Below are positions 1 through 64,000 of a stretch of 64,000 nucleotides of DNA, one piece after another; within the stretch, counting starts at the first letter, position 1; each line of letters starts with the position of its first letter. This DNA is from Planctomycetota bacterium (GTDB lineage: Bacteria > Planctomycetota > SZUA-567 > H5-PLA8). The notes below the pieces were generated by a model, which saw nothing but the letters and a program-made list of their open reading frames with translations, was not told where the DNA came from and did not search any database. The DNA lies in contig JBAXUS010000004.1 of assembly GCA_037129555.1 (NCBI GenBank), positions 19,726-83,725 on the forward strand. The letters run 5' to 3'. The position numbers and the translations under genes were made by a program.

Positions 1-201
1 CGCAACATTGTCCCCAAACGTCTCGCCCCGGCCCAGCGCCTCAACAAAATCGGACATTAAAAGCAAGATGATCTTGGCGATTCGGCCTGGAAGTAATCCG
101 GTTGCCATAAAGCGCACAATCCTTCCATCAATGAGCTCGGCCTTCCCCGGTTCACGGTGCAGGTCCGCCAGCGTCGCAGCTATCTCGTCAATTAAAATCA
201 T
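1..201 (-). CDS. Uma2-family (DUF820) endonuclease-like protein, N-terminal part only; C-terminus lies beyond the left window edge
   Basis: Minus-strand ATG at ~199-201, open to the window edge (67 codons, no stop). The translation MILIDEIAATLADLHREPGKAELIDGRIVRFMATGLLPGRIAKIILLLMSDFVEALGRGETFGDNV matches the Uma2 N-terminal pattern (ELIDGeiv..M.pag..HgRI). The ORF-track plus-strand ORF 8..325 is rejected in favour of this reading. Confidence 0.4.
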   Translation of the reverse strand, partial: MILIDEIAATLADLHREPGKAELIDGRIVRFMATGLLPGRIAKIILLLMSDFVEALGRGETFGDNVA

Positions 202-318
202 CGCGTTACCACCATTTAAAAATATTGCAACGCATGGGCACTTACGAACAAGCGTCTCACTGCATCCTACCACTGTAAAGCAAAACGTCTCTCAGAAAAA
301 CTCCAACACATCCACCGC

Positions 319-2127
319 TTATTGATACAGGAAATTGAACGTATATTCAATCGACTCCCGATCCGCGAGTGCCGGGGGGAACGGATCGGCAGTGGGGTTC
401 GCGGCGGCTTTCACGGCTCGACGCGCGGATGCCACGTTTTCGTCTGACACACCCTTGTCGCGGTAGGCTTCGGCGACTTCGACGAGTATGCCGTCTTTGC
501 GGATCACGACGCGAATTGAGACGGTGCCGGGCGCCATGTTTATGCGCAAATGGGCTTGAATGTCCGCTTTCCATTTGCCATCGATCAAGCGCGCGAAGCG
601 TTTGATGTAGGCGGTCTTTGCGTCGAATTTTTTAGCAAAGCGCGGGTCGCCCAATTCGGATGCGCTGGATTCTAAATTGATCGACGTCACATCGCTGACA
701 GCGTTGTCTTCGCCCGGACGCGCGATGCCGTTGCCTTCGTGGCCCTTCTCGCCCTTCCTTAATTTCGCACCCGTCCCAAGTATTCCATCGGCGGCAGCGA
801 CTTTGTTCGAGCCGCTCAACTGCGCTTCAAAGCGATCCAACTCGGCCTGGGCGTCCAGCTCTTTAGCGATCGCACTCGGCTCCAACACAGCGGCTTCCGA
901 GCGCGATGGTTTCGCTGATCCGCTTTCGTTTCGTCCGTTCGATTTTACCGGCTTCGGGCGCTTCGGTTGTTCGAGTTCAAACGCTGTTGGCAATTGCACC
1001 GTATTCGCTGCAACGTCTTTCGGCTTTGTTGGCGGCTGCAGTCCCGTATCCGACGGAATCGGGTCCGGCTCTTGAGTCTTCAACTTCGACACGGGCCGCA
1101 CATCCGGGCGCACCGCAATCGAAGGCAGCGGCGCGGCTGGGGGCTCGTCGTTCGGCTTGGCGGCGGCTGGCACGTTCTCGGGTGGCTTCACTTTTTCATC
1201 GAGCGGATCACGCTTTATGGCGGTCTCAATCGGGCGCGGCGCGAGCAGCTCAGCGGTCCGAACATCTTTCGAAAAATCAGCCGCGCGTTTGGCGTTGCCA
1301 TCGCCGGATTCTTCAGCACCTTCTTTTTTCACCGATCCGCTGTTCGCATCCGACGCCGTGGCCGGGACATTGCCCTCGCCGCGTTTGCCGAGATACTTCA
1401 GCAGATTCGTGTCACCCTTGTCGATGTAGGGATCGCCCTGGGGCAAATTCTTCGGGCCGCGATCCGCCGCCGTGCTGTTGCGATCCGACAGGTACGCGTC
1501 GCGCGGCGCGGACTTCGATGTGTTCTTATCCTCATCAAAGGCTGTTTGCGAATTGGGCTTCAACGGAGCCAGATCTTTTTCATGCAGCGGCTTCGCATCA
1601 GACGTTCCATCCGGCAACGCAGCTGGCTTTTGAATGAGCGCTTCCGGTTGATTCGGCTTCGGAGTTGTCTTGTTCTTTTCAGTCGCTACCTGAGGCGGCG
1701 GTTCGACAACAGCGGCAGGCGCTTCGGGTACTGGAGGCAAAGCATTGGCTTTGGGTGGAACCACTGTAGCCATCTCGCCGGGAGGCGGTGCCGCAATGGG
1801 CGGCTTGTTGCCCGCTGCTTCCGCCGGATCGGCAAGCATGTTTAAAAACGAATCATCAAGCATCACCGATACCGGCTGCTCAGTCGCGGGTGGCGGCGTG
1901 AAATTGAACGACATGCAAAAAAACACAAGCGCGTGCACCGACCCCACGGCCAGTAAAATGCCCAGCCAATAGAGGGGCGTGCTATCCGAATCATCGTCGA
2001 GCGAGTATACGAGTCCGTTCAAGTTTGGAGCACCTTGCGCCGGGTCAAACGACTGCGAAAAAAGTGACTGACTACGAGACGAACGTTGCGCCAAAAGCTT
2101 CACGCTATCGCCATTTTCAATCCGCAA
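319..2127 (-). CDS. TonB/TolA-like energy-transducer family protein (N-terminal TM helix, Pro/Lys/Ala-rich spacer, TonB_C-like C-terminal domain)
   Basis: 602-aa ORF. A hydrophobic segment LYWLGILLAVGSVHALVFF lies near the N-terminus. A long low-complexity P/A/K-rich spacer follows. The C-terminus GTVSIRVVIRKDGILVEVAEAYRDKGVSDENVASARRAVKAAANP resembles the TonB/TolA C-terminal fold. The track start is a TTG, so the true start is uncertain. Confidence 0.55.
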   Translation of the reverse strand: MRIENGDSVKLLAQRSSRSQSLFSQSFDPAQGAPNLNGLVYSLDDDSDSTPLYWLGILLAVGSVHALVFFCMSFNFTPPPATEQPVSVMLDDSFLNMLADPAEAAGNKPPIAAPPPGEMATVVPPKANALPPVPEAPAAVVEPPPQVATEKNKTTPKPNQPEALIQKPAALPDGTSDAKPLHEKDLAPLKPNSQTAFDEDKNTSKSAPRDAYLSDRNSTAADRGPKNLPQGDPYIDKGDTNLLKYLGKRGEGNVPATASDANSGSVKKEGAEESGDGNAKRAADFSKDVRTAELLAPRPIETAIKRDPLDEKVKPPENVPAAAKPNDEPPAAPLPSIAVRPDVRPVSKLKTQEPDPIPSDTGLQPPTKPKDVAANTVQLPTAFELEQPKRPKPVKSNGRNESGSAKPSRSEAAVLEPSAIAKELDAQAELDRFEAQLSGSNKVAAADGILGTGAKLRKGEKGHEGNGIARPGEDNAVSDVTSINLESSASELGDPRFAKKFDAKTAYIKRFARLIDGKWKADIQAHLRINMAPGTVSIRVVIRKDGILVEVAEAYRDKGVSDENVASARRAVKAAANPTADPFPPALADRESIEYTFNFLYQ

Positions 2128-2162
2128 TATTACCGCCGAGCGCGGACAATTGAAATCAAAAA

Positions 2163-2654
2163 CTATTTCGCGCCCTTGCTTCGAAGAGTCCTGTCAATGT
2201 CGCGCTTCACTTCTTTGTCCTTCAGCGACGAGCGCCGGTCCGCGAAACTTTTTCCGCGTCCCAAGCCCAGCAGCACTTTCACCCAGGGTCCCTTGAAATA
2301 CATCTGCAAAGGCACAACAGTCATGCCTGATTTCTCGGACTGACCGCGCAGTTTGTCGATTTCGCGCCGCGACAGCAACAGCTTCCGTTGTCGCACCGGC
2401 TCGGGCAACTGGACGTGCGCTTTGTCGTACAAGCTGATTTGCAGACCGATCAGCCAGCATTCATTGTCGTACACGCGGGCGTAGCAATCCGCGAAACTCA
2501 GGTTCCGCGTCCGCAGGCTTTTCACTTCGCTTCCGGCCAGCACAATCCCGGCTTCGAACGTGTCTTCGATGATGTAATCGTGGCGCGCGCGCGGATTGTT
2601 CGCGATCAGTTTGCGATACGGCTCCTTCTCGGCGCTCTTCTCTTCTTTCTTCAT
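2163..2654 (-). CDS. smpB: SsrA-binding protein SmpB
   Basis: 163 aa. ARHDYIIEDTFEAGIVLAGSEVKSLR and the rest match the SmpB consensus (ARHDY.IEE..EAGIVL.G.EVKS). The C-terminal tail is basic. ATG start at 2652-2654. Confidence 0.9.
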   Translation of the reverse strand: MKKEEKSAEKEPYRKLIANNPRARHDYIIEDTFEAGIVLAGSEVKSLRTRNLSFADCYARVYDNECWLIGLQISLYDKAHVQLPEPVRQRKLLLSRREIDKLRGQSEKSGMTVVPLQMYFKGPWVKVLLGLGRGKSFADRRSSLKDKEVKRDIDRTLRSKGAK

Positions 2655-2757
2655 GATCTTAATTTACCAGAAACTTCGAAAGCCTCGCGTCCAAATTGCC
2701 GATAAGCGAGGACGACCCAACGCCCTCGACTCCCATGGCTCGTGAAAATGAGGCGGC

Positions 2758-3516
2758 ATGAATTGGCTGACGGACATGTTCTCCAGCGCGACCGTGGCAT
2801 CCAGCGCCTCTGGTCGGCCCGTCAAGCGCCGCCGTTCTCGACCCAAATTTGCGTTTAAAAAAATATCGGTTCGCACACGCAGAATCCTGATCATCGCCAT
2901 GATTGCGATTCTTGCAGCGGCTGCGATCCCCACCGGGCTCTGGCTTTTCAGTGGAAAAAATAGTCGCTCCAAATTTTCGCTCCGCTCGCTTTTCCCCGCC
3001 TTCCCCACTCCGTCCGCGCCTGGGGTTCCGGCGTTTGAAGATGAAGCACTCGCCACCGATCCCGGTGCACAGCCCCGACGGTGGCGCTACATCGTCATTC
3101 ATCACTCCGGCGGAAACACCGGCAGTGCGCAAAGCTTTGATGCGTACCACCGCGAGACAAAAGGCTGGCAGAGCCTCGGTTATCATTTCGTGATCGGCAA
3201 CGGTAAAGGTCAGGCGGACGGTAAAATCGCGCCTGGACCGCGCTGGTACGGACAACAGACCGGTGCGCATGCGCACTCCGCTGAACACAATGAATTCGGT
3301 ATCGGCATCTGCCTCGTCGGAAACTTCGACGCGCTGAATCCGACGACTCCGCAATGGCAGGCGCTCATCGATCTTGTCAAGCGCTTGAGCGTCCGCTACT
3401 CGATTCCCGCTCGGAACATCGTTGGCCACAGTCAAATCCGGATGGGTGGAACGACGGCGTGCCCGGGCAAAAATTTCAACGTTCAAGCGCTCCGCGATGC
3501 AGTCCTCAGTGAATGA
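2758..3516 (+). CDS. N-acetylmuramoyl-L-alanine amidase (amidase_2/PGRP fold), membrane-anchored
   Basis: 252 aa. N-terminal TM segment ILIIAMIAILAAAAIP. IVIHHSGG...YHFVIGNG...GAHAHSAEHN...GICLVGNF...ACPGKNF is the Amidase_2/AmpD-type zinc amidase signature. Confidence 0.75.
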   Translation: MNWLTDMFSSATVASSASGRPVKRRRSRPKFAFKKISVRTRRILIIAMIAILAAAAIPTGLWLFSGKNSRSKFSLRSLFPAFPTPSAPGVPAFEDEALATDPGAQPRRWRYIVIHHSGGNTGSAQSFDAYHRETKGWQSLGYHFVIGNGKGQADGKIAPGPRWYGQQTGAHAHSAEHNEFGIGICLVGNFDALNPTTPQWQALIDLVKRLSVRYSIPARNIVGHSQIRMGGTTACPGKNFNVQALRDAVLSE

Positions 3517-3575
3517 AAAAAGCCGCTTGAATCAGCGGCTTTCTTCGAACTCATTTTCGTTTCATCCCGGCAGTC

Positions 3576-6500
3576 TTATTCGACCGCTTCACGGAACCAC
3601 AGGATTCGCGGCGACTGGATGTACACAATCGAAATGTCGTCGAAGACCGGCGTGTCCAGCAGATAGTGGACACCTGGATCGACAGTATCACTCGGCGCAT
3701 ACGGATCGACATTCTTGCGGTCCACCGGGTACTGGAAGCGAACTCGGTAGTGCAATTCGCCAGCAGTAGCCAACGTGCGCTTACCCGGATTTGACGGATC
3801 GATGTAGCAGTTTTCCGCTTCCGGATCCGAGAACGCGCTGACCGCTTCGGGCTTCCTCGTCTTCTTGTTGATCACAAAACCGACCATGGGTTTGACACTG
3901 TTCATATCAAACTTGGAGGTACTGTTGCCGGTGTACTTCACCAGTTCCACTTTGACACCCTTGCTCCATGACGTTTGATCCGTCGTGTCGTCATGCTGAC
4001 GCTTCACCCCTCTGAATTTATCCGGGACCGACTTGTTCACGTTATCATTCATCGGGCCCTTCCAACTACCCTGAGAATAGCGATTATCCTTGCCAGCTGG
4101 CGCGTTGTACACCGAGTCGTAATCAATATCCTTGTTGTACATCGCGTAGTCGAACGGACCTCGGAATTCAACGTTCTGAGTTTTATTGCCCATGATGTTT
4201 TCGAATCGTTTCCAACGAGTCGGTGAAAGGTCCTTGTACTCATGCATAAACCGGGGCGTAAAGACATTCCAACTAACGCGCGCCACAGCCACCTGATCGT
4301 CACTCTTGACTTGATTGCCTTCAAGCGACTGGATCAATGATTGCGATACGAACGTCGGCCAGTACTCATTGTACGTCTTACCGTTTGTGGCTTTCGGCAG
4401 ATAGTACCGGCTGAGCGTCATTTCTTCAGAAATCATCTTCGACGTCCACGCCTTCTTAGAAATTCTCAACTCATCGACCGTCGCCATGGTGGTATCGCAC
4501 GGCTGGATTTTATAGATGTGCGTATAGTACAACGCACGCTTTTCTGCCATTGGCTGTTTGTCTGCCATTGACTGTTTGGTCGGCGCTTCAACTTCTGCGT
4601 TGACCTTATCCTGTTGTTCGTTGATGCAGGACAAAGGCGGAGTCGTTGCCTGATCCTTCACATCCGTGTTGGGCGCTTCTTTCTCGGCCTCGTCCTTGTT
4701 CACCGGAGCAAACTTGATGAACGGGCGGGGCGGACGCGGGTGCGGCGGCGGATACTGGGGCGGTCGCGGTCCCGGAGGGCCTGGCGGATAAGGGATGCGC
4801 GGAGGCGCCGGCGTCGGCGGCGGCGGACTCGGAGGCAGCGGCTGAGGATACGGATTGTTCGGCGCATAGCCCTGATTCGTGTTATTCAGCGAGAAACACG
4901 CCGTCAAATAATCAGGCGAATTGCGCTGCGCAAACGTATACGCTGCGGGTTGGCCCTCCAAATCGGTATTGTAAGCCCATCCATTACACGTACTGTTGCC
5001 TTCTCGATCGGTTTGCGATCCAAGCCAGACATCGCACATAGCCTGATACGTTCCCTCTTTAGGACGATCAAGCAAGACGGCATTGTAATCTTGTCTCTTA
5101 TTTTTAGTCACATCGTACAAGTAAGGATACAAACGTTGGCTCACCACCACATTTGACGCCTTGTAGGCTTTACCTTCCGGAAATCGAGAGGTGCTGATGA
5201 ACGGACGCATAATGTTGCGTGCCACATTTTCAGCATCTTTCTCACCGTTGATCCGAATCTGCGGATCATCTGGTGATTTGGTTCGATCCGGCACTGAAGT
5301 CACAGTTGGATCACGCTTGTTTTGCTGCTTGGCTTCTGCACTGGTTGCTGCGGCGGGTGCAATTATCCAATCATTGCGCCCATCGTTGGCTTCCCACATG
5401 CCAAACGTATCCGATTTGATCACTCCACTGAAGTATACGGCTGCAACATCGTAATCGTAGAATCCATCCAAGAGCAGACCATCGGCGAATTTGGGTCCGA
5501 TGAATCCTGCACCCCACGATATGTTGGCAATGCCCATCATTTGAGAATCGATTTTATATTTGTTATCCGTAACCCGTGTTGCATTCGGAACACCAACCGG
5601 CTTTGCGGTCCCCATTTTGTGGACTTGCCCCACATAGGTCCATCGGAAAGGCTGCACATAGAAACTCGGTGTTTCATAGAGATTCATCGAGTCTCGTGGG
5701 TCTTGATCCATTCCTTTAGGAGGTACAACAACGCCGTTCGCGCTGACGGGGTATTTGCCCCAATCCTGCGTTGACGTGCCAGCGTGCAATCCAACTCCCA
5801 CACCATTGTCATGCCGGTCTTCTAAAACACAGTAGAACGTACCGTCGAAGAAGTCAGTACCACAGTATTTGTCCGGTTCTGAGAATGTAGGTCGTTTTTT
5901 ACCCACCATCGTCGGAGACAACGGCTCCATGACGCCACGCACGTACCCATTCTTTGCAAGTTTATTACCACGAGCACCCGTAGCGGCACCGGCAGAACTT
6001 CCGTTAAAGAATTCATGTTCCTGATGATCATTCGCATGCCACGTCGTCTTGACCCACATCGAAATCGTGCAGCCGTCTTTGTGGCCAGGCATGTAGTTAT
6101 AAGCATCTTTCTGATCATTGAATGGCTTCATCCATGCAGTTCCAGTCGGAAAAGTAGGATTGGTGATGCTGCCGTGTCCACCCCCTCGTAAATATGGAGG
6201 ATTGTCAATTCTTGACTGTGTCGCTGCGATCGTAAACGTGCTACCGACCGGGAACAGGAACGAATCAGAGAGCAACGGATTCTTACCATTTGCAACTGCC
6301 GCTTCGTCTCCATTTCCAATTCGTCCACCCCCAAACGCATATTTCAAAGTTGCATCATTGCAGGATACGCCGAGTGCTCCCAGATAAACGCCGTCCGGTC
6401 GCAAATCGCCGACTCGGCAACTCATGCAGTATTCGTAGCGCATTTTTTGCGGGTCGGTCGGGAACGAATTCAATGATCCTGAAGGCTGCAGATTCAACAG

Positions 6501-9500
6501 GAAGATCGGATTTGTCTTTTTGGATCCAGTCAATGGCGCGGACATACCCGGCAACAAATCTTCGACCGAGAAGGAGTCCATTTCGATGGACTTGCTTGGA
6601 TCCTTCTCCTGAATGCCATCGTTCATGAAACCCAGCAAGCTGATGGTGTCGCACACACGCTTCGTCGCGTCCATCGGATTCTTGGCTTGCTCGCGCCCGT
6701 TTCCAAGACAATTGTCTGAATCCAGATCGCCGTCAAAGCTGGCCAGGAACGTGTCTGCATGATCTTCCGCTCCAATTTTCGGATCGAAAACCAAGCTATT
6801 CGACGCCAAAAACAGTTGTCCATCGTAACCGGCTGGCAGAACATGGTTGGCAATCACATCAGGAACTGCGTAGCCCGATCCTGCACCAATATTCGACCAC
6901 GACTTTTTTGTATTGCGACCGGTTGCATCCTTCGCGCTTGTATCGACACAGTCCTTCATTCTATCAGCATGCTTAAAACGATAACGCATGGGAACCAAAG
7001 GTTCAGGACCCGTATCGAGTGACAGGAAATCACCCACATTGTCTGCATCGCGGGTAATCTTGCCACGATCCGTCATGCCGGAGTGGTTGTCTCCATTTGT
7101 ATTGCCATAGCCCTCTCCGGGTGCCTTCGTGAAATGGCCTTCCACGAATTGCCGTTGAGTCGATTCGCGCCAAACGTCATAGACTTGAACCAACGCTTCG
7201 AGCTTTCGTTCGGCGCGCACTTCGCCACCCAAGACGACCTGTCCCACGGAATGGATTTCGTATACTCCACCGGCGTCCATCGTGAATTCAGTCGTCGAGC
7301 GGTTCATGTCCGACTTATCGATCATTTCATCGAAGCGATAGCGAACATTGCGAATGTAGTAGAATCGACCATTCGGTGCCTTTTGGTACGGATTTTCCTT
7401 ACCTGTAATAGGAGGTGGTGCCACTTCGCCCGGATTTGCAGCAATAATCCTTATCTCGCCATCATTCGGTGCTGGCGGAATGCGAGGATCGTTCGGGAAC
7501 ATGGGCTCTGGCCAATTGGGCGTGTCAATCGGCTCGCGATCTTTCGTGACAGGTCCAACCTTCAATTTTTTTGCAATTTCTGGTTTGTTTGTAGGCATCA
7601 TCGGCGCGCCTGGTTTCGACTTCGGGTCAAAATTTTCGCCCGTAATCACTGGCTCCATGCTGGTGAAATTGCGGCCCCAGCGATCAATCCATTCGATGTT
7701 GGGATTGAATTTCAGCAAATCCGTGTTGGAGTTGAAATGGGCCATGATCATCGGCGCAAGCGAGAAGCGCTTCGGGCGACCATCTTCGTAGTGCGGTCCC
7801 TTTTCAATGCGGTCTTCATCCCACGGTTGCACCACGCGGAAGAAGAAATCATCCCAGCTTCGGAACGGGCCGCGAGCAGCCGGATAGGATTTCACTGCGG
7901 GATCATAATCGTTGGTCAACGGCATCCGGGTTCTCGGATCAATTCGAGCCTGGCGCGCTACGATAATGCGGTACGCCAATTCGTGCGCTTCGGTGCACTT
8001 TCCGCCACCCGTAATAAAATTCGGAGCGGCCAGTGCGCCATAATTATTCAAATACCCAAACGCCGTTTTGTCGCTCCACGGTTCAGGGCGATTCAAAACC
8101 GGTTTGCCACTGTCCTGCGGCACACGTTTCTGGCCAGCTTCCGACGGAATACCGTCCGGCCACAATTTGAATATGTCGTCGATGGCCCAGCTCTTGGCCG
8201 TCTTCTTGTTCATGATCTTGTCTTCGACAGCGTCCGTTCCAACCGACATCGGTGTGCCGTGTTGAACGTTGATACCCATGAACATCGCGATCAGTACTTT
8301 GTCTGATGCGGTGTTGATGTTGATCGGAGCGCGGTGAATACACAGCGGATACTTCTTGTAATTGATATTCGGATCGTCCTGAAGATGTCCATCAGGATTC
8401 AGCACGGGTTCGCCGAAATTCTTATCGTTGGCTGTTTTCGTCAGCATCGCATCTTCTTTGCTGATGATCATGTACGCACTGGTCGGACCCGGCGGAATCG
8501 CGAATTCGTAATCGACTTCGATCCAATCAATTCCGTTTTCTTTGATCCGGCGCAACTGGCCCGCACCATGGCCATTGATGATCGACAAATAGGAGCCTAC
8601 CAGCGAGCCACGTGAATTTTGCGGATCATCGATATGCTTGCCCTTATCGTCCACCGACGACACCCAGCTCTTGTCGCGGTCAATGGCACGATAATCGTCA
8701 GAGAATTCAAACTTCCCCATCCCGATTGTATTCGTATCCACCCACGAATCGATCGTGATGTAGTCGCGAATCGCATTGAATTTTACGGACCGCTCCAACT
8801 CTTCCAACTCGGGGTGAGCCGGATTGTAAACGGCTGACAATGCAGTTTTTACGTCTTCAAGGCGTTGAAACCGGCCATGGGTACCGCGGTACGCAGCGAT
8901 GGCATAGCCATCACCATACAACGCATTGCCATCCGGCCCGGCAATCGGATAATTACCACCGTCTTTGCGATAGTACAAATCGGTACGAGCCGAGGTGTCG
9001 TCCTTGTTGAATTTGGTGTCATAGAATTCAGCCGGTGCGCCTTCTTCCAGCCAGCGGCGCGGTTGGAGCGCGTCCAGATTGGCAGCCACCAAAGGCGCTC
9101 CGATCACGCGGCAGAGATTGTCCAGCAACACGCCCACATTGTCGCCAGCATTCACATTGATGCGGCTGGAAGTGTCAGCGATGTCCAGCATGAACCGGTC
9201 GCTGTTCGGACCTGCTGAACTGCTCAGTGCGCGCGTGTAGGATAAAAATTCGTCCGCCGAACCGACGACGCCAGTGGGATTGCGAGCCGGGAACGACACA
9301 TGGCGCTGAGCGCCATTCAACCAGTCCGTTTGGTACCACGGATCGGTCGGGTCTTCAGTCTTTAAGAACGCCTGTTCCTGCAATCGCGCGATGGCGTCGC
9401 TCATACCTGCACGAGCCATCATGTCGGCTCGTACACTCTCAGTGTATCGACCAGCTGACTTGTTCTGCGAGATGGTCAGCGTATAAAATCCCGCTCCCAT

Positions 9501-9593
9501 CGCCGCCAAAACAGCCAACACTCCGGCCACCATGATCAATGTGACGCCTTTTTGGCCGCGTCGTATCGATCTTGATCCCTTTGCGGTGCTCAC
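3576..9593 (-). CDS. Giant (~2000 aa) secreted/pilin-like protein with GspK-type pseudopilin N-terminus and internal Pro-rich linker
   Basis: Single 6-kb ORF. The likely true start is a GTG ~33 nt inside the track start (track ATG at 9626), preceded by GGAGG and an 8-nt spacer, giving M/VSTAKGSRSIRRGQKGVTLIMVAGVLAVLAAMGAGF. That sequence matches the N-terminus of T2SS minor pseudopilin GspK (RQRGVALI..LL.AL.A). A Pro-rich segment PPSPPPPTPAPPRIPYPPGPPGPRPPQYPPPHPRPPRP lies at ~4740-4870. Size and composition are typical of planctomycete giant genes. Confidence 0.6.
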   Translation of the reverse strand: MSTAKGSRSIRRGQKGVTLIMVAGVLAVLAAMGAGFYTLTISQNKSAGRYTESVRADMMARAGMSDAIARLQEQAFLKTEDPTDPWYQTDWLNGAQRHVSFPARNPTGVVGSADEFLSYTRALSSSAGPNSDRFMLDIADTSSRINVNAGDNVGVLLDNLCRVIGAPLVAANLDALQPRRWLEEGAPAEFYDTKFNKDDTSARTDLYYRKDGGNYPIAGPDGNALYGDGYAIAAYRGTHGRFQRLEDVKTALSAVYNPAHPELEELERSVKFNAIRDYITIDSWVDTNTIGMGKFEFSDDYRAIDRDKSWVSSVDDKGKHIDDPQNSRGSLVGSYLSIINGHGAGQLRRIKENGIDWIEVDYEFAIPPGPTSAYMIISKEDAMLTKTANDKNFGEPVLNPDGHLQDDPNINYKKYPLCIHRAPININTASDKVLIAMFMGINVQHGTPMSVGTDAVEDKIMNKKTAKSWAIDDIFKLWPDGIPSEAGQKRVPQDSGKPVLNRPEPWSDKTAFGYLNNYGALAAPNFITGGGKCTEAHELAYRIIVARQARIDPRTRMPLTNDYDPAVKSYPAARGPFRSWDDFFFRVVQPWDEDRIEKGPHYEDGRPKRFSLAPMIMAHFNSNTDLLKFNPNIEWIDRWGRNFTSMEPVITGENFDPKSKPGAPMMPTNKPEIAKKLKVGPVTKDREPIDTPNWPEPMFPNDPRIPPAPNDGEIRIIAANPGEVAPPPITGKENPYQKAPNGRFYYIRNVRYRFDEMIDKSDMNRSTTEFTMDAGGVYEIHSVGQVVLGGEVRAERKLEALVQVYDVWRESTQRQFVEGHFTKAPGEGYGNTNGDNHSGMTDRGKITRDADNVGDFLSLDTGPEPLVPMRYRFKHADRMKDCVDTSAKDATGRNTKKSWSNIGAGSGYAVPDVIANHVLPAGYDGQLFLASNSLVFDPKIGAEDHADTFLASFDGDLDSDNCLGNGREQAKNPMDATKRVCDTISLLGFMNDGIQEKDPSKSIEMDSFSVEDLLPGMSAPLTGSKKTNPIFLLNLQPSGSLNSFPTDPQKMRYEYCMSCRVGDLRPDGVYLGALGVSCNDATLKYAFGGGRIGNGDEAAVANGKNPLLSDSFLFPVGSTFTIAATQSRIDNPPYLRGGGHGSITNPTFPTGTAWMKPFNDQKDAYNYMPGHKDGCTISMWVKTTWHANDHQEHEFFNGSSAGAATGARGNKLAKNGYVRGVMEPLSPTMVGKKRPTFSEPDKYCGTDFFDGTFYCVLEDRHDNGVGVGLHAGTSTQDWGKYPVSANGVVVPPKGMDQDPRDSMNLYETPSFYVQPFRWTYVGQVHKMGTAKPVGVPNATRVTDNKYKIDSQMMGIANISWGAGFIGPKFADGLLLDGFYDYDVAAVYFSGVIKSDTFGMWEANDGRNDWIIAPAAATSAEAKQQNKRDPTVTSVPDRTKSPDDPQIRINGEKDAENVARNIMRPFISTSRFPEGKAYKASNVVVSQRLYPYLYDVTKNKRQDYNAVLLDRPKEGTYQAMCDVWLGSQTDREGNSTCNGWAYNTDLEGQPAAYTFAQRNSPDYLTACFSLNNTNQGYAPNNPYPQPLPPSPPPPTPAPPRIPYPPGPPGPRPPQYPPPHPRPPRPFIKFAPVNKDEAEKEAPNTDVKDQATTPPLSCINEQQDKVNAEVEAPTKQSMADKQPMAEKRALYYTHIYKIQPCDTTMATVDELRISKKAWTSKMISEEMTLSRYYLPKATNGKTYNEYWPTFVSQSLIQSLEGNQVKSDDQVAVARVSWNVFTPRFMHEYKDLSPTRWKRFENIMGNKTQNVEFRGPFDYAMYNKDIDYDSVYNAPAGKDNRYSQGSWKGPMNDNVNKSVPDKFRGVKRQHDDTTDQTSWSKGVKVELVKYTGNSTSKFDMNSVKPMVGFVINKKTRKPEAVSAFSDPEAENCYIDPSNPGKRTLATAGELHYRVRFQYPVDRKNVDPYAPSDTVDPGVHYLLDTPVFDDISIVYIQSPRILWFREAVE

Positions 9594-9955
9594 GGTTCGA
9601 TCCTCCAAAAATACCAAAATGCCCAAAACGTGTTTACATCGAATTTTAATAATCGATCTGTTCGATCTGTTTATTCAGCCGTCCGCCGACGCTCGTTCCG
9701 CCGACTTCTTTAATAGGGTGTAGCGTCAGAATCAAAAGACGGACCCGGAATCTTAAAGATTTCTAAATTATTTTCAGTTGGCGCGCGTTTGCAAGCCAAA
9801 AATGCCCTAATTCCTTCACGATCTGGAGCGACCGCAGGATTGCCGCCGCTTCTAACAAACCCTTTTTTATATCGATCCCTCTACAATTCGACATGAAACA
9901 CGAGATATTATACTGTACTGTGTAGTAATTGAACTGTGTACGGAGTCATACACGT

Positions 9956-18860: not shown

Positions 18861-19913
18861 TCACTTCACGCAGCGGAAACCGGTGTGGCAGAGGCCGGTG
18901 TCGGGCGAGGATTTCATTCGAGCGCTGCACCGATAGCCGACGCAATACGAATCACTGCACAAATACGAACCGCCACGCGTCACGCGCTTTTGAATGCCGG
19001 GTTCTTCGGGGTCGGCGCTGTCGGCGGGGCCCGTTGGATTTTTCGACGCGCTGTAATTGTAGTAGTCTGGGCGATACCAATCAGCGACCCACTGCCACAC
19101 GTTTCCTGACATGTCGTACAATCCAAACGCGTTGGGAGGAAACGTGCCGACCGGAGCTGCGCCTTTGTATCCGTCGGTGCTTGTGTTTTCGTTCGGAAAG
19201 CGCCCCTGCCAAATGTTGGTCATCCAACGCCCGCCGGGATTCAACTCGCTGCCCCACGGATACGTCTGACTTTTCAATCCGGCGCGCGCGGCGTATTCCC
19301 ACTCGGCTTCCGTTGGCAGACGCTTGCCTGCCCATTTGGCGTACGCCTCTGCATCAAAATAACAGATATGCACGGCTGGGTATTTTTCGAGGCCTTTCAA
19401 ATCCGAATTCGGGCCGTCGGGGTGCCTCCAATTGGCTCCCGCCACATATGCCCACCAGACCATATGGTTATCCAACGGCACGTCGCCTGGCGGCGGTCGG
19501 AAGCAGACGGACCCCGCAACAAGCGCCTCGGGCGGAGCGTCCGGGAAATCCTTCGCGTCGGGCTTTTTTTCTGCGACGGTCACGTAACCGGTTGCTTTGA
19601 CGAAGGCTTCGAACTGCTCGTTGGTCACGACGTTTTTATCCATCCAAAACCCGTCGACGGCGACCTCGTGAATCGGCTGCTCATCAGGCTTGCCGTCCTT
19701 CGATCCCATCGCAAACGTCCCGCCCGCAATCCACACCATGCCCTCAGGCGCAGGCTTGGACGACGTCGCGGCCACTTTCGTTCCAGCGCCAACAGTCTCG
19801 GCAGTGGGAGCGACCGTCGGTTCGGTCGACGTCTTGGCTTTGCCGACATAAACGACGGCAACTGCGACGAGCAGCAGCGGGCAGATCAGAGCGAGGATAC
19901 GATTGAGCGACAT
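18861..19913 (-). CDS. Formylglycine-generating enzyme (FGE/SUMF1) family protein, membrane-anchored, with Cys-rich C-terminal tail
   Basis: MVWIAGGTFAMGS...PIHEVAVDGFWMDKNVVTNEQF...RLPTEAEWEYAARAG...GNVWQWVADWY are the FGE-sulfatase domain motifs. N-terminal TM LALICPLLLVAVAVVYV. ATG at 19911-19913. Confidence 0.85.
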   Translation of the reverse strand: MSLNRILALICPLLLVAVAVVYVGKAKTSTEPTVAPTAETVGAGTKVAATSSKPAPEGMVWIAGGTFAMGSKDGKPDEQPIHEVAVDGFWMDKNVVTNEQFEAFVKATGYVTVAEKKPDAKDFPDAPPEALVAGSVCFRPPPGDVPLDNHMVWWAYVAGANWRHPDGPNSDLKGLEKYPAVHICYFDAEAYAKWAGKRLPTEAEWEYAARAGLKSQTYPWGSELNPGGRWMTNIWQGRFPNENTSTDGYKGAAPVGTFPPNAFGLYDMSGNVWQWVADWYRPDYYNYSASKNPTGPADSADPEEPGIQKRVTRGGSYLCSDSYCVGYRCSARMKSSPDTGLCHTGFRCVK

Positions 19914-20018
19914 GGAATTCCTAATTAAAAAGTTTTGAACACATGACGGCGGCTGCGTCGTTTAACGCGTTCATTTATATACGCCGCACACTCACACTCA
20001 CACTCATCTACACTTCAT

Positions 20019-20849
20019 TCATTTGTGCGTCGCATAATAATACGCTAGGACGATCAGTCCCAGGGCAATGCGATAGTACCCGAACGCGGCGAGGCTGTGT
20101 TTGCGGACGTAACCGATCAGCCAATTTACCACGATCCACGACACAACAAACGACGTGATGCTGCCGATGAGCAGGACCGGCACGTGCTCGGCTTGAATCA
20201 GTTTCCAACTCTTGAACATCTTGTATGCGAACGCGCCGAACATCGTCGGGATGGCGAGGAAGAACGAGTATTCGGCGGCGGCGTTGCGGGTTAGGTGCAT
20301 CAAGCGGCCACCGACAATCGTCGACGCCGAACGCGAGGTTCCGGGGAACATGCTGAAGCATTGGAAGACGCCGATGAAAAAGGCCGTTAGAATCGGCGTG
20401 TCTTCAGCGGTCGTGTATTTTCCGTTGTCGCCTCCGCGTTCAATGAGAATCAAAATAATCCCGCCCAGAATCAGAGCGATGGCGACGGGCACCATGGCCA
20501 TGAAATTGGCTTCGAGCTTTTTATGAACCAGCGGTCCCAGAATCACGACAGGCATGACCGCCACGACAAGGCCGATCCAAAACGCTTTTGATTTCGCGTT
20601 CGTCGGAATGGTTTTCACCGACTCCCACAAGCGCGCGCGATAGAGCAGCATGACGGCGAGGATGGCCGGGAGTTGGATGATCACGTCGAAAATATCGTCG
20701 AGTGTTTTGACGTGTTCGATGTTTGTATCAGGCGTCAGCGGGAGCCAGTCGCGGACGAGGATCAGATGTCCGGTCGAGGAGATCGGGAGGAATTCCGTGA
20801 TGCCTTCGAGCACGCCTTTTAAGAACGCATTGATATAATAAATGAGCAC
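20019..20849 (-). CDS. uppP: Undecaprenyl-diphosphate phosphatase UppP/BacA
   Basis: GVLEGITEFLPISSTGHLIL is the UppP signature, and multiple TM helices follow. The start is a GTG at 20847-20849, 12 aa before the GVLEG motif as in E. coli UppP. Confidence 0.85.
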   Translation of the reverse strand: MLIYYINAFLKGVLEGITEFLPISSTGHLILVRDWLPLTPDTNIEHVKTLDDIFDVIIQLPAILAVMLLYRARLWESVKTIPTNAKSKAFWIGLVVAVMPVVILGPLVHKKLEANFMAMVPVAIALILGGIILILIERGGDNGKYTTAEDTPILTAFFIGVFQCFSMFPGTSRSASTIVGGRLMHLTRNAAAEYSFFLAIPTMFGAFAYKMFKSWKLIQAEHVPVLLIGSITSFVVSWIVVNWLIGYVRKHSLAAFGYYRIALGLIVLAYYYATHK

Positions 20850-21002
20850 GTAGGAATCTCAACGATGTGGTTGCCATGGAGCAGTACCCTGCTCCGTGCA
20901 GGGAAACTGGACAGATTTAAACCGTGACGTGTTTTCAAAAAAGGCAAGGACCAGATTACTGGTCCTTGGCACCCGTCGCAATAGAAACTTTACGACGCAG
21001 AA

Positions 21003-21350
21003 CTACAAGCGCGAGTTTTTGGCGACAGCGTCGGCAGCGGTTTTGATGTCCACGTTGACCAGGCCCATGTTAACATCGCGGCGCAGCAGGACGACGAGGA
21101 TCGTCTGTCCGACGTTGATCAACGCGAGTTTATTTTCGCTACCGCCGATCATGAAGCGTTTGAACTCGCCCAACTTGATGCGCTTTAATGCGCCGTCGAG
21201 GGCGACGAGAATTTGCGACGCAATGGCACCCATCTGCTGCTCGGAGACATCTATCGAAAAGTCGCTGGCGATGATGATGCCGTCGCGGCCTACGACCATG
21301 CTGCCCCAGACGCCTTGAGTCTTGTTCAATTGTGCCAAAATCGCGCGCAT
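21003..21350 (-). CDS. Roadblock/LC7 (MglB-like) domain protein
   Basis: 115 aa. The GVWGSMVVGRDGIIIASDF....ASQILVALDGALKRI pattern matches Roadblock/LC7 (Robl_LC7). AGGAG RBS upstream of the ATG. Confidence 0.7.
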   Translation of the reverse strand: MRAILAQLNKTQGVWGSMVVGRDGIIIASDFSIDVSEQQMGAIASQILVALDGALKRIKLGEFKRFMIGGSENKLALINVGQTILVVLLRRDVNMGLVNVDIKTAADAVAKNSRL

Positions 21351-21394
21351 GCGGACTCACTCCTGTTTCGAAATTCGGTGGCGACGATCCGCCT

Positions 21395-22510
21395 TTATTT
21401 ATTCAACGCCGTTTCGGCGAAGTCGCGGATACTCTTTTCGAGCAGTCCGTGCTTGGCGTCGGATTTGGCGAAGATCGTCAGGATCATGTCGTCGAATTGA
21501 ACGATATGAATATTACCGTCGGCCCCTTCGATGACACCTTCTTCAAACTGGCCCACGCCGAGTTTCACGGAGTGGTTGCTGGCCGTGCGGTAGACATTGG
21601 TGATCAACGCGCCGACGAGCCCTTCGTCCAAGCTGGCGTCCAAATTGGCGGCGACGATCAGGCCATATTGATCGACCAAAATCGCACCGTTGACTCCGGC
21701 CACGAGACGCAAGTCGGCGAGGCCTTTTGCGAGGGCCTGGTCCTTCGTGATAACTTTCGGAGCAGCGGGCGGTAGGGACATCGGGCGCCCGACGTTCGGC
21801 ATACTGGACGGACGCGGCTGCGGTTTTCCACTGCCGGTTTTAGCGCCGGTCTGAGTCGCGATGCTTTTCGGATTCGCAGCGTCCACAATCGCGCGGGCTT
21901 TGCGTTGGAGTTCGAGAATGCCTTCATCGCCGGGCGCAAAAAAGAGGATGTCGTCCAAGCGCTGAATCGCGTCGGTGGGGCGGTCCAACTGCATGTACAC
22001 GCTGGCCAACAATTTCAACGCGAGATAATTGTACTTGTCGAGCGCAACTGATTTTTCGAGTTGCGCGACAGCTTCGGGCCACTGTTTTTTGTCGGCGAAA
22101 ATCTGTCCCAGCACCAAGTATGTGCCGCCGTATTTCGGGAAGGCTTTAATGCCGCGCTGACACGTGTCAATAGTGCGTGTGAGTTCGTCGTCGGCTTTGT
22201 AGAGTTCGGCCAGACGTGCGTAGAGGATCGGATTGGGGTGGCTTTGGATGCGTTCGACGAGGCGCTTTTTTTCCATCTCGCGCTCGGCCTTTTCCGCATC
22301 AGCCTGACGTCGCACAATTTCCGGGGCGTTGGGATACCGCGCCGCGCCCAGCTTTAACACTTGGGCGGACTTGGCCTGGTTTCCCGCTTCTTTGTGAGCG
22401 TCGGCCAGTTGTAGATACAACTGCGGCGTCGGCTTTTCGGCGAGCCCCTGCTCCAACGAATGAATTCGGGAATCGGTGCGCCATTGGACATATTTGTCAA
22501 ACAGCCACAT
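21395..22510 (-). CDS. TPR-repeat protein with C-terminal Roadblock/LC7 domain
   Basis: 371 aa. The N-terminal ~230 aa are TPR-like helical repeats (YLQLADAHKEAGN..., YARLAELYKADDE..., LVLGQIFADKKQW...). The C-terminal ~110 aa (GVNGAILVDQYGLIVAANLDASLDEGLVGALITNVY...) are a second Roadblock/LC7 domain. It lies 44 nt upstream of the standalone roadblock gene on the same strand. Confidence 0.65.
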   Translation of the reverse strand: MWLFDKYVQWRTDSRIHSLEQGLAEKPTPQLYLQLADAHKEAGNQAKSAQVLKLGAARYPNAPEIVRRQADAEKAEREMEKKRLVERIQSHPNPILYARLAELYKADDELTRTIDTCQRGIKAFPKYGGTYLVLGQIFADKKQWPEAVAQLEKSVALDKYNYLALKLLASVYMQLDRPTDAIQRLDDILFFAPGDEGILELQRKARAIVDAANPKSIATQTGAKTGSGKPQPRPSSMPNVGRPMSLPPAAPKVITKDQALAKGLADLRLVAGVNGAILVDQYGLIVAANLDASLDEGLVGALITNVYRTASNHSVKLGVGQFEEGVIEGADGNIHIVQFDDMILTIFAKSDAKHGLLEKSIRDFAETALNK

Positions 22511-22762
22511 GCAACCCTTTCCGGGAGTCCACCTGTTCCCAAAAGAACACGAACTGAATCGCTACTTAAATCGACATTGTGCGATGTTTTATCGACCGTT
22601 TATAAGCGGTCAAGAACACTTTCTTTCGCACCAATCTTAATGAAATTATATCACACTGTACAAACAACTAAATAGACGTTATCGGGCTAAGTATATCTTT
22701 CCGGTGCACGTGAGCAGTGAGGTCGAATAGCCGCTTACTGACGTGCGCGGCTCTTGGGCGTT

Positions 22763-23776
22763 TCATTTCGCGCTGGGATTTTTGGGCATGTTGGCGAGGA
22801 AAAATTCGACGGTTCGCTTCACGCCGTCTTCGTTGCTGACGACGGGCTTGTAGCCGAAATCGCGGCGCGCTTTGTGGATGGAGTAGTAATGCGAGCACGA
22901 CAGCGTCTTCGCGAGGAAGCGCGTCATTGGCGGTTCTTTGCGGCGGCGGATCAGCCAAAACGCGGCTTCCAAACACGCGCCGACATAGTACGCCGTTCCC
23001 GTGCTTACCGAGCGTTGCACTTTCGGCAGACGCATGCGCCGGAAGAAGTCGTTGATCCAATCCCAAAGGACAACCGGTTGGCCATCGGAGATAAAATAGG
23101 CTTCACCCGCAACGCGTTTGCCGGTCATCACGTCGCACGCCAGCAGATGCGCGACGGCGGCGTTGTCAACGAACGTGAGATCGACTTTGTTTTTTCCGTC
23201 ACCGACGATTTTCAGTTTGCCGGATTGGTTGCGTTGAATTAATCGCGGGAGCAAATGGTTGTCGCGCGGGCCCCAGATTAAATGCGGACGCAAGGCGGTC
23301 GCGAAAAGGCCATCGCGTCCACTGCTGCCCAGCACCATCATTTCGGCTTCAGCTTTGGTGCGCGAATAGATGTTGTAGAATGTCTCAGGGTACGGCGTTT
23401 TTTCGTCGATGCCGCATTCGTCTTTCATGTCGAAGACGACGCTGGGCGAACTGGTGTAAATCAACTTCGGGACGCCGCGCCGTTTGCAGCCTTCGATGAT
23501 GTTGCGGGTGCCGAGGACATTGATGCCGTGGAAGAGTTTCGGGTCGCCCCAAATTCCAGCGAGGGCGGCGACGTGGAATACTGCGTCCATGCCCATGCAG
23601 GCGGTCGAGCAATCGCTGGCACTGCGGATGTCGGCTTGCAGGCACTCGGCTCCAAGCGCTTCGAGTTCCGGATAGCGGTTACGACCGATCACGCGCACGC
23701 GGTCTCCGCGGCTGACCAGAAGTTCTACGATTTTACGGCCCAAAAATCCGCCGCCACCGGTGACGAGTGCTTTCAT
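22763..23776 (-). CDS. NAD-dependent epimerase/dehydratase (3-beta-hydroxysteroid dehydrogenase/isomerase family)
   Basis: MKALVTGGGGFLGRKIVELL is a Rossmann GxxGxxG motif, and the fold is SDR-extended. 337 aa. Confidence 0.8.
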   Translation of the reverse strand: MKALVTGGGGFLGRKIVELLVSRGDRVRVIGRNRYPELEALGAECLQADIRSASDCSTACMGMDAVFHVAALAGIWGDPKLFHGINVLGTRNIIEGCKRRGVPKLIYTSSPSVVFDMKDECGIDEKTPYPETFYNIYSRTKAEAEMMVLGSSGRDGLFATALRPHLIWGPRDNHLLPRLIQRNQSGKLKIVGDGKNKVDLTFVDNAAVAHLLACDVMTGKRVAGEAYFISDGQPVVLWDWINDFFRRMRLPKVQRSVSTGTAYYVGACLEAAFWLIRRRKEPPMTRFLAKTLSCSHYYSIHKARRDFGYKPVVSNEDGVKRTVEFFLANMPKNPSAK

Positions 23777-23818
23777 AAAGACGACTGTTTCGCGTTTCGG
23801 GTTTCGGGTTTCATGTAA

Positions 23819-24346
23819 TTAGTATAACGATTTCAAATACGCCGTTACTGCCAAATCGGGACGCTCACCAATTGTGGATTCCGCACCACGCAAAATCTCT
23901 GGTGGATGGCTACCCACGAATTGCTTGCGGTCAATAACAAGCTTCGTTTTGAGATCGACAAGTGTAACGTCGCAGGTTTGTGAATACCCCGGTACGATTC
24001 CACCGGTGTCGTTTGTATACTGGCAGATTTGCTTTCTATCCCAGGACAATTGCGCAATCACGCCGACTTCTACCGGTGTCGCAGCAGCGACTTTTTCGGG
24101 CAATTGAAAATACAAGTCGTCGAAGTTCTTATCTTTCAGATTTACAACGATCATCTTGCCGGACCTGAACATGAATTTGTGATCAGACTCATCCGGAGGA
24201 GCAAGATAAACACTCAAGAACGGCTTGAATGGTTCGAATTTCCGTTCACGCAAATGCGAACCGAGTCTAAACAAAAGCAGCACAGAGATCACCGCGCTGA
24301 CCACTATACTTTTCAGTTTACCCGCGCCTTGATATGACATGGTCAT
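23819..24346 (-). CDS. Hypothetical membrane-anchored protein (175 aa)
   Basis: N-terminal TM IVVSAVISVLLLF. No recognised domain. It is sandwiched between the AMP-ligase and epimerase genes on the same strand. Confidence 0.45.
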   Translation of the reverse strand: MTMSYQGAGKLKSIVVSAVISVLLLFRLGSHLRERKFEPFKPFLSVYLAPPDESDHKFMFRSGKMIVVNLKDKNFDDLYFQLPEKVAAATPVEVGVIAQLSWDRKQICQYTNDTGGIVPGYSQTCDVTLVDLKTKLVIDRKQFVGSHPPEILRGAESTIGERPDLAVTAYLKSLY

Positions 24347-24456
24347 GCCCTTTCAGGGCGATCCATTCCTCGGATTCTTAATCCCAGGGCGATGCCCTGG
24401 GCTGATATATTGAGGCCTTTCAGGCCAGTACGGCGTTGTCTTCGAATCGTTAGACA

Positions 24457-26097
24457 TCAATTTCGAACATAGGACTTCGAAACATTTTTTCCGATCAACT
24501 CCCGGTCAATCTTTGCATTGTGCCGGACGTCGACCGGGAATGGTTTTCGATAGAACTCGACGCGATCAACATGTTGCCCCAAAGGTTCCAATTTCCAGTG
24601 CTTCACGATCTCTTGTTCTACACCAGCGGCGCGGCGTTTCACGTGCCATTCGAGCGCGAGAGCGGGATTGGATGAGCTGGTTTTGATCAGCGCGGCTCGG
24701 GCTTCAATACCCATTTTTGCGCGCAGGAATTCCTCGACGATTGCTTCGCAGCAGACGCTGTAAAAAACGCTTCCGTTGGCGGCGGTGACGCGGTGAGCAA
24801 GGCGACCACAGAACCAAATACGGCCCGTTTCATCAAGGTAGCCCATGTCGCCCATGCGGTGCCAGAGGCGGCCGGTGTCGTCGATGATTTTTGCAGCGGC
24901 CGTCGCTTCTGGCATCTCAAAATATTCTTTTGTGACCACCGGGCCGCTGACGATGATTTCGCCAATGGTGTTGGGAGTCAAGGGTGTGATACTTTTTGCG
25001 GCATCATAATTGACGACTCGAACCGTCATACTCGGGAGCGGCTTCCCGACGCAATGTCCCCTTCCCTGCCGCGTCAGTGCCCACGTTTCGTTGAGGACTT
25101 CGGAGCCGCGCATGCTGGATACGGGCAGCGCTTCCGTTGCACCGTAGGGAATGAAGACGTCAGCGTCCTTCGATAAAATGGTCGCGAATGGCGCGAGCAC
25201 GTCGCCGCGCACAGGCGCTCCGGCCATCATGATGCGCTTGAGGTTCGGAAGTGTGACGCCGCGTTCAATGCAGCGTGGGCCGACGCGTTTCCAGATCGCG
25301 GGCGAGCCGAACGAATACGTCACGGCGCGCGATTGGATCGCGTCAATGAGTTTGTCCGGATCGCACGTGGCCGGGCGCGAGGGGTTCATGTCGGGGATCA
25401 CGCAGGTCGTGCCGAGCGCGGTCGAAAACAACGCAAAAAGCGGAAACGCCGGGAGGTCGATTTCGCCGGGTTCGATGTTGAAATGTGAGCGAATCGCTTC
25501 GACTTGCGCGCCGAACATGCCGTGCTCGTAACAGACGCCTTTGGGCGGGCCGGTTCCTCCGGATGTGAAGAGGATGGCGGCGGGCGATTCGGTTGTCGTG
25601 TCGGCGATTTTATACGGGCCGCGTTTGAGTCCACTTGCTCGAATTTTCGCGAGTGTCGGGCCGCCCCAAAACCAGCGGCGGCCAACGGTCACGGCCACGC
25701 GTACGGTATCGAACGCAGCGTGGCCGGTCAAAGCTCGCAACGCATGAGCCGCCGGGATTGCGATCATGGCTTCGGGTTTCGCGCGAGCGACGCAGTGCAG
25801 TAAATTTGTGCGGCCCATGCCCGGATCAATCAGCACCGGGACCGCGCCGATTTTAAAGACTGCGAACGTCAGCGCGACGAATTCCAATCCGGGCCGAACG
25901 CCCAACAACACGCGACTCCCTGGGCCGATACCTGCTTCCGAAAGTCCCCACGCAAGCGCGTCGCATTCAGAGTTCAATTCCGAAAACGTGAGCTTCGTCC
26001 GGCCGAAACCATCAGGCGCATGTGCGCAGATGATGGCGTCGCGGTTGGGCGCGGTACGGGCCATTTCGGGAAGGAATTGAGCGATGTTGAACCGCAT
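24457..26097 (-). CDS. AMP-dependent synthetase/ligase (acyl-CoA synthetase / fatty-acyl-AMP-ligase-like)
   Basis: FTSGGTGPPKG is an AMP-binding P-loop-type motif, and the adenylate-forming fold runs throughout. The track start (26112) is a TTG. An ATG 5 codons downstream (MRFNIAQFLPE) has GGAG 9 nt upstream. Confidence 0.8.
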   Translation of the reverse strand: MRFNIAQFLPEMARTAPNRDAIICAHAPDGFGRTKLTFSELNSECDALAWGLSEAGIGPGSRVLLGVRPGLEFVALTFAVFKIGAVPVLIDPGMGRTNLLHCVARAKPEAMIAIPAAHALRALTGHAAFDTVRVAVTVGRRWFWGGPTLAKIRASGLKRGPYKIADTTTESPAAILFTSGGTGPPKGVCYEHGMFGAQVEAIRSHFNIEPGEIDLPAFPLFALFSTALGTTCVIPDMNPSRPATCDPDKLIDAIQSRAVTYSFGSPAIWKRVGPRCIERGVTLPNLKRIMMAGAPVRGDVLAPFATILSKDADVFIPYGATEALPVSSMRGSEVLNETWALTRQGRGHCVGKPLPSMTVRVVNYDAAKSITPLTPNTIGEIIVSGPVVTKEYFEMPEATAAAKIIDDTGRLWHRMGDMGYLDETGRIWFCGRLAHRVTAANGSVFYSVCCEAIVEEFLRAKMGIEARAALIKTSSSNPALALEWHVKRRAAGVEQEIVKHWKLEPLGQHVDRVEFYRKPFPVDVRHNAKIDRELIGKNVSKSYVRN

Positions 26098-26143
26098 GGA
26101 ACTCCGAAACAATCAGGGTGTATCATCGGAATCGCAGTAGCCT

Positions 26144-26306
26144 TTCCCCTCTCCCCTTGAGGGAGAGGGCCGACGAGACAGCCTTTCCGTCTCGCGGGGT
26201 GAGGGGTAAACGCTAGGATTAATCCATGCGCTTGGATTAATCAACGCCATCCCCTCACCCCGCGAAGGAGTACCTTCGTCGGCCCTCTCCCCCAAGGGGA
26301 GAGGGA
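26144..26306. repeat. ~165-bp imperfect inverted duplication (two ~80-bp arms, each with two nested hairpins) centred on tandem GGATTAATCC palindromes
   Basis: Left arm CCCCTCTCCCCttgAGGGAGAGGGCCGACGAgacagcctttccgtctCGCGGGGTGAGGGGtaaacgctaGGATTAATCCA. The reverse complement of the right arm is CCCTCTCCCCttgggGGAGAGGGCCGACGAaggtactccttcgCGCGGGGTGAGGGGatggcgttGATTAATCCA, about 80% identical. Intergenic, between the gspF terminator and the AMP-ligase start. Confidence 0.6.
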
Positions 26307-26351
26307 ACTGCGGCGTGATTTCGGTGATGCACTCGAACAATCACCTGCGTT

Positions 26352-26388
26352 AAATAAAATCGGCACCCAACAAATTGGGTGCCGATTT
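26352..26388 (-). terminator. Rho-independent terminator of the GspF/PilC gene
   Basis: Perfect 12-13-bp stem AATCGGCACCCA / TGGGTGCCGATT with a 5-nt loop. On the minus-strand transcript it is followed by a U-rich tract (AUUUUAUUUA), and it sits right after the gspF stop. Confidence 0.6.
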
Positions 26389-26413
26389 CGGATTCGATTG
26401 ACAGATCGATTGT

Positions 26414-27697
26414 TTACTTTCCGGCGCTCAAGCGATCCATGATCTTGATCAGCGGCATGAAGAGCGCGATGACGATGAAGCCGACGGTCAGACCCATGAC
26501 GACGATCAAAATCGGTTCCAACAAGCTCATCAAGGCACTGACCAGCGTATCGACTTCGTTGTCGTACGTGTCTGCGACTTTCATCAACATCTTGTCCAAT
26601 TCGCCGGTTTCTTCACCGACTTGAATCATGTTGACGACGAGATCGTCGAAGACGCCGGAGTGCTTCAAAGGTTCGGCGATAGTGTCGCCTTCTTTAATCG
26701 AGTTGTGGACCGTTTCGACGGCGTTCGCGACGACGGCATTGGATGTAGCCAATTTAATGATCGAGAGGGCTTCGAGAATCGGAACACCGGAAGTGACAAG
26801 CGTCCCCAGTGTGCGGCAGAAGCGGCTGACCGACGACTTCGAAATGATCCCGCCGAAGATCGGCACTTTCAACGAAATGGCATCGACGATCAAGCGACCA
26901 CGCGGGGTTCGGACGATCATTTTAAAGATGACCCAGAACAGCACCGGCGTGAAGATCAGGATGTACCAGTAATTTTTCATCACGGACGAAATGGCCAGCA
27001 GCACCAGTGTCGGGCCGGGCAATTCGCCGACGTCCATTTCAACGAACATTTCCTGGAACTTCGGAATGATGAAGATCATGATGAACGACAAAATACAGGA
27101 CGCGATGAAGACGACGGCGGCGGGATACACGAGCGCACCGATGATCTTTTGCTGGAGGCGTTGCGCCTTTTCGCGGTAGTCGGCGAGGCGTTCGAGAATT
27201 TCGTCGAGCACACCGCCCGCTTCACCGGCGCGGATCATGTTGACGTACAATTTGTCGAAGACACGCGGGTGCTTTCCGAGGCCTTCGGAAAGCGAGGAAC
27301 CGCCTTCGACGTCTTCTTTCACGTCGGCGATCGCGGATTTCAAAATGCCGGGGCGCAATTGCGTGACAAGAATATCGAGACTGCGGACGACCGGCAAGCC
27401 GGCGTCCAAGAGAGTTGCAAACTGACGCGTGAACGCGGTCAATTCCTTGGGCTTGACGCGCCAAGCGAAGATCGCGCCGCCTTTTTTCTTTTCGGGTGCG
27501 GCCGACTGGGCCATGCCAAAATTCTGCGCGCCACCCCCGCCACCACTCGGCGCTTTTCCACCCTTCTGTGTCACTCGTGTCGGGAAGAGGCCCATGCCCT
27601 TGAGTTTTTCGAGCGCATCTGCTTCCGATGCGGCGTCGATATCGGACCTGACTTCTTTACCTTGGGTGTCCATTGCCTCGTATGCGAACGACGCCAT
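26414..27697 (-). CDS. Type II secretion / type IV pilus inner-membrane platform protein (GspF/PilC family)
   Basis: 427 aa. Two T2SSF repeats (...LTAFTRQFATLLDAGLPVVRSLDIL... and ...VSRFCRTLGTLVTSGVPILEALSI...), three TM helices and a Gly-rich insert. GGAGA RBS. Confidence 0.85.
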   Translation of the reverse strand: MASFAYEAMDTQGKEVRSDIDAASEADALEKLKGMGLFPTRVTQKGGKAPSGGGGGAQNFGMAQSAAPEKKKGGAIFAWRVKPKELTAFTRQFATLLDAGLPVVRSLDILVTQLRPGILKSAIADVKEDVEGGSSLSEGLGKHPRVFDKLYVNMIRAGEAGGVLDEILERLADYREKAQRLQQKIIGALVYPAAVVFIASCILSFIMIFIIPKFQEMFVEMDVGELPGPTLVLLAISSVMKNYWYILIFTPVLFWVIFKMIVRTPRGRLIVDAISLKVPIFGGIISKSSVSRFCRTLGTLVTSGVPILEALSIIKLATSNAVVANAVETVHNSIKEGDTIAEPLKHSGVFDDLVVNMIQVGEETGELDKMLMKVADTYDNEVDTLVSALMSLLEPILIVVMGLTVGFIVIALFMPLIKIMDRLSAGK

Positions 27698-27932
27698 GAC
27701 ATTCTCCAGTCTTTCGATTAATAGAAATGCAAAACAATTAAAATTCGAATCACGATCGCGAGAGTATCGCTATTTTTCACGGGCTGTCAATATAGAGGCG
27801 CGAAATTCCTCGCAGGAATCGATACTTTTCGTTCGATGACCTGTTCAAACCTTCGGGGCACTCTGCGTTTTATTTTCGCAGCCCGTCGTGTATGATCCCG
27901 CTTGCAGTGTCCATATTTAAGGAGCGCACGCC

Positions 27933-30164
27933 ATGTCCGTCGTTCAGCGCACGTCCCGATTGTCTCGATCCATTCTCTTCCTGTTGGCCTTATTGCTGGT
28001 CTCGGTGTGCAGCTTCGTCCGAGCTGAAGAACCTGCCGATGTGGTGGACTTGACGAAAGCTGTTGCGGCACCTGATCCGAAGATCGCTAAATTTATCGCC
28101 CAGCTTGGCTCGCCCGATACCGTGTTGCGCGAGGAAGCGGAGACTGCGTTGATGGCCGCTGGAAAAGCCGCCATCGCTCCATTGAAAACCGCTGAAGCGT
28201 CCGCGAATGCGGAGATCGCCGCTCGCGCCAAACGATTGAGCGGACGTCTTTCCGAACTCACAGTCAAAGCCGGAAGCTATGCGGAATATCTCCCGTCGGA
28301 CACCATTCTGTATTTGGAATTCCGAGACACGGCTACGACCTTTGATCGCTTGAAACGTACACCCCTGTCCAAATTCTGGGATAAGCAATCGACCAAAATT
28401 TTCATGCAGGGATTTCGCACTGAGCAGTTGCCGAACGAAGTGAAAGTGCTTGACGCCGCAACCGCGTTGCCGAAATTGGCCAGCGGGCGGGCGCTGTTTG
28501 CACTATCGAGTCCGGACACGATTGAAGCGCACGAAATCGATCCGCCGCTCATTTATGTGTACGAGACGCAGAGCATGCGGATTGCAGAAGCGCATGTCCG
28601 CAGCTTGTTCGAAGGCATGAACGACGCTGTGAAAACAAAGCGAAAATATAACACGTTTGAGATCGAAGAGCAGATCAACGCGTGTTCGGTTTTCGGCGCG
28701 CAACGCATCATTCATGCGCTCACGCCCAAAGGCATGGAAACGTTTCTCGATCATTTGAAAAAGCCGCCGGGGAATCCGTTGTCGAGGCTGACAGCTGATA
28801 TGAAAACCAAACGTCCGGACGCCGACATTTATTTCCGGCTGAGCGCAGACGGTTTGAAAACACTTGCGGAAGCGAACCAACTGCTCGATGACGACTTGAC
28901 CAAGCGCATTGAAACGTTCGGGCTCGAAGAGGGCGGATTTATCGAAGACGCGCTGACGTTGAATGCGGAGGGCATCGAGGATTTTGCGCGGATTTTTCCA
29001 GGCGGTAACGCGCGGAGCAAAGGCCTGATGTCGGTGCTGCAACGCATGACGGTCAAAGCGGCTCCGCCCGTGCAAGCCAACCAGCCGCAGGCGCTGGACA
29101 TGGTGCCGTGGCAGGCGGCGATGGTCGTGTCGTTCAGCGGCGACGCAGCGACGAGTGCGGTGGAATTGACCGCTGCGCTGCGGGCGCTCGACGCGTTGGG
29201 TGGTGAACTCGTTCATCCGGAAGCGAATCTGAACAATGTCAATCCGCCTGCGAACGCGCAGAATGCGTTAGATCCGGTTCGTCCTCCCCGAGCGAAAACG
29301 GCTGCTGAAGAGGCGTTGAATTTGGGTGGCGGAAATGTGCTTGATGACAAGAAAGATTTGAAGACTCCGGCCAAAGACATGGCGAACAAAAAGCCTGGTA
29401 AGAAAGCAGACAAAGCCGCTGAACCGGAGCGGACGGCGCCGCGATTCGAGCGGTTGCTTCACGCCGGATTCACGCTGGAGCAATTGTTGCAACAAGTGGA
29501 CGGACCGATGGTGCTCGCCCTTTTTCCGGAGCGCGTAGATGTGTCGAAACTGGCCAAACCTGACGCTGCGAACAACCCGCCGGACCCCGATCATGTGCCG
29601 ATGGCCGTGCTCGTCGGAATGTATTTGAAAGACCCGGCTCCGATTGAACTGGCGCTGAAACGAGCCAACAAAGGCGTGGACCACAAATACATCGAGCACG
29701 TGCTGGACGGCGGAACGTTCTTCTCGGAAGACGAAGATGAGAACAGCGCTGGATTCTGGTTGCGGGGCAATTATTTCGCGTGGGGAACGTCGCGCGATAT
29801 TTTGGATTTGGCAGGGACAGCGGTGTTGAATCAGAACGGTAATGAGCGCATGACGGCGCGGCAGTCGCACATCGATTACATGGCGAAGAATTACGATCCG
29901 GCAGCGTTGCTGAATGTGTACGGCGACTCTCGTCAGTTCCTTGAAATGCCGTACAAGATGGCGCAGTTGCAATGGCAGACCGATCCGAAGAATCCGTTTC
30001 CGGATTTCGCTGTAGCCGCCGGGCTGCTCAAAGGCAACACGATGCACATGAAAATCAAGCAGGTTCAGGGCGGATTGCAGATTGAAGCGCAGTCGCCTTT
30101 GTCACTGATGGGGATGTTGCAAGCGATCTTGAAGCCGCTGAAAGAAGCGGCGTTGATTCAGTAG
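27933..30164 (+). CDS. Hypothetical secreted protein (743 aa)
   Basis: Signal peptide ILFLLALLLVSVCSFVRA. AAGGAG RBS. No recognised domain; largely helical composition. Confidence 0.5.
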   Translation: MSVVQRTSRLSRSILFLLALLLVSVCSFVRAEEPADVVDLTKAVAAPDPKIAKFIAQLGSPDTVLREEAETALMAAGKAAIAPLKTAEASANAEIAARAKRLSGRLSELTVKAGSYAEYLPSDTILYLEFRDTATTFDRLKRTPLSKFWDKQSTKIFMQGFRTEQLPNEVKVLDAATALPKLASGRALFALSSPDTIEAHEIDPPLIYVYETQSMRIAEAHVRSLFEGMNDAVKTKRKYNTFEIEEQINACSVFGAQRIIHALTPKGMETFLDHLKKPPGNPLSRLTADMKTKRPDADIYFRLSADGLKTLAEANQLLDDDLTKRIETFGLEEGGFIEDALTLNAEGIEDFARIFPGGNARSKGLMSVLQRMTVKAAPPVQANQPQALDMVPWQAAMVVSFSGDAATSAVELTAALRALDALGGELVHPEANLNNVNPPANAQNALDPVRPPRAKTAAEEALNLGGGNVLDDKKDLKTPAKDMANKKPGKKADKAAEPERTAPRFERLLHAGFTLEQLLQQVDGPMVLALFPERVDVSKLAKPDAANNPPDPDHVPMAVLVGMYLKDPAPIELALKRANKGVDHKYIEHVLDGGTFFSEDEDENSAGFWLRGNYFAWGTSRDILDLAGTAVLNQNGNERMTARQSHIDYMAKNYDPAALLNVYGDSRQFLEMPYKMAQLQWQTDPKNPFPDFAVAAGLLKGNTMHMKIKQVQGGLQIEAQSPLSLMGMLQAILKPLKEAALIQ

Positions 30165-30206
30165 CGTTGGGCTACAACGCTGCACATTCTTTGCGAAACG
30201 CTAACC

Positions 30207-30233
30207 GCAATGCCGCTTGACAACAGCGGCTTT
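30207..30233 (+). promoter_or_regulatory. Candidate sigma70-like promoter of the MIP channel gene
   Basis: TTGACA (30207-12), a 15-nt spacer and gTGcTAAAGT (TGn extended -10), ~60 nt upstream of the ATG. Planctomycete promoter consensus is poorly defined, so this is weak. Confidence 0.3.
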
Positions 30234-30296
30234 GTGCTAAAGTGCCGTACGAATTTACACAGACCATTTTCATCCCATTTTTTAGGAGGTTCTGCA

Positions 30297-30907
30297 TGAA
30301 CACACGTGGCGTACTTGTGGAGTTTATTGGCACGTTTATTTTCTTGGTGGTCATCGGCTTGGTGGGCGGCGTGATGGCTCCCTTGGCCATCGGCTGCATG
30401 TTGATGGTGCTGGTCTACGGCGGCGGGCATATCTCCGGCGGACACTACAACCCGGCTGTGACGCTCGGCGTGTTTTTGCGTGGAAAGTGCCCGAAGGTAG
30501 ATGTGATCCCATACATGGTCGCGCAGGTCGTTGCGGCGATTCTCGGCGGATTGCTAGTCAATTACCTCGCCGGTCCCCACACGCCAATCACCGTGGACGT
30601 GACGAAGGCGATGATCGTCGAATTCATCTTCACGTACTTCTTGGTCAACAACGTCTTGAATACGGCGACATCCAAGAAGAACGCCGGTAATTCATACTAC
30701 GGCCTCGCGATCGGCTTCACGGTCGTGGTCGCGGCGTATGCGGCGGGGGCAATTTCCGGTGGCGCATTCAACCCGGCGGTGGCCTGCGGAATCACCGTGA
30801 TGGGCGTGAGCCCAGTCGCCAACATCTGGATCTACTTCGTCCCGAATTTCCTTGCGGCGATTGTGGCGGCGAGCGTGTATAAATTCGTGAATCCGGATGA
30901 GATTTAA
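30297..30907 (+). CDS. MIP-family channel (aquaporin/glycerol facilitator)
   Basis: Two NPA boxes (HYNPAVT and AFNPAVA) and six TM helices. AGGAGG RBS 6 nt before the ATG at 30297. The track start 30242 is an upstream extension. Confidence 0.85.
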
Positions 30908-30933
30908 ACGATACGATTTGACGTGATTGAGAG

Positions 30934-30968
30934 AAAAAGGGAGAGCGTAGGTGCTCTCCCTTTTTTTA
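30934..30968 (+). terminator. Rho-independent terminator after the MIP channel gene
   Basis: AGGGAGAGC-gtaggt-GCTCTCCCT (9-bp stem) followed by TTTTTTTATT. An A-run sits on the 5' side. Confidence 0.75.
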
Positions 30969-31059
30969 TTGACGACGGTGAATGGAAAGAAGTTCACAAG
31001 CGGGAAATAATGGGTATAATTGGCCGCGTAGATATGCGAAAAACACGAGGGTAAGGACC

Positions 31060-31617
31060 ATGACAGCACTACTTGAGCCTAAAATTATGACGCAAATCGC
31101 GTTCCTGGAAATGGAGCACGATGGTCTTTTCGAATTCGTCAATGGCGAGATTGTGGAGAAAAACATGGGCGCGATTTCGATGGAGATTGGCAACGTCATC
31201 CTGTTTATTTTGCGCACGTATTGCTATGAACACAAGCTCGGCCGGGTCATGATGGAGCAATTTTTCCAATGTTACAGCGACGACCCCGAGCGCGTTCGCA
31301 GACCAGACGTTGCGTTCATTTCAAAAGGGAAACTTCCCGGCGATAAGCTTCCTGAGGGCGCTATTTCCGTCGTCCCAGACCTCGTCGTGGAAGTGGTTTC
31401 TCCGTATGACAAGCAATACAAGGTCGATGAAAAAGTGAAGGAGTATCTCGACGCTGGCGTCCGCATCGTTTGGGTTGTCAGCCCCCCGGGCCAGTACGTT
31501 CGCATTTATCGCAATGGGCGTCCAACAACCGAGCTATCCATAGCCGACACCATCACCGGCGAGGACGTGATCGCCGGATTTTCGTGCAAGGTCTCCGAAT
31601 TTTTTGCGACCATTTAG
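31060..31617 (+). CDS. Uma2-family (DUF820) putative endonuclease
   Basis: EMEHDGLFEFVNGEIVEKNMGA...RRPDVAFIS...VVPDLVVEVVSPYDKQYKVDEKVKEYLDAGVRIVWVVSP is the Uma2 signature (PD-(D/E)xK-like PDLVVEV.SP). AAGGA RBS. Confidence 0.75.
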   Translation: MTALLEPKIMTQIAFLEMEHDGLFEFVNGEIVEKNMGAISMEIGNVILFILRTYCYEHKLGRVMMEQFFQCYSDDPERVRRPDVAFISKGKLPGDKLPEGAISVVPDLVVEVVSPYDKQYKVDEKVKEYLDAGVRIVWVVSPPGQYVRIYRNGRPTTELSIADTITGEDVIAGFSCKVSEFFATI

Positions 31618-31700
31618 CTCTTGTTAAGGCTTGACTTTGCCCGGCGTGAGTCTATTCTGTTTCAGCCTATTTTTTAGGCACACTGAAAAGGAGAGTAGAC

Positions 31701-32795
31701 ATGTCGGCAGCGAAACGGCGCCGCGTGGCCGTGGTGGGCGCCACGGGCGTGGCAGGACAACAGTTTTTGGTCAGTTTGAAGAATCATCCGTGGTTTGAGG
31801 TCAAGCGCCTCGCCGCGTCGGAGCGCAGCGCGGGCAAAAAATTTGCCGACGCGATCAAGGACTCTTCGTCCGGTGCGACGCGATGGTTCTGCGATGAACC
31901 CTGCCCGAAAGAGATTCTTTCGATCACCGTCGAAAACGCCGAAAAGCTGATTCTCGATGACATCGATATTGTCTTCACGGCGATTGAAAGCGATGCCTCG
32001 AAGATCGTCGAACCGTTGTACGCCGCGCGCGTTCCGGTGATTTCGACGGCCAGCGCGTTCCGCTATGAAAAAGATGTGCCGGTTTTCCTTCCCGGCGTCA
32101 ACATCGACCACGCCGAACTGATTTCAGTCCAACGCAAGAATCGCGGCTGGAAGGGCTTTGTGACGCCCGGCCCGAACTGCACGACCGTCGGTCTCGTCTT
32201 CAGTTTGAAGCCGTTGCACGAACGTTTCGGTATCGGCAGCGTGATCATGACGTCGATGCAAGCCGTCAGTGGCGCGGGACGCAGTCCTGGCGTGTTGAGC
32301 TACGATATTCTCGACAATATCGTTCCGTACATTCCGAAGGAAGAAGAGAAGGTTCAGACTGAGACGCAGAAGATTCTCGGCACGATGGACAACGGCACAA
32401 TCATCAGTGCGCCGTTCAATGTCAGCTGCACGTGTACGCGCGTCAATGTCATCGATGGACACACGGAGTCGGTGTTCGTTGGCTTGAAGAACAAAGCGTC
32501 GCTCGCCGAAGTCAAAGCGGCGTGGCGTGATGGGTACGCTGATTTCCTGTCGCTGGGATTGCCGAGCGCTCCGCCGGAATTGGTGCATTACACGGAAGAA
32601 CCGTTCCGCCCGCAGCCGCGTTTGGACCGCAATATGAACGACGGCATGACGACCGTGATCGGCCGGTTGCGCGAAGACAACGTGCTGCCCAACGGCATCA
32701 AGTACGTGCTGCTGAGTCATAATACAAAGATGGGTGCGGCCAAAGGCGCAGTGCTCACCGGTGAGTATTTGATCAAGAGCGGGATCATTGAGTAA
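31701..32795 (+). CDS. asd: Aspartate-semialdehyde dehydrogenase
   Basis: RVAVVGATGVAGQQF N-terminal Rossmann motif. The catalytic Cys context NCTTVGLV and a C-terminal dimerisation domain are present. 364 aa. AGGAG RBS. Confidence 0.85.
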   Translation: MSAAKRRRVAVVGATGVAGQQFLVSLKNHPWFEVKRLAASERSAGKKFADAIKDSSSGATRWFCDEPCPKEILSITVENAEKLILDDIDIVFTAIESDASKIVEPLYAARVPVISTASAFRYEKDVPVFLPGVNIDHAELISVQRKNRGWKGFVTPGPNCTTVGLVFSLKPLHERFGIGSVIMTSMQAVSGAGRSPGVLSYDILDNIVPYIPKEEEKVQTETQKILGTMDNGTIISAPFNVSCTCTRVNVIDGHTESVFVGLKNKASLAEVKAAWRDGYADFLSLGLPSAPPELVHYTEEPFRPQPRLDRNMNDGMTTVIGRLREDNVLPNGIKYVLLSHNTKMGAAKGAVLTGEYLIKSGIIE

Positions 32796-32927
32796 CTGAA
32801 CTGCGTTCGCACGAAGACGCGAAGAGCACAAAGAAACACGAAGAAAATATAGTCAGAGTGGTTTAAATCTTTGTGATTTTTTGGGTTCTTTGCGTCTTTG
32901 AGAGAGACCGTCATCCGGAGTCTGATC

Positions 32928-33731
32928 ATGCGCATGCGTCTGGCTTGTCTCGTCTTGCTGTGCGGGTCGTTTAGTATGATGGCTGCTCAGCCGTCCAGCG
33001 ATGCACCGTTTTCGATGACGAAAGATGAGCAAGCCATCGTTGATTTGACGAACGGGGAGCGGCGCAAGGCTGGGAAAAAGCCGGTGAAGCCGAATGCGGT
33101 TCTCTTCAGCGTGGCGCGGCAACATGCTGACGACATGATGACATCCGGCAAACTTGAACATCGCTTGAATGGCAAAAACAGTTCCGACCGCGTTCAAGCC
33201 GCTGGATATAACTGGGTGGCGGTCAGCGAGAACATCGCGTGGAATCATCGCACGGTAGACGATGTGGTATCGGGCTGGATGAAATCGGAGGGGCATCGCG
33301 TCAATCTGCTCGGAAACGATGTCACCGAGATCGGCGTTGGGATCGCGTCGAATGCTGCAGGTGAGCCGTATTGGGTGCAGGTCTTCGCGAAACCAGACCC
33401 AGAACATCCGAACATTGCCATACCGGTTGGCCCTGGAGCCCCGCCCCGCCCTGACCCCAGAGGCCCCATTCAGGCAGTAAAATTCACGCTGCACAATCTC
33501 TCGGCATCAGACTTTTTTATCGACGTTCACACTGAGAAAGCGTATACCATCAAACCCGGCGAATCGGTCGAATTTTCAGTGCGTGTGCTGGCCATGAAAG
33601 CGCCGGTTGAAGTGAGGTCCGGATCGACAACTCTGGATTTCGTAGCCCGGCATGGTTTGACGTACACATTGAACATATCGGCCGGGGATTTAGAATTAAT
33701 TCAAAAGAATCCGAATCCCAACACGAAGTGA
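32928..33731 (+). CDS. Secreted CAP/SCP/PR-1 domain protein with C-terminal beta-rich extension
   Basis: Signal [20 protein letters not shown]. ...[19 protein letters not shown]...PYWVQVF is the CAP-domain signature. The track start (32898) is a TTG. An ATG at 32928 has GGAG 9 nt upstream. Confidence 0.7.
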
Positions 33732-33819
33732 TTTTTCATCGTTCCAGTCGTGGCAATTTCAAAAAGAGCGGTTAAATTTTAACCTTCTACAGCCACGTGA
33801 ATTCCCCTTGGAGCATTTG

Positions 33820-34362
33820 ATGTCCGAACATATTTCATTTCATGGAACGACCATTATTGCCGTGCGACAAAACGGCAAGCTCGCGATGGGCGGGGACGGA
33901 CAGGTCACGCATGGGGCCATCGTGTTGAAAGCGACGGCGCAGAAGATACGCAAGATGCGCGGTGGACAGGTGCTGTGCGGTTTCGCGGGATCGACGGCGG
34001 ATGCGTTCAGTTTGCTTGAGCGCTTTGAAGCGAAGCTTGACCAGAACAAAGGCAATCTGAAACGCGCTGGTGTGGAATTGGCGAAGGACTGGCGGACCGA
34101 GCGCTCGATGCGCCGACTCGAAGCAATGTTGGTGTGTGGCGATAAAGACTCATTGATATTATTGACCGGACAGGGTGATGTGGTTGAGCCTGACGACGGC
34201 ATTATCGGCATCGGATCGGGCGGAGCGTACGCTCAGGCAGCGGCCCGCGCGTTGTCCAAACATTCACCGCTGACGCCCCGGCAAATCGTTGAAGAGTCGT
34301 TGAAAGAAGCCGCCGCGCTGTGCATTTACACGAATTCGAATGTGACGATTGAAGAGCTGTGA
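33820..34362 (+). CDS. hslV: ATP-dependent protease subunit HslV
   Basis: [14 protein letters not shown]...GDGQVT is the mature N-terminal Thr active site. [10 protein letters not shown] and GSGGAYA motifs. GGAG RBS. ATG at 33820; the track start is a TTG extension. Confidence 0.9.
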
Positions 34363-34420
34363 AGATTAGAATGCCGGGTGTTTTCACTTATACGTCTTGT
34401 TTCGGATCAATGGATTGAGA

Positions 34421-35839
34421 ATGGCAAAAATGCGAGAGAAGGAAACAGAACTGGCCGCACCCGCCGCCGCAAAACCGGTGATTGATCCGGCGAACATGAC
34501 GCCGAAGCAGATTGTGGCGGAGTTGGATCGCTACATTGTCGGGCAAGGCGCGGCGAAGAAGGCTGTGGCCATCGCGCTGCGCAATCGCTGGCGGCGGAAG
34601 AAACTGGAGCCGAGCATTCGCGAAGAAGTCGCGCCTAAAAATATTCTGATGATCGGACCGACCGGCGTGGGCAAGACGGAAATCGCCCGCCGCCTCGCCG
34701 CGCTCTCGGGCGCACCGTTCGTCAAAGTCGAAGCGACGCGCTACACGGAAGTCGGCTACCATGGCCGCGACGTCGAGAGCATGATCCGCGACTTGGTCAA
34801 GCAGGCTCTGAACATGTCCCAGAGCAAAGCGCGCGAAGACGTCAAGATCAAAGCCGCCGAGGCTGCTGAAGAACGGCTGCTCGACATTCTGCTCCCCGCC
34901 CCGGAATCGTTCACGACTGCGTCGGTCAGCGACAAAGGGCCTGGCAGCGCGTCGGACCAATACGACAAGACGCGTGCGAAGCTCCGTAAGAAATTGCGCG
35001 ACGGCCTGCTCGACGAAAAGGATGCGGAACTTGAAGTGGCCGCAGGGGGCGAAGTTGCGGGAGTGTTTGCGCCTTCGATGGGTGAGGAAATGAGCGCGGA
35101 GTTGCAGGACGCGTTGACGCGGATGATGCCGAAGCGGACGAAGCGACGGAAGATGACCGTGGCGGAAGCACGCAAAATCATTGAATCCGAAGAGGCTGAA
35201 AAGCTGATTGACCAGGATTCGGTGGCTCGGATGGCGATTGAATCCGCCGAGAATTTCGGGATCGTGTTCATCGACGAAATCGACAAAGTTGCGGGCAGCG
35301 GCAAGGGCAACGGCCCGGACGTGTCGCGCGAAGGTGTTCAACGCGACATGTTGCCGATCGTTGAAGGTGCGTCGGTCAGCACGCGCTGGGGACTCGTTAA
35401 GACGGATCACATTTTGTTCATCGCAGCGGGCGCATTCCACATGTCGAAGCCCAGCGATCTGCTCCCGGAATTGCAGGGGCGATTCCCGATCCGCGTCGAA
35501 TTGCAGGATCTGACGGAAGACGATTTCCGCCGCATTCTGACAGCTCCGAAGAACGCGTTGACGAAACAGTACGCAGCACTTTTGGGGACGGAAGGTGTGA
35601 CGCTGGAATTTTCGGAAGACGGTCTCGCGTCGCTCGCGCGCATCGCCGCAACCGCGAACTCGCGCAACCAGAACATTGGCGCGCGGCGTCTGCACACGGT
35701 TATGGAAAAGCTGCTGGAAGAAGTGAGTTTTGAAGCGTCGGAGCTTGTCGACAAGAACATCATGGTGACCTCCAAGATGGTCGAGGACCGGCTGAAACCG
35801 ATTCTTGACGACGAAGACCTCGCGAAATTCATTCTCTAA
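34421..35839 (+). CDS. hslU: ATP-dependent protease ATPase subunit HslU
   Basis: TPKQIVAELDRYIVGQ..AKKAVAIALRNRWRR, Walker A GPTGVGKTEIARRLA and Walker B IVFIDEIDK. 470+ aa. ATG at 34421; the track TTG start is 8 codons upstream. Confidence 0.9.
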   Translation: MAKMREKETELAAPAAAKPVIDPANMTPKQIVAELDRYIVGQGAAKKAVAIALRNRWRRKKLEPSIREEVAPKNILMIGPTGVGKTEIARRLAALSGAPFVKVEATRYTEVGYHGRDVESMIRDLVKQALNMSQSKAREDVKIKAAEAAEERLLDILLPAPESFTTASVSDKGPGSASDQYDKTRAKLRKKLRDGLLDEKDAELEVAAGGEVAGVFAPSMGEEMSAELQDALTRMMPKRTKRRKMTVAEARKIIESEEAEKLIDQDSVARMAIESAENFGIVFIDEIDKVAGSGKGNGPDVSREGVQRDMLPIVEGASVSTRWGLVKTDHILFIAAGAFHMSKPSDLLPELQGRFPIRVELQDLTEDDFRRILTAPKNALTKQYAALLGTEGVTLEFSEDGLASLARIAATANSRNQNIGARRLHTVMEKLLEEVSFEASELVDKNIMVTSKMVEDRLKPILDDEDLAKFIL

Positions 35840-35865
35840 TATGGCGTCAAAAGGAAGCACGTGCG

Positions 35866-37950
35866 ATGGAGCCATCGAAGGCTGTCGAATCTGGCGCGCA
35901 AGAGGCAGGCGTGTCAGAGTTGCGGAAACGCATTGACCAGCCGGGATTCGTATTCGCCATTTTGTTGCTGCTATCCATGTCGTTGATCTGGGCGAACCTA
36001 ACGAAGCCGTTTTACAGTTTCGACGACGAAGTCCACATACGTGTCGCGGTCGAAACGCCAATTTCGTCGATTCTATTCAAGCCGGAATCGACGATCACGT
36101 ACCTGCCAGTCTCGCTGCTGTCGCATCGTTTGGACCGGTATCTTTTTGGGCCGTCCGAGCCGCTTCGTCCCAAGGCCCTGTCCGTCAAACAAACGCTCGA
36201 ACACGACGCCATTGGCCAACTGAATCCGGAAGACACGTCGCGCAGCGCCTATTTCGGTGAGATAAATTGGGCACCGTATCTGCGCGCCGAAAGTTGTCTC
36301 TTTCACGTGATCGCCGGCTTTTTACTGTGGGCGTTTTTGCGGCGCTTGAACGTTGGGCCGGGCACGGCGCTATTCATCGCGGCGGTGTGGGTGGCGCATC
36401 CGATGGCGTGTGAATCGGTGTGCTGGATCTCCGAGCGCAAGAATGTTCAAGCGGCGATGTTTGGATTCTTCGCGCTGTGGGCTCAGACGCAGCGCGGGAC
36501 GGCGTGGCGCTGGCCGCTCGTGACGGTTCTTTATTTTTTATCGACGCTCAGCAAACCAACGGGCGTCGGCGTGTTCCCGATTATTGTTGCGCTAGAAGTG
36601 CTTGACCCGAATGCGCCGGTGTTTGCGTGGCGCTCAGTGCGCGATTGGGTAAGGCTTGCGCTGGGATTATCCGGGCCGTTCGCGGTGACTGTTTTGATTG
36701 TGTGGATCAACATGGGCATCCACCAGATTCATTTCGTCGCGCCGCCGGGCGGATCGTTGTTTACGGCGTTGCTGACGGACCTCGAGATATTTTCGCGCTA
36801 CATGTTCAACATCGTGTTGCCGGTGAATCTGAGTTTCTTCTATGGCCTCGATCCGATACGTTCGCTGGGTGACGCGCGGGCGTGGATCTTTGGTGCGGTG
36901 CTGGTCGGCGTGTGTGTTGGCACGGTTTGGGGCACTGAGACGAAATTTCGCGGCGTGGCAGTGTTCGGATTGATTTGGTTTTTCGGGGCGCTGGGACCGA
37001 CTTCGAACATTGCGCCGATTCCATACTGGATGCAAGACCGCTACGTGTACATCGCGTCGGCAGGGTTATTACTATCACTGACACTGTGCGCACAGGGGAT
37101 CTTTGCGCGTGTGAAAATGGAACCGGCGATGCGCGCATACGGGCCGTTTGCGTTGGGATTTGCGTTTGTTCTTTTTATTGCGGTCCTGTCCATCACCCGC
37201 GCGCCGTTGTTTCAGGACGCTCAAACATTGGTTGAAGACGCTGCAATTCGGCAGCCGAAATCGGGGAAGGCGCGTTCGGAGAGCGCGCACAATCACGCGT
37301 ATGCGGCGCACAATCGACGCGATCCGGAGTTTGTCAAAAGTGGTGGCGTATTGCGCGAATCCCGGCGCGCGTTGGAAGAATATGATGCGGCGATTCAGTG
37401 CGCGGACATCGATAATTTTACGAGCGCATTTGTGCTGCGGGTGAAGGCTGCGCAATTGATGAACACCCTCGGGGCTCAAGGCGACATCCGGGCTTACGCG
37501 GAAGCTCGCGAGTATTTGAAGGACTGGTTGCCGCCGAAAAAGTACACGATGCATGATCCGGATACGACGTTCTCCGCGCGCGATTCGGCGACATCCTATC
37601 GGCCACAGACGTTGGCCTACGCGTGGCTCGTTGCGGCAGAAGCACGCTGGATGCTGGCGATGAATTTGGACCGCAAGACAGTTCCAGTCGCTGCGCGACT
37701 TGCAGAAATGAACGCCGCGATTGCTGAAGTGGATCGGTCCATCGGGATTCATATTTGGGATTATCAGGGCTACGTGTTGAAGGCACGGATGCTGCTTTTT
37801 ATGTCGGTGCTGGATGAGGAAAATAAGGACATCGCGAGTTCGGACAGGCATGTGCTTGAGGCCGTGACGTTGTTGAAACAAGTTCCGGTATCGTCGGAAT
37901 TGGGTGGTCAGGCGATGGAGCTGCTGACGAAAATCGTTGCGCTGAAATGA
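35866..37950 (+). CDS. Polytopic membrane protein of the TMTC/DUF1736 (PMT_2-like glycosyltransferase) type with C-terminal TPR-like region
   Basis: ~11 predicted TM helices in the first 420 aa. AHPMACESVCWISER resembles the conserved HP..(T)E.V motif of TMTC/DUF1736 proteins. The C-terminal 270 aa are soluble and helical. Confidence 0.55.
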   Translation: MEPSKAVESGAQEAGVSELRKRIDQPGFVFAILLLLSMSLIWANLTKPFYSFDDEVHIRVAVETPISSILFKPESTITYLPVSLLSHRLDRYLFGPSEPLRPKALSVKQTLEHDAIGQLNPEDTSRSAYFGEINWAPYLRAESCLFHVIAGFLLWAFLRRLNVGPGTALFIAAVWVAHPMACESVCWISERKNVQAAMFGFFALWAQTQRGTAWRWPLVTVLYFLSTLSKPTGVGVFPIIVALEVLDPNAPVFAWRSVRDWVRLALGLSGPFAVTVLIVWINMGIHQIHFVAPPGGSLFTALLTDLEIFSRYMFNIVLPVNLSFFYGLDPIRSLGDARAWIFGAVLVGVCVGTVWGTETKFRGVAVFGLIWFFGALGPTSNIAPIPYWMQDRYVYIASAGLLLSLTLCAQGIFARVKMEPAMRAYGPFALGFAFVLFIAVLSITRAPLFQDAQTLVEDAAIRQPKSGKARSESAHNHAYAAHNRRDPEFVKSGGVLRESRRALEEYDAAIQCADIDNFTSAFVLRVKAAQLMNTLGAQGDIRAYAEAREYLKDWLPPKKYTMHDPDTTFSARDSATSYRPQTLAYAWLVAAEARWMLAMNLDRKTVPVAARLAEMNAAIAEVDRSIGIHIWDYQGYVLKARMLLFMSVLDEENKDIASSDRHVLEAVTLLKQVPVSSELGGQAMELLTKIVALK

Positions 37951-38016
37951 TGTGTTATCACGCGATTTCGGTGTAGTCGAGTCTGGACGATTTGCTTGTG
38001 ATTGGAGCGAAACAAG

Positions 38017-39459
38017 ATGCGCAGACCCCATATTGAAATTCCCCGAACGCGGCGCGACTTTTTAGCCAAATCGGGTGCCGGATTCGGCGCGATTGCAGCG
38101 AGTTATTTGCTCGGAGCGAGCGACATCAAGATGGCGCGCGCGGACGAGGCCCCACGCTCGGGAAATCCGATTGCTGCGAAGAAGCCGCATTACGCCGCCA
38201 AAGCCAAGAGTGTCATCTTCCTATTCATGGAAGGCGGCCCGAGCGCAATGGACACGTTTGATCCGAAGCCGACGTTGAACAAACTTGCGGGGACACCGCT
38301 ACCGCCGAGTTTCAAACGACCGCTCACGGCGATGGGTGAATCCGGATCGGCGCTGCTGGCGTCCAAGCGCGAATGGAAGCAGCATGGAAAAAGCGGGCTG
38401 TGGGTTTCAGACTGGCTGCCGCATATCGCTGGATGTGTGGACGATATTGCGGTGATTCGCTCGTGCCAGGGCGATGGGATTAATCATTCCGGCGGCGTGT
38501 GTCAGATGAACACGGGATCGATTCTCGCGGGCCGGCCGTCGATGGGCAGTTGGGTCACTTATGGTCTGGGAACTGAAAACCAGAATATGCCGGCGTTCGT
38601 TGTGTTGCAGGACAATAATGGGACGGTCGTAAATGGTCCGCGCAATTGGGCGGCGGGGTTCATGCCGTCGGTGTATCAGGGCACGCGGTTGCATCCGGAC
38701 GGTGAGCCGATTCCGAATTTGATGACGCCTTCTAATATTGGTGCTGACCGCCAGCGCGCCAAGCTTGATTTGCTCGCGCAACTAAATGCCGGGATGACTG
38801 CCGCGCATGCCGATCAGACGGAATTGGATGCGCGAATCAAGAGCTACGAACTGGCGTTCCGCATGCAGGCCGAGGCTCCGGGGGCGGTGGATATTGCGAG
38901 CGAGTCGGCGGCGACGCGCGAGTTGTACGGTATGGACGACAAGAAGACTGAGGTGTTCGGACGCAATTGTTTGCTGGCGCGGCGCATGGTTGAACGCGGT
39001 GTGCGATTTGTTCAATTGTACAGCGGGTCGGGGAGCAAGTGGGACGCGCATGCGAACATCGAGCGGAACCACACGGACAACTGCGTGTCGATGGACAAGC
39101 CTGTGGCGGGGTTGTTGAAAGATTTGAAAGCGCGCGGGTTGCTCGACAGCACGCTGGTTGTTTGGGGCGGCGAATTCGGACGGACGCCGATGTCGGAGAA
39201 GGGCAACGGACGCGACCACAATCCGTGGGGCTTTACGATGTGGATGGCGGGCGGCGGAGTGAAGGGCGGGCAGGCGATTGGCGCGACGGATGAACTCGGT
39301 TTGTACGCCGTCGAAGACAAGTTGCACGTACACGATATTCACGCGACTATTTTGCATCTTCTGGGTCTGGATCACACGAAGTTGACCTACTTCCATAAAG
39401 GCCGACCGGAACGTGCGACGATTAATGAAGGCGAGATATTGAAGAAAATCGCGGTCTAG
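38017..39459 (+). CDS. DUF1501 domain protein (sulfatase-like fold), Tat-signal
   Basis: Twin-arginine signal RRDFLAKSGAGFGAIAA. The DUF1501 pattern is typical of Planctomycetota (..GGGVKGGQAIGATD...). The track start 38002 is a TTG. An ATG at 38017 has GGAG 9 nt upstream. Confidence 0.85.
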   Translation: MRRPHIEIPRTRRDFLAKSGAGFGAIAASYLLGASDIKMARADEAPRSGNPIAAKKPHYAAKAKSVIFLFMEGGPSAMDTFDPKPTLNKLAGTPLPPSFKRPLTAMGESGSALLASKREWKQHGKSGLWVSDWLPHIAGCVDDIAVIRSCQGDGINHSGGVCQMNTGSILAGRPSMGSWVTYGLGTENQNMPAFVVLQDNNGTVVNGPRNWAAGFMPSVYQGTRLHPDGEPIPNLMTPSNIGADRQRAKLDLLAQLNAGMTAAHADQTELDARIKSYELAFRMQAEAPGAVDIASESAATRELYGMDDKKTEVFGRNCLLARRMVERGVRFVQLYSGSGSKWDAHANIERNHTDNCVSMDKPVAGLLKDLKARGLLDSTLVVWGGEFGRTPMSEKGNGRDHNPWGFTMWMAGGGVKGGQAIGATDELGLYAVEDKLHVHDIHATILHLLGLDHTKLTYFHKGRPERATINEGEILKKIAV

Positions 39460-39477
39460 TCCGTCATAGTTTTCATA

Positions 39478-39512
39478 CGCGCGGACGCGGGGTTTGCGCG
39501 GGCATTTTTGAT
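39478..39512 (+). terminator. Possible weak terminator after the DUF1501 gene
   Basis: A short GC stem (CGCGC...GCGCG) followed by CATTTTT. Only 5-6 bp of pairing. Confidence 0.3.
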
Positions 39513-39533
39513 TGAAGGAATGGGAGGAAAGAC

Positions 39534-40133
39534 GTGAAACATTCAGTTTTGGCCGTGTTGGCGTTGGGTTTGTTCTGTATGTGTACGGTTCCGTGTGTGA
39601 GCGCGGGTGAACCGGTGATCAAGGATGGTGCCAATCCGATTGTGTTGATGAAGACCACTGCGGGCGACATTGAAATTGAATTGTTTGAAGATGCCGCGCC
39701 GAACACGGTTGGCAATTTCGTTCAATTGATTGAAAAGAAATTCTACGACGGGTTGACATTCCACCGCATCATCAAAGATTTCATGATCCAAGGCGGCTGT
39801 CCGAAGGGCACTGGCACTGGCGACGCGGGGTACAAATTCGCGGACGAATTCGCGAACAATCCGAACAAGAATTTGCAGTACGCGATTTCGATGGCGAACG
39901 CGGGGCCGAACACGAACGGTTCACAGTTCTTCATCATCACGAAAAAGGGCGGCACATCGTGGCTTGATGGACGCCACACCGTTTTCGGAAAAGTGACGAA
40001 GGGCACGGACGTCGTTGATACGCTGGGCGTCTCGCCGACCGGCCCAGGCGACCGACCGACTCCAGCCGTGAAGATTGTCACGGTCACCGTGGTGCAAAAG
40101 CAGAAGCACGAGTACGCGGTCAAGAAGGATTAG
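39534..40133 (+). CDS. Cyclophilin-type peptidyl-prolyl cis-trans isomerase (secreted)
   Basis: FHRIIKDFMIQGGCP, GSQFFI and HTVFGKV cyclophilin motifs. Signal peptide. GTG start with GGGAGG 6 nt upstream. Confidence 0.85.
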   Translation: MKHSVLAVLALGLFCMCTVPCVSAGEPVIKDGANPIVLMKTTAGDIEIELFEDAAPNTVGNFVQLIEKKFYDGLTFHRIIKDFMIQGGCPKGTGTGDAGYKFADEFANNPNKNLQYAISMANAGPNTNGSQFFIITKKGGTSWLDGRHTVFGKVTKGTDVVDTLGVSPTGPGDRPTPAVKIVTVTVVQKQKHEYAVKKD

Positions 40134-40240
40134 TTCACGTTGTAAATTCCTGTTTATGGTTTCGGGTTTTTGGTTTATAGTCTGACAGGTCAGACTATGA
40201 ATTCGAACACTCGAAACCAGAAGTTATTTGTGGCGATCAC

Positions 40241-40987
40241 ATGGTAAATGCAGACGAGCTCATTCCGCGGGCGGCGATAGACCGCTTCTTCAGTAAAAAG
40301 TTGACGGGCACACAGCTGCTCCGTAGTCTGGCCGTGTATCGCGGCTGGCAGGTCCCGGCACGTCTTGAAAACATGGTGCCGGTTTACACTGAATTTGATC
40401 TTGGCAACAACGTCACTCACTTCTTTTTGTTCTCGGACAAAGACGCGTATTTGGAATGTAAGAAAAATATCGGGGGCGATATTCTCGGCGATTATTTCGT
40501 CGGCAATGTATCGGGCTACAGTGCGTTTGACACCATCAAAGACACCGTCGATATCGTCAACATCAATCCGTACAGCCCGCAGGAAATTCATTACACGCGT
40601 GAGCAGTTGCACCGTTTGAAGACGTGGGCGGGGATTGTGAAGACGGAGATGGCGCTTGAGACGGTGCATTCATCGATGCGCGGATATGCCACGCTGCGGA
40701 ATTTCGACAAGTACTGGTTCATCATGGAAGACGAGCAATTTGTCGTGCTGGCTCCGGATGGGCGCGGTCGAAAACTGGCGGCGTTGTTCACGGCTGAAGA
40801 CGCGCTGGATTTGTTCATGGAACGCAATCCAAAACCGAACCGCCGGGCGATCCCGATTTCGGGCGAGGCGCTGTTTAAGGCGATCCGCAAAATGCCGCTG
40901 GAAGGCATGGTGTTCAATTGCTGCGGCCCGACGAAGCCGCGCTTTTTTCCGCTGGCGTTTGCTGCGGAAATTTCGGACAAGGGTTGA
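40241..40987 (+). CDS. Hypothetical protein (248 aa)
   Basis: Clean ATG start and normal composition. No confident domain assignment. Confidence 0.45.
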   Translation: MVNADELIPRAAIDRFFSKKLTGTQLLRSLAVYRGWQVPARLENMVPVYTEFDLGNNVTHFFLFSDKDAYLECKKNIGGDILGDYFVGNVSGYSAFDTIKDTVDIVNINPYSPQEIHYTREQLHRLKTWAGIVKTEMALETVHSSMRGYATLRNFDKYWFIMEDEQFVVLAPDGRGRKLAALFTAEDALDLFMERNPKPNRRAIPISGEALFKAIRKMPLEGMVFNCCGPTKPRFFPLAFAAEISDKG

Positions 40988-41005
40988 TTTTTTTAGTCTT
41001 GCACA

Positions 41006-41082
41006 AGAGCCGCGCGCGCAAGCAAGCGGCCATTACCGATAGAATGCAACGAACTTGGCCGCTTGCTTGCGCGCGCGGCTCT
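41006..41082. repeat. GC-rich palindromic element, copy 1 (27-bp perfect stem, 23-nt loop)
   Basis: AGAGCCGCGCGCGCAAGCAAGCGGCCA-ttaccgatagaatgcaacgaact-TGGCCGCTTGCTTGCGCGCGCGGCTCT, between convergent genes. The same stems recur at 44269..44345. Confidence 0.6.
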
Positions 41083-41107
41083 TCGCGATGTTTTAAAGCG
41101 CCGGAAA

Positions 41108-42907
41108 TTATTTAGGCGTGATGACAATGACACCGAGATCCGAACGCCAAACGGCTTTGGTTCGAGACGCGAGATCGTCAAGGAGTTGCTTGAACGGGTA
41201 GCGTCCTGGGGCGAGGAGTTCGGCGTCCTGGGGCAAGAGTTCGAAATGAGCTGCGGCGTCGGCAGAGTCTTCGAGCAGGATGTTCACCTTCCCCATTTTC
41301 CGTAATACCCCGATTACTTTTCCGGCAGTCAGTCCGCGACCATCCCAATCGACGGGTGTGTTAAGAGCGGAGTCGAGAGCGGTGAGCCAGGCTGCGGGTT
41401 CGGGTGGTTTGCTGGTTGAACGCCACGCGGCGATGAGGTCCAGCATGCGGCGCAATGTCGCTTCATTTCCGTAGGCAAGCAACCGTCCGCGCACGACTCG
41501 GACATGAGCTTCGGTGTTCAATGCCGGAAAAAGAGCGAGATGCGACTCGAGTGCGTCGAGCAGTTTCTTCCGCGCGGCAGCATCTGATTTCTCGGAGTAT
41601 TCGGCAGGCGCTGGATAGAGGAAAGCGACATCGGCTCCGCAGGTGGATTGTGGCGGAGATGAGTGTGGCGGGCGGATTTGAATTGCAATTGTTCGGTCCG
41701 GTGTGATCGTGTAGCTGAGTTTGTAGTCGAGGAGCGATTTGGCGCGGCGTTCGAACCAGCGAAGCGCGAGGCCCAGCGGCGCGCCTTGATTCAAATTGAG
41801 GTTCAAGGTCGCCAATTGCAAGTCAACCGTGCGCAACGCGTCTTTAGCAGAAAGGGTTGTGCCGTCCGCACTTTTCAACACCACGTCGAGATTCTTCTTA
41901 CGAAACTCACCGACTGCGTCCCACGGATTGTCGCTGGAAATCTGGACGTTGCATGGTTCGGCCAGTTTGCTCAAGACGGTTGCGTCGTCACTGCGGTTCG
42001 TGCGGGGCCAGATCGAATCGGGAGAGTGGCCAGGCAGAAGAGCAATCAGGCGAACGGCTTGGTGGATCGACGTTTCCGTCCCGGCGATGATGATCGCGCT
42101 GGGTGCGGTGTGGATCTCGGTGCCTGCTGCGAAAAAAGGGAGGAGCTCTTTTTCAACGCGCGCGGCCTCGTCGCGGCTGAGTTCAAGATGGCTCCAGTCG
42201 ACGGTGTAACGTTGAGCAGCAAGGCGCTTCGCGATTTCTTCAGACGTTATAAGAAGGCAGTCGCCGCGTGGGATGATGTGCGCGTGGGCCATTGTGGCGA
42301 GTGAATTTAAACTGGCTCCAACGGACATCAATGAATTGAACGCCGGGCCGGGCTGAGGTCCGAAAAGCTCTTCGTTCAAGCCGATCTCTGAGTTGACCGA
42401 TGCAGTATCAATTTCAATTTTGATGCCGAGTTTTTGACACACATCCAGCAACGTCTTAATGGGAAGAACCTCGCCCGCTGCGTTCTTCGTCCACACGACG
42501 GTATTGACTGCGGTCTTTTCAAGCGCGGCCAGCAGGGTTGGATCGGAGGGCAGATAGCCGTCATATTTCACTAGAATTTTTGCGCGAAGACCGCGCGACG
42601 TGGCGGCGATTTCAGGGTCGGGATCGTTGACGAATTCTGTTGCGACAGGCAGCACCGTCGGACCTTGACCGATGATTTTTGCCAGCGCTCGTTCGCGGAT
42701 GTCGTATGCGTCGCTGCCCAATTCCTTGAACCACGCACGGGCCATTTTGGTTTCATCGGCGGATAACTCTCGTGCCTTAAACTTCAACGCGGGATCGGAG
42801 TCTGGCGTGTTATCCTCGGCGCAGTGGGGCGCGAGTTGGACTGACAACGAGAGGATGAGCCAGCAACCGCGGCGCACAGCCTGTGAAAAACGTGAAGGGT
42901 TCGGCAT
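41108..42907 (-). CDS. Hypothetical secreted protein (599 aa)
   Basis: N-terminal signal-like CWLILSLSVQLAPHCA. No recognised domain. Confidence 0.5.
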   Translation of the reverse strand: MPNPSRFSQAVRRGCWLILSLSVQLAPHCAEDNTPDSDPALKFKARELSADETKMARAWFKELGSDAYDIRERALAKIIGQGPTVLPVATEFVNDPDPEIAATSRGLRAKILVKYDGYLPSDPTLLAALEKTAVNTVVWTKNAAGEVLPIKTLLDVCQKLGIKIEIDTASVNSEIGLNEELFGPQPGPAFNSLMSVGASLNSLATMAHAHIIPRGDCLLITSEEIAKRLAAQRYTVDWSHLELSRDEAARVEKELLPFFAAGTEIHTAPSAIIIAGTETSIHQAVRLIALLPGHSPDSIWPRTNRSDDATVLSKLAEPCNVQISSDNPWDAVGEFRKKNLDVVLKSADGTTLSAKDALRTVDLQLATLNLNLNQGAPLGLALRWFERRAKSLLDYKLSYTITPDRTIAIQIRPPHSSPPQSTCGADVAFLYPAPAEYSEKSDAAARKKLLDALESHLALFPALNTEAHVRVVRGRLLAYGNEATLRRMLDLIAAWRSTSKPPEPAAWLTALDSALNTPVDWDGRGLTAGKVIGVLRKMGKVNILLEDSADAAAHFELLPQDAELLAPGRYPFKQLLDDLASRTKAVWRSDLGVIVITPK

Positions 42908-43043
42908 GGCGTTTTAATCTCTGTTAACGATGTCCCGAGAAATATGAGGGGTTTGTTTTTTGCTTCTTCAATCTTCTTTTTCGCTGGTGTATTATAACAA
43001 CCCTCTTACCCAGAGTGGACACAAATATTTTTGAGGAATTGGA

Positions 43044-43913
43044 ATGACGATGAGTGAATCGTGTGCGGCGTGCGGATGTAAGATTACAAACAACCAGACA
43101 GCGGACGGTATCGCGGTGCGGCACGGCGCGAAATTATATTGCTCGGAATGCGCCAGTATGATTCTTCCGCCCGAGGAGTTGGCACGGCTCACGAATCCCA
43201 CTACAGCGAAAGCCAGCGCTCCGGCATCTGATTTGATGGCTGACGACGACATTCTTGCTGAGGAAGCGCCTCCGTCCCAACCCAAGCCTGTGGTGAAAAA
43301 AGCGGGAAGCACAGTGGCTCCGGCGCTAGCGAGATCGGCTGGATCGTCAGCGAAAACGCAATCGCCGTCGAGTTCGCGAGTGCAACGAGCAGTGAGTATC
43401 CCGGCGTCTCGCGATTCCAGCGAGTCGAAGCGGCGCGTCCCGACGCGCAGCGCTTCGGTTGTGCCGTCAGCGCCTTCGCCATCGCAATCGGCAGGTGCGA
43501 GCCGCCGCTACAACAAATTGCCGTCGTCGTCCCGGACCGACACTGCGGCGGGCAATGCGCGCGATGATTCAGGGCGCAACCGGAACAAGAAGAAAGACTC
43601 AACGGGCTTGTACATCGGATTGGGTGTCGGTGCGGTCGTGTTGATGGTCGGCGCTTATTTTGTGTTTGGATCGAGCAAACCGAAAGTCGTGGCGAAAGAG
43701 AAGCCGAAAGAATCGTTCGTCGATAACGACAAAACACCGTCATATGAATACGCGCAACGCGGCGACGATTTTCTGAAAAAGAAAGACACGCCCAGCGCTG
43801 TCAGGATGTATGGCAAAGCGGCTGAACGCGCGGAGAAAGAGGGCAATACGACGAAGGCGAAGGAGTACAACATGCGGTCGGTTAGCGCGGAGAAGGCTTC
43901 GACGCTGCACTAA
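43044..43913 (+). CDS. Hypothetical single-pass membrane protein with N-terminal C4 zinc ribbon and Ser-rich linker
   Basis: CAACGCK...CSECAS zinc ribbon, a Ser/Ala/Pro-rich disordered region, TM LYIGLGVGAVVLMVGAYFVFG, and a short TPR-like C-terminal region. The architecture resembles zinc-finger anti-sigma factors, but no sigma factor gene is adjacent. Confidence 0.5.
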   Translation: MTMSESCAACGCKITNNQTADGIAVRHGAKLYCSECASMILPPEELARLTNPTTAKASAPASDLMADDDILAEEAPPSQPKPVVKKAGSTVAPALARSAGSSAKTQSPSSSRVQRAVSIPASRDSSESKRRVPTRSASVVPSAPSPSQSAGASRRYNKLPSSSRTDTAAGNARDDSGRNRNKKKDSTGLYIGLGVGAVVLMVGAYFVFGSSKPKVVAKEKPKESFVDNDKTPSYEYAQRGDDFLKKKDTPSAVRMYGKAAERAEKEGNTTKAKEYNMRSVSAEKASTLH

Positions 43914-43925
43914 TTAACGTCGATT

Positions 43926-44147
43926 TTACTTCACGTTCTTCATGTGTTTATCTTTGAGAATCTTGATCTGCTCATCGTTTGGGCGCGAGTAGTATGGGCT
44001 ACCTTCGTCGGTTTCGGCGGGGTTGGAATAGGGCATGTTGCGGCTTAAAAGAAGGCCGCCGATCAGGCCCATTATAAGCATGACGATGACGACGATTTTG
44101 CCGTTGGTGCCGGATTCGTCCCCGGTTGATTTTGTTTCATCTGACAT
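43926..44147 (-). CDS. Small membrane protein (73 aa)
   Basis: ATG with GAGG upstream. One TM IVVIVMLIMGLIGGLLL. Plausible but unverifiable. Confidence 0.4.
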   Translation of the reverse strand: MSDETKSTGDESGTNGKIVVIVMLIMGLIGGLLLSRNMPYSNPAETDEGSPYYSRPNDEQIKILKDKHMKNVK

Positions 44148-44268
44148 GGTTTTGCCTCGGTGTTTTTTCTACTGCCTACTGCTACGAACCGACATCGAAT
44201 ATGAATCTTAATCCAGAGCGGGCGCATTCCAACATGAAAACGATGAGTACGTTTGCGTTCAGAGCAAA

Positions 44269-44345
44269 GAGCCGCGCGCGCAAGCAAGCGGCCATTACTG
44301 GTAGGGTGTCACAATCTTGGCCGCTTGCTTGCGCGCGCGGCTCTT
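44269..44345. repeat. GC-rich palindromic element, copy 2
   Basis: AGAGCCGCGCGCGCAAGCAAGCGGCCA-ttactggtagggtgtcacaatct-TGGCCGCTTGCTTGCGCGCGCGGCTCT. Stems are identical to copy 1 and the loop is ~65% identical. It lies in the divergent region upstream of purA. Confidence 0.6.
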
Positions 44346-44488
44346 GCTTTTCAAAATCCAAACAATGCACTTGACGGCGGAGGCCTTCAACTCAATAATC
44401 GTTCAACGGTCAGGCCGGGTAGTTCCCGCCCTGACCGTTTTTCTTTTTTGAGACCTCGTGACGAGCAAATTTTAAGCAGGGAGGCCAT

Positions 44489-45778
44489 GTGCCGGCAACA
44501 GTGATTGTGGGTGTGCAGTGGGGAGATGAAGGCAAGGCGAAGGTGCTGGACGCCCTCGCAGCGGAGACCGATATCGTCGTTCGTTATCAAGGTGGATCGA
44601 ACGCCGGCCACACCGTGGTCGTTGGCACGGAGCGCTATGCGTTTCATCTCGTGCCATCCGGCATTCTCCACGACAATAAAGTCTGCGTGATTGCGAATGG
44701 CTGCGTGGTTGAGCCTGAAGCACTGTTGCGCGAAATCGATGCGCTGGCCGCACGCGGCGTGAAGATTTCGGGCGAGAATCTGTTGCTTTCGGATCGCGCA
44801 CATCTCGTCATGCCCTACCACCGCATCGTCGATCAACTCGCTGAGAAGTTGAAGGAGAACAGCGGGCAGACGAAGATCGGGACGACCGGTCGCGGCATCG
44901 GCCCGTGTTACATCGACAAAGTTGCACGCTCGGGTCTGCGCGTCGTCGATTTGTTGCGGCCGAGTTATTTCATCGAACGCGTGAAAAGCCGCCTGGCTGA
45001 ATTGAATCCGCTGATCGTCAACGCGTACCAAGGCGACGCGCTGGACGCGAACAAGATTGCGGACGAAGTGCTGGCTTACGCGCCGCGCTTGAAGCCGTTC
45101 ATCGCCGACACGGCGTCGTACATCACCGATGCGCTGGCGCATGGCAAGCGACTCCTCTTAGAAGGCGCGCAAGGTTCGCTGCTCGACGTCGATCACGGCA
45201 CGTATCCGTACGTCACGAGTTCGAACGCGACGGCGGGTGGTGCGAGCACGGGGAGTGGGATTTCGCCGCGCAAAATCAATCTCGCGATTGGTGTCGTCAA
45301 AGCGTATACGACGCGCGTCGGATCGGGTCCGTTCCCGACTGAATTGACAGACGAAATCGGCAAAGGCCTTCAGACGCGCGGTGCGGAGTTTGGCACGACG
45401 ACCGGACGCACGCGGCGCTGCGGTTGGTTCGACGCGGTGGGTGTCAAATACGCGGTGGATGTGTCGGGGATCGACGCGCTGGCGCTGACGAAACTTGATG
45501 TGCTGACCGGCGAAAAAGAGATCAAGGTGTGTACGTCGTACACGATTGATGGCGTATCGACGACGCGCTTCCCGGCGGACCCGGAGAAGATCGCGAATGC
45601 GAAGCCGGTGTATGAATCGCATCCGGGTTGGGACGAGTCGATCGATGATGTGCGCTCGTTCGACAAGCTCCCGGCGAATGCGCAGAGCTATGTGAAGTGG
45701 CTCGAGAAGTTGTCGGGCGCGCCGATTCGGTATGTCGGTGTTGGCCGCGCGCGCGATGCGATGATTGAACGGAAGTAG
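44489..45778 (+). CDS. purA: Adenylosuccinate synthetase
   Basis: VIVGVQWGDEGKAKVLD, GGSNAGHTV and GTTGRGIGPCY motifs. 429 aa. GTG start with AGGGAGG upstream. Confidence 0.9.
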   Translation: MPATVIVGVQWGDEGKAKVLDALAAETDIVVRYQGGSNAGHTVVVGTERYAFHLVPSGILHDNKVCVIANGCVVEPEALLREIDALAARGVKISGENLLLSDRAHLVMPYHRIVDQLAEKLKENSGQTKIGTTGRGIGPCYIDKVARSGLRVVDLLRPSYFIERVKSRLAELNPLIVNAYQGDALDANKIADEVLAYAPRLKPFIADTASYITDALAHGKRLLLEGAQGSLLDVDHGTYPYVTSSNATAGGASTGSGISPRKINLAIGVVKAYTTRVGSGPFPTELTDEIGKGLQTRGAEFGTTTGRTRRCGWFDAVGVKYAVDVSGIDALALTKLDVLTGEKEIKVCTSYTIDGVSTTRFPADPEKIANAKPVYESHPGWDESIDDVRSFDKLPANAQSYVKWLEKLSGAPIRYVGVGRARDAMIERK

Positions 45779-45809
45779 AATTTCTCGTTTGTTTTTTTCT
45801 TTGATCAAA

Positions 45810-45842
45810 CAAAAGCGCCGGCATAGCTGCCGGCGCTTTTTT
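45810..45842. terminator. Bidirectional rho-independent terminator between purA and the porin-like gene
   Basis: AGCGCCGGCA-tagc-TGCCGGCGCT (10-bp stem) flanked by AAAA on the 5' side and TTTTTT on the 3' side. An adjacent 10-bp palindrome TTTGATCAAA sits at ~45800. Confidence 0.75.
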
Positions 45843-45871
45843 GTTGGCTGATTGAATCGAGCGCGTGAGCT

Positions 45872-47533
45872 TTAGAACATGACCTGGAAGCTCAAGACCA
45901 AATTGTCATTGCGGACTTCGCGAATCTGACGGTCACCGGTGCTGTGGCTGTGCTGTTCGCGGACGAAGTTGTAGTTGAGTTGCAGCTTCGCCTGGTGGCC
46001 TTTCAGGTAGTAGTTCAAACCGACGGTATCGACTGTGGTGCGGAAGACGTCGAGACTGCGGTTCGTGTCCGTGAGGCTCTGATAGAAGAGGTTCTCCATC
46101 TGTTCGTGGCGGTACGCGAGTTCCATCGGGTGGGCCCACTCAGGCAAGCAGTTCGCGATTGCGGACTGGCCGAATTTGTAACCGACCGAGCCGTAGTAAC
46201 CGTAGATGCTGAAAGGGCGCGGATCGTTCGTGTAGTTGAACAAACCCGTGACGACTTCACCCGGCGCGAACTGGTCGCGGTACTGACCCCATTCGCCGCG
46301 CACCCACAAACCTTTAAGGGCCTGGGCGGGCGCGTAGTAGAGCCACGCGTACTGATTGCTGTGAGCGACCTGCTTGCGGTTCAAACCATTGTTCGGACTG
46401 ACGACGGGATCGGAACCGGCTGACTGGCCACCTTTTCCGAACAAGCCGCTGTAGCCGAGTTCGAGGCTGCCCCAGCATTCATCGTTCCAAACCGGCCGGC
46501 CAATGATCGCAGCGAGGAAGTCCTTCTTGTCGTTGTCGTCGGGACGATTCGCGCGGCTCTGGAACGCAGTGCCGGCACCGTCGTAAATTCCGCCCCAATA
46601 TTGCAAGCGGTCGCAGAACCACGAGCCGTGGATTTGGATGCCGAGGTCGTAGTCGTCGGCGACCTGCGTGATCATGGCGCGTTCGGCGAAGTCGAGTTCA
46701 CCGCTGTCGCGGTAGCCTTCTTCACTCAAGCGGCGCTTCATCTGACCGACCTGAATGTCGTGGTTCGGAAGGAAGCAAATGTTGTGGTAATTGATGTACG
46801 CTTCTTGGAGCAATCGGCTGGAGTCGGAACCGCCGTTGCGGACGATTTCATTGTACGCATTGCCGATACCTGCTGTGCAGAGCGTCGCACCGCCCGAACC
46901 TGAACCGACGCAACCTTGGCCGAATTGGCCTTGACCGTTTGCGCCTGTGACGCTCATGTAGCCAGCGTTGTAGAAGGGCGCCTGATTGCTCGGAACGCTG
47001 GGAAAGCCCAACGCCATGGCGGCGGGATCGAGCTTGACGCGTGAACTGATGTTGTCGTTCAAGCAGTAGTCGAAAGCGATTTCGGCTCGCCGAACGCGGA
47101 ACGTATCGTTGCCGCGCGTCTGATTGGCTCCGAACGTTGTCGGGCTGGCACCGAGAACTTTGACGCCATCTTCCCAACCCTTGCTATCGTTTTGAATGTA
47201 TTGGTACCAGACTTGGACAAGTCCGTGAATGACCAACTTCCCATTGCGCGTGACGACCGGATTTCCGGTGTTGCAAGTGGCACAACCGGCACCGCTGTCG
47301 TAGTTATCCCACGAGCGATTGACTGAGGCATCGACGGTGTGCAGCACTTCCTGCGGCGGCGGAGCGGTTTGATTGCTCTTGACCGTCGCCAATTCGCCGC
47401 GCAGCGACCTGATTTCCTCGGCCATGCTGTTCAAAACAACACTCAAATCTTTTTGTTCGCTCGCGCGAATTGCGAAGGACAAAGCGGCTACTGCCACGAT
47501 TGCCAGCGCTTTCAACAGGTATGTCTTTTTCAT
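45872..47533 (-). CDS. Outer-membrane beta-barrel porin-like protein (OprO/OprP-like), paralog A
   Basis: Signal MKKTYLLKALAIVAVAALSFAIRA. A short coiled-coil follows, then beta-rich sequence with alternating hydrophobic residues, ending ...LSFQVMF (C-terminal Phe). It is a paralog of 53928..55526 (shared GLVQ[VI]WYQ.IQNDS, NDTFRVRR, DNIS..V..DP, RLQYW.G, RGEWG..RD). The track start is a GTG extension. The ATG at 47533 has GGAG 9 nt upstream. Confidence 0.6.
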   Translation of the reverse strand: MKKTYLLKALAIVAVAALSFAIRASEQKDLSVVLNSMAEEIRSLRGELATVKSNQTAPPPQEVLHTVDASVNRSWDNYDSGAGCATCNTGNPVVTRNGKLVIHGLVQVWYQYIQNDSKGWEDGVKVLGASPTTFGANQTRGNDTFRVRRAEIAFDYCLNDNISSRVKLDPAAMALGFPSVPSNQAPFYNAGYMSVTGANGQGQFGQGCVGSGSGGATLCTAGIGNAYNEIVRNGGSDSSRLLQEAYINYHNICFLPNHDIQVGQMKRRLSEEGYRDSGELDFAERAMITQVADDYDLGIQIHGSWFCDRLQYWGGIYDGAGTAFQSRANRPDDNDKKDFLAAIIGRPVWNDECWGSLELGYSGLFGKGGQSAGSDPVVSPNNGLNRKQVAHSNQYAWLYYAPAQALKGLWVRGEWGQYRDQFAPGEVVTGLFNYTNDPRPFSIYGYYGSVGYKFGQSAIANCLPEWAHPMELAYRHEQMENLFYQSLTDTNRSLDVFRTTVDTVGLNYYLKGHQAKLQLNYNFVREQHSHSTGDRQIREVRNDNLVLSFQVMF

Positions 47534-47905
47534 CTCTGGTCGCTCCAAAATTGGTCTTGTGGCGATCACCTGTCGCCCCCCACTTATTTACTGCAATTTC
47601 TCTTGACACGAAATTATCGGATGGACCGATATTCTGATTTATTATCGGACTGCCTTTGCGCGAACTTTAAGCGGTATGTGTAAAAAACGCGGGCGTCGGC
47701 TCGTGTTCGGACGTACTGGAATTGCACGTTTTCATAGGAGATTTAACCTCATTTTGGGCAGAACAGTCGGTCAAAAACGATTTATATATTTTGATTTGAG
47801 TCGTGCATGGCGAGGGTGTTCACATTATGATTCGTGACAGTGTTTGAAATGGACTCGATTCATTTTCGAATGAAATTTATTTTTTAATTCAGATGATGGA
47901 CAGGA

Positions 47906-48508
47906 GTGGCGATAATCGTGACCCAAGGAAAACTGATAGCCATCTGGTTCGGGATGATGGTGCTGCTGGGCGGCATTTATGGTTACATGACCTGGCGGTC
48001 GAATCAGTTAGGCGAGCCTGATCGATCCCAGATGGTGAAAGAAGATCCGAGCGTCAAGCCTGCACCCGCACCCAAGCTTGCGCTCGGAACGGTGATGCCG
48101 GTTTATACGGGCTCGTGGATCGCTCCCGACGACAAAGGGCCGGAGACGAAGGGACGAGTGGTGCTGCTTGATTTTTGGGGCACATTCTGCGCACCGTGTA
48201 TCGCGGCGATTCCCAGCAACAACACGCTGCTTGAAAAATTCTCGAAACAAGGTCTTGTTGTGTTGGGCGTATCGCAGGATTCCAAAATTGCGTTGATCGA
48301 ATTCAAAAAGAATGTGGACGTACGGTACCCCTTGCTGGCGTCGAACCCAGAGACGTTTGCGGCATTTCAAGTTGAAACCACTCCGTCGCTGTTTCTGTTT
48401 GATCGAAGCGGCAAGTTGGTGTGGAAGGGGCTGGCGATTGAACATAAAGATGGATCGATCAGTGAGCCGTTTGAGAAGGCATTGATTCAGGCGCTTGAGA
48501 CCAAGTAA
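47906..48508 (+). CDS. TlpA/ResA-like thiol-disulfide oxidoreductase (thioredoxin fold), membrane-anchored
   Basis: WGTFCAPC is a CxxC active site in an AhpC/TSA-Redoxin context (VVLLDFWGTFCAPCIAAIP). N-terminal TM helix. GTG start. Confidence 0.75.
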   Translation: MAIIVTQGKLIAIWFGMMVLLGGIYGYMTWRSNQLGEPDRSQMVKEDPSVKPAPAPKLALGTVMPVYTGSWIAPDDKGPETKGRVVLLDFWGTFCAPCIAAIPSNNTLLEKFSKQGLVVLGVSQDSKIALIEFKKNVDVRYPLLASNPETFAAFQVETTPSLFLFDRSGKLVWKGLAIEHKDGSISEPFEKALIQALETK

Positions 48509-48521
48509 CAGGAGCACGTTT

Positions 48522-49214
48522 ATGTTTTCGAACAAACCAGTTGCGTTGATTTTCGGACTTGTGTTAGTGGTTTCAGGACTGTGGCTCTCACTGGCTCCGC
48601 GCGTGCATGCTCCCAGCAACACGACGCCGCCGGGGACAACCATCCCGGCGATAACGAGTACGCCTGCAGACGATGCAAGCGCTGTGGCGTTGCCTGCTGA
48701 CTTTCAAAAGCTGATTGATCAAGCGAACGCGACGAAGAGCATGGAGCCGCAGAGTTCGGATCTGGTCGAAGAAGCTGGATTAAAGCTTGGCGATGCGCTG
48801 CCGGAACTGAAAGGCGAGTGGATGTCTCCAAACGGCAACGCGCCGGAGTTGAAGGACAAGGTGCTGCTGATCGATTTTTTCACAACGGTATGCGGAAGTT
48901 GCGTCGAGTCGATCCCGGCAAACAACGCGATGGTTACAAAATATGCGTCGCGCGGATTGGTTTTCGCGTTCGTGTCGTCCGAACCCAAAGCGCTGGTGGC
49001 CGAATTTCGAGCGGCTTTTCCGAAGAAAATCGAGTACCCGGTTTTGACGAATGCGGATGGGTTGTTTACGGTGTGCAATGTAAAGGTGATCCCGGCGACA
49101 TTTTTGTTCGGGCGCAATGGAAAACTGCTGTGGAAAGGCGGATTGTTGGAGAAGGATGGGAAAATGGATGCTGGGTTTGAGAAGGCGTTGAATGAGGCGT
49201 TGAATGGGAAGTGA
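48522..49214 (+). CDS. Second TlpA-like thioredoxin-fold protein (CGSC active site)
   Basis: VLLIDFFTTVCGSCVESIP, with a signal/TM segment ALIFGLVLVVSGLWL. The ATG at 48522 is the likely start; the track start 48495 overlaps the upstream gene. Confidence 0.7.
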   Translation: MFSNKPVALIFGLVLVVSGLWLSLAPRVHAPSNTTPPGTTIPAITSTPADDASAVALPADFQKLIDQANATKSMEPQSSDLVEEAGLKLGDALPELKGEWMSPNGNAPELKDKVLLIDFFTTVCGSCVESIPANNAMVTKYASRGLVFAFVSSEPKALVAEFRAAFPKKIEYPVLTNADGLFTVCNVKVIPATFLFGRNGKLLWKGGLLEKDGKMDAGFEKALNEALNGK

Positions 49215-49601
49215 AACAGCGAACGGCTTTTAACCGCGAATAACGCGAATTGACGCGAATCAGTTTGTTGCTTGCCACCAGCTTCAGCTGGTGGTGAGGT
49301 GAATTCACGCGACTAACAGCAGGCTTCAGCCTGCTTGCACCTGCTTTAGTTGGCTAGTGAGCCGACTGAAGCAAGATGGTGGGTCGATTCATCTTACCAA
49401 CCGTCTCCTGAAGGTCTTGTCTTTACCCACATCTTTTCACAAGAGCTGACTGTTGTTGCGTCCCCTACGGACGGCTGAAATGTACTAGCGGGTGGGATGA
49501 GTGCGCAGAGCAGGCGTGAGGGCATGGGAGACTCCGATTTACTTCGAGAAGCAGTGTACTGCTCCATAGCACGCTTGCTACTGGCGACGCGCGCGATTTT
49601 T

Positions 49602-50090
49602 TCATGGAAATTGAAAGCTGGAAATATTCGTGCGGACAAACGCAATCAATCTTTCTTCAGTGACTTCATTCGGGCAGAGTTCATAGTACTCCGAGTCGAG
49701 AGCGCTCAGTTTGTCATAGTACTGCTCTGCATCCTCATCGTTCGCCGCATTCATTTTCATTTTTTCCAAATCGATGGCCCGTTGGAGCAGTTGCGCACAT
49801 TGGGAGCAGCCGATGAATTCGAACGCGGCGACATCTTCCGACGAATGATCTTCTTCCGCAATTTGCTGGTTCCCGAAATATTGGTTGAAACCACCGTTTT
49901 TGATCTCGAAATCAAAAAAAAAGAGGCGGCGGAACATCCTTTCACAAGCAGTGATTAACGAGGATTCCGCTTTCTCCTCAACGGCTTCGTCAATGCCACT
50001 CAATACCCAGTGCACACCCTTTTCGCCACACCGTGCGAGCAATTGTTCGACAGTCTGCCCCGAGTAATATTCGGTTCCTTCACCGTTCAT
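49602..50090 (-). CDS. DUF4375 (DMP19 C-terminal-like) domain protein
   Basis: 162 aa. FFFDFEIKNGGFNQYFGN matches the DUF4375 NGGF.Q.F motif. Strong GGGAGGAAGG RBS before the ATG at 50090. Lower local GC. Confidence 0.55.
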   Translation of the reverse strand: MNGEGTEYYSGQTVEQLLARCGEKGVHWVLSGIDEAVEEKAESSLITACERMFRRLFFFDFEIKNGGFNQYFGNQQIAEEDHSSEDVAAFEFIGCSQCAQLLQRAIDLEKMKMNAANDEDAEQYYDKLSALDSEYYELCPNEVTEERLIAFVRTNISSFQFP

Positions 50091-50486
50091 CGCTATTCCT
50101 TCCTCCCTTCACACCATCACCTTTTACACCGCGTTCCACTCACTCCGCCATCTTCGTTGCCGGATCGCTCCACGGGCCCTGTCCCGCGCTGCCGATCACC
50201 GCGACTCGTAACCAGTATTTTACTACGCCATTCCCTCACTCATTCACGCTCCCAAACATGCACATGTGCACGGTGCAATGTTGACTCCGACCACTACATA
50301 TAGTGTCCCGCTCGTAAAACTCTGATAACCTCACTGCATTCTCATTAAAACACACGACTCATTCCCACACAATCACATTGTGCACCATTTTAAGTACGTG
50401 ACTCCATTTCGTGCGTTCACACGTCTTCTATACAACGTTTTCAAAACCCGTTTTTCAATCGAATTCTTGAAAATTATCGTCGCCAT

Positions 50487-52814
50487 TTATTTCTTCGGCA
50501 TCAACCGCCCCAGCGGCACCGGTTTGACGAAGGGTTTTTGGCCTCCGAAGAGATCGATCGTCGCGCCGGTGAGGGTGATTTCGCTGGGGCCTTTCCAGGC
50601 GAATTGGGTGAGGACTTGGCGGCTGCGGATGAGGCCTTTGGCGGCTGCGATGGGGTCGCCGTTATAGACTCCGCCGGTCAGGTCCAGGACCATGAGTTCA
50701 CAGAACGTGTCAGCAACGGGCGGGACTTCGCCGCTGATCGTGAAGGCGAGGGCTTGGCCGTTCGGGGAGAGTTTTGGGGCTGTGACGGGGCGGGCGATTT
50801 TGAGGATCGGAGTGGTCTGTTTGTTGGTGAGAATCGACGACGCCGTGACGCGTTTCAGGCCGATGCGACGCAGCGAATAGGTGCCGTCGCCGAGGTCCAT
50901 TCCGATGGGTTTTGTGGAGACGAAGGGCATCCAGAAGGTGTCGTATTCGGCCCACGCGTGGACGGTGTCGTCGGGTGTCGCGGCTTCGGGGGTGGCTCCG
51001 TGGTCTTTGAAATTTTTGCCTTTTACAAGCGCTGGGATGATAGCGAGTTCGGCGGCGAAAGGCGATTTGCGGACGACGGGGAGTTGGAGCAACGACGCGG
51101 CTTTGGCGGCGGATTCTTTGCGACCGTGCAGCAGCAGAGCCATCGCGCTGAGGCCTGCGGCGAGATCGGCTTGCGGAAAGTCTTCGATTTTGGCGGCTTG
51201 TTCGAAGAAATCGGCGGCTTGAAATGCGTCGCCCCATTCGAGTTCGCAGACGCCTTGTTGAAAGCGGACGCCGGCCACGCGCGCTTTGTCGGGGCAATAA
51301 TCGAGGGCTTTGCGGTAGGCGTCGAGGGCGTCGCGATGGGCACCTGTTTGGCGCGCGAGAAAGGCTTTTTTGAGGAGCGGAAGCATCCGATTGTCAGGCG
51401 CTCCAGCGGTGAGTTCGGTTATGCGTTTGAGTTGCGCGGCGACCCATTCCGGGGATGGCGACGGGAGTCCGCTGTCGGGCGGGAAGATGTAGTTGATGCC
51501 GGACGAGCCGACGGGTTCGAGCAGCCAGGATTGTTCGAAGAGATCGGCGGCTCGGTCGAAACGTTTGGCGGCGATGTACGCGGCGTAAAGCGTTTGGTTG
51601 AGTGCGTCCGCATCGGGCGGCGGGACAAGGTCTTGGGCTTTCAGCGCGAGTTCGACGGCTTTGTCGGGCTGGTTGGCTTTGACGAACGCGGTGCTGGCAG
51701 CGAGATGTTGGGCGGCGGTGACGGGAAACGAAATAGGCTTGGCAGCGTCGCCGATCGTCAGGCCAGCGGCGGAGAGCCAGGCCATGCGCGCGCCGGGGGC
51801 TTTGGCGGCTTTGGGGTCGGGCGAGATGCCGCCGATGGGTTCGTCAGCGTTTTCGTCGAGCTTGGTCCAGCGGCTTTGATTGATGTCGAGCTTGTAGGAT
51901 TCGTAGGCGATTCGTCCTGGGACTGCGCGCATGAAGGTCATGGCGGCGGTGTTGCCATCGGGTGCGACGCGGGCCATGACGGGGCTGGAGAGGCCGTCGG
52001 GAATGGGAAATTTAACGAACTTGTTTGCGCCGGGTTTGCCGCTAAGGGTCCAGACGTTTTTCAGGCCGGGACCGTAAAAGAGGAAGCGGTCGCCGGCGGG
52101 AAATGCGTGGACGATGAAGCTGGACGCTCCGGGTTCGGTCTGTGTCGCGGTGGGGAAAATGGCTTTGGCTTCGGTGGTCGCGCCGATTTCAGCGGCCATC
52201 AAAATCGGGTGGCCTTCGGCGGGTTTAGAACCGTAGATGATGATCTTGCCGTTGGGAGAAATCGCAGGGCCTGTGACGTCGCCGAGCGTTGTGAGGGCCG
52301 TGCGTTTTCCGTCGTTCGCGCTCCAGAGTTCAAGGGTGCCGGACGCTCCGGGGCTGGGGTCTTGGCCTTGCATAAGCAGAAGCAGTGGGCCGTTGTTGCC
52401 GGTGGCCAACTGCATCGCGGTGAGCCGGACGCCTCCAAGTGCGACTTCGGGCACAGCGTTGCCGAGCGTGAGGCGCATGATTTTGGTGTAGTAGCCTTTC
52501 GTGTCGCGCGCTCCGAGAAAAAAGAGCTGCGAGCTGTTGGTGGCGAAGTGTGGGAATGCGGCATTGTCGGCGAGGAATTTTGGCGCGGAGTCTTCGGAGT
52601 CGGGGGCGGTCAGGTAGATGGCGGTGTGCAGGCCGCCGGTTGAGCCGTCGCGATTTTTGGGCGGATGAGAATAAACGGTGTGTGCGATCCATTTGCCGTC
52701 ACTGGACCATGTGGGTCCCTGAATTTCCTGACAGGCCGACAGCAGCAGGAGGGCTACGAAAACGAAGGCGATGTTGAAGGGTTTCACGAGAACCTGATGC
52801 TCCTCATCGATCAT
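50487..52814 (-). CDS. Lipoprotein with TolB-like beta-propeller repeats followed by TPR-like helical region
   Basis: Lipobox ALLLLSAC. WSSDGKWIAH / SPNGKIIIYGS / APDGNTAAMTF are TolB/WD40-like blades. The C-terminal 350 aa are TPR-like. Its start lies 4 nt after the stop of the upstream pRiA4b-ORF3-like gene, so the two are likely co-transcribed. Confidence 0.6.
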   Translation of the reverse strand: MIDEEHQVLVKPFNIAFVFVALLLLSACQEIQGPTWSSDGKWIAHTVYSHPPKNRDGSTGGLHTAIYLTAPDSEDSAPKFLADNAAFPHFATNSSQLFFLGARDTKGYYTKIMRLTLGNAVPEVALGGVRLTAMQLATGNNGPLLLLMQGQDPSPGASGTLELWSANDGKRTALTTLGDVTGPAISPNGKIIIYGSKPAEGHPILMAAEIGATTEAKAIFPTATQTEPGASSFIVHAFPAGDRFLFYGPGLKNVWTLSGKPGANKFVKFPIPDGLSSPVMARVAPDGNTAAMTFMRAVPGRIAYESYKLDINQSRWTKLDENADEPIGGISPDPKAAKAPGARMAWLSAAGLTIGDAAKPISFPVTAAQHLAASTAFVKANQPDKAVELALKAQDLVPPPDADALNQTLYAAYIAAKRFDRAADLFEQSWLLEPVGSSGINYIFPPDSGLPSPSPEWVAAQLKRITELTAGAPDNRMLPLLKKAFLARQTGAHRDALDAYRKALDYCPDKARVAGVRFQQGVCELEWGDAFQAADFFEQAAKIEDFPQADLAAGLSAMALLLHGRKESAAKAASLLQLPVVRKSPFAAELAIIPALVKGKNFKDHGATPEAATPDDTVHAWAEYDTFWMPFVSTKPIGMDLGDGTYSLRRIGLKRVTASSILTNKQTTPILKIARPVTAPKLSPNGQALAFTISGEVPPVADTFCELMVLDLTGGVYNGDPIAAAKGLIRSRQVLTQFAWKGPSEITLTGATIDLFGGQKPFVKPVPLGRLMPKK

Positions 52815-52818
52815 GCGG

Positions 52819-53454
52819 TCACTTCTTTTGGAACGGCTTCAACAGTTTATTGATGCCGTCGAGATCGAATGCGTCGGGGTCGAAATCTTCCGGGATGCGT
52901 TCGATCATTTCGTCGTACTCCGGATGCTTTGGGTCGGCGATGATGTCCAACATGGCGTAATAGCCCCACAGGCCGCCGATGTCTTCTGGCGGACATTCAC
53001 CTGCCCCCGCGACCAGGATCGGGAGTTTTTTATCGGCGTCGCCGGAGAGAATTTTTTCGACGGTAATCGTGTGCAGCCAACCGTCACCCATGTCGTATTC
53101 GTAAGTGAACTTCGCTTTCTCTTTTGGAGCCACCTGGGCCAGTGAGTAATCGTCTTCGCATTCTGAATCGTCGAGCGTCTGGTCTTCAACCGACGAGCCG
53201 TAGGTCACGTCACCGATTTCGAAGAGGTGCATGTGAGAATCGGTCCAGCCCATTGCGGTTTGAAGAATGGCGTGGAGAGTGCCGAGGTCGGTCTGGCCTC
53301 GGACGAGGAGTCTGCGCCAGATCGGAGGCTTGGAGTCTTTGAGGACGATCTTGAGTTGGTAGATGCAGTCGCTGTGTTTGATCGCGCTTTTTTTGCGAGT
53401 CTTTTTGATCGGCGCTTTGAGTTCCATCCAGGCGCCTTTGATGATTTTGGCCAC
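52819..53454 (-). CDS. Plasmid pRiA4b ORF-3-like family protein
   Basis: IYQLKIVLKDSKPPIWRRLLVRGQTDLGTLHAILQTAMGWTDSHMHLF...YEYDMGDGWLHTI matches the PRiA4_ORF3 family signature (Y.[FL]K[IV].L.gs.PPIWRR..V.....L..LH..IQ.AMGW...HLH.F). Confidence 0.75.
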   Translation of the reverse strand: MAKIIKGAWMELKAPIKKTRKKSAIKHSDCIYQLKIVLKDSKPPIWRRLLVRGQTDLGTLHAILQTAMGWTDSHMHLFEIGDVTYGSSVEDQTLDDSECEDDYSLAQVAPKEKAKFTYEYDMGDGWLHTITVEKILSGDADKKLPILVAGAGECPPEDIGGLWGYYAMLDIIADPKHPEYDEMIERIPEDFDPDAFDLDGINKLLKPFQKK

Positions 53455-53539
53455 TCGAAGATTCTCCTTTGGATTTTGGATGTCGGATGCATTGAGTGTA
53501 CTCAGAATGTGACAAAAAAACGAGTGCTGGAAATGGGGA

Positions 53540-53935
53540 TTATTCGACGTTCAGCGTTGGGATCGACGCGGGATCGATGGGACGAAAGGGGCCTTCAAGC
53601 AGCGGGGCGAAGCAGGTGGCCATGGCGGCTTGTAATGCACGGACGTGGATGCCCATGTAGAAATCGGGGCAGAGTGACAGGCGTCTGGAGGATGTGTCGA
53701 AAAGACGTCGAGCAGGCGCGGGTTCGTTACGGGAATATTTGAGGAGTGCGGCGGCGCTTTGAATCAGGCCTTGCAGGAATTCGGATTGAATGCCGTCGGC
53801 TTCGAGCCAGATTTCTTCCCAAGCTTCGTGGGCCTCCCAGTAGAGGCCGCGATTGAAGAGGGATATGCCTTCGATGTAGTGCTGGCTGTCGTACCACAGA
53901 TCGGGCTGTGGCGGTGGCGTAGACACCTTAGTAGC
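53540..53935 (-). CDS. DUF309 domain protein
   Basis: GISLFNRGLYWEAHEAWEEIW...LQGLIQSAAALLKY matches DUF309 (FN.G.YWEAHE.LEE.W). The track start (54109) would overlap the porin gene by 180 nt. A GTG at ~53935, just past the porin stop, is the likelier start. Confidence 0.5.
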   Translation of the reverse strand, partial: ATKVSTPPPQPDLWYDSQHYIEGISLFNRGLYWEAHEAWEEIWLEADGIQSEFLQGLIQSAAALLKYSRNEPAPARRLFDTSSRRLSLCPDFYMGIHVRALQAAMATCFAPLLEGPFRPIDPASIPTLNVE

Positions 53936-55526
53936 TGACTTGGAAGTTAATGACGAACATGTTGCTCTGCGGCCCGCGCAAACCGCGTGAGGGTTCACGA
54001 GGTTGGTTGACGAAAAGGTAATTCGCTTGCAAACGAGCTCTGTATTGATCGATGTAGTAATTGTAGCCGAGCGTCGACGCGGTCGTTTTGAACAAGTCGG
54101 ACTTGACATCCGGACGTGTCAGGCTCTCGGTGGCTGTGTTTTCATAGCACTCGTAGCGGTAGGTAATTTCGCTATTTTTAAGCGCTTTCCCAAGGAGCTT
54201 CAACGAGAGTTTGTCGAAGTCTTTCACCCAGCGCGACTGCGCGAGTTTGTAACCGGTTGAGAAGAACCAACCGGACGCAGAGACGGGCGCGGGTGCAGAT
54301 TGGCCGAAACCGAGAAGTGTGGTGCCGTCTTTGCCTCTGAATGTTGTTTCCGAGTAGCGATCACGCCCGGAACCCCATTCGCCGCGCATCCACCAACCGA
54401 TCGTTGGACCGCCCGGTCGGTACCAAAGCCAAGCGGACTGGCGATTGATGGCGGTGACGGTGCGGTTGGTGCTGTTGATGAAATGCTGAGGGTCGAACGA
54501 ATTGCCGGACTTGCCTCGGTATCCGTCAGTACGTGCGACGCCGATTTCCAAGCGACCGGTCCATTTTTCGGCGTCCCAAATGGGTTGGCCGGCGATGCGC
54601 CAGCAGAAATCTTTGGCGTAGTTGTCGTCGCTGCGATTGCCGCCTTCGATGATTTCCGGATCGGTCAAGACCGTTCCGTTCGGACCGTTGAATGCGCCGA
54701 CCCAGTATTGCAAACGACCGGTCGAGGAGTCGCCTTTTTTGGAGTAGAACCACGTGCCGTGAGCCATGACGCCGATGTCGCGGACGTTATTGATGGCGGT
54801 GACCATACTGCGGTCCACGAAGTCAAGCAAGCCGCTGGCGCGCCATGCTTCTTCGCCCGACGGCGGCTTGAATTGGCCAATCTGGAAATCATGATGTGGG
54901 ATCAAATCATGGAACGATATGAATGCGTCTTGAAGAATCTGGGGATTGATCCCGTTACCCAACTGGCGACCGCTGCCGTCAGAAAGATGCGGATTGTTAA
55001 AAACCGCGTTGTGATTCGGATTAGCCGCGACCGGTGTGAAGGTAGTGTTGGCTTCGCGGCTGGGATCGATCATGACGAACGCGGAAATGTTGTCCGTGAG
55101 ATCCATGGCGAAACGCAATTCAGTGCGGCGGACGCGGAACGTGTCATTGTCCAAAACACCATTGGGCTCGGGCACGGGGCCAGTCACGTTTCCACCTGGC
55201 AACCCCAATCCGCCCAAATTATTGCTTGCAGTCGGAACGACAATTCCGCGCGAATCGTTTTGAATCGTCTGGTACCAGATCTGAACGAGACCGGTGATGC
55301 CGAGCGCACCGACACGCGTTTTTACAGAATCGTTCGGTCCGTATTTGTCCAGCATGTTGGTGTCCAGTTTGCTGACTGGAGCCAACGCGGGGTCATCTTG
55401 GTGTTTGATCTCTTCACGAATGCGCTCGACTTCTTTCTTCAAAGCATCCACGTCGAGTGCACCGACCTGGACCATCGACAGAAAGACAACTGCGAACACG
55501 CCCGCTCTAAGGCTTTTCAACGCCAT
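53928..55526 (-). CDS. Outer-membrane beta-barrel porin-like protein, paralog B
   Basis: Signal MALKSLRAGVFAVVFLSMVQVGA after the ATG at 55526 (AAGGAG 6 nt upstream; the track start 55625 is an extension). A coiled coil follows, then a barrel region ending ...INFQVSY. Paralogous to 45872..47533. Confidence 0.6.
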   Translation of the reverse strand: MALKSLRAGVFAVVFLSMVQVGALDVDALKKEVERIREEIKHQDDPALAPVSKLDTNMLDKYGPNDSVKTRVGALGITGLVQIWYQTIQNDSRGIVVPTASNNLGGLGLPGGNVTGPVPEPNGVLDNDTFRVRRTELRFAMDLTDNISAFVMIDPSREANTTFTPVAANPNHNAVFNNPHLSDGSGRQLGNGINPQILQDAFISFHDLIPHHDFQIGQFKPPSGEEAWRASGLLDFVDRSMVTAINNVRDIGVMAHGTWFYSKKGDSSTGRLQYWVGAFNGPNGTVLTDPEIIEGGNRSDDNYAKDFCWRIAGQPIWDAEKWTGRLEIGVARTDGYRGKSGNSFDPQHFINSTNRTVTAINRQSAWLWYRPGGPTIGWWMRGEWGSGRDRYSETTFRGKDGTTLLGFGQSAPAPVSASGWFFSTGYKLAQSRWVKDFDKLSLKLLGKALKNSEITYRYECYENTATESLTRPDVKSDLFKTTASTLGYNYYIDQYRARLQANYLFVNQPREPSRGLRGPQSNMFVINFQVSY

Positions 55527-55938
55527 CCGAAGCTCCTTAAACCCCACACCTTCACATTTGAAGTTATCGACTCTACTCATGGACAACATTCTGTCAAAGT
55601 ATTTTTTCGGACGTTTCGAAATCACTTATCATATATCGGGCCAACCTTAATGAGTGGCACGATGCTCCGTGACGTGATTCGTGTCCCGTACTCGACGCTC
55701 TGCGTCATGCCACAATTTGGAGCAACCGACTCACTATGCGAATTTCATACAATCTTAAGTACTCCCTTAGATAGCTGATTGAAGTTCAATTTGCGGAGGT
55801 GCTCTGAGAGTATTGCCCGAGGTTTGCTAGGGAGCCATTAAAAAAATGACGAAAAATTGGTGTATCGTGTTGCGTTTGCGACTCAATCGCTGTAATCTTC
55901 GTTGATTAACAACTAATAGGGCGGATTGGTATTTCCTT

Positions 55939-64000: not shown

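Follow-up and report, generated by a model that had tools for sequence, protein, structure and literature searches.

A probable 219-bp MITE carrying an inverted pair of BoxC-type motifs between gspF and a ligase gene of a Planctomycetota bacterium

Introduction

The spacer between a gspF gene and a gene for an AMP-binding enzyme (ligase) in a Planctomycetota bacterium contains a long inverted duplication with nested hairpins, and the question raised by this locus is what kind of element it is and how it came to lie there. The duplication was noticed in a first-pass annotation of a 64,000-nucleotide stretch of contig JBAXUS010000004.1 (hereafter the window), which offered a MITE-like insertion or a structured 5' leader or riboregulator of the ligase operon among its readings and did not recognise the motif as a known element. 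We find that it is very probably a MITE of 219 bp built on a BoxC pair, inserted after the gspF terminator and ahead of the ligase ribosome-binding site with duplication of 9 bp. In E. coli, where BoxC / PIT / TM_ECO motifs have been on record since the 1990s, they are strongly conserved, and their function and spread are unexplained.

Results

The inverted duplication is the inner part of a 219-bp element

The non-coding element occupies positions 26116–26334 (Table 1). The inverted duplication noted first (26144–26306) is located where it had been placed and forms the inner 163 bp, the true borders lying about 30 bp further out on each side. A repeat finder detected inverted arms at 26147–26176 and 26276–26305 (30 nt, 97% complementary) and at 26192–26206 and 26251–26265 (15 nt, 100% complementary). 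The inverted identity is 69% when the complete 81-nt arms are compared, not the roughly 80% first reported; the lower value reflects the unlike inner hairpins of the arms. Each arm does contain the two hairpins ascribed to it: both share the local hairpin CCCTCTCCCC/GGGGAGAGGG, and the second hairpins are CGAGAC..GTCTCG (26174–26194) and CGAAGG-TACT-CCTTCG (26263–26278, minus strand).

The RNA folding energy, including that of the minus-strand transcript whose folding had been proposed as a check, was −145 kcal/mol with z = −14 relative to shuffles on either strand. The DNA folding energy was about −79 kcal/mol (z = −12 relative to shuffles). The folding programs modelled Watson-Crick and GU pairs only. 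In the predicted RNA and DNA folds, 26116–26146 pairs with 26306–26334, and the central segment forms the apex stem of the predicted hairpin. Words of the motif occur six times within the element and essentially nowhere else in the 64 kb.

The centre had been described as two copies of a 10-bp perfect palindrome separated by 8 nt. The spacing is correct, but the second copy, GGATTAATCA (26234–26243), is one mismatch away from GGATTAATCC. Within the family the centre is conserved over 44–46 bp with the consensus GTAAACGCTGATTAATCCAAGCGCATCGATTAATCAGCGTTTAC, and the twin GATTAATC is common to the centres of about 30 related copies. Since a self-complementary word inside an inverted repeat must recur as a direct repeat, the twinning adds no information. 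Centres differ in other lineages, and some have a palindrome of their own, for example TCTTGCAAGA. On general grounds of DNA biophysics, an AT-rich centre would be expected to ease cruciform extrusion.

Table 1. Positions of the element, its parts and the adjoining features in the window
Feature	Position	Strand	Remark
Left copy of target-site duplication, AAACAATCA	26107–26115	.	Direct repeat with 26335–26343, 8/9
Left terminal inverted repeat, GGGTGTATCATCGGAATCGCAGTAGCCTTTC	26116–26146	+	Homology to other copies starts at 26116
Arm 1, BoxC/TM-type motif	26147–26206	+	Block pattern same as TM_ECO (PMC4666352)
Arm 1 pyrimidine block, CCCTCTCCCC	26147–26156	+	Followed by loop TTGA
Arm 1 first purine block, GGGAGAGGG	26161–26169	+	
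Arm 1 expanded loop 2	26170–26196	+	Hairpin CGAGAC (26174–79)/GTCTCG (26189–94)
Arm 1 second purine block, GGGGTGAGGGG	26196–26206	+	
Central segment	26207–26250	.	GGATTAATCC at 26216–26225, GGATTAATCA at 26234–26243
Arm 2, BoxC/TM-type motif	26251–26305	-	
Arm 2 pyrimidine block, CCCTCTCCCC	26305–26296	-	Followed by loop TTG
Arm 2 first purine block, GGGGAGAGGG	26292–26283	-	
Arm 2 loop 2	26282–26261	-	Hairpin CGAAGG-TACT-CCTTCG (26278–26263)
Arm 2 second purine block, GGGGTGAGGGG	26261–26251	-	
Right terminal inverted repeat (reverse complement GAGTGCATCACCGAAATCACGCCGCAGTT)	26306–26334	-	Homology to other copies stops at 26332–26334
Right copy of target-site duplication, GAACAATCA	26335–26343	.	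Direct repeat with 26107–26115
Probable intrinsic terminator of gspF, outside the element	26357–26388	-	14-nt arms, 100% complementary, 4-nt loop
Start of AMP-binding enzyme	26095–26106	-	Shine-Dalgarno GGAG 26102–26105, ATG 26097–26095; read from sequence
T2SS-F (gspF)	26414–27697	-	
AMP-binding enzyme (ligase)	24457–26097	-	546 aa, called from the same ATG in the public contig

The genomic context agrees with the first description: the element follows a gspF terminator, a 14-bp perfect hairpin with the T-tract TTTTATTT directly after it on the minus strand, and lies upstream of the ligase start. A terminator scan did not list this terminator, though its hairpin and T-tract are visible. Only 18 nt separate the end of the element from the ligase ATG, and the duplicated target abuts the GGAG. 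Once the element and one repeat copy are removed, only about 35 nt remain between the terminator T-tract and the ATG, and the reconstructed empty site reads ...GCAGGTGATTGTTTCGGAGTTCCATG... The single ORF across the element (75 aa, 26113–26340, minus strand) has no Pfam family. A search of the region against Rfam, which had been suggested as a check, returned no family; it returned only microRNA-precursor models at about one third of their thresholds, which are generic long-hairpin matches. The promoter and terminator scan, whose coverage does not extend to planctomycete promoters, found no promoter-like site in or near the element, and an outward promoter within it is thus not supported.

Two further observations concern the surroundings. 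On the minus strand of 22763–26097, the ligase gene is followed by one for a 173-aa protein and then by a 3-beta-HSD/epimerase-family gene; among the homologues of the ligase in databases, some bear the name olefin beta-lactone synthetase, and this may therefore be an ole-type hydrocarbon locus. The GC skew of the window is negative to about 20 kb and positive after it, with a cumulative minimum near 20 kb. The switch falls near 20000–22000, some 6 kb away from the element, and may reflect a replication origin, a terminus or a rearrangement.

Copies at unrelated loci have common borders and target-site duplications

When the whole 64-kb window was compared by megablast with 110 metagenome loci, 32 of them matched it only inside 26116–26334, with 83–92% identity. 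One locus (L100) covered all 219 bp, exactly 26116–26334. Alignment of the copies with their flanks identified 23 distinct members of the subfamily of the window, all with the same architecture and centre, in which conservation runs about 30 bp past the first-noted coordinates on both sides. The terminal inverted repeats measure about 30 bp and have the family consensus GGGTGCATCACCGGACTTGCGATTGTTTTTC, and the terminus consensus GGGTGCATCACCGGACTTGCG is found at both ends in 29 distinct copies. The genes adjoining the element are unrelated from copy to copy at 29 loci or more, and homology stops at the element borders.

The 9-nt flanks of the 29 distinct copies bounded by terminal inverted repeats match at 5.7 of 9 positions on average, versus 2.2 of 9 for mismatched partners. 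The match reaches at least 7 of 9 in 13 of the 29 copies and is perfect in four, and the four perfect 9-bp duplications are all different (GAATCAGAC, AATCCTTTT, AAGACGCGC and TGAGTGAGT). In the window copy the target-site duplication matches at 8 of 9 positions, and the duplicated target is (A/G)AACAATCA. The family therefore combines terminal inverted repeats with a duplication that is constant in length and specific to each locus, in a short unit that has no coding capacity. Because terminal repeats, 9-bp target duplications and sharp common borders are found together at unrelated loci, the element is, judged from its sequence, a MITE with a 9-bp target-site duplication. The suggestion of a MITE-like insertion is borne out by dozens of such copies. 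A dedicated 5' leader or riboregulator, which had been put forward beside it, is unlikely because the neighbours of the other copies are unrelated; the absence of the element from the corresponding spacer of two relatives (see below) and the lack of an Rfam family also speak against it.

The window itself contains one copy. Another 23–32 copies are found on contigs most of which derive from the lake samples that also yielded the window strain, and the tetranucleotide correlation of these contigs with the window (0.94–0.97) is the same as that of pieces of the window with the rest of it. Based on composition and shared samples rather than on a closed genome, it is likely that the copies are multiple in the same genome or population. 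The same strain is present in six public assemblies. The ends of three independent short-read contigs of the strain (Logan; L002, L003, L006) fall inside the right arm at about 26279–26281 and differ by no more than 1 nt, as would be expected of a repeat. At least four copies are present in a related MAG, JBBRQD01.

A scan of species-representative genomes with CCCTCTCCCCNNNNGGGAGAGGGCCGA yielded at least 79 loci. Among Planctomycetota MAGs, SPRUCE 341 has at least about 27, and SMAG_U12015 and SMAG_U4729 at least about 10 each. The matches listed also include MAGs of Binatia, Alpha- and Gammaproteobacteria, Nitrospirales, Chloroflexota, Verrucomicrobiia and Rokuibacteriota. The plan that recurs among the listed loci consists of hairpin 1, a variable segment, GGGGTGAGGGG, a spacer and the mirror image. 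By crude longest-ORF calls, 59 copies face gene 5' ends, 37 face 3' ends and 11 are "inside ORF", the last probably spurious ORFs; given the crudeness of these calls, we do not rely on the bias.

The arms are a variant of the BoxC / PIT / TM_ECO / HPGQ motif

Both arms are arranged as CCCTCTCCC, 5 nt, GGGAGAGGG, a loop and GGGTGAGGG. They begin as CCCTCTCCC-CTTGA-GGGAGAGGG (26147–26169, plus strand) and CCCTCTCCC-CTTGG-GGGAGAGGG (26305–26283, minus strand), and both fit CCCTCNCCC-N3-6-GGGNGAGGG-loop-GGGNGAGGG, the pattern of Holder et al. (2015). By this block pattern, the arms of the window are the E. coli BoxC / PIT / TM_ECO / HPGQ motif in an inverted pair with an expanded second loop, a known motif that the first-pass annotation did not recognise. 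We class them as a variant and not as plain members of the motif, because loop 2 is 27 and 22 nt long and has a hairpin of its own. By inspection against the purine-motif rules of PMC4666352, the second purine block GGGGTGAGGGG is compatible with antiparallel triads (G.G:C, A.A:T, T.A:T).

In E. coli the motif was defined as CCCTCNCCC N3-6 GGGNGAGGG N3 GGGNGAGGG (TM_ECO; Holder et al. 2015, PMC4666352). That work counted 23 copies in MG1655, where five sites have inverted pairs made up of two arm types, and 3610 across 262 proteobacterial genomes. The same study reported that the motif formed a triplex in vitro, that no triplex was found in vivo, that it had neither promoter nor terminator activity, and that it was associated with local instability; it saw no link to mobile elements and noted that no mobility genes or remnants had ever been seen nearby (PMC4666352). 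Earlier work on BoxC/PIT by Bachellier and by Hoyne/Maher is cited there. Viewed from the side of the G-quadruplex, this E. coli family has been described as the HPG1/HPG2 "G-quadruplex-hairpin-duplex switch" motifs (Kaplan et al. 2016, PMC5100583).

The correspondence extends beyond the three blocks and their order with a first loop of 3–6 nt. Like the E. coli motif, the window arms are intergenic and multi-copy and belong to a class with frequent inverted pairs of two non-identical arm types, and their loop 2 starts with CCG as in E. coli "type B". When the loop-2 hairpin is left out, an arm is identical to that type, GGGAGAGGG-CCG-GGGGTGAGGG. The differences are a loop 2 of 22 or 27 nt with a conserved hairpin in place of about 3 nt, a host in the Planctomycetota in contrast to the proteobacterial genomes from which TM_ECO was reported, and the framing of the pair by terminal inverted repeats and a 9-bp target duplication. 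As in HPG1/HPG2, which often occur as opposite-strand pairs, four G-tracts follow a C-rich block (GGG-AGA-GGG ... GGGG-TGA-GGGG in the window arms); unlike in those switches, the central loop of a G-quadruplex would be 22–27 nt long with a hairpin.

A 37-nt short-loop form matches 5009 of 5426 complete E. coli genomes, at a median of five places. In strain S51, the phnD-phnE spacer contains two inverted pairs of the short-loop motif, as two tandem copies of the whole BoxC-pair unit. We also observed that in the MG1655 BoxC pairs (L201–L205) and in L086:1490–1725 conservation exceeds the published 34–37-nt motifs, with GAC.G....GAGCAC..TTTGT...TTGTCAT on the type-A side and GCAC.GTTTTC on the type-B side.

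The loop-2 hairpin is maintained by compensatory changes

The long-loop form was missed by published searches because these allowed loops of only 1–6 or 0–10 nt (PMC4666352). We scanned the metagenomes with GGGAGAGGGCCGA-N6-TACT-N6-CGGGGTGAGGGG, a pattern that is modelled on the arm-2 type of hairpin and leaves 12 stem bases unspecified. All six pairs are complementary in 120 of 121 matches, with 10 different stems; copies with a common stem are related by descent, and the independent events are therefore about 10 stem types and not 121. Among 11 distinct sequences, 98.5% of cells are paired compared with 64.6% in shuffles, five of the six pairs have varied on either side, and the pairing collapses in slid controls. 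The pattern of substitutions shows that the loop-2 hairpin is structurally constrained, and its maintenance by compensatory change argues that a folded single strand matters.

Hairpins in loop 2 of other lineages covary as well (CGT-GA-GC-GAA-GC-GA-ACG versus CAC-...-GTG; GGCGC-TTTA-GCGCC); a bulged A is retained too, as are outer CG/CG or GG/CC pairs. The difference in hairpins across Planctomycetota lineages indicates that the shape is conserved and the design is not. Loops of 12–45 nt are found in 86 arms and loops of 2–5 nt in 16 among the representative-genome matches listed, a sample biased by the search pattern. In loci of SPRUCE 341 (L008–L077) and SMAG_U12015 (L007–L083), the second loop forms a mini-hairpin, GC-GNA-GC, with tandem G.A mismatches on its flanks and an outer stem that covaries (CGT/ACG versus CAC/GTG). 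The reverse complement of loop 2 ends in CGTCGG, and we considered the CGTC-tagged REPs of PMC3733652 as a candidate, but the A/T first stem pairs and the CCA tail that define them are absent.

The terminal scaffold and the BoxC-pair core are separable

In SPRUCE 341, elements of 99 bp (L057:2568–2666) and 139 bp (L033:2783–2921) have the same termini (GGGTGCATCACCGGACTTG...) and no BoxC core, with target duplications that match at 8–9 of 9 positions. These coreless elements indicate that the terminal scaffold exists alone. The same termini also frame elements of 183–237 bp, in which the core is of the type prevailing in that genome. Families made up of only the BoxC-pair core occur in other MAGs without these termini, and those of SPRUCE 341 and SMAG_U12015 gave no consistent target-duplication signal. 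Taken together, coreless elements and core families without termini imply that scaffold and core are separable. In the lineage of the window, scaffold and core move as one unit of 217–219 bp; the BoxC core may have further means of spreading or persisting.

Searches of the window, of about 1.8 Mb of related loci and of IMG/VR found neither an autonomous element nor a transposase with the same termini, and the unpaired terminus matches in the related loci (19-mer with up to 3–4 mismatches, 14-mer with up to 2) were all contig ends or had degenerate partners. IS1 also makes 9-bp duplications, and the terminus of the element agrees with what we take to be the IS1 inverted repeat at only about 12 of 24 positions; we make no use of this lead. 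A search of a literature library returned no paper that ties motifs of the BoxC type to MITEs, nor any account of such elements in Planctomycetes.

The orthologous spacer of two relatives lacks the element

The element is absent from the orthologous gspF-ligase spacer of two syntenic relatives, whose ligases are 71% and 68% identical to that of the window; one of them is MAG JBBRQD01, which has copies elsewhere. An empty-site comparison with these two nearest syntenic relatives gave no nucleotide-level alignment, because they are too diverged at 68–71% protein identity. Each spacer holds a different long palindrome, GGTGCCACGGAGCAGTACCCTGCTCCGTGC ... GCACGGAGCAGAGTACTGCTCCGTGGCACC at L197:3838–4000 and an AT-richer one of about 110 nt at L198:3845–3965. 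Thus, three lineages have three unrelated palindromic inserts at one site.

Discussion

We propose that a staggered-cut (DDE-type) transposase acting in trans moved the element into the spacer. From the outside in, the unit consists of terminal inverted repeats of about 30 bp, the inverted BoxC / PIT / TM_ECO pair, with each arm running from the pyrimidine block to the two purine blocks, and a 44-bp AT-richer centre with two GATTAATC. A single strand, either DNA or RNA, is predicted to fold into one long hairpin from which two side hairpins branch. The hairpin of loop 2 would set the 3' end of the first purine block beside the 5' end of the second, and a fold-back triplex or four-tract G-quadruplex like that of the short-loop motif could then still form. 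Because only 18 nt lie between the element and the ATG, the ligase mRNA must start inside the element or traverse it, and would in either case have a very stable hairpin in its leader. As in the bacterial MITEs reviewed in PMC10969869, the element is short (219 bp), non-coding, intergenic and multi-copy, has terminal inverted repeats and a duplication of fixed length, and folds into a long hairpin; unlike in those, the interior is a widely conserved pair of triplex/G4-type motifs and not the remnant of a deleted IS.

Other explanations were weighed against transposition as a MITE. An immobile inverted duplication that arose locally by chance would be in keeping with the single copy in the 64-kb window, but it is refuted by the terminal repeats, the target duplications and the dozens of copies at 83–92% identity that share sharp boundaries at many loci, and a fold z-score of −12 to −14 is also against it; we regard its probability as negligible. 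Alternatively, the element could be REPIN-like, with inverted REP units moved as a single-stranded hairpin by a RAYT (a HUH tyrosine transposase). In favour of this, two palindromic units stand in inverted orientation on either side of a spacer, single arms also occur, and the core-only families in other MAGs lack a clear target duplication. HUH/RAYT-type transposition (IS200/IS605-type elements) makes no target duplications, but copies with the termini of the window carry duplications of 9 bp. There is no GTAG tag at the arm ends, and the resemblance to the CGTC tag is loose, since the A/T first stem pairs of CGTC REPs are missing here. With target duplications present and the GTAG tag missing, mobilisation of the REPIN/RAYT kind is very improbable for the subfamily of the window. 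REPINs (Bertels & Rainey 2011, PMC3116915) are likewise inverted doublets of short palindromic units with a spacer and decayed singlets, and have, as is likely here, many copies per genome; they differ in their GTAG tag and lack of target duplication, and the window family has longer termini. The retention of hairpin shape with variable stem sequence speaks for the REPIN-like reading, being typical of structure-recognising HUH enzymes (PMC3116915, PMC3337134).

It is also conceivable, but unlikely, that this is primarily a structural DNA or RNA element selected by the host, which merely rides on the transposon. Its role could then be that of a barrier (triplex, G-quadruplex or cruciform), a binding site for a protein, a stabiliser of mRNA or a regulator in the 5' leader of the ligase operon. 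Loops and spacers vary between Planctomycetota and E. coli, but the three G/C blocks hardly change, and the compensatory changes keep the loop-2 hairpin; conservation of structure could equally well reflect the needs of a transposition machinery. The position 18 nt from the ligase ATG means that the element must affect or join the transcript, the crude ORF calls place more copies at gene 5' ends (59 versus 37), and in both relatives the corresponding spacer holds a long palindrome, a different one in each. Against such a role, neighbour genes are unrelated among copies, homology stops at the borders, and neither an Rfam family nor a promoter-like site was found. The E. coli motif is reported to form a triplex or G-quadruplex in vitro (PMC4666352, PMC5100583); promoter or terminator activity and an in vivo triplex were not found for it (PMC4666352). 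Insertion as a MITE thus remains the reading that we prefer.

For annotation, the element fragments short-read (k-mer) assemblies and creates spurious ORFs, and it sits directly upstream of start codons, where it may alter expression. A MITE in an intergenic spacer is ordinary; a concrete handle on the spread of BoxC-type repeats is less so. The BoxC / PIT / TM_ECO / HPGQ motif itself is known. New are its long-loop form, which was beyond the reach of earlier motif searches, its occurrence in a phylum far outside the Proteobacteria, and its embedding in an element marked by transposition. Here the element in which the motif pair travels has terminal repeats and 9-bp duplications. These are direct evidence of transposition and suggest how the puzzling BoxC / triplex repeat can spread. 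We tentatively raise a broader interpretation, which we consider possible though doubtful: BoxC/PIT/HPGQ pairs may be the conserved cis-acting core of old, phylum-spanning non-autonomous transposable elements, whose mobilising or protecting machinery would read the folded single-stranded DNA, that is, the triple block with its structured loop 2. If this were true, the planctomycete copies would be the first place in which to see the mode of spread of this repeat and to hunt for its transposase.

Follow-up and report, generated by a model that had tools for sequence, protein, structure and literature searches.

We give a probability of about 0.7 to the reading of the two GC-rich hairpins of the window (the whole 64-kb stretch of Planctomycetota DNA analysed here) as REPIN-like doublets, each made of two REP-type units of ~26 nt in inverted orientation, that belong to the class 3 repeat family and are spread by a HuH-Y1 enzyme. 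The evidence supports a new member of the known REP/REPIN-type repeats, inserted independently at the two sites and not marking a movable cassette.

The two hairpins with identical stems reported in a preliminary description of this DNA are real. The 27-mer AGAGCCGCGCGCGCAAGCAAGCGGCCA has exactly four matches in the window, at 41006–41032 (+), 41056–41082 (−), 44268–44294 (+) and 44318–44344 (−), and none of 100 dinucleotide shuffles contained any match to it. The stems are indeed identical, but they had been measured as 27 bp, whereas the perfect arms are 28 nt long; copy 2, formerly placed at 44269–44345, was also off by one base. Each hairpin is 79 nt long, with identical perfect 28-bp arms around a 23-nt loop (Table 1), and the two copies, 3262 nt apart in the same orientation, share 90% identity across the 79 nt. 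As previously described, the loops are equal in length and orientation and about 65% identical (15/23 positions by direct reading); six of the eight differences between them are transitions. By our own calculation, all eight differences would fall within the 23 loop positions of 79 by chance with a probability of ~(23/79)^8 = 5e-5. Therefore, the contrast between arms and loops is not due to chance. The copy 1 spacer with its arm ends, CCAAGTTCGT...GGTAATGG, agrees with the consensus of the family spacers, in which the ends are conserved and the centre is variable. As single-stranded DNA, copies 1 and 2 fold at −44.7 kcal/mol (z −9.6) and −45.9 kcal/mol (z −10.9), respectively.

Table 1. Units, doublets and spacers of the repeat in the window
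Feature	Position	Strand	Description
Singlet unit	22730–22754	+	GCCGCTTACTGACGTGCGCGGCTCT; A:T variant of the covarying pair
Doublet, copy 1	41005–41083	.	Two inverted units, tails (feet) outward; 28-bp perfect arms, 23-nt loop
Unit, A subtype, left arm of copy 1	41006–41030	−	Minus strand reads GCCGCTTGCTTGCGCGCGCGGCTCT
Spacer (loop), copy 1	41033–41055	.	Minus strand reads AGTTCGTTGCATTCTATCGGTAA
Unit, A subtype, right arm of copy 1	41058–41082	+	
Doublet, copy 2	44267–44345	.	Arms and loop polarity as in copy 1
Unit, A subtype, left arm of copy 2	44268–44292	−	
Spacer (loop), copy 2	44295–44317	.	Minus strand reads AGATTGTGACACCCTACCAGTAA; length and polarity as in the copy 1 spacer
Unit, A subtype, right arm of copy 2	44320–44344	+	

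Each arm is a small hairpin unit, GCCGC-TT-NC-TNNC-GN'-GC-GCGGC-TCT, which reads [C/A]AGA-GCCGC-GC-NC-GNNA-GN'-AA-GCGGC-CA on the foot-first strand. Its 4-nt foot is unpaired; a 5-bp stem follows, then a 2x2 internal loop and a 2-bp stem closed by a tetraloop. With its 25–26 nt and its fold (((((..((....))..))))), the unit is a short imperfect palindrome in the size range of REPs (~20–40 nt). The pair 8:15 is the only unconstrained one. Among 26 sequence types it is AU in 8, CG in 7, GC in 5, GU or UG in 4 and unpaired in 2, a level of pairing that was reached by 0 of 500 shuffles. Counted by occurrences, it is Watson–Crick in 118 of 125. The inner stem of the unit is maintained through compensatory changes. 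The G–U wobbles at this pair are found on one strand only (5 occurrences vs. 1 A–C), a feature that, like the constant stems and the variable loops of fixed length, would suit structured non-coding RNA genes, for example an antisense RNA or a processing substrate with the loop as its variable specificity region. Such genes are nevertheless most improbable here: the hairpins match no Rfam family (only sub-threshold matches to generic long hairpins), no promoter-like site is positioned for their transcription, the element is palindromic with the unit on both strands, its orientation relative to genes shows no preference and no complementarity of the loops was noticed.

We then considered the ends of the element. 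Conservation stops directly after GGCTCT(G/T), and in 100 flanks neither a target-site duplication nor any conservation past the tail was found. The foot is CAGA in 53 and AAGA in 46 of 100 doublet flanks, and AAGA in all five units of the window. As the conserved foot reads [C/A]AGA instead of the GT[AG]G of canonical REPs, the element is REP-like rather than a canonical GTAG REP. Perfect 28-bp inverted repeats at the ends of small, multi-copy elements would also be expected of MITEs, i.e. deletion derivatives of a DDE-type IS, the arms being TIRs recognised as double-stranded DNA. The absence of a target-site duplication and the abrupt end of conservation past the tail make this origin very unlikely. 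Moreover, lone arms are common and conserved by themselves (107 singlets in the family), the arm holds an internally covarying hairpin that would have no role in a double-stranded TIR, the two arms of a doublet are often non-complementary at 2–4 positions, and no DDE transposase with these ends was seen in 1.9 Mb.

Most of the units that are paired form tails-out inverted doublets (50 of 57 dimers), with a modal gap of 29 nt that is also the core-to-core gap of copy 1. In 14 doublets of this modal geometry, taken from two lineages, the arms are 91% identical and the spacers 52%; these spacers nonetheless share a common length, polarity and 5' end (CCAAGAYYGT), only their centres varying. The fixed geometry and the homologous spacer thus indicate that the doublet, spacer included, replicates as one unit. 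Conservation is centred on the small unit hairpin rather than on the long stem. In addition, two subtypes of the unit, A and B, form heterodimers in the same genomes (14 dimers). The B subtype also occurs in arrays with a 67-nt period (L159 and L192); these are not CRISPR arrays, since the entire period repeats at 89–96% identity, without unique spacers.

To describe the distribution of the family, we used a degenerate unit pattern with 21 specified bases. Among the matches listed, more than 103 stretches from at least 37 assemblies carry it (~0.3 expected by chance, by our own estimate), in Planctomycetota, Verrucomicrobiota, Acidobacteriota, Chloroflexota and Armatimonadota, and units were found in phage contigs and genomes too. 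In the 64 kb of the window there are 5 units, where 0.02 would be expected. The exact arm variant of the window was recovered in 38 metagenome stretches, which correspond to ~29 distinct loci from two metagenomes (~18 distinct doublets and ~11 singlets). A related metagenome-assembled genome (JBBRQD01) accounts for at least 17 stretches among the first 80 matches listed. A structure-aware scan returned 508 strand-hits, compared with 23 in shuffled DNA. The unit is a dispersed, mostly extragenic, multi-copy repeat conserved across phyla. The preliminary description had held that a dispersed repeat would be less credible if only two copies existed; the third unit of the window and the ~18 further metagenome doublets of the exact variant answer this point.

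According to a crude ORF-based gene call, 74% of the elements (n = 147 classifiable) are intergenic, against 12.5% of non-coding DNA. The elements favour convergent spacers (31 observed; background 157/822) and disfavour divergent ones (14 observed; background 159/822), with 13% of the intergenic elements in divergent promoter regions. Singlets show no strand bias relative to the neighbouring gene (23 sense, 20 antisense) and a weak bias relative to GC skew (51 vs. 29, p ~0.02, for loci that are not independent). Apart from phage structural genes, no protein family recurs beside the units. In the window, the singlet is 8 nt past the stop of gene 22763–23776 (−). The two doublets are placed as had been described: copy 1 between the convergent genes 40241–40987 (+) and 41108–42907 (−), 18 nt past the stop of the first and 25 nt from the stop of the second, and copy 2 between the divergent genes 43926–44147 (−) and purA, 44489–45778 (+). 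The −35 hexamer of the purA promoter, which is conserved, lies 25 nt downstream of the end of copy 2. The lack of a U-tract noted for copy 1 extends to both copies: direct reading of the flanks and a terminator scan of the window revealed no T-run after either hairpin, and the scan did not call the long hairpins. On these grounds, intrinsic (rho-independent) terminators were rejected. The earlier preference for a REP/BIME-like dispersed element over a terminator thus agrees with a T-tract-free, extragenic unit found in many genomes as singlets and inverted doublets.

These positions raise the question of host-serving signals, which would have spread via selection and not by transposition. The hairpins could be factor-independent bidirectional transcription barriers, stabilisers of mRNA 3' ends, or sites for nucleoid proteins or gyrase, roles of this kind having been reported for some E. 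coli REP/BIMEs. The location of copy 1 at 18–25 nt beyond two convergent stop codons, the enrichment in convergent spacers and the high stability of the hairpins are consistent with this, and the co-option of REPs for host roles is documented (PMC6006769). However, T-runs are missing after both hairpins, copy 2 and 13% of the intergenic elements lie in divergent promoter regions, and singlets have no sense or antisense preference. Relatives with the same genes manage without the hairpins, one of them (L109) with a spacer of just 23 nt. A selfish repeat would account better than a locus-specific signal for a unit that recurs in at least 5 phyla and in phage genomes. Conservation is on the small unit hairpin and not on the long stem, and the arms are mismatched in many doublets. 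A host-serving origin is thus unlikely, although it keeps some plausibility. In the window itself, nothing suggests an effect of the hairpins on neighbouring genes.

We also compared the gene neighbourhood with that of relatives. The order purA, 73-aa, 289-aa, 599-aa and 248-aa genes, PPIase, DUF1501 is the same in L108 and L109, whose proteins are ~50% identical to those of the window, while the orthologous spacers of both contain no hairpin and the sequence at the copy 2 site is uninterrupted. Among more distant homologues of the 599-aa gene, the divergent upstream partner gene is also kept. Since gene order is conserved and the spacers of relatives lack hairpins, the genes are stable and the hairpins came later, by independent insertions; both copies are lineage-specific insertions into a conserved gene neighbourhood. 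The three-gene segment 41108–44147 had been proposed to be excisable or mobilisable, the two direct copies acting as recombination sites on either side of a mobilisable or invertible cassette. The orientation, identity and spacing of the copies speak for it, and a 3243-nt (~3.2 kb) Logan contig, L107, begins and ends inside the hairpins. The presence/absence comparison that had been suggested for the segment does not support this proposal: the three genes and their outside neighbours are present, in the same order, in the relatives without hairpins. The distant homologues of the 599-aa gene keep their divergent partner, the segment encodes no recombinase or transposase (no Pfam hit; HuH scans negative), and elsewhere in the family doublets are found one at a time beside unrelated genes. 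The ends of L107 reflect assembler behaviour at a repeat. Homologous recombination between the 79-bp direct repeats is physically possible, but nothing observed indicates that it occurred, and we give the cassette almost no credence. For annotation, the hairpins should be masked as dispersed repeats and not be recorded as terminators, sRNA genes or cassette boundaries; as L107 illustrates, they also break short-read assemblies.

The closest published structures are those of Quentin et al. 2018, who reported “atypical secondary structures with a CnGA foot” flanking class 3 HuH-Y1 (TnpAY1) genes in Planctomycetes, Acidobacteria and Legionella. The examples of their Table S1 (PMC6006769), CAGAGCCGCGACCGTTAGGGAGCG from Solibacter and CCGAGCCGCGACCGTAAGGGAGCGGA from Legionella, are folded ((((..((....))..)))), a shape matched by the fold of the singlet of the window, and ~600 copies are given for Solibacter. 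Both sets of structures have a 4-nt foot next to a GCCGC/GCGGC stem, which a 2x2 internal loop separates from a 2-bp stem with a GNNA tetraloop; the hairpin fold is weak in both and the sequence near GAGCCGCGACCGTNAGGGAGCGG. A typical A-type unit equals the Legionella sequence at 19/26 positions, and the published (B) subtype pairs with the A subtype of the window in heterodimers. An apparently high copy number and a host range of Planctomycetes, Acidobacteria and Legionella (some Proteobacteria) are also common to both, but our unit extends to Verrucomicrobiota, Chloroflexota, Armatimonadota and phage contigs. Further differences are the internal loop (GC/AA in the A subtype of the window, GA/GA in the published structures), the foot (AAGA vs. 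CnGA), the fixed-geometry inverted doublet, an arrangement absent from Quentin et al. 2018, and the lack of a class 3 gene near any copy examined here. When every ORF of at least 50 aa, in the window and in 1.89 Mb of DNA carrying units, was scanned for the motifs NHVH ... W[TA] ... YV[VI]xEQ, neither a class 3-like HuH-Y1 ORF nor another cognate one was found. On the basis of sequence and fold, we assign the unit to this class 3 HuH-Y1-flanking family, the link to the enzyme being drawn from one paper and from sequence resemblance.

We infer the mobility of the units, and the repeat is probably spread by a rare HuH-type transposase. By analogy with the TnpA of IS200/IS605 and the TnpA-REP of E. 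coli, a class 3 HuH-Y1 enzyme whose gene lies elsewhere in the genome would bind the small hairpins on single-stranded DNA, with the foot as its guide, and would then cut and rejoin the strand. As a result, singlets and doublets would be copied or moved to permissive intergenic sites. The centre of the spacer would be free to drift and propagation would be restricted to copies with intact arms; perfect arms with diverged loops would be found because only such copies keep propagating. Secondary to this would be any effects on neighbouring genes, whether a barrier at transcript 3' ends (copy 1) or promoter spacing (copy 2).

The family had previously been described in one paragraph and one supplementary table only. 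To this we add two subtypes, the fixed geometry of the doublet, the covariation of the inner stem and a range across phyla that is unusually wide and includes phages. The little-known class 3 HuH-Y1 group is thus an attractive system for studying how REP-type repeats spread between lineages. More tentatively, the unit may be the cis element of one horizontally spreading REP/HuH-Y1 (class 3) system and not just another species-specific REP: a 25-nt hairpin that is near-unchanged across at least 6 phyla (counted as Planctomycetota, Verrucomicrobiota, Acidobacteriota, Chloroflexota, Armatimonadota and Legionella), rides in phage genomes and would have evolved into a REPIN-type doublet replicator in planctomycetes. 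If this possibility, which we find somewhat doubtful, were true, it would be the first REPIN population linked to class 3 enzymes and would break the rule of species-specific, vertically inherited REPs.

Several known systems share part of this architecture. In the REPINs mobilised by RAYTs (Bertels & Rainey 2011, PMC3116915; PMC3337134), two inverted REPs and a short spacer likewise fold into a long hairpin; what replicates is the doublet, with singlets as probable remnants, and the elements are extragenic and multi-copy. Classical REPINs, however, have a GTAG foot and class 2 RAYTs (Bertels groups 2 and 3), and are described as species-specific, whereas the unit of the window is nearly the same across phyla. 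The REP/BIMEs of E. coli (Y and Z REP types; TnpA-REP) also pair two unit subtypes in alternating orientation, form tandem clusters, comparable to the 67-nt-period arrays, and favour 3' and convergent intergenic positions, but our unit has another sequence, a much weaker and shorter stem and a foot that is not GTAG. BIMEs are known to bind IHF, gyrase and Pol I. The subterminal hairpins of IS200/IS605 elements (IS608, ISDra2) combine a small imperfect hairpin with a 5' tetranucleotide guide read on single-stranded DNA by a Y1 HuH enzyme, and are the model for the mechanism proposed here. In contrast to them, the hairpins of the window have no transposase gene between them, their arms are identical inverted copies and not distinct left and right ends, and the copy number of the unit appears to be far above that of any IS. 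Finally, like our unit, the GTAG- and CGTC-tagged palindromic repeats of Di Nocera et al. 2013 (PMC3733652) are short stem-loops that end in an unpaired tag on one side and in a short CA/CCA-like tail on the other, occur predominantly as inverted dimers and lie mostly between co-directional and convergent genes; our unit differs by its [C/A]AGA tag, which is neither GTAG nor CGTC, and by a stem interrupted by an internal loop. Separate GTAG repeats were encountered in two places: a RAYT in L063 is unrelated to our unit and has its own GTAG REPs, and a true GTAG dimer, of a separate family, lies at 18790–18859 in the window.

The window contains exactly four occurrences of the 27-nt stem noticed in the preliminary description, arranged as two inverted pairs, and the stem has no match in any of 100 shuffles of the window. 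Since the perfect arms of both hairpins are 28 nt long, the doublets span positions 41005-41083 (copy 1) and 44267-44345 (copy 2). The two elements initially described are real, the second having been placed one base too high, and their loops are indeed 23 nt long each, in the same orientation and alike at 15 of 23 positions. As single-stranded DNA, each copy folds at about -45 kcal/mol (z about -10), and neither hairpin has a T-run. No tRNA was found in the window. An Rfam family was sought for the hairpins at gathering and permissive thresholds and rejected, the only matches being sub-threshold and of the generic long-hairpin type (such as MIR535 and Plastid-psbJ-2).

Positions and surroundings of the repeat units in the window
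Feature	Position	Arrangement or context
27-nt stem pair, copy 1	41006-41032 / 41056-41082	inverted, exact match
Surroundings of copy 1		between convergent genes 40241-40987 (+) and 41108-42907 (-)
27-nt stem pair, copy 2	44268-44294 / 44318-44344	inverted, exact match
Surroundings of copy 2		between small minus-strand gene 43926-44147 and purA 44489-45778 (Pfam Adenylsucc_synt)
Lone unit (singlet)	22730-22754	same unit as in the arms

Within each arm, an inner palindrome (GCCGC-N12-GCGGC) precedes TCT, and the window holds exactly five such units for 0.02 expected. We searched a database of one genome per bacterial species (596 Gb) with the degenerate pattern GCCGCTTNCTNNCGNGCGCGGCTCT, which has 21 specified bases and for which we estimate about 0.3 chance matches. 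At least 103 stretches, carrying at least 125 units, were found. The first 80 matches listed alone come from at least 37 assemblies labelled Planctomycetota (the majority), Verrucomicrobiota, Acidobacteriota (Bryobacteraceae, Solibacter), Chloroflexota and Armatimonadota. The precise arm variant found in the window, with loop TTGC and a G:C variable pair, is rare among the units listed (2 out of 125) and common in two JGI metagenomes, where 38 stretches reduce to about 18 distinct doublets and about 11 singlets once contigs common to both samples are removed. An element limited to two copies, which the preliminary description considered as evidence against a dispersed repeat, is thus not what we found.

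On the strand with the tail last, the unit folds as (((((..((....))..)))))... and our search pattern fixed all pairs except positions 8:15. At this pair, the 125 units listed display A:T (61), C:G (30), G:C (27), G:T or T:G (5) and a mismatch (2); by distinct sequence type, the counts are 8 AU, 7 CG, 5 GC, 4 GU/UG and 2 others. In 500 shuffles, neither pairing nor covariation ever scored as high as observed, and every Watson-Crick type was found in several phyla. Because this pair covaries, selection acts on the small unit hairpin and not on the long 28-bp stem. Moreover, the arms of many doublets differ at the tetraloop or, in some, at the covarying pair itself, so that a long stem would be mismatched. 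In the window, the stem is perfect because its two arms each have the local master sequence.

In 1.33 Mb of retrieved DNA, a structure-aware scan detected 508 strand-hits, compared with 23 in shuffled sequence. Two subtypes were distinguished by the internal loop on the tail-last strand: A (TT/GC; about 208 units, including those of the window) and B (TC/TC; about 24 units). After removal of duplicates, 107 singlets and 57 dimers remained. The great majority of the dimers are inverted with tails out (50), the others being tails-in (3) or tandem (4), and 10 of the tails-out dimers associate an A with a B unit. The most frequent core-to-core gap, 29 nt, is exactly that of both window copies. Conservation stops directly after GGCTCT plus one G or T, and neither a target-site duplication nor a common outer sequence was detected in 100 doublet flanks; an outer motif, CTGAACGCTTAC, was rejected as part of the element, being present in just 6 of these flanks.

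By a crude gene call from ORFs, 74% of the 147 elements that could be classified are intergenic, in DNA of which only 12.5% is non-coding. The spacers holding elements are convergent (31), co-directional (63) or divergent (14), for a background of 157, 506 and 159, respectively, and singlets in co-directional spacers are sense (23) or antisense (20) in similar numbers. This context is that of a repeat dispersed at the DNA level, not of a strand-specific RNA signal. The REP/BIME-like nature first proposed for the hairpins is therefore supported: the unit is dispersed, mostly intergenic, and has neither a T-run nor a strand preference relative to genes. Scored against local GC skew, the strand of singlets shows a weak signal (51 vs. 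29; p about 0.02, from non-independent loci). About one quarter of the elements were called intragenic by the crude gene caller, and some of these may truly have inserted in frame, as other REPs are reported to do; one singlet (fetched stretch L017:3545-3640) sits in the apparent N-terminal signal-peptide region of an ORF (MKNRVRSPKNTGRLLTCAALVFSVLTFAA…).

We compared 14 doublets of the most frequent geometry from two different planctomycete lineages. Pairwise identity is 91% in the arms and just 52% in the spacers, which nevertheless have in common their length, their polarity and a 5' end, CCAAGAYYGT, around a variable centre; the two window loops fit this pattern. These features being common to two lineages, the doublet, spacer included, descends from a common ancestor and would propagate as a single unit. 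The constancy of the arms would be most simply explained if copying continues only for copies with intact arms, the centre of the spacer being left to drift. Perfect arms around diverged loops, the contrast initially noticed, are what is usual in this family.

Quentin, Siguier, Chandler and Fichant (2018; PMC6006769) described rare "class 3" HuH-Y1 proteins in Planctomycetes, Acidobacteria and Proteobacteria. Their Table S1 lists associated repeats, CAGAGCCGCGACCGTTAGGGAGCG (Solibacter) and CCGAGCCGCGACCGTAAGGGAGCGGA (Legionella pneumophila), with the fold ((((..((....))..)))), which correspond to our subtype B. Written on that strand, the A unit is typically CAGAGCCGCGCACGTCAGTAAGCGGC in planctomycetes and AAGAGCCGCGCGCGCAAGCAAGCGGC in the window. 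The A unit has the foot position, stems, internal-loop size and tetraloop of the class 3 repeats, with 19 of 26 positions identical to the Legionella sequence, and A and B units pair with each other within the same genomes. From these similarities, we conclude that the window hairpins are best placed in the class 3-associated family. A literature search found no later description of class 3 or its repeats. The window repeat is a new, doublet-organised subtype of a REP-like family that is known but has hardly been described. Species specificity is the usual description of REPs (PMC6006769); this unit changes little across phyla and occurs in phage genomes, which might surprise a specialist.

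A B-type unit matches 61 stretches of IMG/VR "viral" contigs (L154-L214; e.g. L185:3800-4200). About 24 of them carry the same capsid, portal and terminase genes, indicating that one phage lineage harbours unit clusters in a gap between its genes; phages could thus carry the units from host to host. Two tandem clusters (L159:1326-1676 and L192:13140-13490), with a period of 67 nt (or 136 nt), are built from the B-type unit and truncated "foot" fragments (GTTTCCGAGCCGCGCCT). Their spacing is CRISPR-like, but unique spacers are absent; a CRISPR reading was thus rejected in favour of BIME-like clusters.

The search for a partner enzyme gave no class 3-like ORF, either in the window or in 1.89 Mb of DNA with units (strict and relaxed motif regex scans), no IS200 TnpA homologue (phmmer, with an approximate query) and no protein family recurring beside units (all-vs-all clustering of the ORFs in the loci). 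The sole RAYT-like ORF, in stretch L063, scored 22.6 bits with Pfam Y1_Tnp, just below the cut-off, and was rejected because its own GTAG REPs flank it. PLSDB, searched with a two-subtype doublet for an annotated class 3 gene, only returned units dispersed over "plasmids" of Legionella adelaidensis, where the 20 kb on each side contain no transposase. These replicons, "plasmids" 9 and 11 of strain NCTC12735 (L104, L105, L152, L153; NZ_LR134420.1, NZ_LR134418.1), carry recA, ribosomal protein genes, purA, mutS and others, and are therefore evidently chromosome fragments; their B units are dispersed between housekeeping genes, one lying upstream of purA as in the window. The absence of the enzyme gene near the units would be expected if the enzyme is single-copy. 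A class 3 mechanism for the units may be proposed from the 2018 paper and by analogy with IS608 TnpA and E. coli TnpA-REP. In L149 (Ga0137411_1275315), a pair of inverted doublets separated by 2.6 kb was rejected as a REPtron: this 4.6-kb contig is palindromic, with mirrored pseudo-ORFs on both strands and no real genes, most likely an assembly artefact seeded by the hairpin.

In the source of the window, an uncultured Planctomycetota MAG, the three genes between the hairpins had been suspected of forming a mobile segment. Homologues of the 599-aa protein share 48-51% identity in two relatives (L108 and L109), where the gene order is that of the window (purA, small membrane protein, 289-aa, 599-aa, 248-aa, cyclophilin, DUF1501) and no unit was found in the orthologous spacers. 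In L109, the convergent genes are only 23 nt apart, and on the purA side both relatives are uninterrupted at the position of copy 2. As gene order is kept in the absence of hairpins, the genes are the conserved part, and the two hairpins are separate, lineage-specific insertions; the mobile segment is not supported. The convergent spacer orthologous to that of copy 1 (L108:9830-10090) is occupied by an unrelated inverted repeat, whose arms (about 40 nt; …CGGCTTTTAAACATCGAATCGCGCGAATCTGCGCGGATAAA…) are separated by about 150 nt; this spacer has therefore been colonised by different palindromic elements across lineages. L107, a short Logan contig with both ends in hairpins, is an assembly break at the repeat.

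Other palindromic features were observed in the window. At 44371-44450, a promoter-like TTGACG-17 nt-AATAAT is directly followed by a hairpin (AACGGTCAGGCCGGG/CCCGCCCTGACCGTT) with its T-run, the end of which is 39 nt upstream of the purA start. The 52-nt hairpin and T-run block is identical in the two relatives (L108:6525-6640 and L109:4300-4400, minus strands), whose proteins are only about 50% identical, as are the two hexamers; the 17-nt spacer varies. This block, which matches no Rfam family, is a candidate purA leader/attenuator or very short sRNA. A second, unrelated hairpin repeat at 18790-18859 is a classical GTAG-tagged REP dimer (GTAG plus AGCCGAAT / ATTCGGCT) with a 4-nt loop, 24-nt arms and a 22-nt spacer (DNA fold -27 kcal/mol, z -8.9); with a further copy of its unit at L126:190-213, at least two REP families are present in this organism. 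Finally, a 159-nt nested palindrome at 26147-26305, with outer arms of 30 nt that are themselves palindromic (CCCTCTCCCCTTGAGGGAGAGGGCCGACGA) and inner arms of 15 nt (TCGCGGGGTGAGGGG / CCCCTCACCCCGCGA), is probably a further repeat family or a MITE.
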